Origin: Verrucomicrobiota bacterium
GTDB lineage: Bacteria > Verrucomicrobiota > Verrucomicrobiia > Limisphaerales > CAIQOK01
Reading direction: 5' to 3'
DNA: 36,705 bases
Assembly: GCA_043781315.1 (NCBI GenBank)
Contig: JAYWBR010000248.1
Span: forward strand, 1-36,705
The stretch's first letter is position 1; each line of letters begins with the position of its first letter. Both the position numbers and the translations under genes were made by a program. This document shows, piece by piece, positions 1 through 36,705 of this stretch. The notes beneath the pieces were generated by a model that was not told the DNA's origin, searched no databases, and was given only the letters and a program-made list of their open reading frames with translations.

Positions 1-1953
1 TTTTACAGCATTCCGGCGGACAATCCGTTTCTGGGGGTGACGAATCTTTACGGCAAGACCGTGGACACGAATCATCTGCGCGGAGAATTTTATGCGATCG
101 GTTTCCGACACATCTGGCGCTTCAGCATTGATTCGGTCACGGGCGAAATCTGGGTCGGCAATGTCGGCCAGGATTTGTATGAGTCGGTGGACCTCATCCG
201 CAAGGGCGGCAACTACGGCTGGCCTTACTACGAAGGCACCAACCTCGCCTCCGTGCTTTATCCGGGTCAGGCCACCATGTTCGCGCCGCCGTCAGGCTTC
301 GTGCTGGACCGGCCGATCTATCAATACAGTCATCCGGCGGTCGCGGGCACGGATCCGGCGTTTGCCGGTCTGGATGTCTGCGGCAGCGTCCCGTATCACG
401 GCGCAAAAATTCCGCAACTGACCAACGCCTACATCTTTGGCGACTTCGATCTCGGCGGCAGCATCTGGGCGTTGCGACGTTCGAACAGCGCCGTCACCGT
501 CGAGCGGCTTGCCGGGCAATACGGCGAGGCTGCGTTCGGCACCGACCCCGGCAACGGGGATGTGCTGCTGTGCAATTACATCCAGAACAAAATCCAGCGG
601 CTCGTTTACACCGACGTGGGCAACTCGACGTTTCCCGCCAAGTTGAGCGACACCGGAATTTTCGCCGACCTCGCCACGCTGACGCCGAATCCGGGCATCG
701 TGAATTACGAACCGATTGTCTCCTTCTGGTCCGACTACGCCGTCAAGCGCCGCTGGTTCTGCATTCCCGACCCGACCAGCCAGATGAGTTTCGGCGCGGA
801 CACGAACTGGGCATTTCCCGCCGGCATGATGTGGATCAAACATTTTGATCTGGAACTCACACGCGGCGTTCCCGCGACAAAGAAACGCATCGAAACCCGC
901 GTCCTCGTCAAAACCACCAACGCCTGTTTTGGCGTGAGCTACCAATGGAATGACGCGGGCACCGAGGCGTTTCTGGTCGCCGACGGCGGAACGAATATCC
1001 TCGTCAACGTCCTCGTCAACGCGACCAACCTGGCGCAGCAATACGAAATTCCCTCGCGCTCGTCGTGCCTCGCGTGTCACGTCGCCGTCGCCGGCCACGC
1101 GCTGAGTTTCAACACGCGCGAACTCAACCAGACCACGAACATGAACGGTTTTAGCGGCAACCAGCTCACGCTGCTCGGCCAGGCCGGCTACCTGAACACG
1201 ACCGTGCCGGCACCGCAAACCTTGCCCGCATTCGCCGCCGCGACTGATGCGACGCGCAGTTTGGAATTCCGTGTCCGCTCCTATCTCGCCGAGAATTGCG
1301 TCCAATGCCATCAGCCCGGCGGCTCCGGCGCGCAAACCTGGGATGCGCGCCCATGGCTCACGCTCGATCAAACCCATCTCATCAACGGCGCGCTCAACAA
1401 CAATGCCGGCAACCCGCTCAACCTGCTCATCGTCCCCGGCGACACCAACCACTCCGTCGTGCTGCAACGGCTCATCGGCACGAGCTTCAGCCGGATGCCG
1501 CCGCTTGCGACGCACCAACTGGATCAGGGCGCGATCAATCTGCTGACGACGTGGATCAGCACGGAACTCACCAATCGCCTGACCTTCCCGCAATGGCAGC
1601 TCGCATATTTCGGCTCCACCAACGCCCCGAACGCGCAGCCCGCCGCCGATCCTGACGCCGACGGCGCGAGCAACTATTACGAATACCTCACGCAGACTTC
1701 GCCGCTCACGAACGTGCCCCCGCCGTGGGGCATCGCCATCACGCGGAGTGGAACGAATGTGAACATCCTCTTTCCGCGCCTGGCCAATCGCGGCTTCGTG
1801 GTGGAGACGAGCGAGACCCTCGGCAACTGGTCGCCGTGGAATGTGCCGGGCAACGTGCTCTGGTTCAGCGCGTCCAATTTTTCGGATGCGATCACCGGCC
1901 CGCTCACGCCCAGCACCAATCATTTCTTCCGGGTGAAAGTCTATGAGCCGTAA
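1..1953 (+). CDS. PQQ-dependent sugar (glucose/sorbosone) dehydrogenase-like protein fused to a planctomycete-type cytochrome c module; the 5' end lies upstream of the window
   Basis: Frame 1 is open from nt 1 (FYSIPADNPFLG precedes the listed GTG at 37). IPxDNPF and GGNYGWPYYEG motifs are typical of soluble PQQ sugar dehydrogenases. There are two CxxCH haem motifs (CLACH, CVQCH), and the second is followed by VPGDxxxS...RMPP as in PSCyt-type domains. The C-terminal DPDADG...FFRVKVY tail is also present. Stop TAA is at 1951-1953. Confidence 0.8.
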   Translation, partial: FYSIPADNPFLGVTNLYGKTVDTNHLRGEFYAIGFRHIWRFSIDSVTGEIWVGNVGQDLYESVDLIRKGGNYGWPYYEGTNLASVLYPGQATMFAPPSGFVLDRPIYQYSHPAVAGTDPAFAGLDVCGSVPYHGAKIPQLTNAYIFGDFDLGGSIWALRRSNSAVTVERLAGQYGEAAFGTDPGNGDVLLCNYIQNKIQRLVYTDVGNSTFPAKLSDTGIFADLATLTPNPGIVNYEPIVSFWSDYAVKRRWFCIPDPTSQMSFGADTNWAFPAGMMWIKHFDLELTRGVPATKKRIETRVLVKTTNACFGVSYQWNDAGTEAFLVADGGTNILVNVLVNATNLAQQYEIPSRSSCLACHVAVAGHALSFNTRELNQTTNMNGFSGNQLTLLGQAGYLNTTVPAPQTLPAFAAATDATRSLEFRVRSYLAENCVQCHQPGGSGAQTWDARPWLTLDQTHLINGALNNNAGNPLNLLIVPGDTNHSVVLQRLIGTSFSRMPPLATHQLDQGAINLLTTWISTELTNRLTFPQWQLAYFGSTNAPNAQPAADPDADGASNYYEYLTQTSPLTNVPPPWGIAITRSGTNVNILFPRLANRGFVVETSETLGNWSPWNVPGNVLWFSASNFSDAITGPLTPSTNHFFRVKVYEP

Positions 1954-2025
1954 ACTCCGGCAGTGGCACCTGCGTCCCGCCCGTGCGTTTTAGTTTGGTG
2001 GACATGTTCGCTTTGGCCAGAAACA

Positions 2026-2056
2026 CACGGGCGGGGACGCCCGTGCCACGATTTTC
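2026..2056 (+). terminator. Possible weak intrinsic terminator or leader hairpin between the dehydrogenase gene and the GH51 gene
   Basis: CACGGGCG-GGGA-CGCCCGTG forms a perfect 8-bp stem with a GNRA loop (2026-2045). A TTTT run starts 6 nt later (2052-2055), and this spacing weakens the call. Confidence 0.3.
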
Positions 2057-2094
2057 CCGTTGATTTTATCCGCCCGACAAAATACGAACTACCC

Positions 2095-4053
2095 ATGCAT
2101 TCAAAAATAAAAGCCGGTTTGCTCGCCGCTGTCCTCGCGTTCTCCCTCCCTGCTCCTGCCGCCACCATCGAAGTTCAGGTGGATCAACCCGGCGCAAAAA
2201 TAAATCCCGCGATGTGGGGAATATTTTTCGAGGACATCAACTTCGGCGCGGACGGCGGGCTTTACGCCGAGCTGGTGAAGAACCGTGGCTTCGAGTTTCC
2301 CGACGCGCTGATGGGCTGGTCGAAGTTGAGTCCGAGCAAGGCGCGCGGCCAGTTGTCCATTCACAACGAGCATCCGTTCAACGCCGCCAACCCGCACTAC
2401 CTGCGCATCGAATCCGAGGGCAAAGATTTGTTCGGCGTCGGCAACGAAGGCTTTCGCGGCTTGGGCGTGAAGGCGGGCGAGGCTTACAATTTCTCCGCGC
2501 AGGTCCGCAACGTGTCCGGCTCGCCCGCGCTGCGCGTGGAACTTTACGGCAGTGACGGCGCGTTGCTCGACACGGTGAAGCTGGAAAAATTTTCCGGCGA
2601 CTGGCAGAAAATTTCCGCCGTGCTGCATCCCAAAGACACGGACGCGAAGGCGAAACTTTATGTGCTCGTGGACGGCAAGGGCGCGGTGGATCTGGATTTT
2701 ATTTCACTGTTTCCCGACAACACCTGGAAGCATCGTCCCGGCGGATTGCGCGCAGACATGGCGCAGGCGCTGGCCGATCTGCACCCCGGCTTCATGCGAT
2801 TCCCCGGCGGCTGCATCGTCGAGGGCAGCGAGCTTTCCAAACGCTACCAGTGGAAAAAAACCATCGGGCCGGTGGAGGAGCGCGAGCTGTTGGTCAACCG
2901 CTGGAACTACGAATTCCTCCACCGTCTGACGCCGGATTATTTTCAATCCTTCGGCCTGGGCTTCCTGGAATTTTTCCAGCTGTGCGAGGACATTGGCGCG
3001 GAGCCGCTGCCGATCTTGAGCTGCGGCATTGCGTGCCAGTTTAATTCCGGTGAGCTTTGTCCGCTCGATCAGCTCGAACCTTACATTCAAGACGCGCTGG
3101 ATTTGATTGAGTTCGCCAACGGTTCCGCCGCCACCAAGTGGGGCGCGAAGCGCGCCGAACTCGGCCATCCCGAACCGTTCCGCATGAAAATGATGGGCGT
3201 GGGCAACGAAAACTGGGACGCGCAATACATCGAACGCTACGCGAAATTTCACACCGCCTTGAAAGCGGCGCATCCGGAAATCCAGCTTGTCTCCAGCGCC
3301 GGGCCGTTTCCGAACGACGAGCATTTCAAATTCGCCTGGCCGAAATTGCGCGAGCTGCACGCGGACATCGTGGACGAACATTGCTACGACAAGCCCGCGT
3401 GGTTCCTCAACAACACGCACCGCTTCGACAACTACGACCGCACCGGCCCGAAAGTTTTCTTCGGCGAATACGCGGCGCAGAGCGACAAAGTGGTGAGCGT
3501 GAAAAACCGTAACACCTGGGAATGTGCCATCGCCGAGGCCGCCTACATGACCGGGCTGGAACGCAACGCCGAGGTGGTTCGCATGGCCAGCTACGCACCG
3601 CTGTTTGCCAACGCCGAGGCGTGGCAATGGACGCCGAACATGATCTGGGTGGACACGCTGAATCTGTACGCAACGCCAAATTATTACGTGCAACAGTTGT
3701 TCAGCCGCAACCGGGGCGACGTGATCATCCCCGTGAAACTCGACGCGCCGGAAATTCAGACGAACAAACTTTTCGCCTCGGCCACGCACGACAATGCTGC
3801 TGGCGAAGTCATCGTGAAAGTGGTGAACGCCGCCGCCGCGCCCGCCGAAGCTGAAATTAAACTCGCCACCTCTGGTGCCGTGGCTGGCAATGGTCGGATC
3901 ACCGTGCTGGCCGGCGCGAATGCGGACGTAAACTCGTTCACGAACCCCAAGGCGATTGCGCCCGTTGAATCCGCGCTCACCGGCGTGGGCAAAACATTCC
4001 GTCACACCTTCCCCGCCAATTCCGTGACCGTGCTGCGGCTCAAGGTGAAATGA
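2095..4053 (+). CDS. GH51 alpha-L-arabinofuranosidase, secreted, with an N-terminal beta-sandwich
   Basis: ATG at 2095 gives the signal peptide MHSKIKAGLLAAVLAFSLPAPAA; the ORF-track start at 1963 adds an implausible extension. Family-like motifs are WGIFFEDINFGADGGLYAELVKNRGFEF, FPGGCIVEG, MGVGNENW and FFGEYA, the last two at clan GH-A acid/base and nucleophile-type positions. There is also a C-terminal beta-sandwich. Confidence 0.85.
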   Translation: MHSKIKAGLLAAVLAFSLPAPAATIEVQVDQPGAKINPAMWGIFFEDINFGADGGLYAELVKNRGFEFPDALMGWSKLSPSKARGQLSIHNEHPFNAANPHYLRIESEGKDLFGVGNEGFRGLGVKAGEAYNFSAQVRNVSGSPALRVELYGSDGALLDTVKLEKFSGDWQKISAVLHPKDTDAKAKLYVLVDGKGAVDLDFISLFPDNTWKHRPGGLRADMAQALADLHPGFMRFPGGCIVEGSELSKRYQWKKTIGPVEERELLVNRWNYEFLHRLTPDYFQSFGLGFLEFFQLCEDIGAEPLPILSCGIACQFNSGELCPLDQLEPYIQDALDLIEFANGSAATKWGAKRAELGHPEPFRMKMMGVGNENWDAQYIERYAKFHTALKAAHPEIQLVSSAGPFPNDEHFKFAWPKLRELHADIVDEHCYDKPAWFLNNTHRFDNYDRTGPKVFFGEYAAQSDKVVSVKNRNTWECAIAEAAYMTGLERNAEVVRMASYAPLFANAEAWQWTPNMIWVDTLNLYATPNYYVQQLFSRNRGDVIIPVKLDAPEIQTNKLFASATHDNAAGEVIVKVVNAAAAPAEAEIKLATSGAVAGNGRITVLAGANADVNSFTNPKAIAPVESALTGVGKTFRHTFPANSVTVLRLKVK

Positions 4054-4083
4054 TCAGAATGGGTTGTCAGGCGGGACGCGATT

Positions 4084-4275
4084 ATGGGACGATTCGTAAA
4101 ACTTTGGAAGGCCGAAGAGACTGATGTGCGGGTTGTTTATGCTTACGGCCCTTCCACAGAACAGCGCGGTCGCATCGCCTGCACAAAAGCGGACGGAGTG
4201 ATTTTGCTGGTCGAGCCAGTTCCAGAGATTTCAGACCAAGACGACAGATTTTTTATCGCGACCTTGCGATGGTGA
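4084..4275 (+). CDS. Hypothetical small protein (63 aa)
   Basis: This is an ATG ORF in a locally lower-GC pocket between convergent genes. I recognise no family. Support comes from an intrinsic-terminator-like hairpin that starts 2 nt after its TGA stop. Confidence 0.35.
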   Translation: MGRFVKLWKAEETDVRVVYAYGPSTEQRGRIACTKADGVILLVEPVPEISDQDDRFFIATLRW

Positions 4276-4276
4276 G

Positions 4277-4307
4277 ACTCCGGAAGCCACACCAGTCTGG
4301 AGTTTTT
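4277..4307 (+). terminator. Intrinsic terminator candidate after the 63-codon ORF
   Basis: ACTCCGGA (4277-4284) pairs with TCTGGAGT (4296-4303) as 7 Watson-Crick pairs plus 1 G-U, with an 11-nt loop. A TTTTT run follows immediately (4303-4307). Confidence 0.45.
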
Positions 4308-4378
4308 CCAGATGAGGCCGCTATGGTTACATAGGTTTGGCGGACGAAATGATACCCGAACCTTGTGTAGCAAACCCC

Positions 4379-4402
4379 CTCTCCCCGCCCGAGCGGGGAG
4401 AG
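4379..4402. repeat. Perfect GC-rich hairpin (inverted repeat) at a convergent-gene junction
   Basis: CTCTCCCCGC-CCGA-GCGGGGAGAG has a 10-bp stem and a 4-nt loop. It lies between the 3' ends of the + strand genes and the DUF4185-like gene. Confidence 0.6.
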
Positions 4403-4414
4403 TTCATTAATTTC

Positions 4415-4438
4415 GAGGACGAGGACGAGGACGAGGAC
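4415..4438. repeat. Tandem hexamer (GAGGAC)x4
   Basis: Four exact contiguous GAGGAC units are read directly from the sequence. The related tract TCGAGGACGAGGACGAA recurs at 13950-13966. Confidence 0.9.
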
Positions 4439-4467
4439 GAACGGTTGAACGGTATTCCCAACGATCT

Positions 4468-5634
4468 TCAACGAGCCAGCGTGATCGTCACCCACTCCGG
4501 ATTGGTAAATTCCCATTCGCCGGACAGAATGCGGCAGAAGGTGGCGACCATGTGTCCCGCTTTCACATCACTGAGTTCGGGATGCAGGTAGGCGCCATAG
4601 ACGAGCTTGGTTTTTTTGCTCGGCAATTCGGGCACCGCCAGGCGCACCGGCGCGCTCCACGGGCCTTCGGGATGTTCGGCTTCGCGCAGTTGCATTTCGA
4701 GCGGATGAAAAAAATCCGACGACGTGGCCATCAGGTAGCGGCGTTGCTCCGGTTGCCAGACCACGGACACCTGGCCGTACGCCTCACGCAGAATCACCGC
4801 AGCATTGGTGCGTTGCGAGGACCAATGCTGGCCGGTGTAGAATTCATACGCGGCAGGGTTTTCGATTTGCGCGGATGGAACGCGGGCAATCACCAAGCCT
4901 TTGGGTTTGGTGCTGATTTCATAGAGGTAGAGAAATTCTCCCTCGCGCAGGACTTGAATCGGCTCCATGGGAAATTTCCACATGCCCCCGGGCCGCAAGC
5001 GCGTGAAGTGTTGCAACGGTTTGTCCGCCGCCGCCAACCCGCCGCCAACGCTGCGAAAATTCCACGGCCCCGGCCCCGGGGTTTGTTCTATCATCGAATA
5101 GAAAAGATAAATGCGCTCACCCACGGTGACTCCGCCCAACGGCCACATGCGATTGGTCGCGGCGGATTCCCCGGGGAACAGCGCGAGGGGATTTTCGACG
5201 ACACCGGTTGGATTCACGAAGTATTCGAGCGCGGGCGGCAGATTGGTTTTCGTCGCCGGCAGAAACGCGATGGTGGTGCCGACCATGCCGGGGGTCGTGA
5301 AAGTGTCGCCAAACAACCACAACGCTCCGCCGGGAACGGCAATCGCCTGCGCGCCGTCCTGGAACCGGACGCCCGCGCGCTGCTGGCTCGCTGAAAAAAT
5401 GGACGGGCCAAACTCGACGTGTTGAACCCGGAGTGGAACTGTTGCGCCAACGCCCAACGTAACCCCAACTGACAACGCTGTGAAAGCAAGGGTGAGTTTC
5501 AAACCCTTCAAAGTCTTTGCATAAGTGTCTTTGGAACGGAGCGCGGAGCATTGCTCCGCTCGAGTTGGCGGCAGTTCTTGCGGAGCGATGCTCCGCGCTC
5601 CAGTTGCGGTATTTTTTTTCAGCGGCGAAATCAT
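4468..5634 (-). CDS. DUF4185-like beta-propeller protein (putative glycoside hydrolase), secreted
   Basis: ATG at 5634 overlaps the GH43 stop as ATGA (5631-5634). An alternative TTG at 5511 would give a canonical signal peptide, MKGLKLTLAFTALSVGVTLGVGA. Motifs LWLFGDTF, MWPLGG and YGAYLHPE resemble the DUF4185 family; this is recalled, not searched. The ORF-track start at 6009 lies inside the GH43 gene and is rejected. Confidence 0.7.
   Translation of the reverse strand: MISPLKKNTATGARSIAPQELPPTRAEQCSALRSKDTYAKTLKGLKLTLAFTALSVGVTLGVGATVPLRVQHVEFGPSIFSASQQRAGVRFQDGAQAIAVPGGALWLFGDTFTTPGMVGTTIAFLPATKTNLPPALEYFVNPTGVVENPLALFPGESAATNRMWPLGGVTVGERIYLFYSMIEQTPGPGPWNFRSVGGGLAAADKPLQHFTRLRPGGMWKFPMEPIQVLREGEFLYLYEISTKPKGLVIARVPSAQIENPAAYEFYTGQHWSSQRTNAAVILREAYGQVSVVWQPEQRRYLMATSSDFFHPLEMQLREAEHPEGPWSAPVRLAVPELPSKKTKLVYGAYLHPELSDVKAGHMVATFCRILSGEWEFTNPEWVTITLAR
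5538..5601. repeat. Twin palindromic hairpins GCGGAGC-N3-GCTCCGC
   Basis: The hairpins lie at 5543-5559 and 5580-5596. In addition, 5538-5549 (GGAGCGCGGAGC) is the perfect reverse complement of 5590-5601 (GCTCCGCGCTCC). Confidence 0.8.
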
Positions 5635-6632
5635 TTCAGCTTCTTCGCGCCGGGCCACGCATCGTCGCTCCACTCCATCTGCCCTAACGCCAGCCGCGAG
5701 CGGCCCTCGGTGTTGGCGTCGTAGTAATGATAGCTGAACCAGTTCGGGCCGCCGTCGTTGAGAATCCCGATGTGGCCGGGGCCGATGAACGGGCCGGTGC
5801 TTTCCAAAAACAGCGAGCCGCCGCTGTCGCTGAGATCCTTGCCGGCGCGATCCAGATACGGGCCGGCGATTTTTTGACTGCGCCCGACGCGGACTTCGTA
5901 AGTGCTGTTCGTGCCTTTGCAGCATTGGCCCCAGTTGACGAAGAGAAAATAAAAATCCCCGTGCCGCGTGAGACATGAGGCTTCGATAGAATTGTTTGAA
6001 TGATTCCACGCGAGCCGCTGCGGCGCCGCGTTGGTGTCGGTGCGCAGACCGGTTTTAGGATCGAGTTGGATTAAATAAATGCCCGTCCAATACGAGCCGA
6101 AGGTCATCCACAATTTTCCATCGGCATCCAGCATGACGCTCGGATCAATGGTGTTGAACGCGCTGCCGTTGGTGGACTGGATGACCGGGCCGCAATCGGT
6201 CCAATGGAAATTGGTGGAGGATGAATCGAGCGTGCGGTTCGTCGCCAGCCCGAGCGCCGAGAGTTGTTTGCCCCAGGTGGAGATGGAGTAATACAGAAAA
6301 AACCGGTCGCCGACGCGGATGAGATCCGGTGCCCAGCAGCCGCGGAATCCCGGCACGGTGTCGAAAGTCCAGCCGGGCATTTGATTGAACACCGCCGGTC
6401 CGTTGGTCCAATGAACGAGGTCGGGGGAGGATTCTGACAACACGCCGCGCCCCGTGCCGAACACGTAGTAGCGGCCATTGTCTTTCAGGATGGTGGACGG
6501 GTCGTGGATGAAAGTTTGCCCGGTGAGCGGCAACGGCTCGACTTTCGTGTCGGCGCACCAGCCGGTCAACGCAAGGCCGGCCAGCAATGCCACGGCACAA
6601 CAACACGCCGAGCGCAGCAGAGGAATAGTCAT
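5631..6632 (-). CDS. GH43 endo-1,5-alpha-L-arabinanase, secreted
   Basis: ATG at 6632 gives the signal peptide MTIPLLRSACCCAVALLAGLALTGWCA. Motifs are IHDPS, WAPD, FYLYYS, IDPSV and FGSYW, together with the five-bladed propeller periodicity typical of GH43 arabinanases. Confidence 0.85.
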   Translation of the reverse strand: MTIPLLRSACCCAVALLAGLALTGWCADTKVEPLPLTGQTFIHDPSTILKDNGRYYVFGTGRGVLSESSPDLVHWTNGPAVFNQMPGWTFDTVPGFRGCWAPDLIRVGDRFFLYYSISTWGKQLSALGLATNRTLDSSSTNFHWTDCGPVIQSTNGSAFNTIDPSVMLDADGKLWMTFGSYWTGIYLIQLDPKTGLRTDTNAAPQRLAWNHSNNSIEASCLTRHGDFYFLFVNWGQCCKGTNSTYEVRVGRSQKIAGPYLDRAGKDLSDSGGSLFLESTGPFIGPGHIGILNDGGPNWFSYHYYDANTEGRSRLALGQMEWSDDAWPGAKKLK

Positions 6633-6747
6633 GCGCCGACTTTGCCACGGAGACTCATGAAAAACGAGAGCGCAATAGTGCTCAACCTTGTGATCGAACG
6701 CCGTTCGGATTGAGGTAAAACGCACGCAGCTTGGCGTGGCACTCCGA

Positions 6748-7887
6748 TCACTCCCCGAGGTTCACCAGCTTCAGCGCGCCGACGCCGCCGGGATTCCAGT
6801 TGGTAAACACGATATAGACTTCCTGATCGCGGCCGCTGCCCGTCACATACCACGCGGCATCATGGATGTGCTGCGCGTCGGTGTAGCCCAGGTCGGCCTT
6901 GGGTTTGATCGTGGCGACAATGGCGCGCGTCTTCAAATTGAGGATGTAGATCGGGCCGGGGGTTTTGTCCGGGCCATCGAGACAGGGTGCCAGCGCGTAA
7001 TCGCCCCAGAGGTCGAGGTCGCAAACCGTGCTGCCGGCGGGCAGGCTGACAATTTCCCGCACCTGCTCGCGCACGGGATCGAAGCGTTTGATCTGGCCTT
7101 CGGGCCGCGCCGCGAGCAGCAGTGAATGATCGTGCGGATCCAGCGTGATGCCGTGCGGCGTCTGCGAAAAACTTTTCCCGCCAAAGAATTTTCCGCGATA
7201 GGCCAGCGGCGAAACGTCCGCCGACGTGAACCACGCCTTGCCATAGCCGTCGGTGATCCACAGCTCGTGGTCGTTCGCGAACGCCACGTCGGTGGGATGA
7301 AAGTTTTTGCCGTCCACGTACGGCTGGCCAACGGGCGCAGACAACACCTCGGCGTGCTGGAAGGTGGTGTCCGTCAGGTAAATTTTCCCGGCCACGTTGT
7401 CGGCGGCGGCGATGAGCGGGAGGTTTTTTTTGCGCGGCCAGAGATCCGCCCCGTGCAGATTGCCGTTGGTGAACGCGCCGTCGCCCTGGATGATCCAGGA
7501 ATATTGCAGGCGGTTGCTGAAGCCGATCCAGCCCACGCCCTGCAAGCCCCAATAGACGATGTCCGTGGACTTATCCACGATGATCGTGCCGTGCGCGCCA
7601 ACGAGCTTGGGCAGCGCGGCGGGCGGCACGGGTGTGAGAGTGCGGGCGGCGATGAATTTCCAAAAGCCCTGGCCGCTCACGGGCGTGCCCGGCGCGAGCG
7701 TGATGGCTTTGGGCGCGCGCACCGGCCCATGTTTTTCCACGACGAACGGCAGCGGCACCGCGTTGGTCACGTCGGAATCCTGCGCCGCGCCAACGGACAC
7801 ATCGTGGGCGAATCCGGCGCGGGCCATCAACAGGACGATTATTCCCGCGCAAACGTGAAGCTGGAAACAGAGTGAATATTTTTTCAT
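6748..7887 (-). CDS. Secreted hypothetical protein, probable beta-propeller fold
   Basis: ATG at 7887 gives the signal peptide MKKYSLCFQLHVCAGIIVLLMARAGFA. The ORF-track TTG at 7908 would overlap the xth stop. I could not confidently recognise a named family. Confidence 0.6.
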   Translation of the reverse strand: MKKYSLCFQLHVCAGIIVLLMARAGFAHDVSVGAAQDSDVTNAVPLPFVVEKHGPVRAPKAITLAPGTPVSGQGFWKFIAARTLTPVPPAALPKLVGAHGTIIVDKSTDIVYWGLQGVGWIGFSNRLQYSWIIQGDGAFTNGNLHGADLWPRKKNLPLIAAADNVAGKIYLTDTTFQHAEVLSAPVGQPYVDGKNFHPTDVAFANDHELWITDGYGKAWFTSADVSPLAYRGKFFGGKSFSQTPHGITLDPHDHSLLLAARPEGQIKRFDPVREQVREIVSLPAGSTVCDLDLWGDYALAPCLDGPDKTPGPIYILNLKTRAIVATIKPKADLGYTDAQHIHDAAWYVTGSGRDQEVYIVFTNWNPGGVGALKLVNLGE

Positions 7888-7894
7888 AACGGGC

Positions 7895-8641
7895 TTAGTT
7901 GATTTCAATTCCCACCGGGCAATGATCGCTGCCCGGCACCTGGGCGTGGATGAAGGCGCGCTGGAGCTGGGGCCGCAGTTTGGCGCTCAGGAGAAAATAA
8001 TCCAGCCGCCACCCGACGTTCCGCGCCCGTGCATCCGCCATCGGACTCCACCAAGTGTAATGGCCCCCGCCCTTTTCAAACTCGCGGAACGTGTCCACAA
8101 AACCCGCCGCCACCAGCGCGCTGAACCCCGCGCGTTCCTCTGGCGTGAAGCCGTGGTTCTTCATGTTGGTTCGCGGATTAGCGAGGTCAATTTCCGTGTG
8201 CGCCACGTTCAAGTCGCCGCAAAGGATCACCGGTTTTTGCCGCTCCAATTTTTTCAGGTGGCGGAGAAAATCCTTGTCCCACCGCAGCCGGTACGGCAGC
8301 CGCGTCAGCTCGCGCTGCGAATTCGGGGTATAGACATTGACCAGAAAATAGTCCGCGAACTCCAGCGTCAGGACGCGTCCTTCCTGGTCGTGTTCCGTGA
8401 CGCCGATGCCGGTGGACACGTCGAGCGGCCGGATCTTGGTGAAGATGACCGTGCCGGAGTAGCCTTTTTTTTGCGCGCTGTTCCAGTAGGTCGTGTAGCT
8501 GGCCGGCCAGAGTTGCTCGACATCCTCGGGCGTGCATTTGGTTTCCTGCAGGCAGAGAATCTCGGGCTTCTCGGCGTCAATAAACTCCAGAAAGTTTTTT
8601 TTCAGCACCGCGCGCAGGCCGTTGACGTTCCACGAAATCAT
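7895..8641 (-). CDS. xth: Exodeoxyribonuclease III
   Basis: MISWNVNGLRA, LCLQETK, GDLNVAH and SDHCPV motifs are present. ATG at 8641 is preferred; a GTG at 8647 is also possible, and the ORF-track start at 8713 adds an Arg-rich extension. Confidence 0.9.
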   Translation of the reverse strand: MISWNVNGLRAVLKKNFLEFIDAEKPEILCLQETKCTPEDVEQLWPASYTTYWNSAQKKGYSGTVIFTKIRPLDVSTGIGVTEHDQEGRVLTLEFADYFLVNVYTPNSQRELTRLPYRLRWDKDFLRHLKKLERQKPVILCGDLNVAHTEIDLANPRTNMKNHGFTPEERAGFSALVAAGFVDTFREFEKGGGHYTWWSPMADARARNVGWRLDYFLLSAKLRPQLQRAFIHAQVPGSDHCPVGIEIN

Positions 8642-8733
8642 TTTCACGGCGCGAAGATACACAAAGCCGGGCGGATGACAAAGGGTTGGTTGACGGTCGC
8701 GGCGGCGGCGCATAGATTGCCATCCGTTAAAAC

Positions 8734-9117
8734 ATGATTGCCAAACCTGTCATCGCCCCGTCTGCCCAGCCGAGCTTCCGCGTCAGCGACGAGCGGCTGA
8801 TCAAGGTCACGCCCAGCGCCGCCACGCGCGTCTCGGGGCTGCTCAAAAAACAGGGCCGGCCCGGCGGCGTACTGCGCGTGTCGGTGGTCGGCGGCGGCTG
8901 CTCGGGGCTGCAATACAAAATGGATTTGCAGGATGCGCCGGCGAACCGGGATTTTCTCGTGGAGACCGGCGGCGTGCGGGTGGTGGTGGATCCCAAGAGC
9001 GCGCTGTATGTGACCGGCAGCGAGCTGGATTATCTCGACGCGCTCACGGGCGGTTTCAAAGTCACGAATCCGAACGCCGCGACGAGCTGCTCCTGCGGCG
9101 AGAGCTTCAGCGCCTGA
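8734..9117 (+). CDS. iscA: Iron-sulfur cluster insertion/assembly protein, IscA/ErpA/HesB family
   Basis: The three conserved cysteines are present (GGGCSGLQY ... SCSCGESF), the length is about 127 aa, and hscB lies directly downstream. Confidence 0.85.
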   Translation: MIAKPVIAPSAQPSFRVSDERLIKVTPSAATRVSGLLKKQGRPGGVLRVSVVGGGCSGLQYKMDLQDAPANRDFLVETGGVRVVVDPKSALYVTGSELDYLDALTGGFKVTNPNAATSCSCGESFSA

Positions 9118-9120
9118 TTC

Positions 9121-9202
9121 AATTAAAAATTCAAAATAAAAAATTAAAAACCGGCGTGCCCGGCTCCGGGCATTTTGAATTTTGCATTTTTAATTTTTAA
9201 TT
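9121..9202 (+). terminator. AT-only inverted arms flanking a GC hairpin; terminator-like or processing element between iscA and hscB
   Basis: The 30-nt pure A/T left arm (9121-9150) is an imperfect reverse complement of the right arm (9172-9202). The core hairpin TGCCCGG-CT-CCGGGCA (9157-9172) is followed by TTTTGAATTTT. Confidence 0.45.
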
Positions 9203-9799
9203 GTGTCCGACCACTTCACCCTGCTCAACGAACCGCGCCGCCCGTGGCTGGAGCCGGAAACGCTCAGGGAAAAATTTCTCACCCGCTCGTCAGCAGTGCA
9301 TCCTGACCGCGTTCACCAACTGAGTCCGGCGGAACGGGAAAATGCCCAGCAGCAATACACCGAACTGAATGCCGCCTACAATTCCTTACGGGAACCGCGT
9401 CTGCGCTTGCGGCATCTGCTCGAACTCGAGCTGGGCAAGAAGCCATCGGATCTCACGCAAGTGCCGGACGACTTGATGGAATTGTTTTTTGTGATCGGCA
9501 AAGCGTTGCGGGAGGCGGACGCGTTTCTGGCGGAAAAGGAACAAGCCATTTCACCCTTGATCAAGGTGCAATTGTTCGAGCGCGGCATGGATTGGACGGA
9601 AACCCTGGGAAAGTTGCAGCAACAGATCAGCGCGCGGCGGGCCGCGCTGATCGCAGAATTGAAAACGCTGGATGCCGGCTGGAGTTCACCGCCGCCGCCC
9701 GAAACGCTGGCGCAACTGGAAAATCTTTACCGGCTGTTCAGCTATTTCGACCGCTGGCTGGCGCAGTTGGCGGAGCGCAGCGCCCGGCTTTCGTTTTGA
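9203..9799 (+). CDS. hscB: Fe-S cluster co-chaperone HscB (J-type)
   Basis: The start is GTG. The J-domain HPD motif is present (SSAVHPDRV), the C-terminus is a helical bundle, and the gene is adjacent to iscA. Confidence 0.8.
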   Translation: MSDHFTLLNEPRRPWLEPETLREKFLTRSSAVHPDRVHQLSPAERENAQQQYTELNAAYNSLREPRLRLRHLLELELGKKPSDLTQVPDDLMELFFVIGKALREADAFLAEKEQAISPLIKVQLFERGMDWTETLGKLQQQISARRAALIAELKTLDAGWSSPPPPETLAQLENLYRLFSYFDRWLAQLAERSARLSF

Positions 9800-10100
9800 T
9801 CCGCCGGCCACCCGGAGTGTCCGCCTGTTTTTGGACAGTGCCTTTTTGAACTCTGGACACCGGAAGATCATTTCAAAACGACCCGCCGTTTTTTTCGAGC
9901 AAAGACTGATTTTCCCGGCTGGCACCTCCCCTGCTAAACATCTTTCAATGCAAACAGTAAATACAGAGTCGAAAGATAAAAGTTCCGAAGCTGTATTCCC
10001 TGCCGCCTTCGCCGCTGTGCGGAAGGCAAAAAGTCCCCTCTGAAATCTGCTGGTATGCGTCCGGCTGAAAGGCCGACGTTCTTCGAATTGGGTTTGGTTC

Positions 10101-10136
10101 CCGGCGGTCCGCGCAAGCGGCCGCCGGTTTTCTTTT
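10101..10136 (+). terminator. Strong orphan intrinsic terminator
   Basis: CCGGCGG(T)CCGC-GCAA-GCGGCCGCCGG has an 11-bp GC stem with one bulged T and a GNRA loop, followed by TTTTCTTTT. The reverse strand has no T tract, so the element is + strand specific. It lies about 300 nt after hscB and before the adhesin promoter candidate. Confidence 0.55.
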
Positions 10137-10157
10137 ATTCGCGCCCTTCGGTGGACG

Positions 10158-10211
10158 CCCTGTGCGTTTCGGGGCACAGGGTTGACATGTGCGCCCTGCC
10201 TCACTCATAGT
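10158..10211 (+). promoter_or_regulatory. Candidate sigma70-type promoter with an abutting palindrome, upstream of the adhesin gene
   Basis: The palindrome CCCTGTGC-N8-GCACAGGG (10158-10181) directly abuts TTGACA (10182-10187). An 18-nt spacer follows, then CATAGT (10206-10211, 4 of 6 matches to TATAAT). Confidence 0.3.
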
Positions 10212-10379
10212 CTGACCCAGCCCATGACCAGACGCGCGACGACCTGCGTCAACGAACTTGGCCGGCCCAAAAACCGTGTATCACCAACTTTCACCACATG
10301 ACCGCGCGGGTGCGTGCGCCTTGGTGGAAGCATCCGGTCAGACGCGGCAGTCCTCATCCCACCCCAGCCACCGCCAACT

Positions 10380-13300
10380 ATGAAAATCCAATCACCCTTC
10401 CACCTGAGCCTGGCAACACTTGGACTGATGTTTTGTTTGGGGGCTCAGCTCGCACAGGCAAGCGTCAATATTGTCGTACAGCCAACCAGCCAGGTGGTGC
10501 TGGCGGGCAGCAATGCGGTGATCACCGCCGATGTGACCGTGACGGCCGGTGAAGTCATCACCGGCTACTCGTGGCAGATGTCCACGAACGGGCTGAACCC
10601 GTTTGTCACCGTGGGCACGAGCACCAATCTCAGCCTGACAAATGTCCAGCCCGGCGCCGCGGGTTACTACTTCGTGCGCGTCTCGTATCTCACGGGTTCC
10701 ACTCCCAGCACGGCGGTCAGCACCGCCGTGACCATTACCGTTCAGGACGCGGCGCGCATTATCGCCCAACCACAGGGTTTGATCCGGCCCACCGGAACGA
10801 ACGCGACTTTCACCGTCACCGCCCTGGGTTCGCCCACGCCGGCTTTTCAATGGCGTTACAACGGAACCAATCTGGCCAATGGGGGACGCATCAGCGGAGC
10901 CAACGGAACGACCCTGACCGTCGCCGGCTTGCTGACCACCGATTCTGGAAATTACAATGTGGTCGTCACCAACCTTTACTCGGCGGCCACCAGCCAGGTG
11001 GCCACCCTGACGGTTTTGATCCCTCCCGCCATCAACGTCGGACCGCAAAACCTCCAACTCCTCGTCGGCAGCAACGCCACGTTCAGCGGATCGTTCGCCG
11101 GATCGGCGCTGACCTACCGGTGGCGCAAAGGCGGAACCAACCTGTCAAACGGCGGCCGCATCAGCGGAGCCACCAACAGCGCACTGACGATCGCCGGTGC
11201 GTTGACCAGCGACAATGGCAATTACAGCGTCTTCATTTCCAACCTCGTGGGCACCGCCACCAGTGCGGACGGCACGCTCACCGTGTTCATTCCGCCCGCC
11301 TTCACCAGCGCCGGCTCGGCCACGGGACGGCAGGGATTATTTTTCAACTACACGGCCACGGTCAGCGGCACGCCGCCCATCACGTTCGCCGCCGCCGGTT
11401 TGCCATCCGGTTTGAGCATCAACACCACCAACGGCCTGATCTCGGGCATCCCCGCGGTGTCGGGAATTTTCAACATCACCCTGTCCGCGATGGATCCGGT
11501 CATCACCAACACACAAACATTGACCCTCACGCTGGCGACGGGTTATCCCGGCATCACCAGCGCGCTCGCGGCCAGCGGCCAGCAGGGACAGTTTTTCAGC
11601 TATGCGATTCTGGCGAGCAACAGCCCCACTTACTTCAGCGCCAGCGGACTGCCCGCCGGCTTGAACTTGAATCCCACGACCGGTGTGTTTTCCGGCTATC
11701 CGATTGTGAGCGGCGCCTACACGATCACCCTTGGCGCGACGAATCAATATGGTCAGGACAGCAAAACCCTCACGTTGACCCTCGCCTCCGGCCTGCCGGG
11801 CATCACCAGTCCGTTGACCGCTTTCGGCACGGAAAATCAGAGCCACTTCAGCTACACGATCACGGCCAGCAATTCACCCACGTCCTTTGCGGCGGCCGGC
11901 CTGCCGCTCGGTTTGACCATGGATACCAAAACCGGGGTTATCAGCGGCACCCCGTTGTACGGCGGCACCTTCAACGTGCAAATCTCCGCGGCCAACGCCT
12001 ATGGCACCGGTTCCGCCACGCTGGCGCTGACGCTGAACTACGCCACCGTGAACGGACTGGCGATCACCGGCGTCACCAACATTTTCTCGTCTCCGTACCT
12101 GCTGGATTTTTCCTTCTCCCTGCGCGACAGCGAGGATCCCGCCATCAGCAGCTCCGTGGTGCGGCCCGTCAGCCAGTTGCAGGTGGTTTGCATGGAAGCC
12201 GGCGTGCCGATTCCCGGCGAGACCGTGCTTGTCACCGCGCCCGGCAGCCAGAAGCAAATCAAGATGTTTCTCGCGCTCGACTACACCTACAGCATGCTCG
12301 CCGCCGGGGCGATTGAGGCCATGCAGACGGCGGCCAAAACCTTGATCAACTCGGAGCCGGCCCACGCGCAGTTCGGACTTTACGAATTCAACGCCGATTA
12401 TGTCGCACCGCAGTTGGTGACCACCAACGGCCTCACCGCGAACAAAGCCGCCCTGGCCGGATTGATTGACGGCATCCAGACGAACTATGTGCAGGGCAAC
12501 TACGCCGGGACGCGCTGCTGGGACACGATCTACGCCGCGCTCAACCAGTTCGGCCCGTACACCGCCACCAACCGCGACGAGCAGCGCTTCATCGTGGTGA
12601 TGAGCGATGGCAACGACGACTCTAGTCTGTTGAACACGAACATTGATCCCATCGCGACGATGGTCGGCCTCGCGCAAACCAACAACGTGAAAATTTATTG
12701 CGTCGCCTTCGGTTCGAACATCAACACCAACACCCTGCAACAGCTCACCTCGCAGACGCTCGGCCAATATTATCAAGCCGCGACCACGGCGGATCTGGCG
12801 TTGCAATTTCTGAAAATCGCCAAGGACATTGACGGCCAATATCTTTTGCGCTGGGCAACCTTGCGGCGCGCACCGCTGCCCTTCCAGCCTTCATTCACGA
12901 TCACCGTGGACGGCTTCACCGCCGCTTTTAACACCAACCTGATTTACGGCACCAACATCGTCATCAACACCAACGTCGTCCCGGCCACCACCAATATCAC
13001 GGTCACCAACATCATCGTGCTGCCCTTCAATCCGGCGACCTACGCCGGCGACGTGAAGGTCGGCTCGTTGCTGCTCGTGGCCGATTCCGATGTCGGCCCG
13101 CAAACCATCCGGTTGCGGACGACGTACACGCCCCGGTTTGTGCGCGAGGTGCGCGTCAAGTATCGGCCCAATTTTCCCTGCACCGCCAGTCTGTCCTCGG
13201 CCGATCCCGGCGGCATCCTGAACGGTTGGACGATGACGGAAACCAACGACAACACCGGTCTGCGCACCCTGACGCTGGTCAGTCCCAGTCCCACCAATCT

Positions 13301-13862
13301 CCTGACCAGCATCCCGTATGGAACCTTCGGCGAACTGGCGGCCTTCCATTTTCAGTATCCCGACCTCATAACCGCCACCCAGGCCTTCAGCGCGTTCTCC
13401 GTGGACAACACCATCTACACAAACATGCTGCCCAATGGCCAGAGCTTCGTGCTGCAAAACAGCAACAGTTTCGTCACTGCGTATCCCGCACCGCCGCCGC
13501 ACGGCACGCCGATCCCGTGGCTGATCGCCTACGGTTTCACGACGAATTTTGCCGCCGCCGAGTTGGGCGACCCGAACAACAACGGCCTCGCCACCTGGCA
13601 GGATTATCTGGCGGGCTTGAATCCGATTGACCCAAATTCAAAATTTTCCGTGCAGATGATCGGCACGCCGTCCGCCGCCCAGCCGTTGATCACCTTCAGC
13701 ACCGTCGTCGGCCGGACGTATCGTTTGGAAACCGCCACCACGCTGAATGATTGGACCGTGCTGCGCGACGGCTTCAGCGGCACCGGCGGCAATCTCTCCT
13801 TCACCGACCTCCGCAACCTGAGCGGCGTCAGCGCCGTGTATTATCGCGTGGCGGTTTATTGA
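10380..13862 (+). CDS. Large secreted adhesin-like protein: Ig-like (I-set type) repeats, He_PIG-type putative Ig repeats, a VWA domain, and a C-terminal DPNNNG...YYRV module
   Basis: ATG at 10380 gives the signal peptide MKIQSPFHLSLATLGLMFCLGAQLAQA. There are three I-set-like repeats (F/YxWRxxGTNLxNGGRISGAxxxxLTIAGxLTxDxGNY), three He_PIG-like repeats (GLPxGLxxNxxTGxISGxP) and a VWA domain (about 12260-12840: LALDYTYSM ... VVMSDGNDDS ... KIYCVAFG). Confidence 0.85.
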   Translation: MKIQSPFHLSLATLGLMFCLGAQLAQASVNIVVQPTSQVVLAGSNAVITADVTVTAGEVITGYSWQMSTNGLNPFVTVGTSTNLSLTNVQPGAAGYYFVRVSYLTGSTPSTAVSTAVTITVQDAARIIAQPQGLIRPTGTNATFTVTALGSPTPAFQWRYNGTNLANGGRISGANGTTLTVAGLLTTDSGNYNVVVTNLYSAATSQVATLTVLIPPAINVGPQNLQLLVGSNATFSGSFAGSALTYRWRKGGTNLSNGGRISGATNSALTIAGALTSDNGNYSVFISNLVGTATSADGTLTVFIPPAFTSAGSATGRQGLFFNYTATVSGTPPITFAAAGLPSGLSINTTNGLISGIPAVSGIFNITLSAMDPVITNTQTLTLTLATGYPGITSALAASGQQGQFFSYAILASNSPTYFSASGLPAGLNLNPTTGVFSGYPIVSGAYTITLGATNQYGQDSKTLTLTLASGLPGITSPLTAFGTENQSHFSYTITASNSPTSFAAAGLPLGLTMDTKTGVISGTPLYGGTFNVQISAANAYGTGSATLALTLNYATVNGLAITGVTNIFSSPYLLDFSFSLRDSEDPAISSSVVRPVSQLQVVCMEAGVPIPGETVLVTAPGSQKQIKMFLALDYTYSMLAAGAIEAMQTAAKTLINSEPAHAQFGLYEFNADYVAPQLVTTNGLTANKAALAGLIDGIQTNYVQGNYAGTRCWDTIYAALNQFGPYTATNRDEQRFIVVMSDGNDDSSLLNTNIDPIATMVGLAQTNNVKIYCVAFGSNINTNTLQQLTSQTLGQYYQAATTADLALQFLKIAKDIDGQYLLRWATLRRAPLPFQPSFTITVDGFTAAFNTNLIYGTNIVINTNVVPATTNITVTNIIVLPFNPATYAGDVKVGSLLLVADSDVGPQTIRLRTTYTPRFVREVRVKYRPNFPCTASLSSADPGGILNGWTMTETNDNTGLRTLTLVSPSPTNLLTSIPYGTFGELAAFHFQYPDLITATQAFSAFSVDNTIYTNMLPNGQSFVLQNSNSFVTAYPAPPPHGTPIPWLIAYGFTTNFAAAELGDPNNNGLATWQDYLAGLNPIDPNSKFSVQMIGTPSAAQPLITFSTVVGRTYRLETATTLNDWTVLRDGFSGTGGNLSFTDLRNLSGVSAVYYRVAVY

Positions 13863-13917
13863 CCCGGAGCCACGCTGCCGCGCGGATGTGATTAAAAGTG
13901 AATGGGGGCATTTGTCT

Positions 13918-13965
13918 CCTCCTCGTTCTCGAAATTGAACAGCCAGAGTCGAGGACGAGGACGAA
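13918..13965. repeat. Imperfect 16-bp inverted repeat containing (GAGGAC)x2, at a convergent-gene junction
   Basis: TCCTCCTCGTTCTCGA (13918-13933) pairs with TCGAGGACGAGGACGA (13950-13965) as 14 Watson-Crick pairs, 1 G-U and 1 mismatch, with a 16-nt loop. It shares the GAGGAC tract with 4415-4438. Confidence 0.75.
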
Positions 13966-13976
13966 TCGTGACCAGC

Positions 13977-14561
13977 CTAATGGCCGAAAAGAATCCGCTC
14001 CAACTGTTGCCCCACGACCTCCACGCAGCCTTCTGACCAGACGACAAAATCCGCCCGGCTCATTTTTTTCTCCACCGGCCACTGCGCGTCGAGCCGTTGC
14101 GCCATGTGTTCGCGCGTCCAGCCCCGTGCCTGCAATCGCTCAATCTGCGTCGTGGGCGAACAAGCCACGCACAGTGTGGCGTCCAACTCTTTTTCGGCGG
14201 CGGTTTCAAACAGCAGCGGAATCACCACGACGGCGAACCGATGTTTTTCCGCGCGCCACTTTTCAATCTGCTCGCGCCACAAAACCAGAATGCGCGGATG
14301 GGTGATGGCTTCGAGTTTTTTCCGGGCGTCGCTGCTGGAAAAAACAACCTTCGCCAGTGCTTCACGATTCAGTCCGCCATCGGGCGCGATCACTTCGGGG
14401 CCAAAGGTGAGTTTGATTTCCGCCCACGCCGGCTGCCCCGGCTCGACCACCTGGCGCGCGAGCAGGTCGGTGTCAATCACCGGCACGCCGCGCCCGGCGA
14501 GCCAGCGCGCGGCGGCGGATTTGCCCATGCCGATGCCGCCCGTGAGTCCAAAAACTTTCAT
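13977..14561 (-). CDS. coaE: Dephospho-CoA kinase
   Basis: The sequence begins MKVFGLTGGIGMGKS (P-loop), DTD and HP motifs are present, and the length is 194 aa. Confidence 0.9.
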   Translation of the reverse strand: MKVFGLTGGIGMGKSAAARWLAGRGVPVIDTDLLARQVVEPGQPAWAEIKLTFGPEVIAPDGGLNREALAKVVFSSSDARKKLEAITHPRILVLWREQIEKWRAEKHRFAVVVIPLLFETAAEKELDATLCVACSPTTQIERLQARGWTREHMAQRLDAQWPVEKKMSRADFVVWSEGCVEVVGQQLERILFGH

Positions 14562-14629
14562 GCCGCATCAATGCAGCGTCGCCCCCGCCAAGGCAAGGAA
14601 CAAATCAACGCGCCGCTCCACCGCCGCGC

Positions 14630-15487
14630 CTACAGCCGGGCATTGTCAATCAACCGCGTGTTGCCGAAAAACACCGCCAGCGCCATGTGCGTGCCGCGCC
14701 GCACCTGCTTGACCGGTGCCAGCGTGGCGGGATCGAAAAACTCCACGTAATCCAGCCGCGCCAGCGGAGCGGCGGTGAGGAATTCCTTCAAGTCAGCTTT
14801 CAACCGCGCCGCCGCGACGGGCTTTTTCGCCGCCGCGCGGACGGCCGACAATGCGTGGTACAGAATCACGGCCTGTGCCCGCTGCTCCGGGTCGAGGTAT
14901 TTGTTGCGCGAACTCATCGCCAGACCGTCCGCTTCCCGCAGCGTGGGCGCGATGACGAGCTGCACGGGAAAATTCAAATCGCGTGTCATGCGCTGCAGGA
15001 CGGCCGCCTGTTGAAAATCTTTCTGGCCGAACACCGCCACGTCGGGCCGCACGAGGTTGAACAGCTTCGCCACCACGGTGGTCACGCCGCGAAAATGCGT
15101 GGGCCGCGCGGCCCCTTCCATGCCTAGTGAAATTTCTTCCTCGATCACGAACGTGCTGAAATCTCCGGCGGATTGGCCGGGATACATTTCCGCATCGCCG
15201 GGCGCAAAGACCAGGTCCACGCCGGCCTCGCGGCACAGTCGCAGATCGCGTCGGAGGTCGCGCGGGTATTTGGAAAAGTCCTCCTTCGGCCCGAACTGCG
15301 TCGGGTTTACGTAAATGCTCAGGGCGACTTGTCCCGTCGCACCCACTCGTTTCCGCGCCGCCTTGACCAGGCTCAAATGGCCGGCGTGCAAAAATCCCAT
15401 CGTCGGCACAAGGGCGACGCGGACGCCGCTGCGTCGCCATTTTTGGGCCAGCCGTTGCATGGCGGGGACTGAAGTTGCGAGTTGCAT
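14630..15487 (-). CDS. panC: Pantoate--beta-alanine ligase
   Basis: PTMGFLHAGHLSL (HxGH) is present, along with FGQKDFQQ and MSSRN motifs. The length is 285 aa. Confidence 0.92.
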   Translation of the reverse strand: MQLATSVPAMQRLAQKWRRSGVRVALVPTMGFLHAGHLSLVKAARKRVGATGQVALSIYVNPTQFGPKEDFSKYPRDLRRDLRLCREAGVDLVFAPGDAEMYPGQSAGDFSTFVIEEEISLGMEGAARPTHFRGVTTVVAKLFNLVRPDVAVFGQKDFQQAAVLQRMTRDLNFPVQLVIAPTLREADGLAMSSRNKYLDPEQRAQAVILYHALSAVRAAAKKPVAAARLKADLKEFLTAAPLARLDYVEFFDPATLAPVKQVRRGTHMALAVFFGNTRLIDNARL

Positions 15488-15523
15488 GGGAATGGTTTAG
15501 CGGAAGTGCGGAGTCATCGCATC

Positions 15524-15558
15524 AAAGAAAAAGCCGCGCCAGGCAAAGCCGGCGCGGC
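15524..15558 (-). terminator. Intrinsic terminator after the glutaredoxin-like gene
   Basis: On the minus strand, GCCGCGCC-N10-GGCGCGGC (8-bp stem, 15533-15558) is followed by TTTTTCTTT (15524-15532). The element begins 20 nt downstream of the stop at 15578. Confidence 0.5.
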
Positions 15559-15577
15559 GGTGTGAAATGGTTTCCGA

Positions 15578-15919
15578 TCAGCGGCGCAATCCGAAATTCA
15601 GCGGCGAGCTGGGCATCTCGTGGGCGCACGGCTGGTTCGTGGGCGCGTCCGCCTGGTGATCCACCGACTGCACCAGACTTTTCGCCAGCAGATAGGCCTC
15701 GACCTCGTCACCGCTGATGTCCGGCAGCATGTGGCCGTTGACTTCCACACACGGGCTCATCATCTGGCCGCTCTTCTCGATCATTTCCTGGCGTTGCAAG
15801 GGATCGTTGATGATGTCGCGGTCTTCAAACGGCAGGTCGTACTTGCGCATGATGGCGCGCACGCCCTGGCTCCAGCCGCACGAGGGTTTCAAGTAGGCTA
15901 CGATCTTAGGCTTTTCCAT
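15578..15919 (-). CDS. Glutaredoxin-family protein with a CxxS active site
   Basis: ATG at 15919 gives MEKPKIVAYLKPSCGWSQGVRAIM..., a thioredoxin-fold pattern (beta-alpha-beta with the CGWS motif, then SPCVEVNG). The ORF-track start at 15976 adds 19 residues with no support. Confidence 0.75.
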   Translation of the reverse strand: MEKPKIVAYLKPSCGWSQGVRAIMRKYDLPFEDRDIINDPLQRQEMIEKSGQMMSPCVEVNGHMLPDISGDEVEAYLLAKSLVQSVDHQADAPTNQPCAHEMPSSPLNFGLRR

Positions 15920-16035
15920 AATGTTCAGAATTTGTTTTTGTAACCACAAAAGGTGTACGTATGCTGGCACATCCATTTAACTTGGCAATCTTTTCTTGTG
16001 GCGGAAATCGCGACAGGCCAACCACCATCAAAATC

Positions 16036-17190
16036 ATGCCGCTGAAAATCCTCATCGCCCCCGACAAATTCAAGGGCTCGCTCACCGCCCGCGCCGCCGC
16101 GCAGGCCATCGCGGCCGGCTGGAGCAAGGCCCGCCCGGACGACTCGCTGACGTTGCTGCCGTTGAGCGATGGCGGCGATGGCTTCGGTGAAGTCCTTGGC
16201 AATTTGATGCCGGCAACAATTCAAAATGTTTCCACCGTTGACGCCGCCCACCGTTCCTGCCAAGCGCGCTGGTGGTGGGAACCGAAAACCAAAACCGCCG
16301 TCATTGAATCGGCGGAGGTCATCGGCCTGGCGATGTTGCCGGCGGGAAAATTCCATCCGTTCGAGCTGGATACTTTTGGATTGGGCGCGCTGCTGCAAGC
16401 GGCCCTGACCAAAGGCGCGCGACGCTGTCTCATCGGCATTGGCGGCAGCGCCACGAACGATGGCGGCTTCGGGCTGGCCCGGGCGCTGGGTTGGGAATTT
16501 TTGGATGCCGGGGGCGGCGTGATTCAGCGTTGGACCGAGTTGCACACGCTGGCGACGATTCAAAAACCAAGACCGCGGCGATGGTTTGCCGAATTGATCG
16601 TCGCGGTGGATGTGCAAAATCCGCTGCTGGGCGTTCGCGGCGCGACGCGCGTTTACGGGCCGCAAAAGGGGTTGCAACCGGCGGAGCTGGCGGCGGCGGA
16701 AAAAAATCTGGGACGCCTGGCGCTGGTCGTGTCCCGGAACGGCACGCGCTTTCACAATCGTCGCGGTGCCGGGGCGGCGGGCGGACTGGGTTTCGGCCTG
16801 CTGACTTTTCTCGGCGCGCGGATGGAGCCGGGCTTCGCTGTGTTTGCGCGTCATGCGGAGTTGGCAAAATATTTGCCGTCGGCGGACTTGGTGATCACCG
16901 GCGAGGGCCGGCTGGATGCCTCCACGCTGATGGGCAAAGGCACCGGCCAACTGGCGCGACGCTGCCGGGCCTTGAAAATTCCCTGCCTCGCCCTGGCGGG
17001 GACGATTGCCGAGCGCGAGAAAGTTCAGCGCCGGTTTGCTGAAATTCATGTGCTGACGGATTTGACCACGCTGACCGGAGCTCAAGCGAAACCAGTCCAC
17101 TGGCTGAAAACATTGGCGAATCAAATCGCGAAAAATGGCGGCATCCAATTCCGCAGCAGCACCAATTATTTTCTGGACAGCGTGGGGTGA
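16036..17190 (+). CDS. Glycerate kinase
   Basis: ATG at 16036 gives MPLKILIAPDKFKGSL. PLSDGGDGF, GIGGSATNDGG and VITGEGRLDASTLMGK motifs are present. Confidence 0.88.
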   Translation: MPLKILIAPDKFKGSLTARAAAQAIAAGWSKARPDDSLTLLPLSDGGDGFGEVLGNLMPATIQNVSTVDAAHRSCQARWWWEPKTKTAVIESAEVIGLAMLPAGKFHPFELDTFGLGALLQAALTKGARRCLIGIGGSATNDGGFGLARALGWEFLDAGGGVIQRWTELHTLATIQKPRPRRWFAELIVAVDVQNPLLGVRGATRVYGPQKGLQPAELAAAEKNLGRLALVVSRNGTRFHNRRGAGAAGGLGFGLLTFLGARMEPGFAVFARHAELAKYLPSADLVITGEGRLDASTLMGKGTGQLARRCRALKIPCLALAGTIAEREKVQRRFAEIHVLTDLTTLTGAQAKPVHWLKTLANQIAKNGGIQFRSSTNYFLDSVG

Positions 17191-17211
17191 CTTCTCAAGA
17201 CTCGCAGCCGA

Positions 17212-18666
17212 GTGACCAACAACCATACCAAGTTTTTTTCCTGCCTGCGTTTGCTGGTGCTGCTGACCCTCTGGCAGGCGGGGGACATTTTTGAAGCGCG
17301 TGCCCAGAATTTTCCCCTCACGGTGCGGACCAGCCCCACCAATGCAGTTCAGGTCGGCTCCACCGTGACGTACACCATCGGGGTGTCGAACTTCTCCAGC
17401 TTTGATGTCAGCGCGGTCATCGTCACCAACACCTTGGCGGCCTCGGTGCAATTGACCGGACGGACCACCACGCAGGGAACGGTGGCCACGAATGGCTCGT
17501 CGTTGGTGTTTTTCATCGGCCTCGTTCGCGTGGGATCCAGTGCGGTGATGACGGTCACCGGCATTCCAACCGTGGCCGGGTTCTTCACCAACCAGGTTTT
17601 CTGTTTCGCCCCGCAACTGACCAATCTGCTCACCAAGACGGTCTTTTCCCAAGCCACTAACCCCGTGGTGGTGTCCGATCTGGCGGTGATGCTCGGCACG
17701 CCGGCATCGCCCGTCTTTACCGGCGATTGGATCAGCTACCGCACCGGGGTCACCAACCTCGGGCCCAACACCGCGCCCAACGTGGTGCTGACCAACACGC
17801 TGCCCGTCGGCACTAAATTACTTTCCGTCTCACCAGCCTCCCAGACATTCCAACTTGTCAGCAACCAGTTGACGTTCCCGATCACCTCGCTGGCCAGCAA
17901 CGCGTTCACCAATTTCGTTTTGCGCGTGCAACTGCCGACCAATGCAGGTGCCGCGCAGTTCACCGCGTCGGCCGGTGCGGGCGGCGCGACCGATCTCAAC
18001 CCCGCCAACAACACCGCGACCAACAGCGTCAACATTGCCGGTTATTTTCCCGTCACGCTGCTGGCCGTCACCAACGCCCCGCAGTACACGAACCGGCAAA
18101 ACGGTTTGATCGAGCAGAAAATTCTCGTGTCGAACGTCGGCACTGCGTCCGTGGACTCCGTGCGCGTCATCCTGACTGGCCTGACGAATGTGCCGCTGGC
18201 CGGCTACACCAATTATTTGTTCAACGCCACCGGCACCAACGCGGGCAGCCCCTTCGTGGTTTACCCGGCCACCTTGGACACGAACAGCAGCGTGGAATTG
18301 CGGCTGCAATTTTACGTGCGCACCCGCAGCACGTTTCCCTTCGGCAATTCGCAATTGCACGCCGTGGGAGTCAGCCCGCCTGATTTGACGCCGCCACCCG
18401 CCGTCGGCACCAGCACGAATTTTCATTTCAGCCGGAATGCCCGGCTGTCCACCGGCGAACATTTTTTGGAAGTCAGCAACACCATCGCGGGCCAGGTTTA
18501 CACGATTGTTTACAGCGACGATCCCTTGTTCTCGAACGCCCAGATGGCCCTGCCGCCCATTGTGGCCCCGGCCAATTTCTTCCAGTGGCTGGACTACGGG
18601 CCGCCGGCCACCGTGAGCAAGCCCGGCTCGAATCCGCGTTTTTACAAAGTCTTTCTCAACCCCTAG
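17212..18666 (+). CDS. Secreted DUF11 (conserved repeat domain) protein with a C-terminal RFYKV tail
   Basis: The start is GTG and the signal peptide contains FFSCLRLLVLLTLWQAG. There are two DUF11-like repeats (VGSTVTYTIGVSNFS...VTNTL and GDWISYRTGVTNLGPNTAPNVVLTNTLP). Confidence 0.75.
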   Translation: MTNNHTKFFSCLRLLVLLTLWQAGDIFEARAQNFPLTVRTSPTNAVQVGSTVTYTIGVSNFSSFDVSAVIVTNTLAASVQLTGRTTTQGTVATNGSSLVFFIGLVRVGSSAVMTVTGIPTVAGFFTNQVFCFAPQLTNLLTKTVFSQATNPVVVSDLAVMLGTPASPVFTGDWISYRTGVTNLGPNTAPNVVLTNTLPVGTKLLSVSPASQTFQLVSNQLTFPITSLASNAFTNFVLRVQLPTNAGAAQFTASAGAGGATDLNPANNTATNSVNIAGYFPVTLLAVTNAPQYTNRQNGLIEQKILVSNVGTASVDSVRVILTGLTNVPLAGYTNYLFNATGTNAGSPFVVYPATLDTNSSVELRLQFYVRTRSTFPFGNSQLHAVGVSPPDLTPPPAVGTSTNFHFSRNARLSTGEHFLEVSNTIAGQVYTIVYSDDPLFSNAQMALPPIVAPANFFQWLDYGPPATVSKPGSNPRFYKVFLNP

Positions 18667-18672
18667 CCCGCC

Positions 18673-19707
18673 ATGCCGCCGAATATTTTCAACTCTTCCA
18701 TCCGCCTCGGTACCCTGGCGCTGCTGGCCGTGACCGCCGGACGCGCGCACAGCCAGGCGTACGACCCGGACTGGACGCGCACCTTCCGCGCCGGCGTGCT
18801 TGTCGGCTTCAACCTCAAGGCCAGCTTCAGCATGAAAGGTTCGTTCGGCATCTCCGGCGGCGGCGCAGGCGTGTACGATGATGGTTACGTCCGCCCCGAT
18901 GCCGGCGGTGCGCTCACCTCGGACTGGGGATACAAAAACGGGACGCAGTACGATCCCGCCACCGAGACGTTGACGATGCATCTTTCCACCGCCTTCAACA
19001 CCACCGGTTCCGCCAGCGTGAAGGATTCGGCGGACATCGGATTGGATCTGGCCTACGGCGGCACCTTCACGCGCGGGGAACGCTTTCGCCTCGGCTGGGA
19101 ATTGGGTTTTGGTTTGTTGCCCATCAAGATTTCCGACCGCAGCACTTTGTCGGCAACCGTCTCCCAGTCGGCCTACAAATTTGACGCCAGCGGTTACGTC
19201 ATCGGCACCGACAACACGTTTCCACTCCCGGGCTGGCATGGCTCGCCGAATTCCCCGGGTGGCGCAACGATTGGCTCGGCTCCCGCCATGACGCCACTGC
19301 CGGATATTCCCAACGTCCAGGTCATCGGCAGCCGCACGCTGGATGTAAACTTTTACGCGATCAAGCTGGGGCCGACCCTCTTCTATGACCTCAGCCCGAG
19401 CATTGGTCTTTCCCTGGGCATCGGCCCGGCGCTCGGCATTGTTTCCGGAAATCTTAAATACAACGAAACCCTGAACTACGCCGGCGGCAGTTCGCACAAC
19501 GTCGGCGAAGTTGGCTCCACCAAGCTGACCTTCGGCGGTTACATCAACGGCATGATCACCTTCCACACCGTGCAAAACGGCGACTTCTACATCGGCGCGC
19601 AATACATGCCCATGGGCAAGGTCAACATGGGTGGCGGCGGACGCAACGCGCGCCTAGACTTGAGCGGCCAAGTCTATCTCACCGCCGGCATCAACTGGCC
19701 GTTCTGA
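18673..19707 (+). CDS. Outer-membrane beta-barrel protein (hypothetical)
   Basis: The signal peptide is MPPNIFNSSIRLGTLALLAVTAGRAHS. Alternating hydrophobic beta-strand periodicity is present, with Gly-rich loops and a C-terminal ...GINWPF ending in Phe. The start lies 6 nt after the DUF11 gene. Confidence 0.65.
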   Translation: MPPNIFNSSIRLGTLALLAVTAGRAHSQAYDPDWTRTFRAGVLVGFNLKASFSMKGSFGISGGGAGVYDDGYVRPDAGGALTSDWGYKNGTQYDPATETLTMHLSTAFNTTGSASVKDSADIGLDLAYGGTFTRGERFRLGWELGFGLLPIKISDRSTLSATVSQSAYKFDASGYVIGTDNTFPLPGWHGSPNSPGGATIGSAPAMTPLPDIPNVQVIGSRTLDVNFYAIKLGPTLFYDLSPSIGLSLGIGPALGIVSGNLKYNETLNYAGGSSHNVGEVGSTKLTFGGYINGMITFHTVQNGDFYIGAQYMPMGKVNMGGGGRNARLDLSGQVYLTAGINWPF

Positions 19708-19770
19708 TCCGGGATTTTTTCCGGCGGCTGCCCGCTCGACTTCACCCGCCTGCGTGCTAACTTCTCCGCC

Positions 19771-20799
19771 GTGAACACTCTCGTCGTTGGACTCATCAGC
19801 GCCTTGATCGCCACCAACCAGGCCGTGGCCGTCAGCAACCTCGTCACCCAAACCACCGGCCTCACCGTCGCCGTGCCCGACCCCAACGACCCGGTCGAAA
19901 AAGAATTCAAGAAAGTCGAGACCGCCGATGACGAGGCGCAGGCCGAGGTGGACGGCTGGCTCAAGGACAACAACGTGTTTGCCGCGAAAGGCGGCGGCCT
20001 CCCCGAGGCCGAGATGAATCGTCGCATCACCAAACGCTTCGCGCCCGTGCGCCAGGGCTACGAGGATTTCATCAAGCTCCACCCCAACCACGTCAAAGCC
20101 CGGCTCGCCTTCGCCAGCTTTCTCGACGACATCCACGACGAGGACGGCGAGATGGAGCAGTTGGAAAAAGCCCACGAGCTGGATCCCAAAGATCCCGCCG
20201 TGTGGAACAACATGGCGAACTATTACGGCCACAACAGCCCGGTGAAGAAGGCGTTTGAGTATTACGAGAAGGCCATCGAACTCGATCCACACGAACCGGT
20301 TTACATCCAGAACTTCGCCACCACCGTCTATTTGTTCCGCAAAGACGCGGCGGAATATTACCACATCAACGAGCAGCAGATTTTTGACAAGGCGCTCGCG
20401 CTCTACGCCCAGGCGCTCAAGTTGTCCCCGACCAATTTTCCCCTCGCCACCGATCTCGCGCAAAGTTATTACGGCATCAAACCCGTCCGCACCGCCGACG
20501 CCCTCCGCTCCTGGACCAACGCGCTGGCTATCGCCCACGACGAGATCGAACGCGAAGGCGTCTATCTGCATCTCGCGCGCTTCAAATTAAACGCCGGCAT
20601 GTTCGCCGAAGCGCACGCGCACCTCAATGACGTGACCAACGAAAACTTCACCGAGTTAAAAACCCGGCTCACGCACAACCTCGAAGAACGCGAACGCGAA
20701 GCGAAAGAAACCAACGCCACCAAGACGGTCACCACGAAACTTGATTCCGCCACCAACTTCCCTGCCCCGGTGCCCCAGCTTCCGCCGGAGAACAAATAA
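19771..20799 (+). CDS. TPR-repeat protein with an N-terminal signal or anchor
   Basis: The start is GTG. TPR-like helices are visible (AVWNNMANYYGHNSPVKKAFEYYEKAIELDPHEP, ALALYAQALKLSP). The N-terminus is hydrophobic (LVVGLISALIA). Confidence 0.75.
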   Translation: MNTLVVGLISALIATNQAVAVSNLVTQTTGLTVAVPDPNDPVEKEFKKVETADDEAQAEVDGWLKDNNVFAAKGGGLPEAEMNRRITKRFAPVRQGYEDFIKLHPNHVKARLAFASFLDDIHDEDGEMEQLEKAHELDPKDPAVWNNMANYYGHNSPVKKAFEYYEKAIELDPHEPVYIQNFATTVYLFRKDAAEYYHINEQQIFDKALALYAQALKLSPTNFPLATDLAQSYYGIKPVRTADALRSWTNALAIAHDEIEREGVYLHLARFKLNAGMFAEAHAHLNDVTNENFTELKTRLTHNLEEREREAKETNATKTVTTKLDSATNFPAPVPQLPPENK

Positions 20800-20894
20800 A
20801 CCGGGCTGGTTAAGTGATGCGGTCGGGAGGGTCTTGCAAAGGCTTCAAAGCATGGGAAGCTGACTTTGAACAGCCGCAAGGAAAGAGGATTACG

Positions 20895-21602
20895 ATGAAC
20901 AATAAGTGCGTCAGAAAAATTGGATGCCTATGCATCGCGTTCATAATCGGACTGCACGAGTCGGCAGTTTTGGCCGATACATTGGCGTTCACGAGTGGTG
21001 GCTACACGACCAATCAACCAGTAAACTTTACCGGCACCCGAGGCTGGGATTTTTTCAATAGTAGTCCGTACGGTTCCAGCAACTACATGGCCGTTACCCA
21101 ACTAGGCGTCTTTGACCAAGGTGGCGATGGTCTGGCTAATTCCCACGAGATCGGAATCTGGGCCGCTAATGGAACCTTGCTGGCGTCCACGACGATTCCC
21201 GCCGGCACGGTGGCTCCGCTGGTGGATGGTTACCGCTATATGCCGATTACCCCCGTGTTGCTCCCGCCCAGTGCCTTCCCATCACCGCACCCTTTCATAG
21301 TGGCTGTGGCCGCCGCCTACTTAGCGGGTGATGCGGATGACCTCGTCACACCACAATACGGCGGATTATCGGATCTGGTATTTCTATCAAGCTATGATGG
21401 AAGTAACTCACATGGCTTTATCGGCGGCGGCCCAGGTCTGCCCTTCCCTGGCGGCCATTTTGTGGCACCGGAAGGCAGTGGCAGCCCCGCATTGCTGGAA
21501 GTGAACTTCCAATTCAACATCGTCCAAGTGCCCGAGCCTTCCGTGTCTCTCCTGCTTGCGCCCGGCTTGCTAGCACTGTATTTGCACCGGCGGCAGCGCT
21601 AG
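20895..21602 (+). CDS. PEP-CTERM sorting-domain protein
   Basis: ATG at 20895 is preceded by GGAAAGAGGA. The signal peptide is MNNKCVRKIGCLCIAFIIGLHESAVLA. The C-terminus VPEPSVSLLLAPGLLALYLHRRQR has the PEP motif, a TM helix and a basic tail. GC is visibly lower than in neighbouring genes. Confidence 0.8.
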   Translation: MNNKCVRKIGCLCIAFIIGLHESAVLADTLAFTSGGYTTNQPVNFTGTRGWDFFNSSPYGSSNYMAVTQLGVFDQGGDGLANSHEIGIWAANGTLLASTTIPAGTVAPLVDGYRYMPITPVLLPPSAFPSPHPFIVAVAAAYLAGDADDLVTPQYGGLSDLVFLSSYDGSNSHGFIGGGPGLPFPGGHFVAPEGSGSPALLEVNFQFNIVQVPEPSVSLLLAPGLLALYLHRRQR

Positions 21603-21642
21603 CAACAGCAGTTAACTTCAAGAACAAGCTGCCAGCGGCGGA

Positions 21643-23040
21643 CTACCTTCGCCCCAGCCGTTCCAGCAACTTTCCGTGGATGCCGTCAAACCCGCCGTTG
21701 CTGAACACGCAGATGATCTCACCGCCTTGCGCATGTTGCGCGAGGTGCGCGACGATGGAATTCGCGTCCGGCAGATACGCGGCCGTCTTGCCGGAAGCTT
21801 CCAGCTTCTGCATCAACAGTTGCGGGTTCAGCCGCTCCTCCGGCTGGAGCAATTCCAACCGCGCGACCTGCGCCACCACCACCGCGTCGGCGTCCGCGAA
21901 GGACGACACCAGCTCGTCTTGAAAAACATTCCGCCGCATCGTGTTCGAGCGCGGCTCAAAGACCGCCCAGATTTTTTCGCGCGCATACTTGAGCCGCAAC
22001 GCCGCCAGCGTCTCGCGGATCGCCGTCGGATGATGGCCGAAGTCGTCAATCACCGTGATGCCGCCGGCGATGCCCTTGATCTCCATGCGCCGCTTGATGC
22101 CCTTGAACGTGTCGAACGCGGACTGGATCTGCTTGTTCGACAGCCCGCAATGCTTCGCCGCGCCGATGACCGCCAGCGAGTTGCGCACGTTGAATTCGCC
22201 GACCAGGTTCAGATGAAACTTGAAGCTGGGAATCTCAAACTCCGTCGCCGTGGGGCCGTAACGGATGTTGAAAGCATAGACCGCGTGATCCCCGCCGAGA
22301 CCAAAGCGTTTCACCGGGCAATGCGTCACGTTCAGCAGCGGCGCGAGGTTGTGGTCGTCGCCGTTGGCGAGCAGCAGGCCGTTGCGCGGGATGAGGCGGA
22401 TGAAGTGCGAGAAAGTTTTTTTGACGGCGGCGAGGTTTTCAAAAATGTCCGCGTGATCAAACTCGAGGTTGTTGATGATTGCGACCTCGGGCTGGTAATG
22501 GATGAACTTGCTGCGCTTGTCGAAGAACGCGGTGTCGTATTCGTCGCCCTCGATGATGAACCACTCGCTGTCCGTGAACCGCGCGCCCTGCGAAAGATTC
22601 GTCGGGATGCCGCCGATGAGATAGCTCGGGTTCAAACCGTTGTGTTCAAAAACCCAGGTCAGCAGCGAGGTGGTCGTGGTCTTGCCGTGCGTGCCGGCAA
22701 CCACGATGGAACGCTTGCCGCGAATGAAAAACTCGCGCAACAGTTCCGGCAGCGAGCAGTAACGCAGCTTGTGATCCAGCACGTATTCCGCCTCCGGGTT
22801 GCCGCGCGAAATGGCGTTGCCGATGACGACCAGGTCGGGCTGGTGCGCCAGGTTTTTGTCCGCGTAGCCGTTGATGACCTCGATTTTTTTTGACGCGAGG
22901 AAGGTGGACATCGGCGGATAGACGCTTTGATCCGAGCCGGTGACGACAAAGCCCTTGTCCTGCATGGCCGCCGCCGCCGAGGCCATCGCGGTGCCGCAGA
23001 TGCCGGTGAAATGAACTGATTTAATTGCCGATGAAAACAT
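21643..23040 (-). CDS. mpl: UDP-N-acetylmuramate:L-alanyl-gamma-D-glutamyl-meso-diaminopimelate ligase
   Basis: HFTGICGTAMASAA and GTHGKTTTTSL motifs are present, the overall architecture is Mur-ligase type, and the length is 465 aa. Confidence 0.88.
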   Translation of the reverse strand: MFSSAIKSVHFTGICGTAMASAAAAMQDKGFVVTGSDQSVYPPMSTFLASKKIEVINGYADKNLAHQPDLVVIGNAISRGNPEAEYVLDHKLRYCSLPELLREFFIRGKRSIVVAGTHGKTTTTSLLTWVFEHNGLNPSYLIGGIPTNLSQGARFTDSEWFIIEGDEYDTAFFDKRSKFIHYQPEVAIINNLEFDHADIFENLAAVKKTFSHFIRLIPRNGLLLANGDDHNLAPLLNVTHCPVKRFGLGGDHAVYAFNIRYGPTATEFEIPSFKFHLNLVGEFNVRNSLAVIGAAKHCGLSNKQIQSAFDTFKGIKRRMEIKGIAGGITVIDDFGHHPTAIRETLAALRLKYAREKIWAVFEPRSNTMRRNVFQDELVSSFADADAVVVAQVARLELLQPEERLNPQLLMQKLEASGKTAAYLPDANSIVAHLAQHAQGGEIICVFSNGGFDGIHGKLLERLGRR

Positions 23041-23193
23041 TGCGGACGGATTAAAGCAGGAAGTTCGGCGGACGGAAAATAATTTTGGAAAAAGAGTTTA
23101 GCCGCACCACCCCAACCACCACCGACTGTCTGCCGATGGCGCAGATTCCCGCAGATTAAATTGGCGGCGCGTTCCGCAAATATCTGGCGTCAT

Positions 23194-23306
23194 GGACTGC
23201 GCCGGCAGAGCGCAGCGGCGCCGGCGCTTTCGCACTACGAAAGGCGGGTGAAACAGGGGTATGTCCTCCCCAAAGCGGGGTCGCGCTGCGCTTGCCCCCG
23301 CAGTCC
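23194..23306. repeat. 113-nt nested palindromic (REP-like or structured RNA) element
   Basis: The outer arms GGACTGCG (23194-23201) and CGCAGTCC (23299-23306) pair. GCGCAGCG and CGCTGCGC form an inner 8-bp pairing. Internal hairpins are CTTTCG-CACTA-CGAAAG plus GC palindromes. Confidence 0.6.
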
Positions 23307-23341
23307 AAGACGTCATCGCGCCTTCGTTCGTCCGGAACAAC

Positions 23342-24337
23342 TCACTTGCCCAGTTTGATTTCAAACGTGCCGTCCGTGGCGAGCACGGTTTTGAAATCGT
23401 TCGTCAACCAGACCTTGCTCGGCGTGTCAGCCTTGAGATAGGCATCCCAAAAGGCGGTGGAGCTTTCGCAGATCAATTCCTTGAACCGTTTCTGTTTTTC
23501 CGGCGGCAGCTTGCCGGACACGCCGCCGAAAATCATGTGATCGCCGCCGTTGAACGTCAGGAGATATTGTTCCACGCCGTGGATGTGGTCGAACGGAACG
23601 CGTCGTTCCGCCGGGCGCGTCTCGCCGATAGGGCTGGAATCCTCCGTGCCGGTCATGTGCAGGACGGGGATTTTTATTTTGCCGAACGCGCGATCCAACG
23701 TGTTCTTGCGGGCGGGCACCGGCGCGCTCATCGCCACCGCCGCCTTCACGCGCGGGTCGCCGAAGGAAATTTCCCCATCGCCGGGCGTGACAAAAACCTG
23801 GCCGGCGACTGCCAGCGTGGTGAACGCACCGAAGGAATGTCCCGCCACGCCGAGGCGCGCGAGGTCGAGCCGGTTCTTCAGCGGGGAATTTTCCTGGTTC
23901 AGTTTATCCAACCGGTCAATCGCAAAACTCACGTCAGCCGGGCGGTTGGCGGCGTTGTCGAGATTGGCGGCGGACTGGCGCAGGCTGGCTTTCAGTTCGG
24001 TCACCGGCTTGTCCTGCCACACGGAAGCGTCGCTGCCGAGATGCTGCAGGTGGACAGAAACGTAGCCGTGCGCAGCCCAATAGCGGCCGAGGTATTCATA
24101 ACCCTCGCGCGAACCGCCGAGTCCGTGGGAGAAAATGATCACGGGCAACGGGCCGCTGCCGGTGGCGGGATAATAAATTTTCACCGGCACCGTGCGGCTG
24201 CGTTTGGCGTCGAGCCAGTCGGCGCGGAAGATTTCAACGCCGTTGGTGGCGGCGAAGGTGCCGGGCGCGGGCGCGACGATCACCCATGCCAGCGCGAGCA
24301 AGCGAAACAGTTTCATGGATAGCAAAGACGCGAACAT
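23342..24337 (-). CDS. Secreted alpha/beta hydrolase (PAF-acetylhydrolase / dienelactone-hydrolase-like)
   Basis: ATG at 24337 (or 24316) gives the signal peptide (MFASLLS)MKLFRLLALAWVIVAPAPGTFA. PVIIFSHGLGGS is present, and the nucleophile elbow is GVAGHSFGA. The ORF-track start at 24568 is rejected. Confidence 0.8.
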   Translation of the reverse strand: MFASLLSMKLFRLLALAWVIVAPAPGTFAATNGVEIFRADWLDAKRSRTVPVKIYYPATGSGPLPVIIFSHGLGGSREGYEYLGRYWAAHGYVSVHLQHLGSDASVWQDKPVTELKASLRQSAANLDNAANRPADVSFAIDRLDKLNQENSPLKNRLDLARLGVAGHSFGAFTTLAVAGQVFVTPGDGEISFGDPRVKAAVAMSAPVPARKNTLDRAFGKIKIPVLHMTGTEDSSPIGETRPAERRVPFDHIHGVEQYLLTFNGGDHMIFGGVSGKLPPEKQKRFKELICESSTAFWDAYLKADTPSKVWLTNDFKTVLATDGTFEIKLGK

Positions 24338-24430
24338 GCGCAGGATTGTTACCGAACGCCGCCGATTGTCAGATAAAATTTCCCGGAGCGCGGGGTTCAA
24401 CCGGCGAACCGTTTGAAACTCGCCCGGAGA

Positions 24431-25204
24431 ATGGGTTGCAAAACTAACGCCGGTTCTTTTACTTGTCACGTGCTGTTCGATTTTCTGTTCAGGCCGACCC
24501 CGCCCGACCCGGTGGAACATTTCCTGGAGGTGCGCGGGCGGCGGCGGCCGTTGACGGTCGTCCGTCATGCCCGCGCGCGGCGTTACCTGCTGCGCCTGCA
24601 GCCGGACGGTTCAGTGCGCCTGACCATTCCCCGGCGCGGTTCGCTCGCTGAGGGTCGGCATTTTGCGGAGCGTCACACGGAGTGGCTGGGACGGCAATTG
24701 GATCGGCTCGCCGCGCAACCCGTCAAATCACGGCAGTGGCGTCTAGGCACCGAGATTTTTTTTCGCGGCGAATTGGTGGTGCTGGCGGCAGGGTTGAATG
24801 GCGAGAAAAACATCGTCCGGTGTGGTGACGAAAACATTGTAGTGCCCGAAATCGAAAGCGATCTGCGGCCCGCCGTCGTGAAACATCTGCGCGCGCTGGC
24901 GGCCCGGGAGTTTCCGCCGAGGGTTTTTGAATTCGCTGCGGCGCAGCAGGTGACCGTGTCGCGCGTCACGGTTCGCGATCAGCGTTCGCGCTGGGGATCG
25001 TGTTCGCGGCGTGGCACGATTTCCTTGAACTGGCGCCTGATCCAGACGCCGCCGTGGGTTGGCAATTACATCATCCTGCACGAGCTGATGCACCGGCGGC
25101 AGATGAATCACTCGGCGCGGTTCTGGACGGAAGTGGAACGGGTTTGTCCTGATTACGAAACCGCCGAACGGTGGTTGAAACAGCACGGCGCGTTGCTGAA
25201 ATAA
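24431..25204 (+). CDS. YgjP-type (DUF45/M48-like) metal-dependent hydrolase
   Basis: The zinc motif is HELMH, followed by RQMNHSARFW; WGSCS and ISLNWRL motifs are also present. The start is uncertain: ATG at 24431 is chosen and the ORF track gives TTG at 24413. Confidence 0.78.
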   Translation: MGCKTNAGSFTCHVLFDFLFRPTPPDPVEHFLEVRGRRRPLTVVRHARARRYLLRLQPDGSVRLTIPRRGSLAEGRHFAERHTEWLGRQLDRLAAQPVKSRQWRLGTEIFFRGELVVLAAGLNGEKNIVRCGDENIVVPEIESDLRPAVVKHLRALAAREFPPRVFEFAAAQQVTVSRVTVRDQRSRWGSCSRRGTISLNWRLIQTPPWVGNYIILHELMHRRQMNHSARFWTEVERVCPDYETAERWLKQHGALLK

Positions 25205-25220
25205 GCGGTGGTTTTTGAAA

Positions 25221-25297
25221 TGGTGCATCCGACAGGGGTCGAACCTGTAACCATCTGATCCGAAGTCAGAAGCTCTATCCAATTGAGCTACGGATGC
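25221..25297 (-). tRNA. tRNA-Arg (anticodon TCG)
   Basis: The reverse complement folds as a cloverleaf: acceptor GCATCCG/CGGATGC, D arm GCTC-AATTGGATA-GAGC, anticodon arm TCTGA-CTTCGGA-TCAGA, T arm ACAGG-TTCGACC-CCTGT, discriminator A and encoded CCA. Total length is 77 nt. Confidence 0.93.
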
Positions 25298-25314
25298 GCG
25301 CGAAGGGGAAAGAG

Positions 25315-25390
25315 TGGGGTGGCCAACGGGATTCGAACCCGCAACAACAAGCTCCACAAGCTTGGACTCTACCGTTGAGCTATGACCACC
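25315..25390 (-). tRNA. tRNA-His (anticodon GTG)
   Basis: The reverse complement has the His-specific extra G at position -1 and acceptor GTGGTCA/TGGCCAC. The anticodon arm is CAAGC-TTGTGGA-GCTTG and the T arm is GCGGG-TTCGAAT-CCCGT. The discriminator is C and CCA is encoded. Total length is 76 nt. Confidence 0.93.
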
Positions 25391-25471
25391 AACCGGGGAG
25401 CAGCATAGATTTTCCGACCCGCCGCGTCAAGTTTCCCGATGAGTGAAATTGCGGGCGCAAACCCGCAGGCA

Positions 25472-26293
25472 TCAGAAGAACGGATTGTGCGCCTTCTCTT
25501 CGCCGACGGTCGTCAACGGCCCGTGGCCGGAACAGATCAGCGTGTCGGCGGGCAACGTTAAAATTTGTTCGCGCACTTTTTGCCGCGCCAGATCCCACGC
25601 GCCATTGCCGCCGCCCATCGAGCCGGCAAAGATCGTGTCGCCCACGATGGCCACATGCGGCGCGTCTTCCGACCAGTTGCCGACGAGGTACGTCACGCCG
25701 TCCTCCGCGTGGCCGGGCGTCTCGCGATTCGTGATGCGCAGGCTGCCGAGGTGCAGGCAGTCGTTGCGGCGGTTCTTGTGCTGCGGCAATGAACCTTTGG
25801 CGTCGGTGTGCAAATGGATCTTGGGAAATGCCTCGCGGATTTTCGCCAGCCCCGCCATGTGGTCGGGATGCGTGTGGGTGATGAAGACGTGCTTCAGTTG
25901 CAGTTGGTTTGCCTCGACCATTTTCAAAATGGGCGCGGCGTCCCAGCCGGTGTCGAACACGGCCGCTTCCCGCGTGACCTCATCCCACACGAGATAGCAA
26001 TGCACCGCGCAACCGTCTTCCGTGGTGGTGATCTGATGCAGTTCGCGCCAGAGGCCGAGGTCTTTTTTTTCCGGCAACCAGCCTTGGGCGATGCCTTCCA
26101 ACTTCACGGCGTTCAAGCCGAGCAACGGCGCGAGGGCCGGGAAATTAATTTTCTTCGCCGTGGTGCCGGAGGTTTCCAGTGCGGTCAGTTCTGCCTCGGT
26201 CAAACCGGCGGCGGCCGCGGCGGCGGCGGGTGCGACGCCGGTCATCGAACGCGCCTTGCGGATGATGTCACCTAAATGATCTTCGAGATTCAT
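25472..26293 (-). CDS. MBL-fold metallo-hydrolase with an N-terminal XRE-type HTH-like segment
   Basis: ATG at 26293 gives MNLEDHLGDIIRKARSMTG...LTEAELTALETSG, which looks like a Cro/C1-type HTH. The MBL motifs are THTHPDH, a later GH and a later GHG. The ORF-track start at 26416 is rejected. Confidence 0.82.
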   Translation of the reverse strand: MNLEDHLGDIIRKARSMTGVAPAAAAAAAGLTEAELTALETSGTTAKKINFPALAPLLGLNAVKLEGIAQGWLPEKKDLGLWRELHQITTTEDGCAVHCYLVWDEVTREAAVFDTGWDAAPILKMVEANQLQLKHVFITHTHPDHMAGLAKIREAFPKIHLHTDAKGSLPQHKNRRNDCLHLGSLRITNRETPGHAEDGVTYLVGNWSEDAPHVAIVGDTIFAGSMGGGNGAWDLARQKVREQILTLPADTLICSGHGPLTTVGEEKAHNPFF

Positions 26294-26546
26294 GCGCGAG
26301 ACGGTAGCCGTGCGCCGCTTGGAGTCGCAAGCTTTAGGTTGCTCGAAAGTAATGGCCACGCGACCTGGTTCTGCGGAGACGCGGTTGCGCAACCTTGTCC
26401 CCACATCTGGTGACATGCGCGTTTTTCCAACCGGTGTATTCTCATCGTGTCGTTGAGATGCAATTCGCAGTGTTCCGTGTGTGTGATGTTAGGCGTATGT
26501 CTGCGGCGCCGCACCAGCGATGAAGTTTGAGTGATTTGTTCTCATG

Positions 26547-26577
26547 GGGCCGGACGCAAGTCCGGCCCTTGTTGTTT
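26547..26577 (+). terminator. Orphan intrinsic terminator candidate upstream of the secretion ATPase gene
   Basis: GGGCCGGAC-GCAA-GTCCGGCCC has a perfect 9-bp stem and a GNRA loop (26547-26568), followed by TTGTTGTTT. The reverse strand has no T tract. Confidence 0.5.
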
Positions 26578-26678
26578 CCCCCCTCCCCCGCCGAAGCACT
26601 TGCCTGAATAATTTGCTTCTGCCCGCAACTTTTTCTAGTCTGCCGTGTATCAATGGTAAATGTGTGACCGGTAATTGA

Positions 26679-28436
26679 ATGTCCTTTGTAACCCTTAAAG
26701 ATTTTTTCGCGCAGCTGGGGCTGGTGACCCCGGCGCAGTTTGACGAGCATAGCAAGGCCTGGCGCGTGGCGGTGGAAAGCGGTTCACAGGAGTCGCTGCT
26801 CGGTTTCATCTGCCGCGAACGGGGCATGGCCGAGGACGTTTTCCTCCAGAAACTTTCCGCCGCGCTCAACTGGCCCTTCCTGGATCTGCCCAAGCTCGAA
26901 ATCCCCTTGCCGGCCCGCACCAAAATTTCCACCAAGGTCGCCTTCCAATATTCCGTCCTGCCCACGAACCTTGTGGACGGCACCGTGCAGGTGGCCGTCA
27001 GCAATCCGTTCGACACCGCCATGCTCAACGCCGTGCGGTTCGACGCGCGCGGCCCGGTGCATTTCGCCCTCGCGCCCAAGGCGGAAATCGAAAAGGCGCT
27101 GAAAAAATATTACGGCGTCGGCGCGGAGACCCTCGACGAAATGAAGGACGCCAGCGAGGACGAATCGCTGGAACTGCTGCTCGGCGACAAGGAAATCACC
27201 GAGGGCGACCAGGAAGCCAGCGTCATCAAGTTCGTCAACCAGGTCATCTGGGAAGCCTTCAAAGACCGCGCCACGGACATTCACCTCGAACCGCAAGAAG
27301 ACGAGCTGCGCATCCGCTACCGCATTGACGGCATCCTGCACCAGACGCCGATGCCGCCGCAGTTGAAGCGCTTTCAGTCCTCCATCATTTCGCGCATCAA
27401 GGTCATGAGCGGGATGAACATTTCCGAAAAACGCCTGCCGCAGGACGGTCGCATCAACGTCCGCATCAAGGGCGAGGAAATTGACATCCGCGTTTCCACC
27501 GTGCCGACCGTCTATGGCGAATCGGTTTCGCTGCGCTTGCTGACGCGCGGAAAAATTTTCCTGAGCCTGGAGAAGCTCGGCTTTGCCGCGAAGGACGAAG
27601 CGATGATCCGCGAGATCATCATCAAGCCGCACGGCATTTTCCTCGTCACCGGCCCGACTGGCTCCGGCAAATCCACCTCGCTCTACGCCTTTCTCAGTTC
27701 CATCAACTCGATCCAGAAGCGCATCATCACGATTGAGGAACCCGTCGAATACGAACTCAAAGGCATCAACCAGATCGCTGTGCGTCCCGAGATCGGCCTG
27801 ACCTTCGCGATGGGTTTGCGCCATATTCTGCGCCAGGATCCGAACGTCGTGATGATCGGGGAAATCCGCGATTTGGAAACCGCCGAGATCGCCATCCGCG
27901 CGTCGCTCACCGGCCACTTGGTCTTCAGCACGCTGCACACAAACGACGCGTCCAGCGCGTTCACGCGGTTGATTGACATGGGCATCGAGCCGTTCCTCGT
28001 GGCGTCGTCCGTCGAAGCCGTCATGGCCCAGCGCCTCGTCCGCATCATTTGTCCGCACTGCAAGGTGGAGCAGAAAGTTTCCGCCGATTACATCAAGAAG
28101 ATCGGCTTTCCCGAACATGAAGTCGCCACGACCAAGTTCATGCGCGGCGTGGGCTGCGAAGAATGTCGTCAGCTTGGCTATCAGGGACGCAAAGGTATTT
28201 ACGAATTGCTTATTGTCACCGAAGCCATTCGCCCGCTCGTGATGAATCGTTCGTCGGCCACGACCATCGCGCAGCACGCCATCGAAGCCGGTATGAGAAC
28301 GCTCCGCACCGACGGCTGGAACAAAGTCAAAGGCGGCCAGACCACCATCGAAGAAGTTTTGCGCGTGACGCAGATCGAGGAACATCTGGACTCGCTGGCC
28401 GAAGGCTCCAACAAATTGCTAAGAACCCAGAGCTAG
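26679..28436 (+). CDS. gspE: Type II secretion / type IV pilus assembly ATPase (GspE/PilB family)
   Basis: An N-terminal T2SSE_N-like domain is present. The Walker A motif is GPTGSGKST, the Walker B-like motif is VVMIGEIRD and the His box is GHLVFSTLHTN. The tetracysteine motif is CPHC...CEEC. Confidence 0.92.
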   Translation: MSFVTLKDFFAQLGLVTPAQFDEHSKAWRVAVESGSQESLLGFICRERGMAEDVFLQKLSAALNWPFLDLPKLEIPLPARTKISTKVAFQYSVLPTNLVDGTVQVAVSNPFDTAMLNAVRFDARGPVHFALAPKAEIEKALKKYYGVGAETLDEMKDASEDESLELLLGDKEITEGDQEASVIKFVNQVIWEAFKDRATDIHLEPQEDELRIRYRIDGILHQTPMPPQLKRFQSSIISRIKVMSGMNISEKRLPQDGRINVRIKGEEIDIRVSTVPTVYGESVSLRLLTRGKIFLSLEKLGFAAKDEAMIREIIIKPHGIFLVTGPTGSGKSTSLYAFLSSINSIQKRIITIEEPVEYELKGINQIAVRPEIGLTFAMGLRHILRQDPNVVMIGEIRDLETAEIAIRASLTGHLVFSTLHTNDASSAFTRLIDMGIEPFLVASSVEAVMAQRLVRIICPHCKVEQKVSADYIKKIGFPEHEVATTKFMRGVGCEECRQLGYQGRKGIYELLIVTEAIRPLVMNRSSATTIAQHAIEAGMRTLRTDGWNKVKGGQTTIEEVLRVTQIEEHLDSLAEGSNKLLRTQS

Positions 28437-28502
28437 ATGAAAAACACCCACCGACAACTCCGACCAATGTCAAAAGCAGAAGGCCGAACGCACGGCGCGC
28501 GT

Positions 28503-28532
28503 TTCGTCATTCGTCATTCGTCATTCGTCATT
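28503..28532. repeat. Tandem heptamer (TTCGTCA)x4 plus a partial unit
   Basis: Four exact contiguous 7-nt units span 28503-28530, followed by TT. The tract ends 8 nt before the ATG at 28540. Confidence 0.9.
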
Positions 28533-28539
28533 TCCTGAT

Positions 28540-29907
28540 ATGCCCCGCTGGGATTCCTGCAACCTACTTCAAGCCGGCCTGAACGGCAGCCGCGTCTGGC
28601 AGTTCAACAAGAACGGCTCATTGAACCGCGAGCACGCCGGCAAGGCGGGTGAACCGCTGCCCGCCGGTCTCATCACCAAGAGCTGGGGCGCGCTCGTTCA
28701 GAAAAAAATGAACGTCGCCTGGCTCCCGCCGGAACACGTCTTCATCCGCGCCGCGCAATTTCCCCCGGCCTCGCCCGCCGAGACGCGCACGATGGTCGAG
28801 TTGCAGTTAGAAAAACTTTCGCCCATTCCCGTCACCCAGGCCGTGTGGAGCATGCACCTCCTGCCCTCGGCGAAACCCGACGGCCTCCAGACCGTCATCC
28901 TCATCGTCGCCGAACGCAGCGCCGTGGAAAAATATCTTGGCCAGCTCGAAGGCCAGGGTTTCATGGCCGACCGGCTTGAACTGCCGATGCTGGATCAATT
29001 GCTCGCCACCAAGGTGGAGGGCGACGGCGCGTGGATCTTTCCCGAAAGCCCGAACTCCGCGCTCGTCGCCTGGTGGTACGGCGGCACGTTGCAAAGCGTT
29101 GGATTGATCGCGGTCGGCACCGCCGAAAACCGCGCGGCCAGCTTGAAAGATCAGCTCGTTCACATGGCCTGGGCCGGGGAACTCGACGGCTGGATCACCT
29201 CGCCGCCGGACTGGCAGCTCGTGGCGGACGCGGCGTCTGCGGGCGAATGGGAATCTCCGTTGCGCGAAGGTCTCGGCACGCCGATAAAAACCATCACGCC
29301 CATTGCTCCCGCCGACCTTGCCGCCCGCACCGCCAAGCGCGTCGCCGAATCCACCGACGATTTGAATCTGCTCCCGCCGGAGTTTGCCAAACGCTACCAG
29401 CAGCAGTTCGTGGATCGCCTGTGGATGCGCGGCCTGGGTGCGGTCCTCGGCCTTTATCTCATCGGCTGCCTGATCTTTTTTGTGGCCGCCGGCGTGTTCG
29501 ATCATCAGACCGCCAAGCAGGAGCAGACCGTGGCGGAACGCTGCTACGACTACACCAATTCCCTCCAGCTCAAGGCGCGCTTCGACGTTCTCAAAGACCG
29601 GCAGGCGTTGCGATTTGCCGCGCTGGACTGCTGGGAAGCCGTCGCCGAAAAAATTCCGTCGGGCGTCACGGTGGATTCCATGAACTTCAACGACGGCAAA
29701 CGCATCCGGCTTGACGGCACCGCGCCGCTCTCTCAGGTGAAAGAAGTGATTGAGTTTAGCGGCAATGTCCGCAAGGCCTCTACGGCTGAAGGTCAGGAGC
29801 TGTTCAACCGAAACGGCGGCGACCCGTTCTCATACAACGCCAACCAAGACAAGGACGCAATCCGATGGAACTTTGGGTTGGAGTTGAAAAAAGGGGAGGT
29901 GGAATGA
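28540..29907 (+). CDS. GspL-like assembly protein: a PilM-type cytoplasmic domain fused to a PilN-type NLLP/TM/periplasmic domain
   Basis: The N-terminal roughly 270 aa have a PilM/GspL-like pattern (VELQLEKLSPIPV..., VILIVAERSAVEKYLGQLEGQGF, LELPMLDQLL) but no obvious DxG phosphate-binding motif. This is followed by DLNLLPPEF (nt 29365-29382), a TM helix (about nt 29425-29496), a coiled coil and an alpha/beta domain. Confidence 0.7.
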   Translation: MPRWDSCNLLQAGLNGSRVWQFNKNGSLNREHAGKAGEPLPAGLITKSWGALVQKKMNVAWLPPEHVFIRAAQFPPASPAETRTMVELQLEKLSPIPVTQAVWSMHLLPSAKPDGLQTVILIVAERSAVEKYLGQLEGQGFMADRLELPMLDQLLATKVEGDGAWIFPESPNSALVAWWYGGTLQSVGLIAVGTAENRAASLKDQLVHMAWAGELDGWITSPPDWQLVADAASAGEWESPLREGLGTPIKTITPIAPADLAARTAKRVAESTDDLNLLPPEFAKRYQQQFVDRLWMRGLGAVLGLYLIGCLIFFVAAGVFDHQTAKQEQTVAERCYDYTNSLQLKARFDVLKDRQALRFAALDCWEAVAEKIPSGVTVDSMNFNDGKRIRLDGTAPLSQVKEVIEFSGNVRKASTAEGQELFNRNGGDPFSYNANQDKDAIRWNFGLELKKGEVE

Positions 29908-30545
29908 ACACTTATCTTTCAAAATTAAATTCCAGCGAGCGCCGCTTCGTCGTCGCCGTGGGCATGGCGTTCTTTCTCGTCATCAATATATTCTGGGTCT
30001 GGCCGCACTTCTCCGATTGGAGCGTCATCCGGGGCCGGCTTGACGCCGCGAACGCCACGTTGGCGACTTTCGATGCAGCGTTTCAAAAGACCAACGACAT
30101 CGCAAAAGAAGTGGAAAAAATGCAGCGCGGCGGCGGCAATGTTCCGCCCGAGGATCAGGCCGTGGCGTTTCAGCAGACGATCCAGGGACAGGCCGCGCAA
30201 AGCGGCGTACGGGTCGGCGGCACCGGCCGGCTCATCACCCGCACCAACCAGTTTTTCATGGAGCAAATCCAGACCATCACCGTGGCCGCCGGGGAAAAAC
30301 AACTCGTGGATTTTCTCTACAACCTCGGCTCCGGCGACTCGCTCGTGCGCGTCCGCGATTTGTCCGTCCGCCCGGATCCGCCGCGCCAGCAGTTGCAGGC
30401 CAACATCACCCTGATCGCCAGCTACCAGAAAAATGTCAAGGTGGCCGCCGCGCCCGCCGCCAAACCGGTGGCTGCACCGGCTCCGCCCAAAGCCGCGCCG
30501 CCCGCCGTGCCGGATACTTCCAAACCCGCTACTCCGAAGAAATAA
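29904..30545 (+). CDS. PilO/GspM-like bitopic inner-membrane protein with a Pro/Ala/Lys-rich C-terminal tail
   Basis: ATG at 29904 overlaps the upstream stop (ATGA) and is preceded by AAGGGGAGGTGG. The architecture is a short N-terminus, a TM helix (FVVAVGMAFFLVINIFWVW), a coiled coil and a ferredoxin-like segment (QLVDFLYNLGSGDSLVRVRDLSVRP...ANITLIASY). The stop overlaps the secretin start (TAATG). Confidence 0.6.
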   Translation: MNTYLSKLNSSERRFVVAVGMAFFLVINIFWVWPHFSDWSVIRGRLDAANATLATFDAAFQKTNDIAKEVEKMQRGGGNVPPEDQAVAFQQTIQGQAAQSGVRVGGTGRLITRTNQFFMEQIQTITVAAGEKQLVDFLYNLGSGDSLVRVRDLSVRPDPPRQQLQANITLIASYQKNVKVAAAPAAKPVAAPAPPKAAPPAVPDTSKPATPKK

Positions 30546-32761
30546 TGAAAAAGTCACTCGCCTTCCTGCTCCTGCTCGTGGCCGTCTCCTGTTCGCAGAC
30601 CCCGACCAAGCGCGCCTCCAAACACCCGGCGGCCACCGCCCCCGACTTTTCCGCGACCAGCGGCCTGAAGGTCATTGCCGGCACCAACGCCAGTTTGGAA
30701 ACGATTCATCCCGACAAGGCCGAAGCCGCCGCGCCCGCGCATGTTGACACTGCGCCGGTTGCAACCAATGCGCCCACCCTGAAGGTTTCAGTCCCCGCAC
30801 CCGCCGTCCCGGCCGTCGCCGAAGAGATGATTCCCGCCGGCACGATCAATTTTCCAGCGGCGGATTTGAAAGAGGTCTTGAAAATTTATTCCGAGCTGGT
30901 GAACCGCACCATTTTGCAGCCGGCGAACCTTGGCTCGCCGCAGATCACGTTGAAGACACAGACGCCGCTCACCAAGAAAGAGGCGCTCTCGGCATTTGAA
31001 GCGGTGTTCGCGCTGAACGGCATTTCCCTCGTCAACATTGGCGATAAGTTTGTGAAGGTTGTCCCCGCCGCGCAAGCCCACACCGAAGGCGCAGTCAATG
31101 ACACGCGCACGGCGGCGGAACTCCCCGACCTCGGCCAGTACCTCACGCACGTCGTCCAGTTGAAATACACCAAGCCCAGCGAAATGGTTCCCGCCCTCCA
31201 GCCGTTCGCCAAATTGAATTCCATCCTGCCGATGGACGGCAGCATGATCCTCATCATCCGCGACTACACGGAAAACGTGAAGCGCATGTTGGAAATGATT
31301 GACCAGATTGACGTGAACGTGCCGTCGGAATTCGTCTCCGAAGTCATCCCGATCAAATACGCCAAGGCCAGCGAAATGGCGGATGCGTTGAACAGCCTCG
31401 GCGCCAGCGGTGGCGGTGGCGGCGGCAGCGTGGGTTCACGCGGCAGCAGCACGCGCGGGGCGACTCGCTCCACCACCACCGGTGCCTTCAACCGCACCGG
31501 GGCCAGCGGCGGTTTCGGCGGCGCTTCGCCGTACGGCGGCCAGGGCGGCCTCGGCGGCCAACCCGGCGGGATCGGCGGCCAGCCCGGTGGCCAGCCCACC
31601 AGTTTCACCGACCGTTTGTCCAAGCTGATCAGCAAGGCGTCCTCCTCCGGCGACCTCCAGCTTTTCGGCCAGATGAAAATGATCGCCGACGAGCGCTCCA
31701 ACTCGCTGCTCATCTTCGCCACGCGCCCGGACATGGAAATGATCAAGAGCGTCATCGCCAAGCTGGACGTGGTGCTGGCGCAGGTGCTGATCGAGACGGT
31801 GATCCTGGACGTGCAGATCGGCAACGGCTGGAATTACGGCATCAGCGCCGGCCAAAATCCCCGGAACTTCACGCAAGGCTCCAACATCGTCGGCACCATT
31901 GGCGGCACGGCCAATTCTTCCGGCGGCAGCCTGGACACGCTGGCCAAATTTTTTGGCAACACGTTCGTCTCGAATTCCTCCACCGCTTTCCCGGCGGCGG
32001 GCGGGCTTAATTACTTTGGCCGTTACACCGGCAACATTGACGTGGCCGTGCAGGCCGCCATCTCCTCTGGTCGCGCGAACGTCGTGCAGCGTCCGCAAAT
32101 CCTCACCACACACGCCACCGCCGGCTCCATTTTCATCGGCAGCACGATCCCGTACGTCACCAGCAGTTACGGCGGCGGCGCTTACGGTTCGGGAAATTCC
32201 TACCAGCAGTTGCAGGTCGGCATCGGCTTGAACGTGACGCCGTACATCAATCAGGACGGCCTCGTGGTGATGCAGATTGACGAACAGATCAACGAACTCA
32301 GTGCCAAGTCCACCACCATTGCCGGCGTCGGCGACGTGCCCAACACCGTCAACCGCACGCTGTCAGCGGAAGTGGCCGTGCGCGATGGCGACACCATCAT
32401 CCTCGGCGGCTTCATCCGCAACTCCGACAGCAAGGCCGAATCCGGCGTGCCGATCTTGAAGGACATTCCCCTGCTCGGCGAACTGTTCAAGAGCAAGTCC
32501 GACACGAAGGAACGCAAAGAACTGCTCGTGCTGATGAAACCCACCGTCCTCCGCACCCCGGAACTGGCCGCCCAACACACGGCGGAAATGAAAAACCATC
32601 TGCCCGGCGTCCTGCGCGCCGAGGCCGAATTGAAAGCGGATGAACAGCGGCAACTGGATGAGGATCGCAAAGTGGTGCGCGCCGAACAGCGGAAAGCCGC
32701 CGCGCGCAAAGCGAGATACACGCCGGAAGAAAAGGCCTACGAAGACAGCAAGCCTAAATAG
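30545..32761 (+). CDS. Secretin (GspD/PilQ family), probable lipoprotein
   Basis: A lipobox-like signal is present (LLLLVAVSC). N-domains are visible (INFPAADLKEVLKIYSELVNRTIL, VVQLKYTKPSEMVPAL, VIPIKYAKASEMADAL). The secretin core shows VLIETVILDV, RPQILTTHATAG, VTPYINQDGLVVMQI, GDTIILGGF, SGVPILKDIPLLGELF and ELLVLMKPTVL. Confidence 0.9.
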   Translation: MKKSLAFLLLLVAVSCSQTPTKRASKHPAATAPDFSATSGLKVIAGTNASLETIHPDKAEAAAPAHVDTAPVATNAPTLKVSVPAPAVPAVAEEMIPAGTINFPAADLKEVLKIYSELVNRTILQPANLGSPQITLKTQTPLTKKEALSAFEAVFALNGISLVNIGDKFVKVVPAAQAHTEGAVNDTRTAAELPDLGQYLTHVVQLKYTKPSEMVPALQPFAKLNSILPMDGSMILIIRDYTENVKRMLEMIDQIDVNVPSEFVSEVIPIKYAKASEMADALNSLGASGGGGGGSVGSRGSSTRGATRSTTTGAFNRTGASGGFGGASPYGGQGGLGGQPGGIGGQPGGQPTSFTDRLSKLISKASSSGDLQLFGQMKMIADERSNSLLIFATRPDMEMIKSVIAKLDVVLAQVLIETVILDVQIGNGWNYGISAGQNPRNFTQGSNIVGTIGGTANSSGGSLDTLAKFFGNTFVSNSSTAFPAAGGLNYFGRYTGNIDVAVQAAISSGRANVVQRPQILTTHATAGSIFIGSTIPYVTSSYGGGAYGSGNSYQQLQVGIGLNVTPYINQDGLVVMQIDEQINELSAKSTTIAGVGDVPNTVNRTLSAEVAVRDGDTIILGGFIRNSDSKAESGVPILKDIPLLGELFKSKSDTKERKELLVLMKPTVLRTPELAAQHTAEMKNHLPGVLRAEAELKADEQRQLDEDRKVVRAEQRKAAARKARYTPEEKAYEDSKPK

Positions 32762-33300
32762 CCGTTACTCAACTAGGGGTCTTTGATAGTGGTGGCGATG
32801 GCTTGGTCAACTCCCACGCCATTGGCATTTGGGCGGCTGACGGAACTTTACTCGCATCCACAACGATTCCCGCAGGCACGACGGCTTCGTTGGTGGATGG
32901 CTACCGCTATATGCCGATCACACCGGTATTAATCCCGCCGGGAGCTTTTCCAATTCCTTCGCCTTTCAAAGCGCTCGTGGCCGCCGAGTACGTTGTGGGC
33001 GACACGGATGATCTTGTGACACCAACTGGCGTGTTCGGCAGCGGATATGCAGCGCCAGTGGCAGCAACCAGCTATGATGGTAGCCCATCCCAAGGTTTTT
33101 ATGGCCTTGGAACGGGTTCGCCTTTTCCCAGTCAGCATCTATCCGCACCGGAAGGTGGTTTTACTTTTCCATTTTGGGAAGTGAACTTTCAATTCAACGT
33201 CGTCCAAGTACCCGAGCCTTCCGTGTCCCTCCTGCTTGCGCCCGGCTTGCTTTATCTGTTCCTGCGCCGTCGTCATTTTTTGAGGCGGTTACACGGATGA
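32761..33300 (+). pseudogene. 5'-truncated paralog of the PEP-CTERM gene at 20895-21602; it lacks a start context and a signal peptide
   Basis: Nucleotide and protein homology to 21090-21602 begins at 32761 (AVTQLGVFD...), and the frame is closed by TAA at 32755-32757. The only available start is an internal TTG at 32803. The C-terminus VPEPSVSLLLAPGLLYLFLRRRH is an intact PEP-CTERM motif. Confidence 0.7.
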
Positions 33301-33315
33301 AACTGTACTTCAACT

Positions 33316-34293
33316 TCACCGTTCAATCCGGTGCCGGCAAAACTTCGCGGGCTGTCGCGCGTCCTCGTCCAGCTCGACAGTAAAAAATCCGCCGTCCTTC
33401 CACAGCTCAATGCCCGTCAGCGACGGGCAGAGCCGGACGCAGAACGGTTGCCAGTGTCTGGCTTCACCCAGCGCCGCGCTCATGCGCCGCCCAGCACCGC
33501 CCAGAAATTTTATCGTCGGCATCCCCGCCAGCAGCTTGCTCAGCCGGAAAATGAAATCCGAGTGCAGATGCCCGATGACGGTCTGTTCGATCTGGGAAAA
33601 TTTTTCACGCACCGCCGGTTCGCGCCCCAGCGCGGGCAGCGCCGTCGGGTCGTGACAAAACAAAATGACGCGCTGGGCGGGTTTCAAAGCGGCGAAGGCG
33701 GCGCAGATTTTCGCGAGGTGTTCGGCGCGCAAACTTTTCCAGGCGGCGAGTTCTTCCGGCAGGGTTTCCGGCTCGTACACGGGCAGCGCAAGGAGCGAGG
33801 AAACCACGCCGATCAAAACGTAGCGGCCCAATTCCTCCTGCCAGAACGGTTCGAGGCCCAGTTCATTTTTCGCCCGGTGAAAGCTGGCGAGTCGCATCCC
33901 GCCGCGTCCGCCGATAAGGGCGCGTTTGCCGAGTTCGTGATCGCCGTAGGTCGCGCGGAAGCTCGCACCAAAACGGGCGCGGAGTTTGCCGAGACTTTCC
34001 TGCGCGCTCTGACACGCCGCGTCGTCGCTGACGCCGACGAAGCCGGTGTCACAGGAAAAATCCCCGTTGGCGATCACGCGGTCGGCGGCGGGAACGCGCT
34101 CGAGAAATTGGTCGAGCAGATGGTTGTGATAGAGCTGGCGGTGCAGCCAGAAAAAACGGTGATGAACTTTCAGGAAAATCCGCAGCAGCGGGTTGGTCAC
34201 GCCCGCCAATTCATAATCGTTGCCGCGCGCCTGCTCGGCGGCGGAGGCGTAATGCACATCGCTGAGGATGGCCAGGGTGTGAGCGCGCGGCAT
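33316..34293 (-). CDS. Calcineurin-like metallophosphoesterase
   Basis: The motifs are ILSDVHY (DxH), NGDFSCD (GDxxD), ILFCHDP and IGHLH. The length is 325 aa. Confidence 0.85.
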   Translation of the reverse strand: MPRAHTLAILSDVHYASAAEQARGNDYELAGVTNPLLRIFLKVHHRFFWLHRQLYHNHLLDQFLERVPAADRVIANGDFSCDTGFVGVSDDAACQSAQESLGKLRARFGASFRATYGDHELGKRALIGGRGGMRLASFHRAKNELGLEPFWQEELGRYVLIGVVSSLLALPVYEPETLPEELAAWKSLRAEHLAKICAAFAALKPAQRVILFCHDPTALPALGREPAVREKFSQIEQTVIGHLHSDFIFRLSKLLAGMPTIKFLGGAGRRMSAALGEARHWQPFCVRLCPSLTGIELWKDGGFFTVELDEDARQPAKFCRHRIER

Positions 34294-34304
34294 GGGGAAC
34301 CGCG

Positions 34305-35384
34305 CTACGACGCGGCGGGGACGACGCCGGCCGGCAGTTGGATGATGAAGGTGGTGCCCGCGCCGGGCTGGCTTTCAAAGCGGATGCTGCCGTGGTGCTC
34401 CTCGATGATGCGGCGCGTGACGGCCAGTCCGAGACCGTTGCCGCGCGGTTTGGTGGTGAAGAACGGCTCGAAGATTTGCGGCAAATTTTCGGCGGCGATG
34501 CCCGCACCGGTGTCGGCGATGCGGATTTCCACGCTGCGGCCGGCGGCGGTTTCCCGCAGCTCGGTGGTGAGCTGGACGTTGCCCTCCTCGCCGACGGCGT
34601 CCACCGCGTTGAGAAGCAAATTGAGAAACGCCTGTTCGAGTTGCGACTCGTCGCCGGGAATCAGGTCGTCGGCGGTGTGAAAATCTCGCCGGAGAGAAAT
34701 CAATTTCGCGGTGATGCGGGGATGGATCATGAACAGCGAATTTTCCAGCACGGTGTGCAGATGGACGCCGGCCAGCACGGGATGCGGCGGGGCGGCGTAT
34801 TTCAACATGTGCGACACGAGGCCGTCCATGCGGGTGATTTCCCGGCGGACGGTTTCGGACAGCTCGGCGTCCTGGTTTTTTTCAAGGAGCAGATCCACGA
34901 AGGCTTTCACGGCGACGAGGGCGTTTTTGATTTCGTGGGCGAGGCCGGCCGAGAGCGTGCCGACGCGGGCGAGCCGATCCAGCCGCCGGAGATTGTGTTC
35001 GAGCCGGACCGTGACCGAGGAATCGTTGAGCATGGCCACGACGCCCGCGCCGAGATCGCCGGACACGGGCATGGCGGTGACGGACAGGGTGGTCGGGTTT
35101 TTTTTCAGCGGGTCGAGGACGAGCTTCCGGTTCGCGGCGGGCTTGCCGGTTTGAAAAACCTCGCGAATGAGCGCGTTGATCGAAAGCGGCAACACGGTGG
35201 CGGCCTCAGCGTGCGGCGGGGTGGCGGGTAGTTGCAACACGCGCTCGGCCTCGGGATTCAGCGCGGTGATGCGGCCCGTGCGATCCACCGTGATGAGGCC
35301 GCAGGCGTAGCAATCCTGGAGGAGGTGCTCGAAGGAGGTGCCGGCCTGGTCGCCCCTGGCGTGGCTTAGACTTTGCGAGGGCAT
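34305..35384 (-). CDS. Soluble PAS-domain sensor histidine kinase (NtrB/AtoS-like)
   Basis: No TM segment is present. There is a PAS-like N-terminus (GLITVDRTGRITALNPEAERVL). The H box is LAHEIKNAL, the N box is LLLNAVDAV, G1 is DTGAGI and G2 is GNGLGLA. Confidence 0.88.
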   Translation of the reverse strand: MPSQSLSHARGDQAGTSFEHLLQDCYACGLITVDRTGRITALNPEAERVLQLPATPPHAEAATVLPLSINALIREVFQTGKPAANRKLVLDPLKKNPTTLSVTAMPVSGDLGAGVVAMLNDSSVTVRLEHNLRRLDRLARVGTLSAGLAHEIKNALVAVKAFVDLLLEKNQDAELSETVRREITRMDGLVSHMLKYAAPPHPVLAGVHLHTVLENSLFMIHPRITAKLISLRRDFHTADDLIPGDESQLEQAFLNLLLNAVDAVGEEGNVQLTTELRETAAGRSVEIRIADTGAGIAAENLPQIFEPFFTTKPRGNGLGLAVTRRIIEEHHGSIRFESQPGAGTTFIIQLPAGVVPAAS

Positions 35385-35617
35385 GGCAAGACAGTCGGGG
35401 CGGTGAAAATCTCGGCGGCGATTGGCTCGGCAGCCTTGCGGGAAGGCGGAATGATCCGAGTTTCAAATATTTGACCGGCAAACGGTCGGAACGACAAATT
35501 CATGAGACTGGTTTCAAGGCTGAACGCATTCATGAAAACTGCGCACACAAAAAAGCTGATGCCCCATCATTGTCGCGGCGGCGGGCTTTGGCAAGTTTTT
35601 GTACATGCGGGCGTTGA

Positions 35618-36705
35618 TTAAAAATGGCGGCCTAGGGAAAGCGAGAGGGTGGGGATGAACAACTGGTATTTGCCGTTGGCGGTCTGGCCGGTGAACGGGT
35701 TGGGCTGGTCGTTGCTGATCGTCCGGGCCGGGCCGCTGATCAACTGGCCGGCCAGCGCCCAGTGCCAATGTCTGCCCTGGTGGCCGACCCCCAGGCAGCC
35801 GACATGCAGCGCGGTGTCGGGAATGGCGGGGGTGAAATTCTTTTCCGAGGCGGTTTCGGTGCAGTAAAAATATCCCGCGCTGGCAAACCAGCCGTGTTCA
35901 AAATAACGGGTGATCCCGAATTCATAAAACCAACTGTCGCGCCAGTTGAGCTGCAAGGGCAGATCGAAGCCGAAAATATTTTTGGTGCCGCCCAACGTGA
36001 CCGTTTGCAGGGGCCGCCAGTCGCTCCAGTCCACATCCACTTCCAGATTCCATTTCGGCGTGGGCCGCTAGGAGATGCCGGCGGAAATAATTTGCGGGAA
36101 CGGCGCCCGGGCCACGGTGTACGCTTCCCGCCGGGTTGCACTGGAATCGTAACTGGTGACACCCCGGAATTTCATCGAGGTGGCGCTGCGATAGTTGGCG
36201 CCGAAGGACCATTGGGGATGCGGCTGCCAGAGCAGTCCGGCGTTGAAGCCCGCGTCATAATCGCTGCCTTCAAAATTGAGCGTGTCGCTGGCGGTGGCGA
36301 GGCCGCGCCGCAACTGGAGCTTGGCGTAATTCACGGTCAGCCAACGGCGAGCGAGAGTTGCGGCGTGATTTTCCAGGCGATGACGGGATTGAAGGTCAGG
36401 TATTGCAGGCGGGACTCAATGGCGAGCGAGCGGAAACTGGAATTTTCCGGCCACTCGACACCGAGGCCGAAGGGCGCGTAAAGACCGAGGCCAAAGGAGA
36501 GCGGGAGGTTGGTGGGCGAATAGGTGCAATAGAGTTGCGGGATGGGCAGGACTTCAAATTGGGAACGGGTGATCGCGCCGGCCGGGGCTTCGTAGCGGGT
36601 GTTGATGCCGAGATAATTCAGAACGCCAAGCTGCACATCCACGCCGGGGAGTTGCGTGATGCCGGCGGGGTTGTAGTACAGCGCGGACGGATTGTCGGCC
36701 GTGGC
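35618..36705 (-). pseudogene. FadL/OMPP1/TodX-family outer-membrane transport protein, 5' end beyond the window, disrupted
   Basis: Three consecutive ORFs (36337-36705 open to the window edge, 36068-36334, 35618-36040) read through as one FadL-like barrel: ...NPSALYYNPAGI..., alternating strands, and a terminal ...SLGRHF. There is a frameshift at about 36337-36345 (GCC GTT GGC TGA where ...GGC CTG ACC GTG... would keep the frame) and an in-frame TAG at 36068-36070. Confidence 0.72.

Follow-up and report, generated by a model that had tools for sequence, protein, structure and literature searches.

The window, by which we mean the whole stretch of 36,705 nucleotides that was analysed, carries at positions 26679-32761 a block of four genes that all run in one direction and that are referred to here as E, L, M and D. 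The features of this block, with the evidence for each assignment in brackets, are:

26679..28436, + strand: GspE/PilB-type assembly ATPase of 585 aa, E (Pfam, NCBIfam, motifs)
28437..28539, + strand: intergenic spacer between E and L, containing a tandem array of heptamers, TTCGTCA x 4.3 at 28503-28532 (TRF)
28540..29907, + strand: predicted GspL-like bitopic protein of 455 aa, L (AF2 fold, Foldseek, topology, PilN matches in relatives)
29904..30545, + strand: GspM/PilO-like bitopic protein of 213 aa, M (Pfam T2SSM, membrane segment)
30545..32761, + strand: GspD-type secretin of 738 aa, D (Pfam N0, Secretin_N and Secretin; NCBIfam)

A preliminary description of this DNA had proposed that all junctions within the block are tight overlaps and that the four genes form one translationally coupled unit. 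This is correct for the overlaps between L and M (ATGA, 29904-29907) and between M and D (TAATG, 30543-30547) but not for the E-L junction, where the stop of E at 28436 and the start of L at 28540 lie 103 nt apart with no overlap. Coupling of all four genes is not supported. The ATG at 28437 opens a frame of just 33 codons. We place the start of L at 28540 because 30 homologues conserve the N-terminus that it generates (MPRWDSCN in the window protein, with MARW.SCN as the consensus) and because gene callers agree on this position. The tandem array in the spacer has one unit fewer in the same contig from another sample, and in relatives other heptamer or octamer arrays, often forming a long hairpin, occupy the E-L spacer position. 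A search of the spacer against Rfam gave no match.

The earlier assignments of E, M and D were borne out by profile searches. E matches the Pfam families T2SSE (3.6e-137) and MshEN (1.1e-14), displays all canonical motifs (Walker A, GPTGSGKS, at 325; Asp box; Walker B; His box) as well as the two CxxC pairs of a tetracysteine motif (at 458 and 493), and has no membrane segment. Among the NCBIfam models it scores 616.7 bits with GspE, 13 short of the cutoff of 630, and 586 bits with PilB (cutoff 675), aligning with the latter over residues 34-565 and thus almost over its whole length; its N-terminus extends about 80 aa beyond the GspE model and is PilB-like in length. M exceeds the cutoff of Pfam T2SSM (29.2 versus 27.8 bits), also matches T2SSM_b and reaches 49.4 bits with GspM_XpsM of NCBIfam (cutoff 60), while PilO is not among its Pfam matches at E<=0.1. 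It contains a membrane segment at residues 15-33 and a Pro/Ala-rich C-terminal tail (KVAAAPAAKPVAAPAPPKAAPP...). D comprises an N0 domain, two Secretin_N stretches and a Secretin domain (4e-44), and scores 330 bits with the GspD model TIGR02517 (cutoff 351) and 189 bits with PilQ (cutoff 284). Its N-terminus (MKKSLAFLLLLVAVSC) is a signal peptide whose last residue is Cys16, and the protein includes a Gly/Ser-rich linker. E, M and D each remain just under the respective NCBI equivalog cutoff.

The 455-aa product of L, in turn, matches no profile of Pfam or NCBIfam, T2SSL included. Its AF2 model (pLDDT 81.2) and predicted topology show an actin-like cytoplasmic domain of the PilM/GspL type (residues 1 to about 270), which is devoid of a 2B insertion, followed by a single membrane segment (helix 302-320), a long helix reaching to about residue 370 and a periplasmic domain (377-449) that is ferredoxin-like and of the PilN type. 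The best Foldseek match in the PDB is PilM (2ych, 1.1e-11), next to the GspL cytoplasmic domains 4pht_X (9.6e-10), 1yf5 (1.9e-9) and 5tkw (2.2e-8), with TM-scores of 0.52-0.56 normalised to the target; the top matches are PilM and GspL cytoplasmic domains only, and then FtsA. An earlier and poorer model of L led to the same families. In relatives, the PilN model of Pfam matches 14 of 36 members of the L family (best 2.9e-7), and distant L proteins show sub-threshold matches to both T2SSL and PilM_2 in the same N-terminal region. Taken together, the modelled fold and these weak but coherent matches in relatives indicate that the profile-negative window protein is probably a GspL-like protein, that is, a fusion of PilM- and PilN-type domains, and the L-like call of the preliminary description holds. 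At 50% identity the family falls into no fewer than 1,446 clusters, and any source that gives it a name calls it 'hypothetical'.

The block is not confined to the source organism. Relatives are encoded by 327 GTDB species representatives, in agreement with the phylum-wide distribution that had been surmised, and the order E-L-M-D recurs in 74 of 83 loci of related Verrucomicrobiota, the other nine being cut by contig ends, which establishes that this arrangement is not due to chance. Three relatives with only 22-32% identity have the same block in unrelated surroundings. No flanking gene is common to more than about one third of the loci, nor was a fifth conserved gene of the block found among related loci. 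The block is thus conserved by itself across soil Verrucomicrobiota. This self-contained conservation is the reason why we regard E-L-M-D as most likely belonging to an ordinary machine with its other parts elsewhere: it probably represents the envelope-spanning scaffold and the motor of a type II secretion (T2SS)-type member of the type IV filament superfamily, the remaining components of which would be encoded at other sites, as in Legionella.

The absence of these components from the locus, already pointed out in the preliminary description, is real and is conserved across the clade. Within the 36.7-kb window no open reading frame matches T2SSF (the GspF/PilC platform) or a prepilin peptidase, and none combines a class III signal with a hydrophobic helix as in pilins. 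A GspF profile built from four phyla gave no match at E<=10 in 171 related loci (2.35 Mb), and E. coli GspF as query likewise matched nothing in the window and the related loci, while F proteins from other phyla were recovered with these probes. In the source organism the search for F reached from 28.5 kb upstream of L to 17.8 kb downstream. Open reading frames resembling GspO or E. coli GspC, the HR-domain connector between the platform and the secretin N0 domain, are missing from all examined loci, and in every relative examined about 10 kb around the block are free of a platform gene. These negative results for F, pilins and peptidase apply to the locus neighbourhoods only, and finding no GspF among the sampled neighbourhoods is about what chance placement predicts.

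Could the machine instead be truly reduced or re-wired, operating without a GspF-type platform by means of an unrelated membrane partner or with a substrate other than pilins? F is lacking from each of the 171 loci, the four genes form an autonomous conserved unit without a fifth partner, and a genome paper on Opitutaceae lists GspD, E, G and O only (PMC8636102). However, with sampling limited to neighbourhoods the zero matches approximate the chance expectation, the ATPase keeps every canonical motif, and prepilin-type proteins, which depend on a machine of this kind, are encoded by relatives. Furthermore, pilin, peptidase, ATPase and platform are present in every type 4 filament system, and a system of this class that lacks the platform is not known (PMC10191384). 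We therefore consider a reduced machine highly improbable. Of the two readings originally offered, the split-locus machine is favoured, and nothing that we found supports a reduced module that would build another fibre or handle another substrate.

A more serious competitor is a retractile type IVa-like pilus (T4aP) serving adhesion, twitching or DNA uptake rather than protein secretion, of which the block would provide PilB, PilM/N, PilO and PilQ, with PilC, PilD, pilins and PilT encoded elsewhere. The cytoplasmic fold of L is closest to PilM (2ych, 5eou) and its periplasmic domain belongs with PilN; M is a member of the PilO/GspM superfamily, has its best PDB matches by sequence, albeit weak ones, with PilO, and a distant homologue carries a faint PilO annotation; E aligns with PilB nearly end to end; and the secretin gene stands at the end of the operon. 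Relatives possess PilT-like ATPases, one of them on the same contig as the block at a distance of 22 kb, and small N_methyl pilins; the 53 kb of the source contig that were covered contain no PilT-like ATPase. T4aP genes, moreover, are typically dispersed over multiple loci (PMC6668835). On the other hand, D is clearly nearer to GspD than to PilQ, with which it stays below the cutoff, and has the N0 and multiple N-domain build of T2SS secretins. M passes the T2SSM threshold and has no PilO family among its Pfam matches, E scores higher with GspE than with PilB, PilM and PilN are fused in one chain as in GspL, no PilP gene is present, and the ATPase gene lies within the operon rather than in a pilBCD unit. 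Judged from these sequence features, the T2SS type is most likely the correct one, and we regard a pilus as rather unlikely.

The T2SS assignment of the block rests on further likenesses to the Gsp/Pul/Eps/Xps systems. E, M and D fit best to the models of GspE, GspM (XpsM) and GspD. L, which is placed between E and M, has the predicted build of GspL, with a single membrane helix between an actin-like domain lacking the 2B insertion and a ferredoxin-like domain in the periplasm. The L-M and M-D overlaps resemble tightly coupled gsp operons. The block differs from these systems in that gspC, F, G-K and O are found neither in its operon nor within 10 kb in any relative, that the T2SSL profile misses the window L whose periplasmic domain matches PilN at the family level, that the N-terminus of E is longer than the GspE model, and that the secretin combines a Cys-ending signal peptide with a Gly/Ser-rich linker. 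Several observations count against a T2SS: GspF was not found in any searched locus, E, M and D fall just below their equivalog cutoffs, the block is devoid of a GspC or PilP-type link to the secretin, the N-terminus of E has the length of that of PilB, and PilT in relatives would better fit a retractile pilus.

The precedent for a dispersed system is the Lsp T2SS of Legionella pneumophila, which is distributed over five loci, lspC, lspDE, the monocistronic lspF, lspGHIJK and lspLM, and shares PilD with a pilus (PMC6617341). In this working T2SS, lspF stands on its own and D is joined with E; however, D-E and L-M lie apart in Legionella, where the full set of 12 components has been identified, whereas E-L-M-D form one operon here. 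In relatives of the block, related genes are likewise scattered, with lone PilT-like ATPases and with N_methyl+DUF1559 proteins and small N_methyl pilins that occur singly, which speaks for a split machine. The chlamydial T2SS (gspD-E-F-G), another T2SS-like system of the PVC superphylum and 'generic' in standard models, reportedly has F and G beside E but neither a recognisable GspL nor a recognisable GspM (PMC6668835). The verrucomicrobial block is its complement, with L and M present and F and G not at the locus. A resemblance to Amuc_1098-1102 of Akkermansia muciniphila, a member of the same phylum, had also been suggested, and in that locus, too, PilM-like and PilO-like proteins are encoded next to a secretin and an adjacent platform gene is missing. 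Yet no ATPase gene is described in it, and its secretin, Amuc_1098, has 907 aa and begins with a TPR/BAM-like domain (PMC4960237). D scores only 53.5 bits with the Amuc_1098 family (NF042912; cutoff 750), over its last 66 residues only, and L and M match none of the Amuc_ models of NCBIfam at E<=0.1. The families thus differ, and the analogy is not upheld.

A functional tie between the block and a group of nearby genes has to be considered as well:

17212-20799 of the window: trio encoding a DUF11/CLIPPER surface protein, a beta-barrel-like protein of 344 aa and a TPR protein

The TPR protein might be a pilotin, as TPR lipoproteins are for T4aP secretins, and the DUF11 protein a cargo or fibre. 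A homologue of the TPR protein is encoded about 5 kb upstream and divergently in 29 of 84 related loci, and in locus L170 the trio directly adjoins E. But the trio is near the block in only about one third of the loci and absent from distant relatives, the TPR matches are promiscuous, the pattern may reflect inherited synteny inside one subclade, and the TPR protein of the window has no evident lipobox. We consider such a link improbable.

For the split-locus T2SS-type machine we suggest the following working model. The GspE-type hexameric ATPase would be tethered to the inner membrane through the actin-like cytoplasmic domain of the GspL-like protein, which in turn would pair with the GspM-like protein via its periplasmic PilN-type domain, and the GspD-type secretin would form the outer-membrane channel. 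The GspF/PilC platform and the prepilin peptidase would, like the (pseudo)pilins, be encoded at other sites of the genome, and the output would presumably be protein secretion and not display of a pilus. One may speculate further, though we would put little weight on it, that E-L-M-D is the sole machine of these Verrucomicrobiota with an assembly ATPase and a secretin, either serving the N_methyl/DUF1559 'pseudopilin-like' proteins, of which the PVC superphylum typically has a very large and dispersed set, or running without a canonical GspF platform, and that the L family is also the 'missing' GspL of other T2SS-like systems of this superphylum, such as the chlamydial one.

Nothing found here changes the accepted view of how such machines work. 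Most likely the machine is of an ordinary and already known kind, and the main novelty is a GspL-like family unseen by current profile libraries. That the 455-aa family can now be named GspL-like allows the genes annotated as GspE, GspM-like and GspD in soil Verrucomicrobiota to be read as one machine. Tools that demand a T2SSL match, or F and pilin genes at the same locus, will miss or down-class the system throughout the phylum. Since these bacteria are major degraders of polysaccharides, their secretion route matters for the interpretation of their extracellular enzymes.

The block at 26679-32761 of the window consists of four genes on the same strand, referred to here as E, L, M and D:

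26679-28436, + strand: E, a GspE/PilB-type ATPase of 585 aa (Pfam T2SSE 3.6e-137, MshEN 1.1e-14)
28540-29907, + strand: L, second gene of the block, a predicted GspL-like protein of 455 aa with no Pfam or NCBIfam match
29904-30545, + strand: M, a GspM/PilO-like protein of 213 aa (Pfam T2SSM 29.2 bits, passing the threshold of 27.8)
30545-32761, + strand: D, a GspD-type secretin of 738 aa with an N0 domain, two Secretin_N stretches and a Secretin domain (Pfam)

Against the NCBIfam models E scores 616.7 bits with GspE (cutoff 630) and 586 bits with PilB (cutoff 675). It contains the Walker A, Asp box, Walker B and His box motifs as well as two CxxC pairs, lacks membrane segments, and has an N-terminus of PilB length. 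M reaches 49.4 bits with the NCBIfam model GspM_XpsM (cutoff 60). Its C-terminal tail of about 35 residues (window 30430-30545) is rich in Pro, Ala and Lys and matched no known domain; the tail could extend in the direction of the peptidoglycan or of the secretin, thereby replacing the missing GspC/PilP connector. D scores 330 bits with the GspD model (cutoff 351) and 189 bits with that of PilQ. The signal peptide of D (window 30545-30595) terminates in LVAVSC, and judging from this ending D may be a lipoprotein, that is, a self-piloting secretin. A low-complexity linker of about 70 residues, rich in Gly, Ser and Pro and encoded by short tandem repeats (window 31400-31600), lies between the N domains of D. 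In two relatives (loci L029, 10156-14376, and L026, 14334-18491; coordinates within each locus) D is immediately followed by a second secretin, a paralogue about 1,400 aa long whose N0 domain is preceded by a long N-terminal extension.

The L protein has a single membrane segment (residues 302-320), and a search of Pfam and NCBIfam at E<=0.1 returned nothing for it. Its likely identity emerges from structure prediction. A first AlphaFold2 (AF2) model built from 30 close homologues had a pLDDT of 64 and gave poor TM-scores; addition of 11 distant homologues (22-46% identity) raised the pLDDT to 81.2. In this second model residues 1-270 form two RNase-H-like beta-beta-beta-alpha-beta-alpha-beta-alpha halves with an inserted domain, and the membrane helix is followed by one long helix up to about residue 370 and by a beta-beta-alpha-beta-beta domain at 377-449. 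Foldseek searches of the PDB rank PilM first (2ych, 1.1e-11; P. aeruginosa PilM, about 1e-10) and the cytoplasmic domains of GspL second (4pht_X, 9.6e-10; 1yf5, 1.9e-9; 5tkw, 2.2e-8; target-normalised TM-scores of 0.52-0.56), followed by FtsA; the poorer first model returned the identical families. In domain sizes and in the missing 2B insertion L is closer to GspL than to PilM.

The sequence evidence, weak as it is, agrees in direction with the fold. The C-terminal domain matches the PilN model in 14 of 36 members of the L family (best 2.9e-7), and distant members match T2SSL (1.4e-4) and PilM_2 (1.8e-4), in both cases below threshold, over residues ~65-150, the same region in which a profile of the family finds its sole, weak match among PDB sequences, PilM (E=0.85). 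Compared by hhalign with one GspL sequence, that of E. coli, L showed no significant similarity. We conclude from the predicted fold that L is a GspL-like protein, i.e. a PilM-PilN fusion, which is invisible to current profile libraries. The assignment made in the preliminary description thus stands as far as the predicted PilM/GspL fold and the PilN matches within the family are concerned, but the profile libraries remain blank for the window protein itself.

The same holds in part for the overlapping gene junctions described there: L and M overlap at ATGA and M and D at TAATG, whereas E and L do not overlap but are separated by a spacer of 103 nt. E stops at 28436, and the adjoining ATG opens an ORF of only 33 codons. 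This ORF at 28437 was considered as a gene or as the start of L and was rejected, as it is not conserved. The true start of L is at 28540, where the N-terminus MARW.SCN is conserved in all 30 aligned homologues and which was also picked by the gene callers in two public assemblies. L variants of 570-740 aa in the databases probably reflect start codons over-extended into the 3' end of E.

The E-L spacer (28437-28539) has no match in Rfam. It carries a perfect array of 4.3 copies of TTCGTCA at 28503-28532, of which the same contig from another sample has 3.3, so that copy number differs between samples. In a relative of 87% identity two different heptamer arrays occupy the same spacer position, and the E-L spacers of relatives are altogether a hot spot for heptamer and octamer arrays, in which the unit sequence varies with the species and periodicity and position are kept. 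The window spacer has a single array and no hairpin. Among the 30 relatives whose spacers are long, 11 have two arrays of reverse-complementary sequence that pair into a single extended hairpin (up to -45 kcal/mol), and its stability far exceeds that of shuffled controls (z down to -6.1). The E-L spacers of four further loci lie as follows, in coordinates of the respective locus:

L001, 9905-10000: E-L spacer
L004, 5252-5346: E-L spacer
L061, 9907-10000: E-L spacer
L042, 1591-1684: E-L spacer

How widespread is the block? A large protein search with L yielded 2,961 significant relatives, all of them without Pfam domains, and every source-named one is labelled hypothetical. An exhaustive search of representatives gave 1,446 clusters at 50% identity (E<=1e-3). 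Among the GTDB species representatives 327 genomes encode an L relative, the best 80 of which are mostly titled Verrucomicrobiota, Limisphaerales or subdivision 3, with other names in a few record titles; a tblastn search of PLSDB with L found no match. The order E-L-M-D is present in 74 of 83 loci, the remaining nine ending at contig ends. Across the 83 loci the L-M and M-D overlaps are mostly 4 nt and the E-L gap ranges from 0 to about 150 nt, and no flanking gene family is common to more than about a third of them. Moreover, the same order recurs among entirely different neighbours in three relatives at 22-32% identity, and the only organism-named member of the distant clusters is from Verrucomicrobiota. 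Constant order, variable flanks and the likeness of distant relatives together indicate that the four genes form an old, autonomous unit without a fifth conserved partner.

Where, then, would the platform protein (GspF/PilC, here F) be encoded? As described earlier, the window contains no F, pilin or peptidase: a Pfam scan of all long ORFs found neither T2SSF nor an A24 peptidase, and a search for class III signals in all window ORFs of at least 60 aa gave six matches from two ORFs (alternative starts), none followed by a hydrophobic helix. An E. coli GspF probe, which does recover F proteins in plasmids of Deinococcus (6e-21) and Nitrospirota (5e-28), matched nothing among all ORFs of the 83 E-L-M-D loci or in 84 further loci (80 PilT-centred metagenome loci of the same clade and four distant ones). 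Likewise, an F profile built from four proteins of four phyla, which scores 537-614 bits on its own members, had no match at E<=10 in 2.35 Mb of related loci. In the source organism no F lies within 28.5 kb upstream or 17.8 kb downstream of L, an extra 6.4 kb downstream on the source contig encoding sensor kinases, DnaK and a sigma factor. All these searches cover neighbourhoods, where about one hit in total would be expected at random for one to two F genes per ~5-Mb genome, so that zero is uninformative on whole genomes. In the literature we found no statement on F, PilC or the T2SS/pilus gene content of Verrucomicrobiota.

Type IV filament genes do occur, scattered, in relatives. A stand-alone PilT-like ATPase of 362 aa is encoded there (L088, 10001-11086; L023, 19808-20896), and the gene in L088, on the 104-kb JGI contig Ga0196970_1000163, is 22 kb away from E-L-M-D (L170, 8150-14286); neither a GspF-like ORF nor another E-type ATPase is present in the 80 PilT-centred loci, with up to 10 kb on each side. 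N_methyl+DUF1559 proteins and small N_methyl pilins are found as singletons, and in one relative an N_methyl protein is encoded 1 kb past the secretin. Where proteins of the prepilin type occur, a peptidase and an assembly platform are to be expected. A platform-less or re-wired module is a very improbable reading of the block. Every type 4 filament system contains four components, pilin, peptidase, ATPase and platform (PMC10191384); the working T2SS of Legionella is divided over five loci with a monocistronic F (PMC6617341), and multi-locus encoding is usual for T4aP systems (PMC6668835). These precedents, together with the scattered filament genes, favour a split locus.

The PilT-like ATPase of relatives, the similarity of L to PilM and PilN and the PilB-length N-terminus of E would also suit a block that forms part of a retractile pilus, yet we consider this unlikely, since D scores far higher with GspD than with PilQ and E higher with GspE than with PilB, M matches T2SSM, L is one chain as in GspL, and PilP is absent. 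The block is thus probably a split machine of the T2SS type.

Several features surround the block. An ORF at 32803-33300, 42 nt past the secretin stop and absent from public gene calls, is a 5'-truncated paralogue (67% aa identity) of the PEP-CTERM gene at 20814-21602; the paralogous stretch (32754-33300) already starts in the final nucleotides of D. The underlying diverged direct DNA repeats of about 510 nt, 76-84% identical and 11.67 kb apart, flank the Mur ligase-to-MBL genes and E-L-M-D, an arrangement that hints at an earlier duplication or rearrangement. At 17212-20799 (in L170, 4261-7858) a trio encodes a DUF11/CLIPPER repeat protein that carries a signal peptide, a protein of 344 aa that ends in GINWPF and resembles outer-membrane beta-barrels, and a TPR protein. 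Of 84 related loci with E-L-M-D, 29 have a homologue of the TPR protein about 5 kb upstream in divergent orientation. About one relative in three has the trio along with the block, and in L170 the trio adjoins E; it could be an accessory of the block or reflect subclade synteny. Finally, a gene for a FadL/Toluene_X outer-membrane transporter (35618-36705, - strand) is split into three ORFs (140, 88 and 176 aa), likewise in every assembly of the region read (L001, L002, L168, L169), and is likely a pseudogene.

The proposed likeness to Akkermansia Amuc_1098-1102 did not hold beyond layout. D scores 53.5 bits against the 750-bit cutoff of the NCBIfam model for Amuc_1098, over its last 66 residues only, and neither L nor M matches the Amuc_ family models of NCBIfam; the secretin Amuc_1098 itself has 907 aa and is TPR/BAM-like at its N-terminus (PMC4960237). 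The chlamydial T2SS was classed as generic by Denise et al., GspL and GspM not being recognised there (PMC6668835). No description of an E-L-M-D block was found in the literature searched. The mechanism of the machine is an already known one, and for a T2SS-type machine protein secretion is the likelier output. What is new is a large, predicted GspL-like family, unseen by sequence profiles, in an E-L-M-D operon that is conserved across the phylum.

What the first reader, a model, noticed from the sequence alone, without database searches (positions are those of the whole stretch)
32761..33300. Truncated PEP-CTERM paralog whose homology starts at the last base of the secretin stop codon
From 32761 onward the sequence aligns with 21090-21602, the 3' two-thirds of the PEP-CTERM gene. 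The alignment is colinear and in the same orientation. By eye it is roughly three-quarters to four-fifths identical, rising above 90 percent over the last 75 nt or so, which encode NFQFN(I/V)VQVPEPSVSLLLAPGL. The copy lacks the first 65 or so codons, including the signal peptide and ribosome-binding region, and its frame is closed by TAA at 32755-32757. The homology boundary therefore coincides with the end of the secretion cluster. That pattern suggests the secretion cluster or a larger block was inserted into, or recombined with, an ancestral PEP-CTERM gene. Alternatively, the fragment is expressed from the internal TTG at 32803 as a signal-less protein.
Basis: seen in the sequence. Interest (0 to 1): 0.65.

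Follow-up and report, generated by a model that had tools for sequence, protein, structure and literature searches.

The report
Truncated PEP-CTERM gene remnant after secretin
Directly after the stop codon of a type II secretion secretin gene in an uncultured Verrucomicrobiota genome lies a roughly 520-base internal piece of a surface-protein (PEP-CTERM) gene that has lost its start, signal peptide and last codons; it is most likely an ordinary young gene remnant left at a chromosome rearrangement junction.

Summary
Window 32761-33251 aligns colinearly with 21090-21571 at 76% nucleotide identity. The copy's frame is closed upstream by TAA at 32755-32757. The first base that is clearly PEP-gene-derived is 32761, the G of the secretin's TAG.

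All 80 other database homologues listed are 173-280 aa, against 165 aa for this ORF. The 12 read in full each have an N-terminal hydrophobic leader. So this copy is truncated. It is also cut at its 3' end near 33278, and its TGA comes from the neighbouring block.

The junction is 100% identical in five further contigs, from at least three samples and three assembly pipelines. A strain about 2-3% diverged, from another study, carries it too.

In the closest relative (secretin 93% identical) synteny stops exactly at the secretin stop. There a hairpin terminator and a methyltransferase gene follow. The right flank is the end of a second conserved block that has other neighbours in every relative examined. 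No 5' half of the gene lies anywhere in the window.

Between the two strains that carry the junction, pN/pS is 0.51 in the fragment and 0.09 in the secretin.

Verdict: a young pseudogene at a microhomology-type rearrangement junction. The "secretion cluster inserted into a PEP-CTERM gene" model is not supported. Low interest.

The parts
30545..32761 (+). GspD-type secretin, 738 aa, last gene of a GspE / 455-aa / GspM-like / GspD cluster. Its C-terminus is intact; only the third base of its stop codon (TAA in the relative, TAG here) comes from the fragment.
   Evidence: Pfam Secretin 4e-44, Secretin_N and GspD N0. TIGR02517 at 330 bits. 93% identical to the L016 secretin, with the same ..YEDSKPK* end.
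32758..32760 (.). Left junction. A 3-base microhomology (ATA) is shared by the secretin end (AAATAA in L016) and family genes (ACATAG in L005). With one mismatch the shared stretch is 7 bases (CTAAATA against CTACATA).
   Evidence: Register comparisons and the L016 sequence. Synteny with L016 ends at 32760.
32761..33278 (+). Internal piece of a DUF4082-like / PEP-CTERM surface-protein gene. It corresponds to residues 66 to about 231 of the 235-aa window paralog and to the matching part of 216-255-aa relatives. The reading frame is still open.
   Evidence: Alignments. 84.4% ungapped nucleotide identity over 525 bases to the P0004 gene (L006). 80-86% amino-acid identity to P0002-P0004. DUF4082 profile positions 29-134 of 143 matched.
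32803..33300 (+). Mechanical ORF of 165 aa from the first in-frame start-type codon (TTG). It was called as a gene in one short contig only (P0001) and left uncalled in the three long contigs.
   Evidence: The SD-like GGTGG upstream gives -6.0 kcal/mol but is part of the conserved GGDG codons.
33211..33276 (+). Intact PEP-CTERM sorting signal: PEP (33211-33219), hydrophobic helix SVSLLLAPGLLYLFL, and basic cluster RRRH.
   Evidence: Translation. TIGR02595 at 17.8 bits against a cut-off of 16.
33279..33294 (.). Right junction. These 16 bases could be assigned neither to the family gene (homology ends about 33278) nor to the neighbouring block (homology to L097 starts at 33295). The fragment's TGA at 33298-33300 lies in the neighbour's 3' flank.
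33316..34293 (-). Conserved 325-aa metallophosphoesterase-like gene, convergent with the fragment. It is the last gene of a conserved block that includes the adjacent histidine kinase. In three relatives the block extends upstream to DnaK.
   Evidence: 3095 homologues, some named metallophosphoesterase or carrying PF00149. Synteny in L096, L097 and L100, and different 3' neighbours in every relative.
20895..21602 (+). Full-length paralog, 235 aa: leader helix, beta-sandwich domain and PEP-CTERM signal. It serves as the reference for what the fragment lacks.
   Evidence: AlphaFold2 model with pLDDT 88.2 and pTM 0.83: helix at residues 4-20 and strands at 32-38, 47-55, 64-73 and onward.

Best explanation
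The 32761-33278 stretch is a non-functional remnant (young pseudogene) of a gene for a small exported surface protein. That protein had a DUF4082-like beta-sandwich domain and a PEP-CTERM sorting signal.

In this lineage, illegitimate recombination joined two conserved chromosomal blocks that are not adjacent in any sampled relative. On the left is the type II secretion cluster, which ends with the secretin. On the right is a histidine-kinase / metallophosphoesterase block.

The left break falls on a 3-base microhomology (ATA) that overlaps the secretin stop codon. The secretin stays intact and its stop merely changes from TAA to TAG. The gene's promoter, ribosome site, signal peptide and first 65 or so codons are gone, and so is the terminator that follows the secretin in the closest relative. 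A second break removed the last 7 or so codons.

What remains cannot be exported, so it cannot be processed by an exosortase. It probably does nothing beyond being transcribed by read-through from the secretion operon.

- **Shown:** the truncation at both ends, both synteny breaks, the reality of the junction and its presence in two strains, and the relaxed constraint.
- **Inferred:** the order and mechanism of the events (deletion, translocation or captured piece), the absence of function, and the read-through transcription.
For: **1. All other family members are longer.**
- The 80 other database homologues listed are 173-280 aa, against 165 aa for this ORF.
- The 12 read in full have an N-terminal hydrophobic leader and the TGTKGW region that the fragment lacks.

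**2. The frame is closed upstream** by TAA at 32755-32757.

**3. Synteny with the closest relative breaks at the junction.**
- L016 aligns at 90.7% nucleotide identity from window 26000 to exactly 32760.
- L016 then continues with a hairpin terminator and a methyltransferase gene.
- The 74%-identical relative L017 continues differently again.

**4. The right flank is the end of a second conserved block.**
- The HK and metallophosphoesterase genes end a block conserved in L096, L097 and L100. HK next to the metallophosphoesterase gene is also seen in L105-L110.
- Every relative differs beyond the metallophosphoesterase stop.

**5. Family genes are absent where an insertion or inversion model needs them.**
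- There is none within the flanks held (up to 6 kb) of 80 related secretin loci, nor next to the metallophosphoesterase gene in 14 loci.
- There is no N-terminal piece elsewhere in the window.

**6. The secretin's former downstream partner is elsewhere in the same organism.**
- The methyltransferase ortholog sits on contig L104 (89% amino-acid identity, same sample). Its depth tracks the window's across four runs: 8.3/9.0, 17.9/~19, 14.1/14.8 and 8.1/8.7.
- There it abuts another decayed gene, a frameshifted integrase N-terminus.

**7. Family homology also ends at the 3' side**, near 33278.

**8. Selection has relaxed recently.**
- Between the window and a strain about 2-3% diverged that shares the junction, the fragment shows 9 non-synonymous and 6 synonymous changes (pN/pS 0.51).
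- The adjacent secretin shows 5 and 18 (0.09). Synonymous divergence is the same in both (0.053 against 0.051). Fisher p = 0.037.
- Over the long term, the fragment's branch shows dN/dS of about 0.08-0.14. Constraint was therefore lost only recently.

**9. The domain is incomplete.** In the AlphaFold2 model of the full-length paralog (pLDDT 88), the fragment lacks the leader helix and strands 32-38 and 47-55. The TTG ORF also lacks strand 64-73.

**10. PEP-CTERM proteins always carry an N-terminal signal peptide** (PMC3237569).

**11. A second broken gene lies 2.3 kb away.** It is FadL/Toluene_X-like, with a frameshift and an in-frame stop.
Against: - The reading frame is still open over 180 codons in both strains, with no stop or indel.
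- pN/pS of 0.51 rests on 15 substitutions and does not differ significantly from either 1 or about 0.2. The binomial test against neutrality gives p = 0.16.
- The strain comparison is stitched together from short Logan contigs of two runs.
- An SD-like GGTGG precedes TTG 32803, with a duplex energy as good as that of real genes in this window. Translation is therefore possible.
- No transcript or peptide data exist.
- The place from which the gene piece came, and the fate of its 5' part, were not found. The sequence of events is therefore not reconstructed.
Confidence: 0.8

Rival explanations
1. The fragment is a functional, signal-less protein translated from TTG 32803, possibly by re-initiation after the secretin stop 42 bases upstream. 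It would be a cytoplasmic, tail-anchored protein with a partial beta-sandwich and some new role.
For: - The 165-aa frame is open in two diverged strains, and the TTG is kept in both.
- GGTGG lies 8-12 bases upstream with -6.0 kcal/mol.
- The ORF is co-oriented with, and directly behind, an operon, with no terminator in between.
- pN/pS of 0.51 is below 1.
Against: - The product would lack the signal peptide that all PEP-CTERM proteins have (PMC3237569). It would also lack three of eleven strands, including the most conserved one, AVTQLGVFD.
- TTG here is a synonymous variant of the family's CTG Leu codon, and GGTGG is part of the conserved GGDG codons.
- Constraint is relaxed five-fold relative to the neighbouring gene and to the fragment's own past.
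- The gene callers skipped it in three of the four contigs that span the whole ORF.
Confidence: 0.08
2. The fragment is a silent donor cassette. On this view it is a promoterless, 5'-truncated copy of a surface-protein gene, kept as a source of sequence for gene conversion into full-length paralogs. That would resemble pilS or vls-type variation systems.
For: - The family has conserved blocks flanking variable central segments.
- The 45 bases coding VQVPEPSVSLLLAP are unusually conserved at synonymous sites across paralogs: 0.82 third-position identity, against 0.45-0.66 elsewhere. Such a stretch could act as a recombination anchor.
- The ORF has stayed open.
- Relatives carry tandem arrays of 2-5 paralogs.
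Against: - Only one such fragment was seen, and it is not part of an array.
- No conversion tract between it and the window's full-length copy is evident. The high 3' identity is shared family-wide, including across genomes.
- Its position exactly at a synteny break, with both ends cut, is explained more simply by rearrangement.
- No recombination-promoting element or dedicated recombinase lies nearby.
Confidence: 0.04
3. One reading: the secretion cluster, or a larger block containing it, was inserted into an ancestral full-length PEP-CTERM gene and split it.
For: The homology boundary coincides to the base with the end of the cluster.
Against: - No 5' half lies anywhere in the 32.7 kb upstream.
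- The T2SS cluster is colinear with L016 over the 6 kb of upstream flank held. L017 and L090 are colinear as far as they align. There is no family gene at either end.
- The secretin C-terminus is native.
- The fragment's 3' end is also cut.
Confidence: 0.04
4. Assembly artefact: a chimeric join of two contigs.
For: The sequence comes from a metagenome, and the family is multi-copy and repeat-like.
Against: - The junction is 100% identical in five further contigs from at least three samples and three pipelines: MEGAHIT-style k141 contigs, separate scaffold assemblies and Logan contigs.
- A diverged strain from a different study spans the junction.
- The join lies at the edge of the repeat, not inside it.
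Confidence: 0.01

Closest known systems
PEP-CTERM / exosortase substrates (TIGR02595, PF07589; Haft et al. 2006, cited in PMC3237569)
   Same: The C-terminal tripartite signal is complete: VPEP motif, hydrophobic helix and RRRH basic cluster. The full-length paralog in the window and the 12 homologues read in full have the usual leader plus sorting-signal layout.
   Different: The fragment has no signal peptide and no start of its own. It also lost the codons after the basic cluster, so it cannot enter the export and sorting pathway.
DUF4082 (PF13313) beta-sandwich domain proteins
   Same: The fragment matches profile positions 29-134 of 143. Several homologues carry precomputed PF13313 hits.
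   Different: The scores are below Pfam's threshold (19.9 against 28.4 bits). The N-terminal quarter or so of the domain is missing. The fold search found no significant solved relative (best E = 0.011, generic jelly-roll/CBM/C1q-like).
Bacterial gene remnants (pseudogenes) at rearrangement or deletion junctions formed by microhomology-mediated illegitimate recombination
   Same: - It is truncated relative to all homologues.
- It lies exactly at a synteny break.
- There is a 3-base microhomology at the join.
- Constraint is relaxed.
- Another broken gene lies nearby.
   Different: The frame has not yet acquired stops or indels, and both ends are cut. More than one event, or capture of a piece during repair, is therefore needed.
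Silent cassettes for surface-protein variation (Neisseria pilS, Borrelia vls; from general knowledge)
   Same: It is a promoterless, 5'-truncated copy of a surface-protein gene. Conserved flanking blocks surround a variable centre.
   Different: It is a single copy. There is no array, no expression-site relationship and no observed conversion tracts.

Membership tests
PEP-CTERM sorting-domain protein (exosortase substrate) | C-terminal PEP motif, transmembrane helix and basic cluster at the protein's end | tested here: met
   VPEPSVSLLLAPGLLYLFLRRRH at 33208-33276. TIGR02595 scores 17.8 bits against a cut-off of 16. Seven unrelated residues follow the basic cluster.
PEP-CTERM sorting-domain protein (exosortase substrate) | N-terminal signal peptide for export before sorting | tested here: not met
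   The frame is closed by TAA at 32755-32757 and the first start-type codon corresponds to residue 80 of the paralog. The 12 homologues read in full have a leader. The requirement is stated in PMC3237569.
PEP-CTERM sorting-domain protein (exosortase substrate) | Exosortase (EpsH/XrtA family) encoded in the same genome | not tested
   No exosortase hit among the 20 window proteins scanned. The rest of the genome is not available.
DUF4082 (PF13313) | Match to the Pfam profile above the gathering threshold over the whole domain | tested here: inconclusive
   The fragment scores 19.9 bits against 28.4, over profile positions 29-134 of 143. The full-length paralog gave no hit at E <= 0.01. Some homologues carry precomputed PF13313 hits.
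Pseudogene / gene remnant | Truncated relative to all functional homologues, with loss of start and regulatory region | tested here: met
Pseudogene / gene remnant | Relaxed selective constraint after the disabling event | tested here: met
   pN/pS is 0.51 in the fragment and 0.09 in the secretin between the two junction-bearing strains, Fisher p = 0.037. The earlier branch shows omega of about 0.08. The counts are small.
Pseudogene / gene remnant | Disrupted reading frame (stops or frameshifts) within the remnant | tested here: not met
   The frame is open across 32758-33300 in the window and in the diverged strain. This fits a young remnant.
Pseudogene / gene remnant | No transcript or protein product of its own | not testable with these tools
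   No RNA run holds the stretch.
Silent-cassette variation system | Several silent copies plus mosaic expressed alleles that carry cassette-derived tracts | tested here: not met
   The window has one fragment and one full-length copy. No fragment-specific tract was seen in copy A, and the 3' identity is family-wide. Population-level mosaics were not examined.

The most novel reading that the evidence does not exclude
The remnant is kept open because it serves as a silent donor cassette. Gene conversion from it would diversify the full-length DUF4082/PEP-CTERM surface proteins. The 45 bases that code the PEP-CTERM signal, unusually conserved at synonymous sites, would act as the recombination anchor. 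This would be a surface-variation system in free-living Verrucomicrobiota.
Probability: 0.04. Interest if true: 0.6.

Novelty: new member of a known kind. Interest (0 to 1): 0.15.

Why it matters
It matters mainly for annotation. The 165-aa ORF 32803-33300 should be flagged as a gene fragment, not as a PEP-CTERM protein. The secretin should be kept at full length, with a hybrid stop codon.

It is also a clean, base-resolved example of how conserved blocks are re-joined in Verrucomicrobiota chromosomes. The join uses a 3-base microhomology, leaves the upstream gene intact, and removes the terminator that follows the secretin in the closest relative. The small PEP-CTERM surface-protein family appears to turn over quickly: it shows tandem arrays, a 5'-cut copy here, and a copy with a nonsense codon inside the PEP motif in a co-occurring relative. 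None of this changes what is known about secretion or sorting systems.

Tried and rejected
**1. Reciprocal inversion.**
- I located the secretin's former downstream partner, a methyltransferase, in the same organism (L104).
- I searched it for the missing 5' part of the family gene and found none.

**2. An ancestral family gene next to either flank.**
- tblastn of family proteins against 80 secretin loci and 14 metallophosphoesterase loci gave no hits.

**3. Secretin-fragment fusion by frameshifting or read-through.**
- The fragment frame is +2 relative to the secretin.
- A TAA in the fragment frame lies four bases before the secretin stop.
- The secretin frame meets a second stop four codons after its own.
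- There is no slippery heptamer. Rejected by inspection.

**4. Structured RNA or terminator in the fragment.**
- Rfam gave only a sub-threshold snoRNA chance hit.
- No terminator or promoter pattern lies on the + strand.

**5. RNA evidence.** No run is available.

**6. Fold assignment.**
- Foldseek against the PDB gave no match at E <= 0.001.

**7. Strain comparison with L103.**
- The contig is 97.8% identical overall, but all 45 differences lie in one patch of the metallophosphoesterase gene and none in the fragment. It is uninformative here.

**8. Shine-Dalgarno argument against translation.**
- Dropped, because real genes in this window often have weaker SD matches than the TTG site.

**9. 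Search for the missing 5' piece in read sets.**
- I tried to lay reads on the P0004 locus to look for it.

**10. Literature search.**
- A search for PEP-CTERM together with DUF4082 returned nothing.
Full report
**What is in the sequence**

The secretin gene (30545-32761, 738 aa) carries Secretin, Secretin_N and GspD-N0 domains. It ends ...AAG CCT AAA TAG. In the +2 frame, directly after a TAA at 32755-32757, the sequence reads IAVTQLGVFDSGGDGL...NFQFNVVQVPEPSVSLLLAPGLLYLFLRRRHFLRRLHG* up to TGA at 33298-33300.

A local alignment against the full-length 235-aa gene at 20895-21602 gives 372/489 identical bases (76%). It is colinear and runs 21077-21571 against 32746-33251. At protein level this is 69% identity over residues 65-218 of the paralog. 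The resemblance is far beyond chance: BLAST gives E = 4e-71 against the same paralog on other contigs of this organism. The first ATG/GTG/TTG in frame is TTG 32803, which gives a 165-aa ORF.

**What family it belongs to**

- The full-length paralog has a leader helix, a beta-sandwich and a C-terminal PEP-CTERM signal.
- The fragment matches DUF4082 profile positions 29-134 of 143 at a sub-threshold score. It matches TIGR02595 (PEP-CTERM) just above its cut-off.
- A database search with the fragment found 82 proteins, including the ORF itself and one 112-aa partial hit. The 80 others are 173-280 aa.
- The best hits are 81-86% identical, closer than the window's own paralog.
- All twelve homologues I read in full start with a hydrophobic leader, followed by ADTPAF.SGG..TNQPPSFTGTKGWAF....NY, before the AVTQLGVFD block where the fragment begins.
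- An AlphaFold2 model of the window paralog, built on a 63-sequence alignment, has pLDDT 88.2 and pTM 0.83. It shows helix 4-20 and eleven strands.
- The fragment lacks the leader and strands 32-38 and 47-55. The TTG ORF also lacks strand 64-73.
- Foldseek found no significant solved relative.

**The left boundary, to the base**

The closest genome relative is L016, a Verrucomicrobia MAG with a secretin 93% identical. It aligns with the window at 90.7% nucleotide identity from 26000 to exactly 32760, and not beyond.

- Its secretin ends with the same ..YTPEEKAYEDSKPK, coded AAG CCG AAA TAA.
- A GC-rich hairpin with a T-run follows, and then a SAM-methyltransferase gene.
- Family genes read AAC TAC AT(A/G) GC(C/T) GTT ACT at the matching place.

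The window is therefore secretin-type through 32760 and family-type from 32761, with ATA (32758-32760) common to both parents. With one mismatch, the shared stretch extends to CTAAATA against CTACATA. The secretin protein is untouched, and its stop changed from TAA to TAG. This is what microhomology-mediated illegitimate recombination looks like. That mechanism is my inference; the boundary itself is shown.

**The right boundary**

- Ungapped alignments to three family genes from other genomes stay in register up to about 33278 (..CGC CGT CGT CAT TT) and then lose all similarity.
- The convergent 325-aa gene (33316-34293, minus strand) has 3095 homologues. Some are named metallophosphoesterase.
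- With the adjacent histidine kinase it ends a block conserved in three MAGs: DnaK, two response regulators, kinase, methyltransferase, FadL-like gene, kinase, metallophosphoesterase.
- Similarity to L097 runs to window 33295, 20 bases past the stop of that gene.
- Beyond that point every relative differs. The neighbours seen are:
  - a PEP-CTERM protein of another family (L100);
  - an autotransporter-repeat protein (L096);
  - 645 bases with no called gene, then a transglutaminase-core gene (L097);
  - LptD-like genes (L105-L110);
  - a 724-aa gene with no Pfam hit (L111).
- The fragment is therefore an internal piece of about 520 bases between the ends of two conserved blocks. Sixteen bases (33279-33294) remain unassigned, and the stop codon is borrowed from the neighbour's flank.

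**Is it real?**

The 1.1-kb stretch around the junction is 100% identical in three long contigs from three samples, in two Logan contigs and in a 1-kb scaffold. In two runs of another study (freshwater sediment), a strain about 2-3% diverged carries it as well. One 331-base contig spans 32596-32924 with six differences. In runs X1 and X4 only one contig covers 32300-33209 at 85% identity or more. No near-identical intact twin of the fragment is therefore visible in those samples.

**Tests of how it arose**

- *Insertion of the cluster into a gene.* This fails. No N-terminal piece lies anywhere in the window. None of the 80 related secretin loci has a family member within the flanks held, up to 6 kb.
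- *Simple reciprocal inversion.* This predicts the 5' part of the gene fused to the old terminator-methyltransferase module.
  - I found that module in the same organism (L104). It is 89% identical in protein, comes from the same sample, and its depth tracks the window's in four runs.
  - What precedes it is a frameshifted, truncated tyrosine-integrase N-terminus ending TGG CCT AAA TAA, followed by a similar hairpin. It is not a family gene.
- *An ancestral family gene beside the metallophosphoesterase block.* This was not found either.

The history therefore involved more than one event, possibly with a mobile element once sitting behind the secretin. I cannot reconstruct it further.

**Selection**

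- Against its nearest relatives the fragment shows dN/dS of 0.13-0.14. A three-taxon split puts about 0.08 on its own branch. For most of its history it was therefore a constrained gene.
- Between the two strains that share the truncation, the fragment has 9 non-synonymous and 6 synonymous differences (pN/pS 0.51).
- 1.4 kb of the secretin has 5 and 18 (0.09).
- Synonymous divergence is equal in the two, 0.053 against 0.051, and Fisher p = 0.037. The fragment's ratio does not differ significantly from neutrality, p = 0.16.
- This is the pattern of a recently disabled gene. The counts are small, and the second strain is pieced together from short contigs.

**Could it still be made?**

- A GGTGG precedes TTG 32803, with a duplex energy as good as that of real genes here. 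Translation cannot be ruled out.
- That motif is only the conserved GGDG codons, and TTG is a synonymous variant of the family's CTG.
- No promoter or terminator pattern lies on the + strand between the secretin and the fragment's end. Read-through from the secretion operon is likely; this is an inference.
- No RNA data exist.
- A product without a signal peptide cannot reach an exosortase. PEP-CTERM proteins always have a signal peptide (PMC3237569).

**Verdict**

The insertion interpretation is not supported. The best explanation is a young gene remnant at a lineage-specific rearrangement junction (confidence about 0.8). It is an ordinary kind of feature, and the main value of the result is correct annotation.

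Noticed in passing
window 35621-36705 (minus strand; runs off the window end): The FadL/Toluene_X-like outer-membrane gene of the right-hand block is broken. It has a frameshift near 36340 and an in-frame stop at 36068-36070, giving three ORFs. Relatives L097 and L100 have an intact 412-415-aa gene. The same split is called in three independent assemblies.
   Followed up: partly
L006 4543-5300 (also L007-L009): P0004 is the closest full-length relative of the fragment. It has TAG in place of the Glu codon of the PEP motif (..VVQVP*PSVTLLLAPGLL..), in four assemblies. It keeps its leader but loses its sorting signal, so it is either a released variant or another decaying family member.
   Followed up: partly
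window 21534-21578 and 33202-33246; same segment in L001, L005, L006: Nine family genes from four contig sources were compared. Third-codon-position identity is 0.82 in the 45 bases coding (I/V)VQVPEPSVSLLLAP and 0.45-0.66 elsewhere. Other blocks are as conserved, or more so, at the protein level. This suggests either gene conversion or a constraint acting on the nucleotide sequence of the sorting-signal region.
   Followed up: partly
L104 9230-10000: In the same organism, the ortholog of the methyltransferase that follows the secretin in L016 is preceded by a frameshifted, truncated tyrosine-integrase N-terminus. That piece ends TGGCCTAAATAA, which resembles the secretin's AAGCCTAAATAG. A hairpin terminator like the one behind the L016 secretin follows. 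It may be a trace of a mobile element once integrated behind the secretin.
   Followed up: partly
L103 against window 33762-34221: A 2067-base contig from another sample is identical to the window except for 45 differences. All lie within 460 bases inside the metallophosphoesterase gene, and most are synonymous. This looks like a recombination patch from a related strain.
   Followed up: no
L001, L002, L005, L006: In relatives, family members sit in tandem arrays of 2-5 genes. These arrays often lie directly downstream of a 1150-aa Laminin_G_3/DMFA2_C protein. The window's full-length copy instead follows a TPR protein and stands alone.
   Followed up: no
window 28540-29907: A 455-aa gene sits between GspE and the GspM-like gene. 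It has no Pfam or NCBIfam hit, although its position is the one where a GspF/L-type component would be expected.
   Followed up: no
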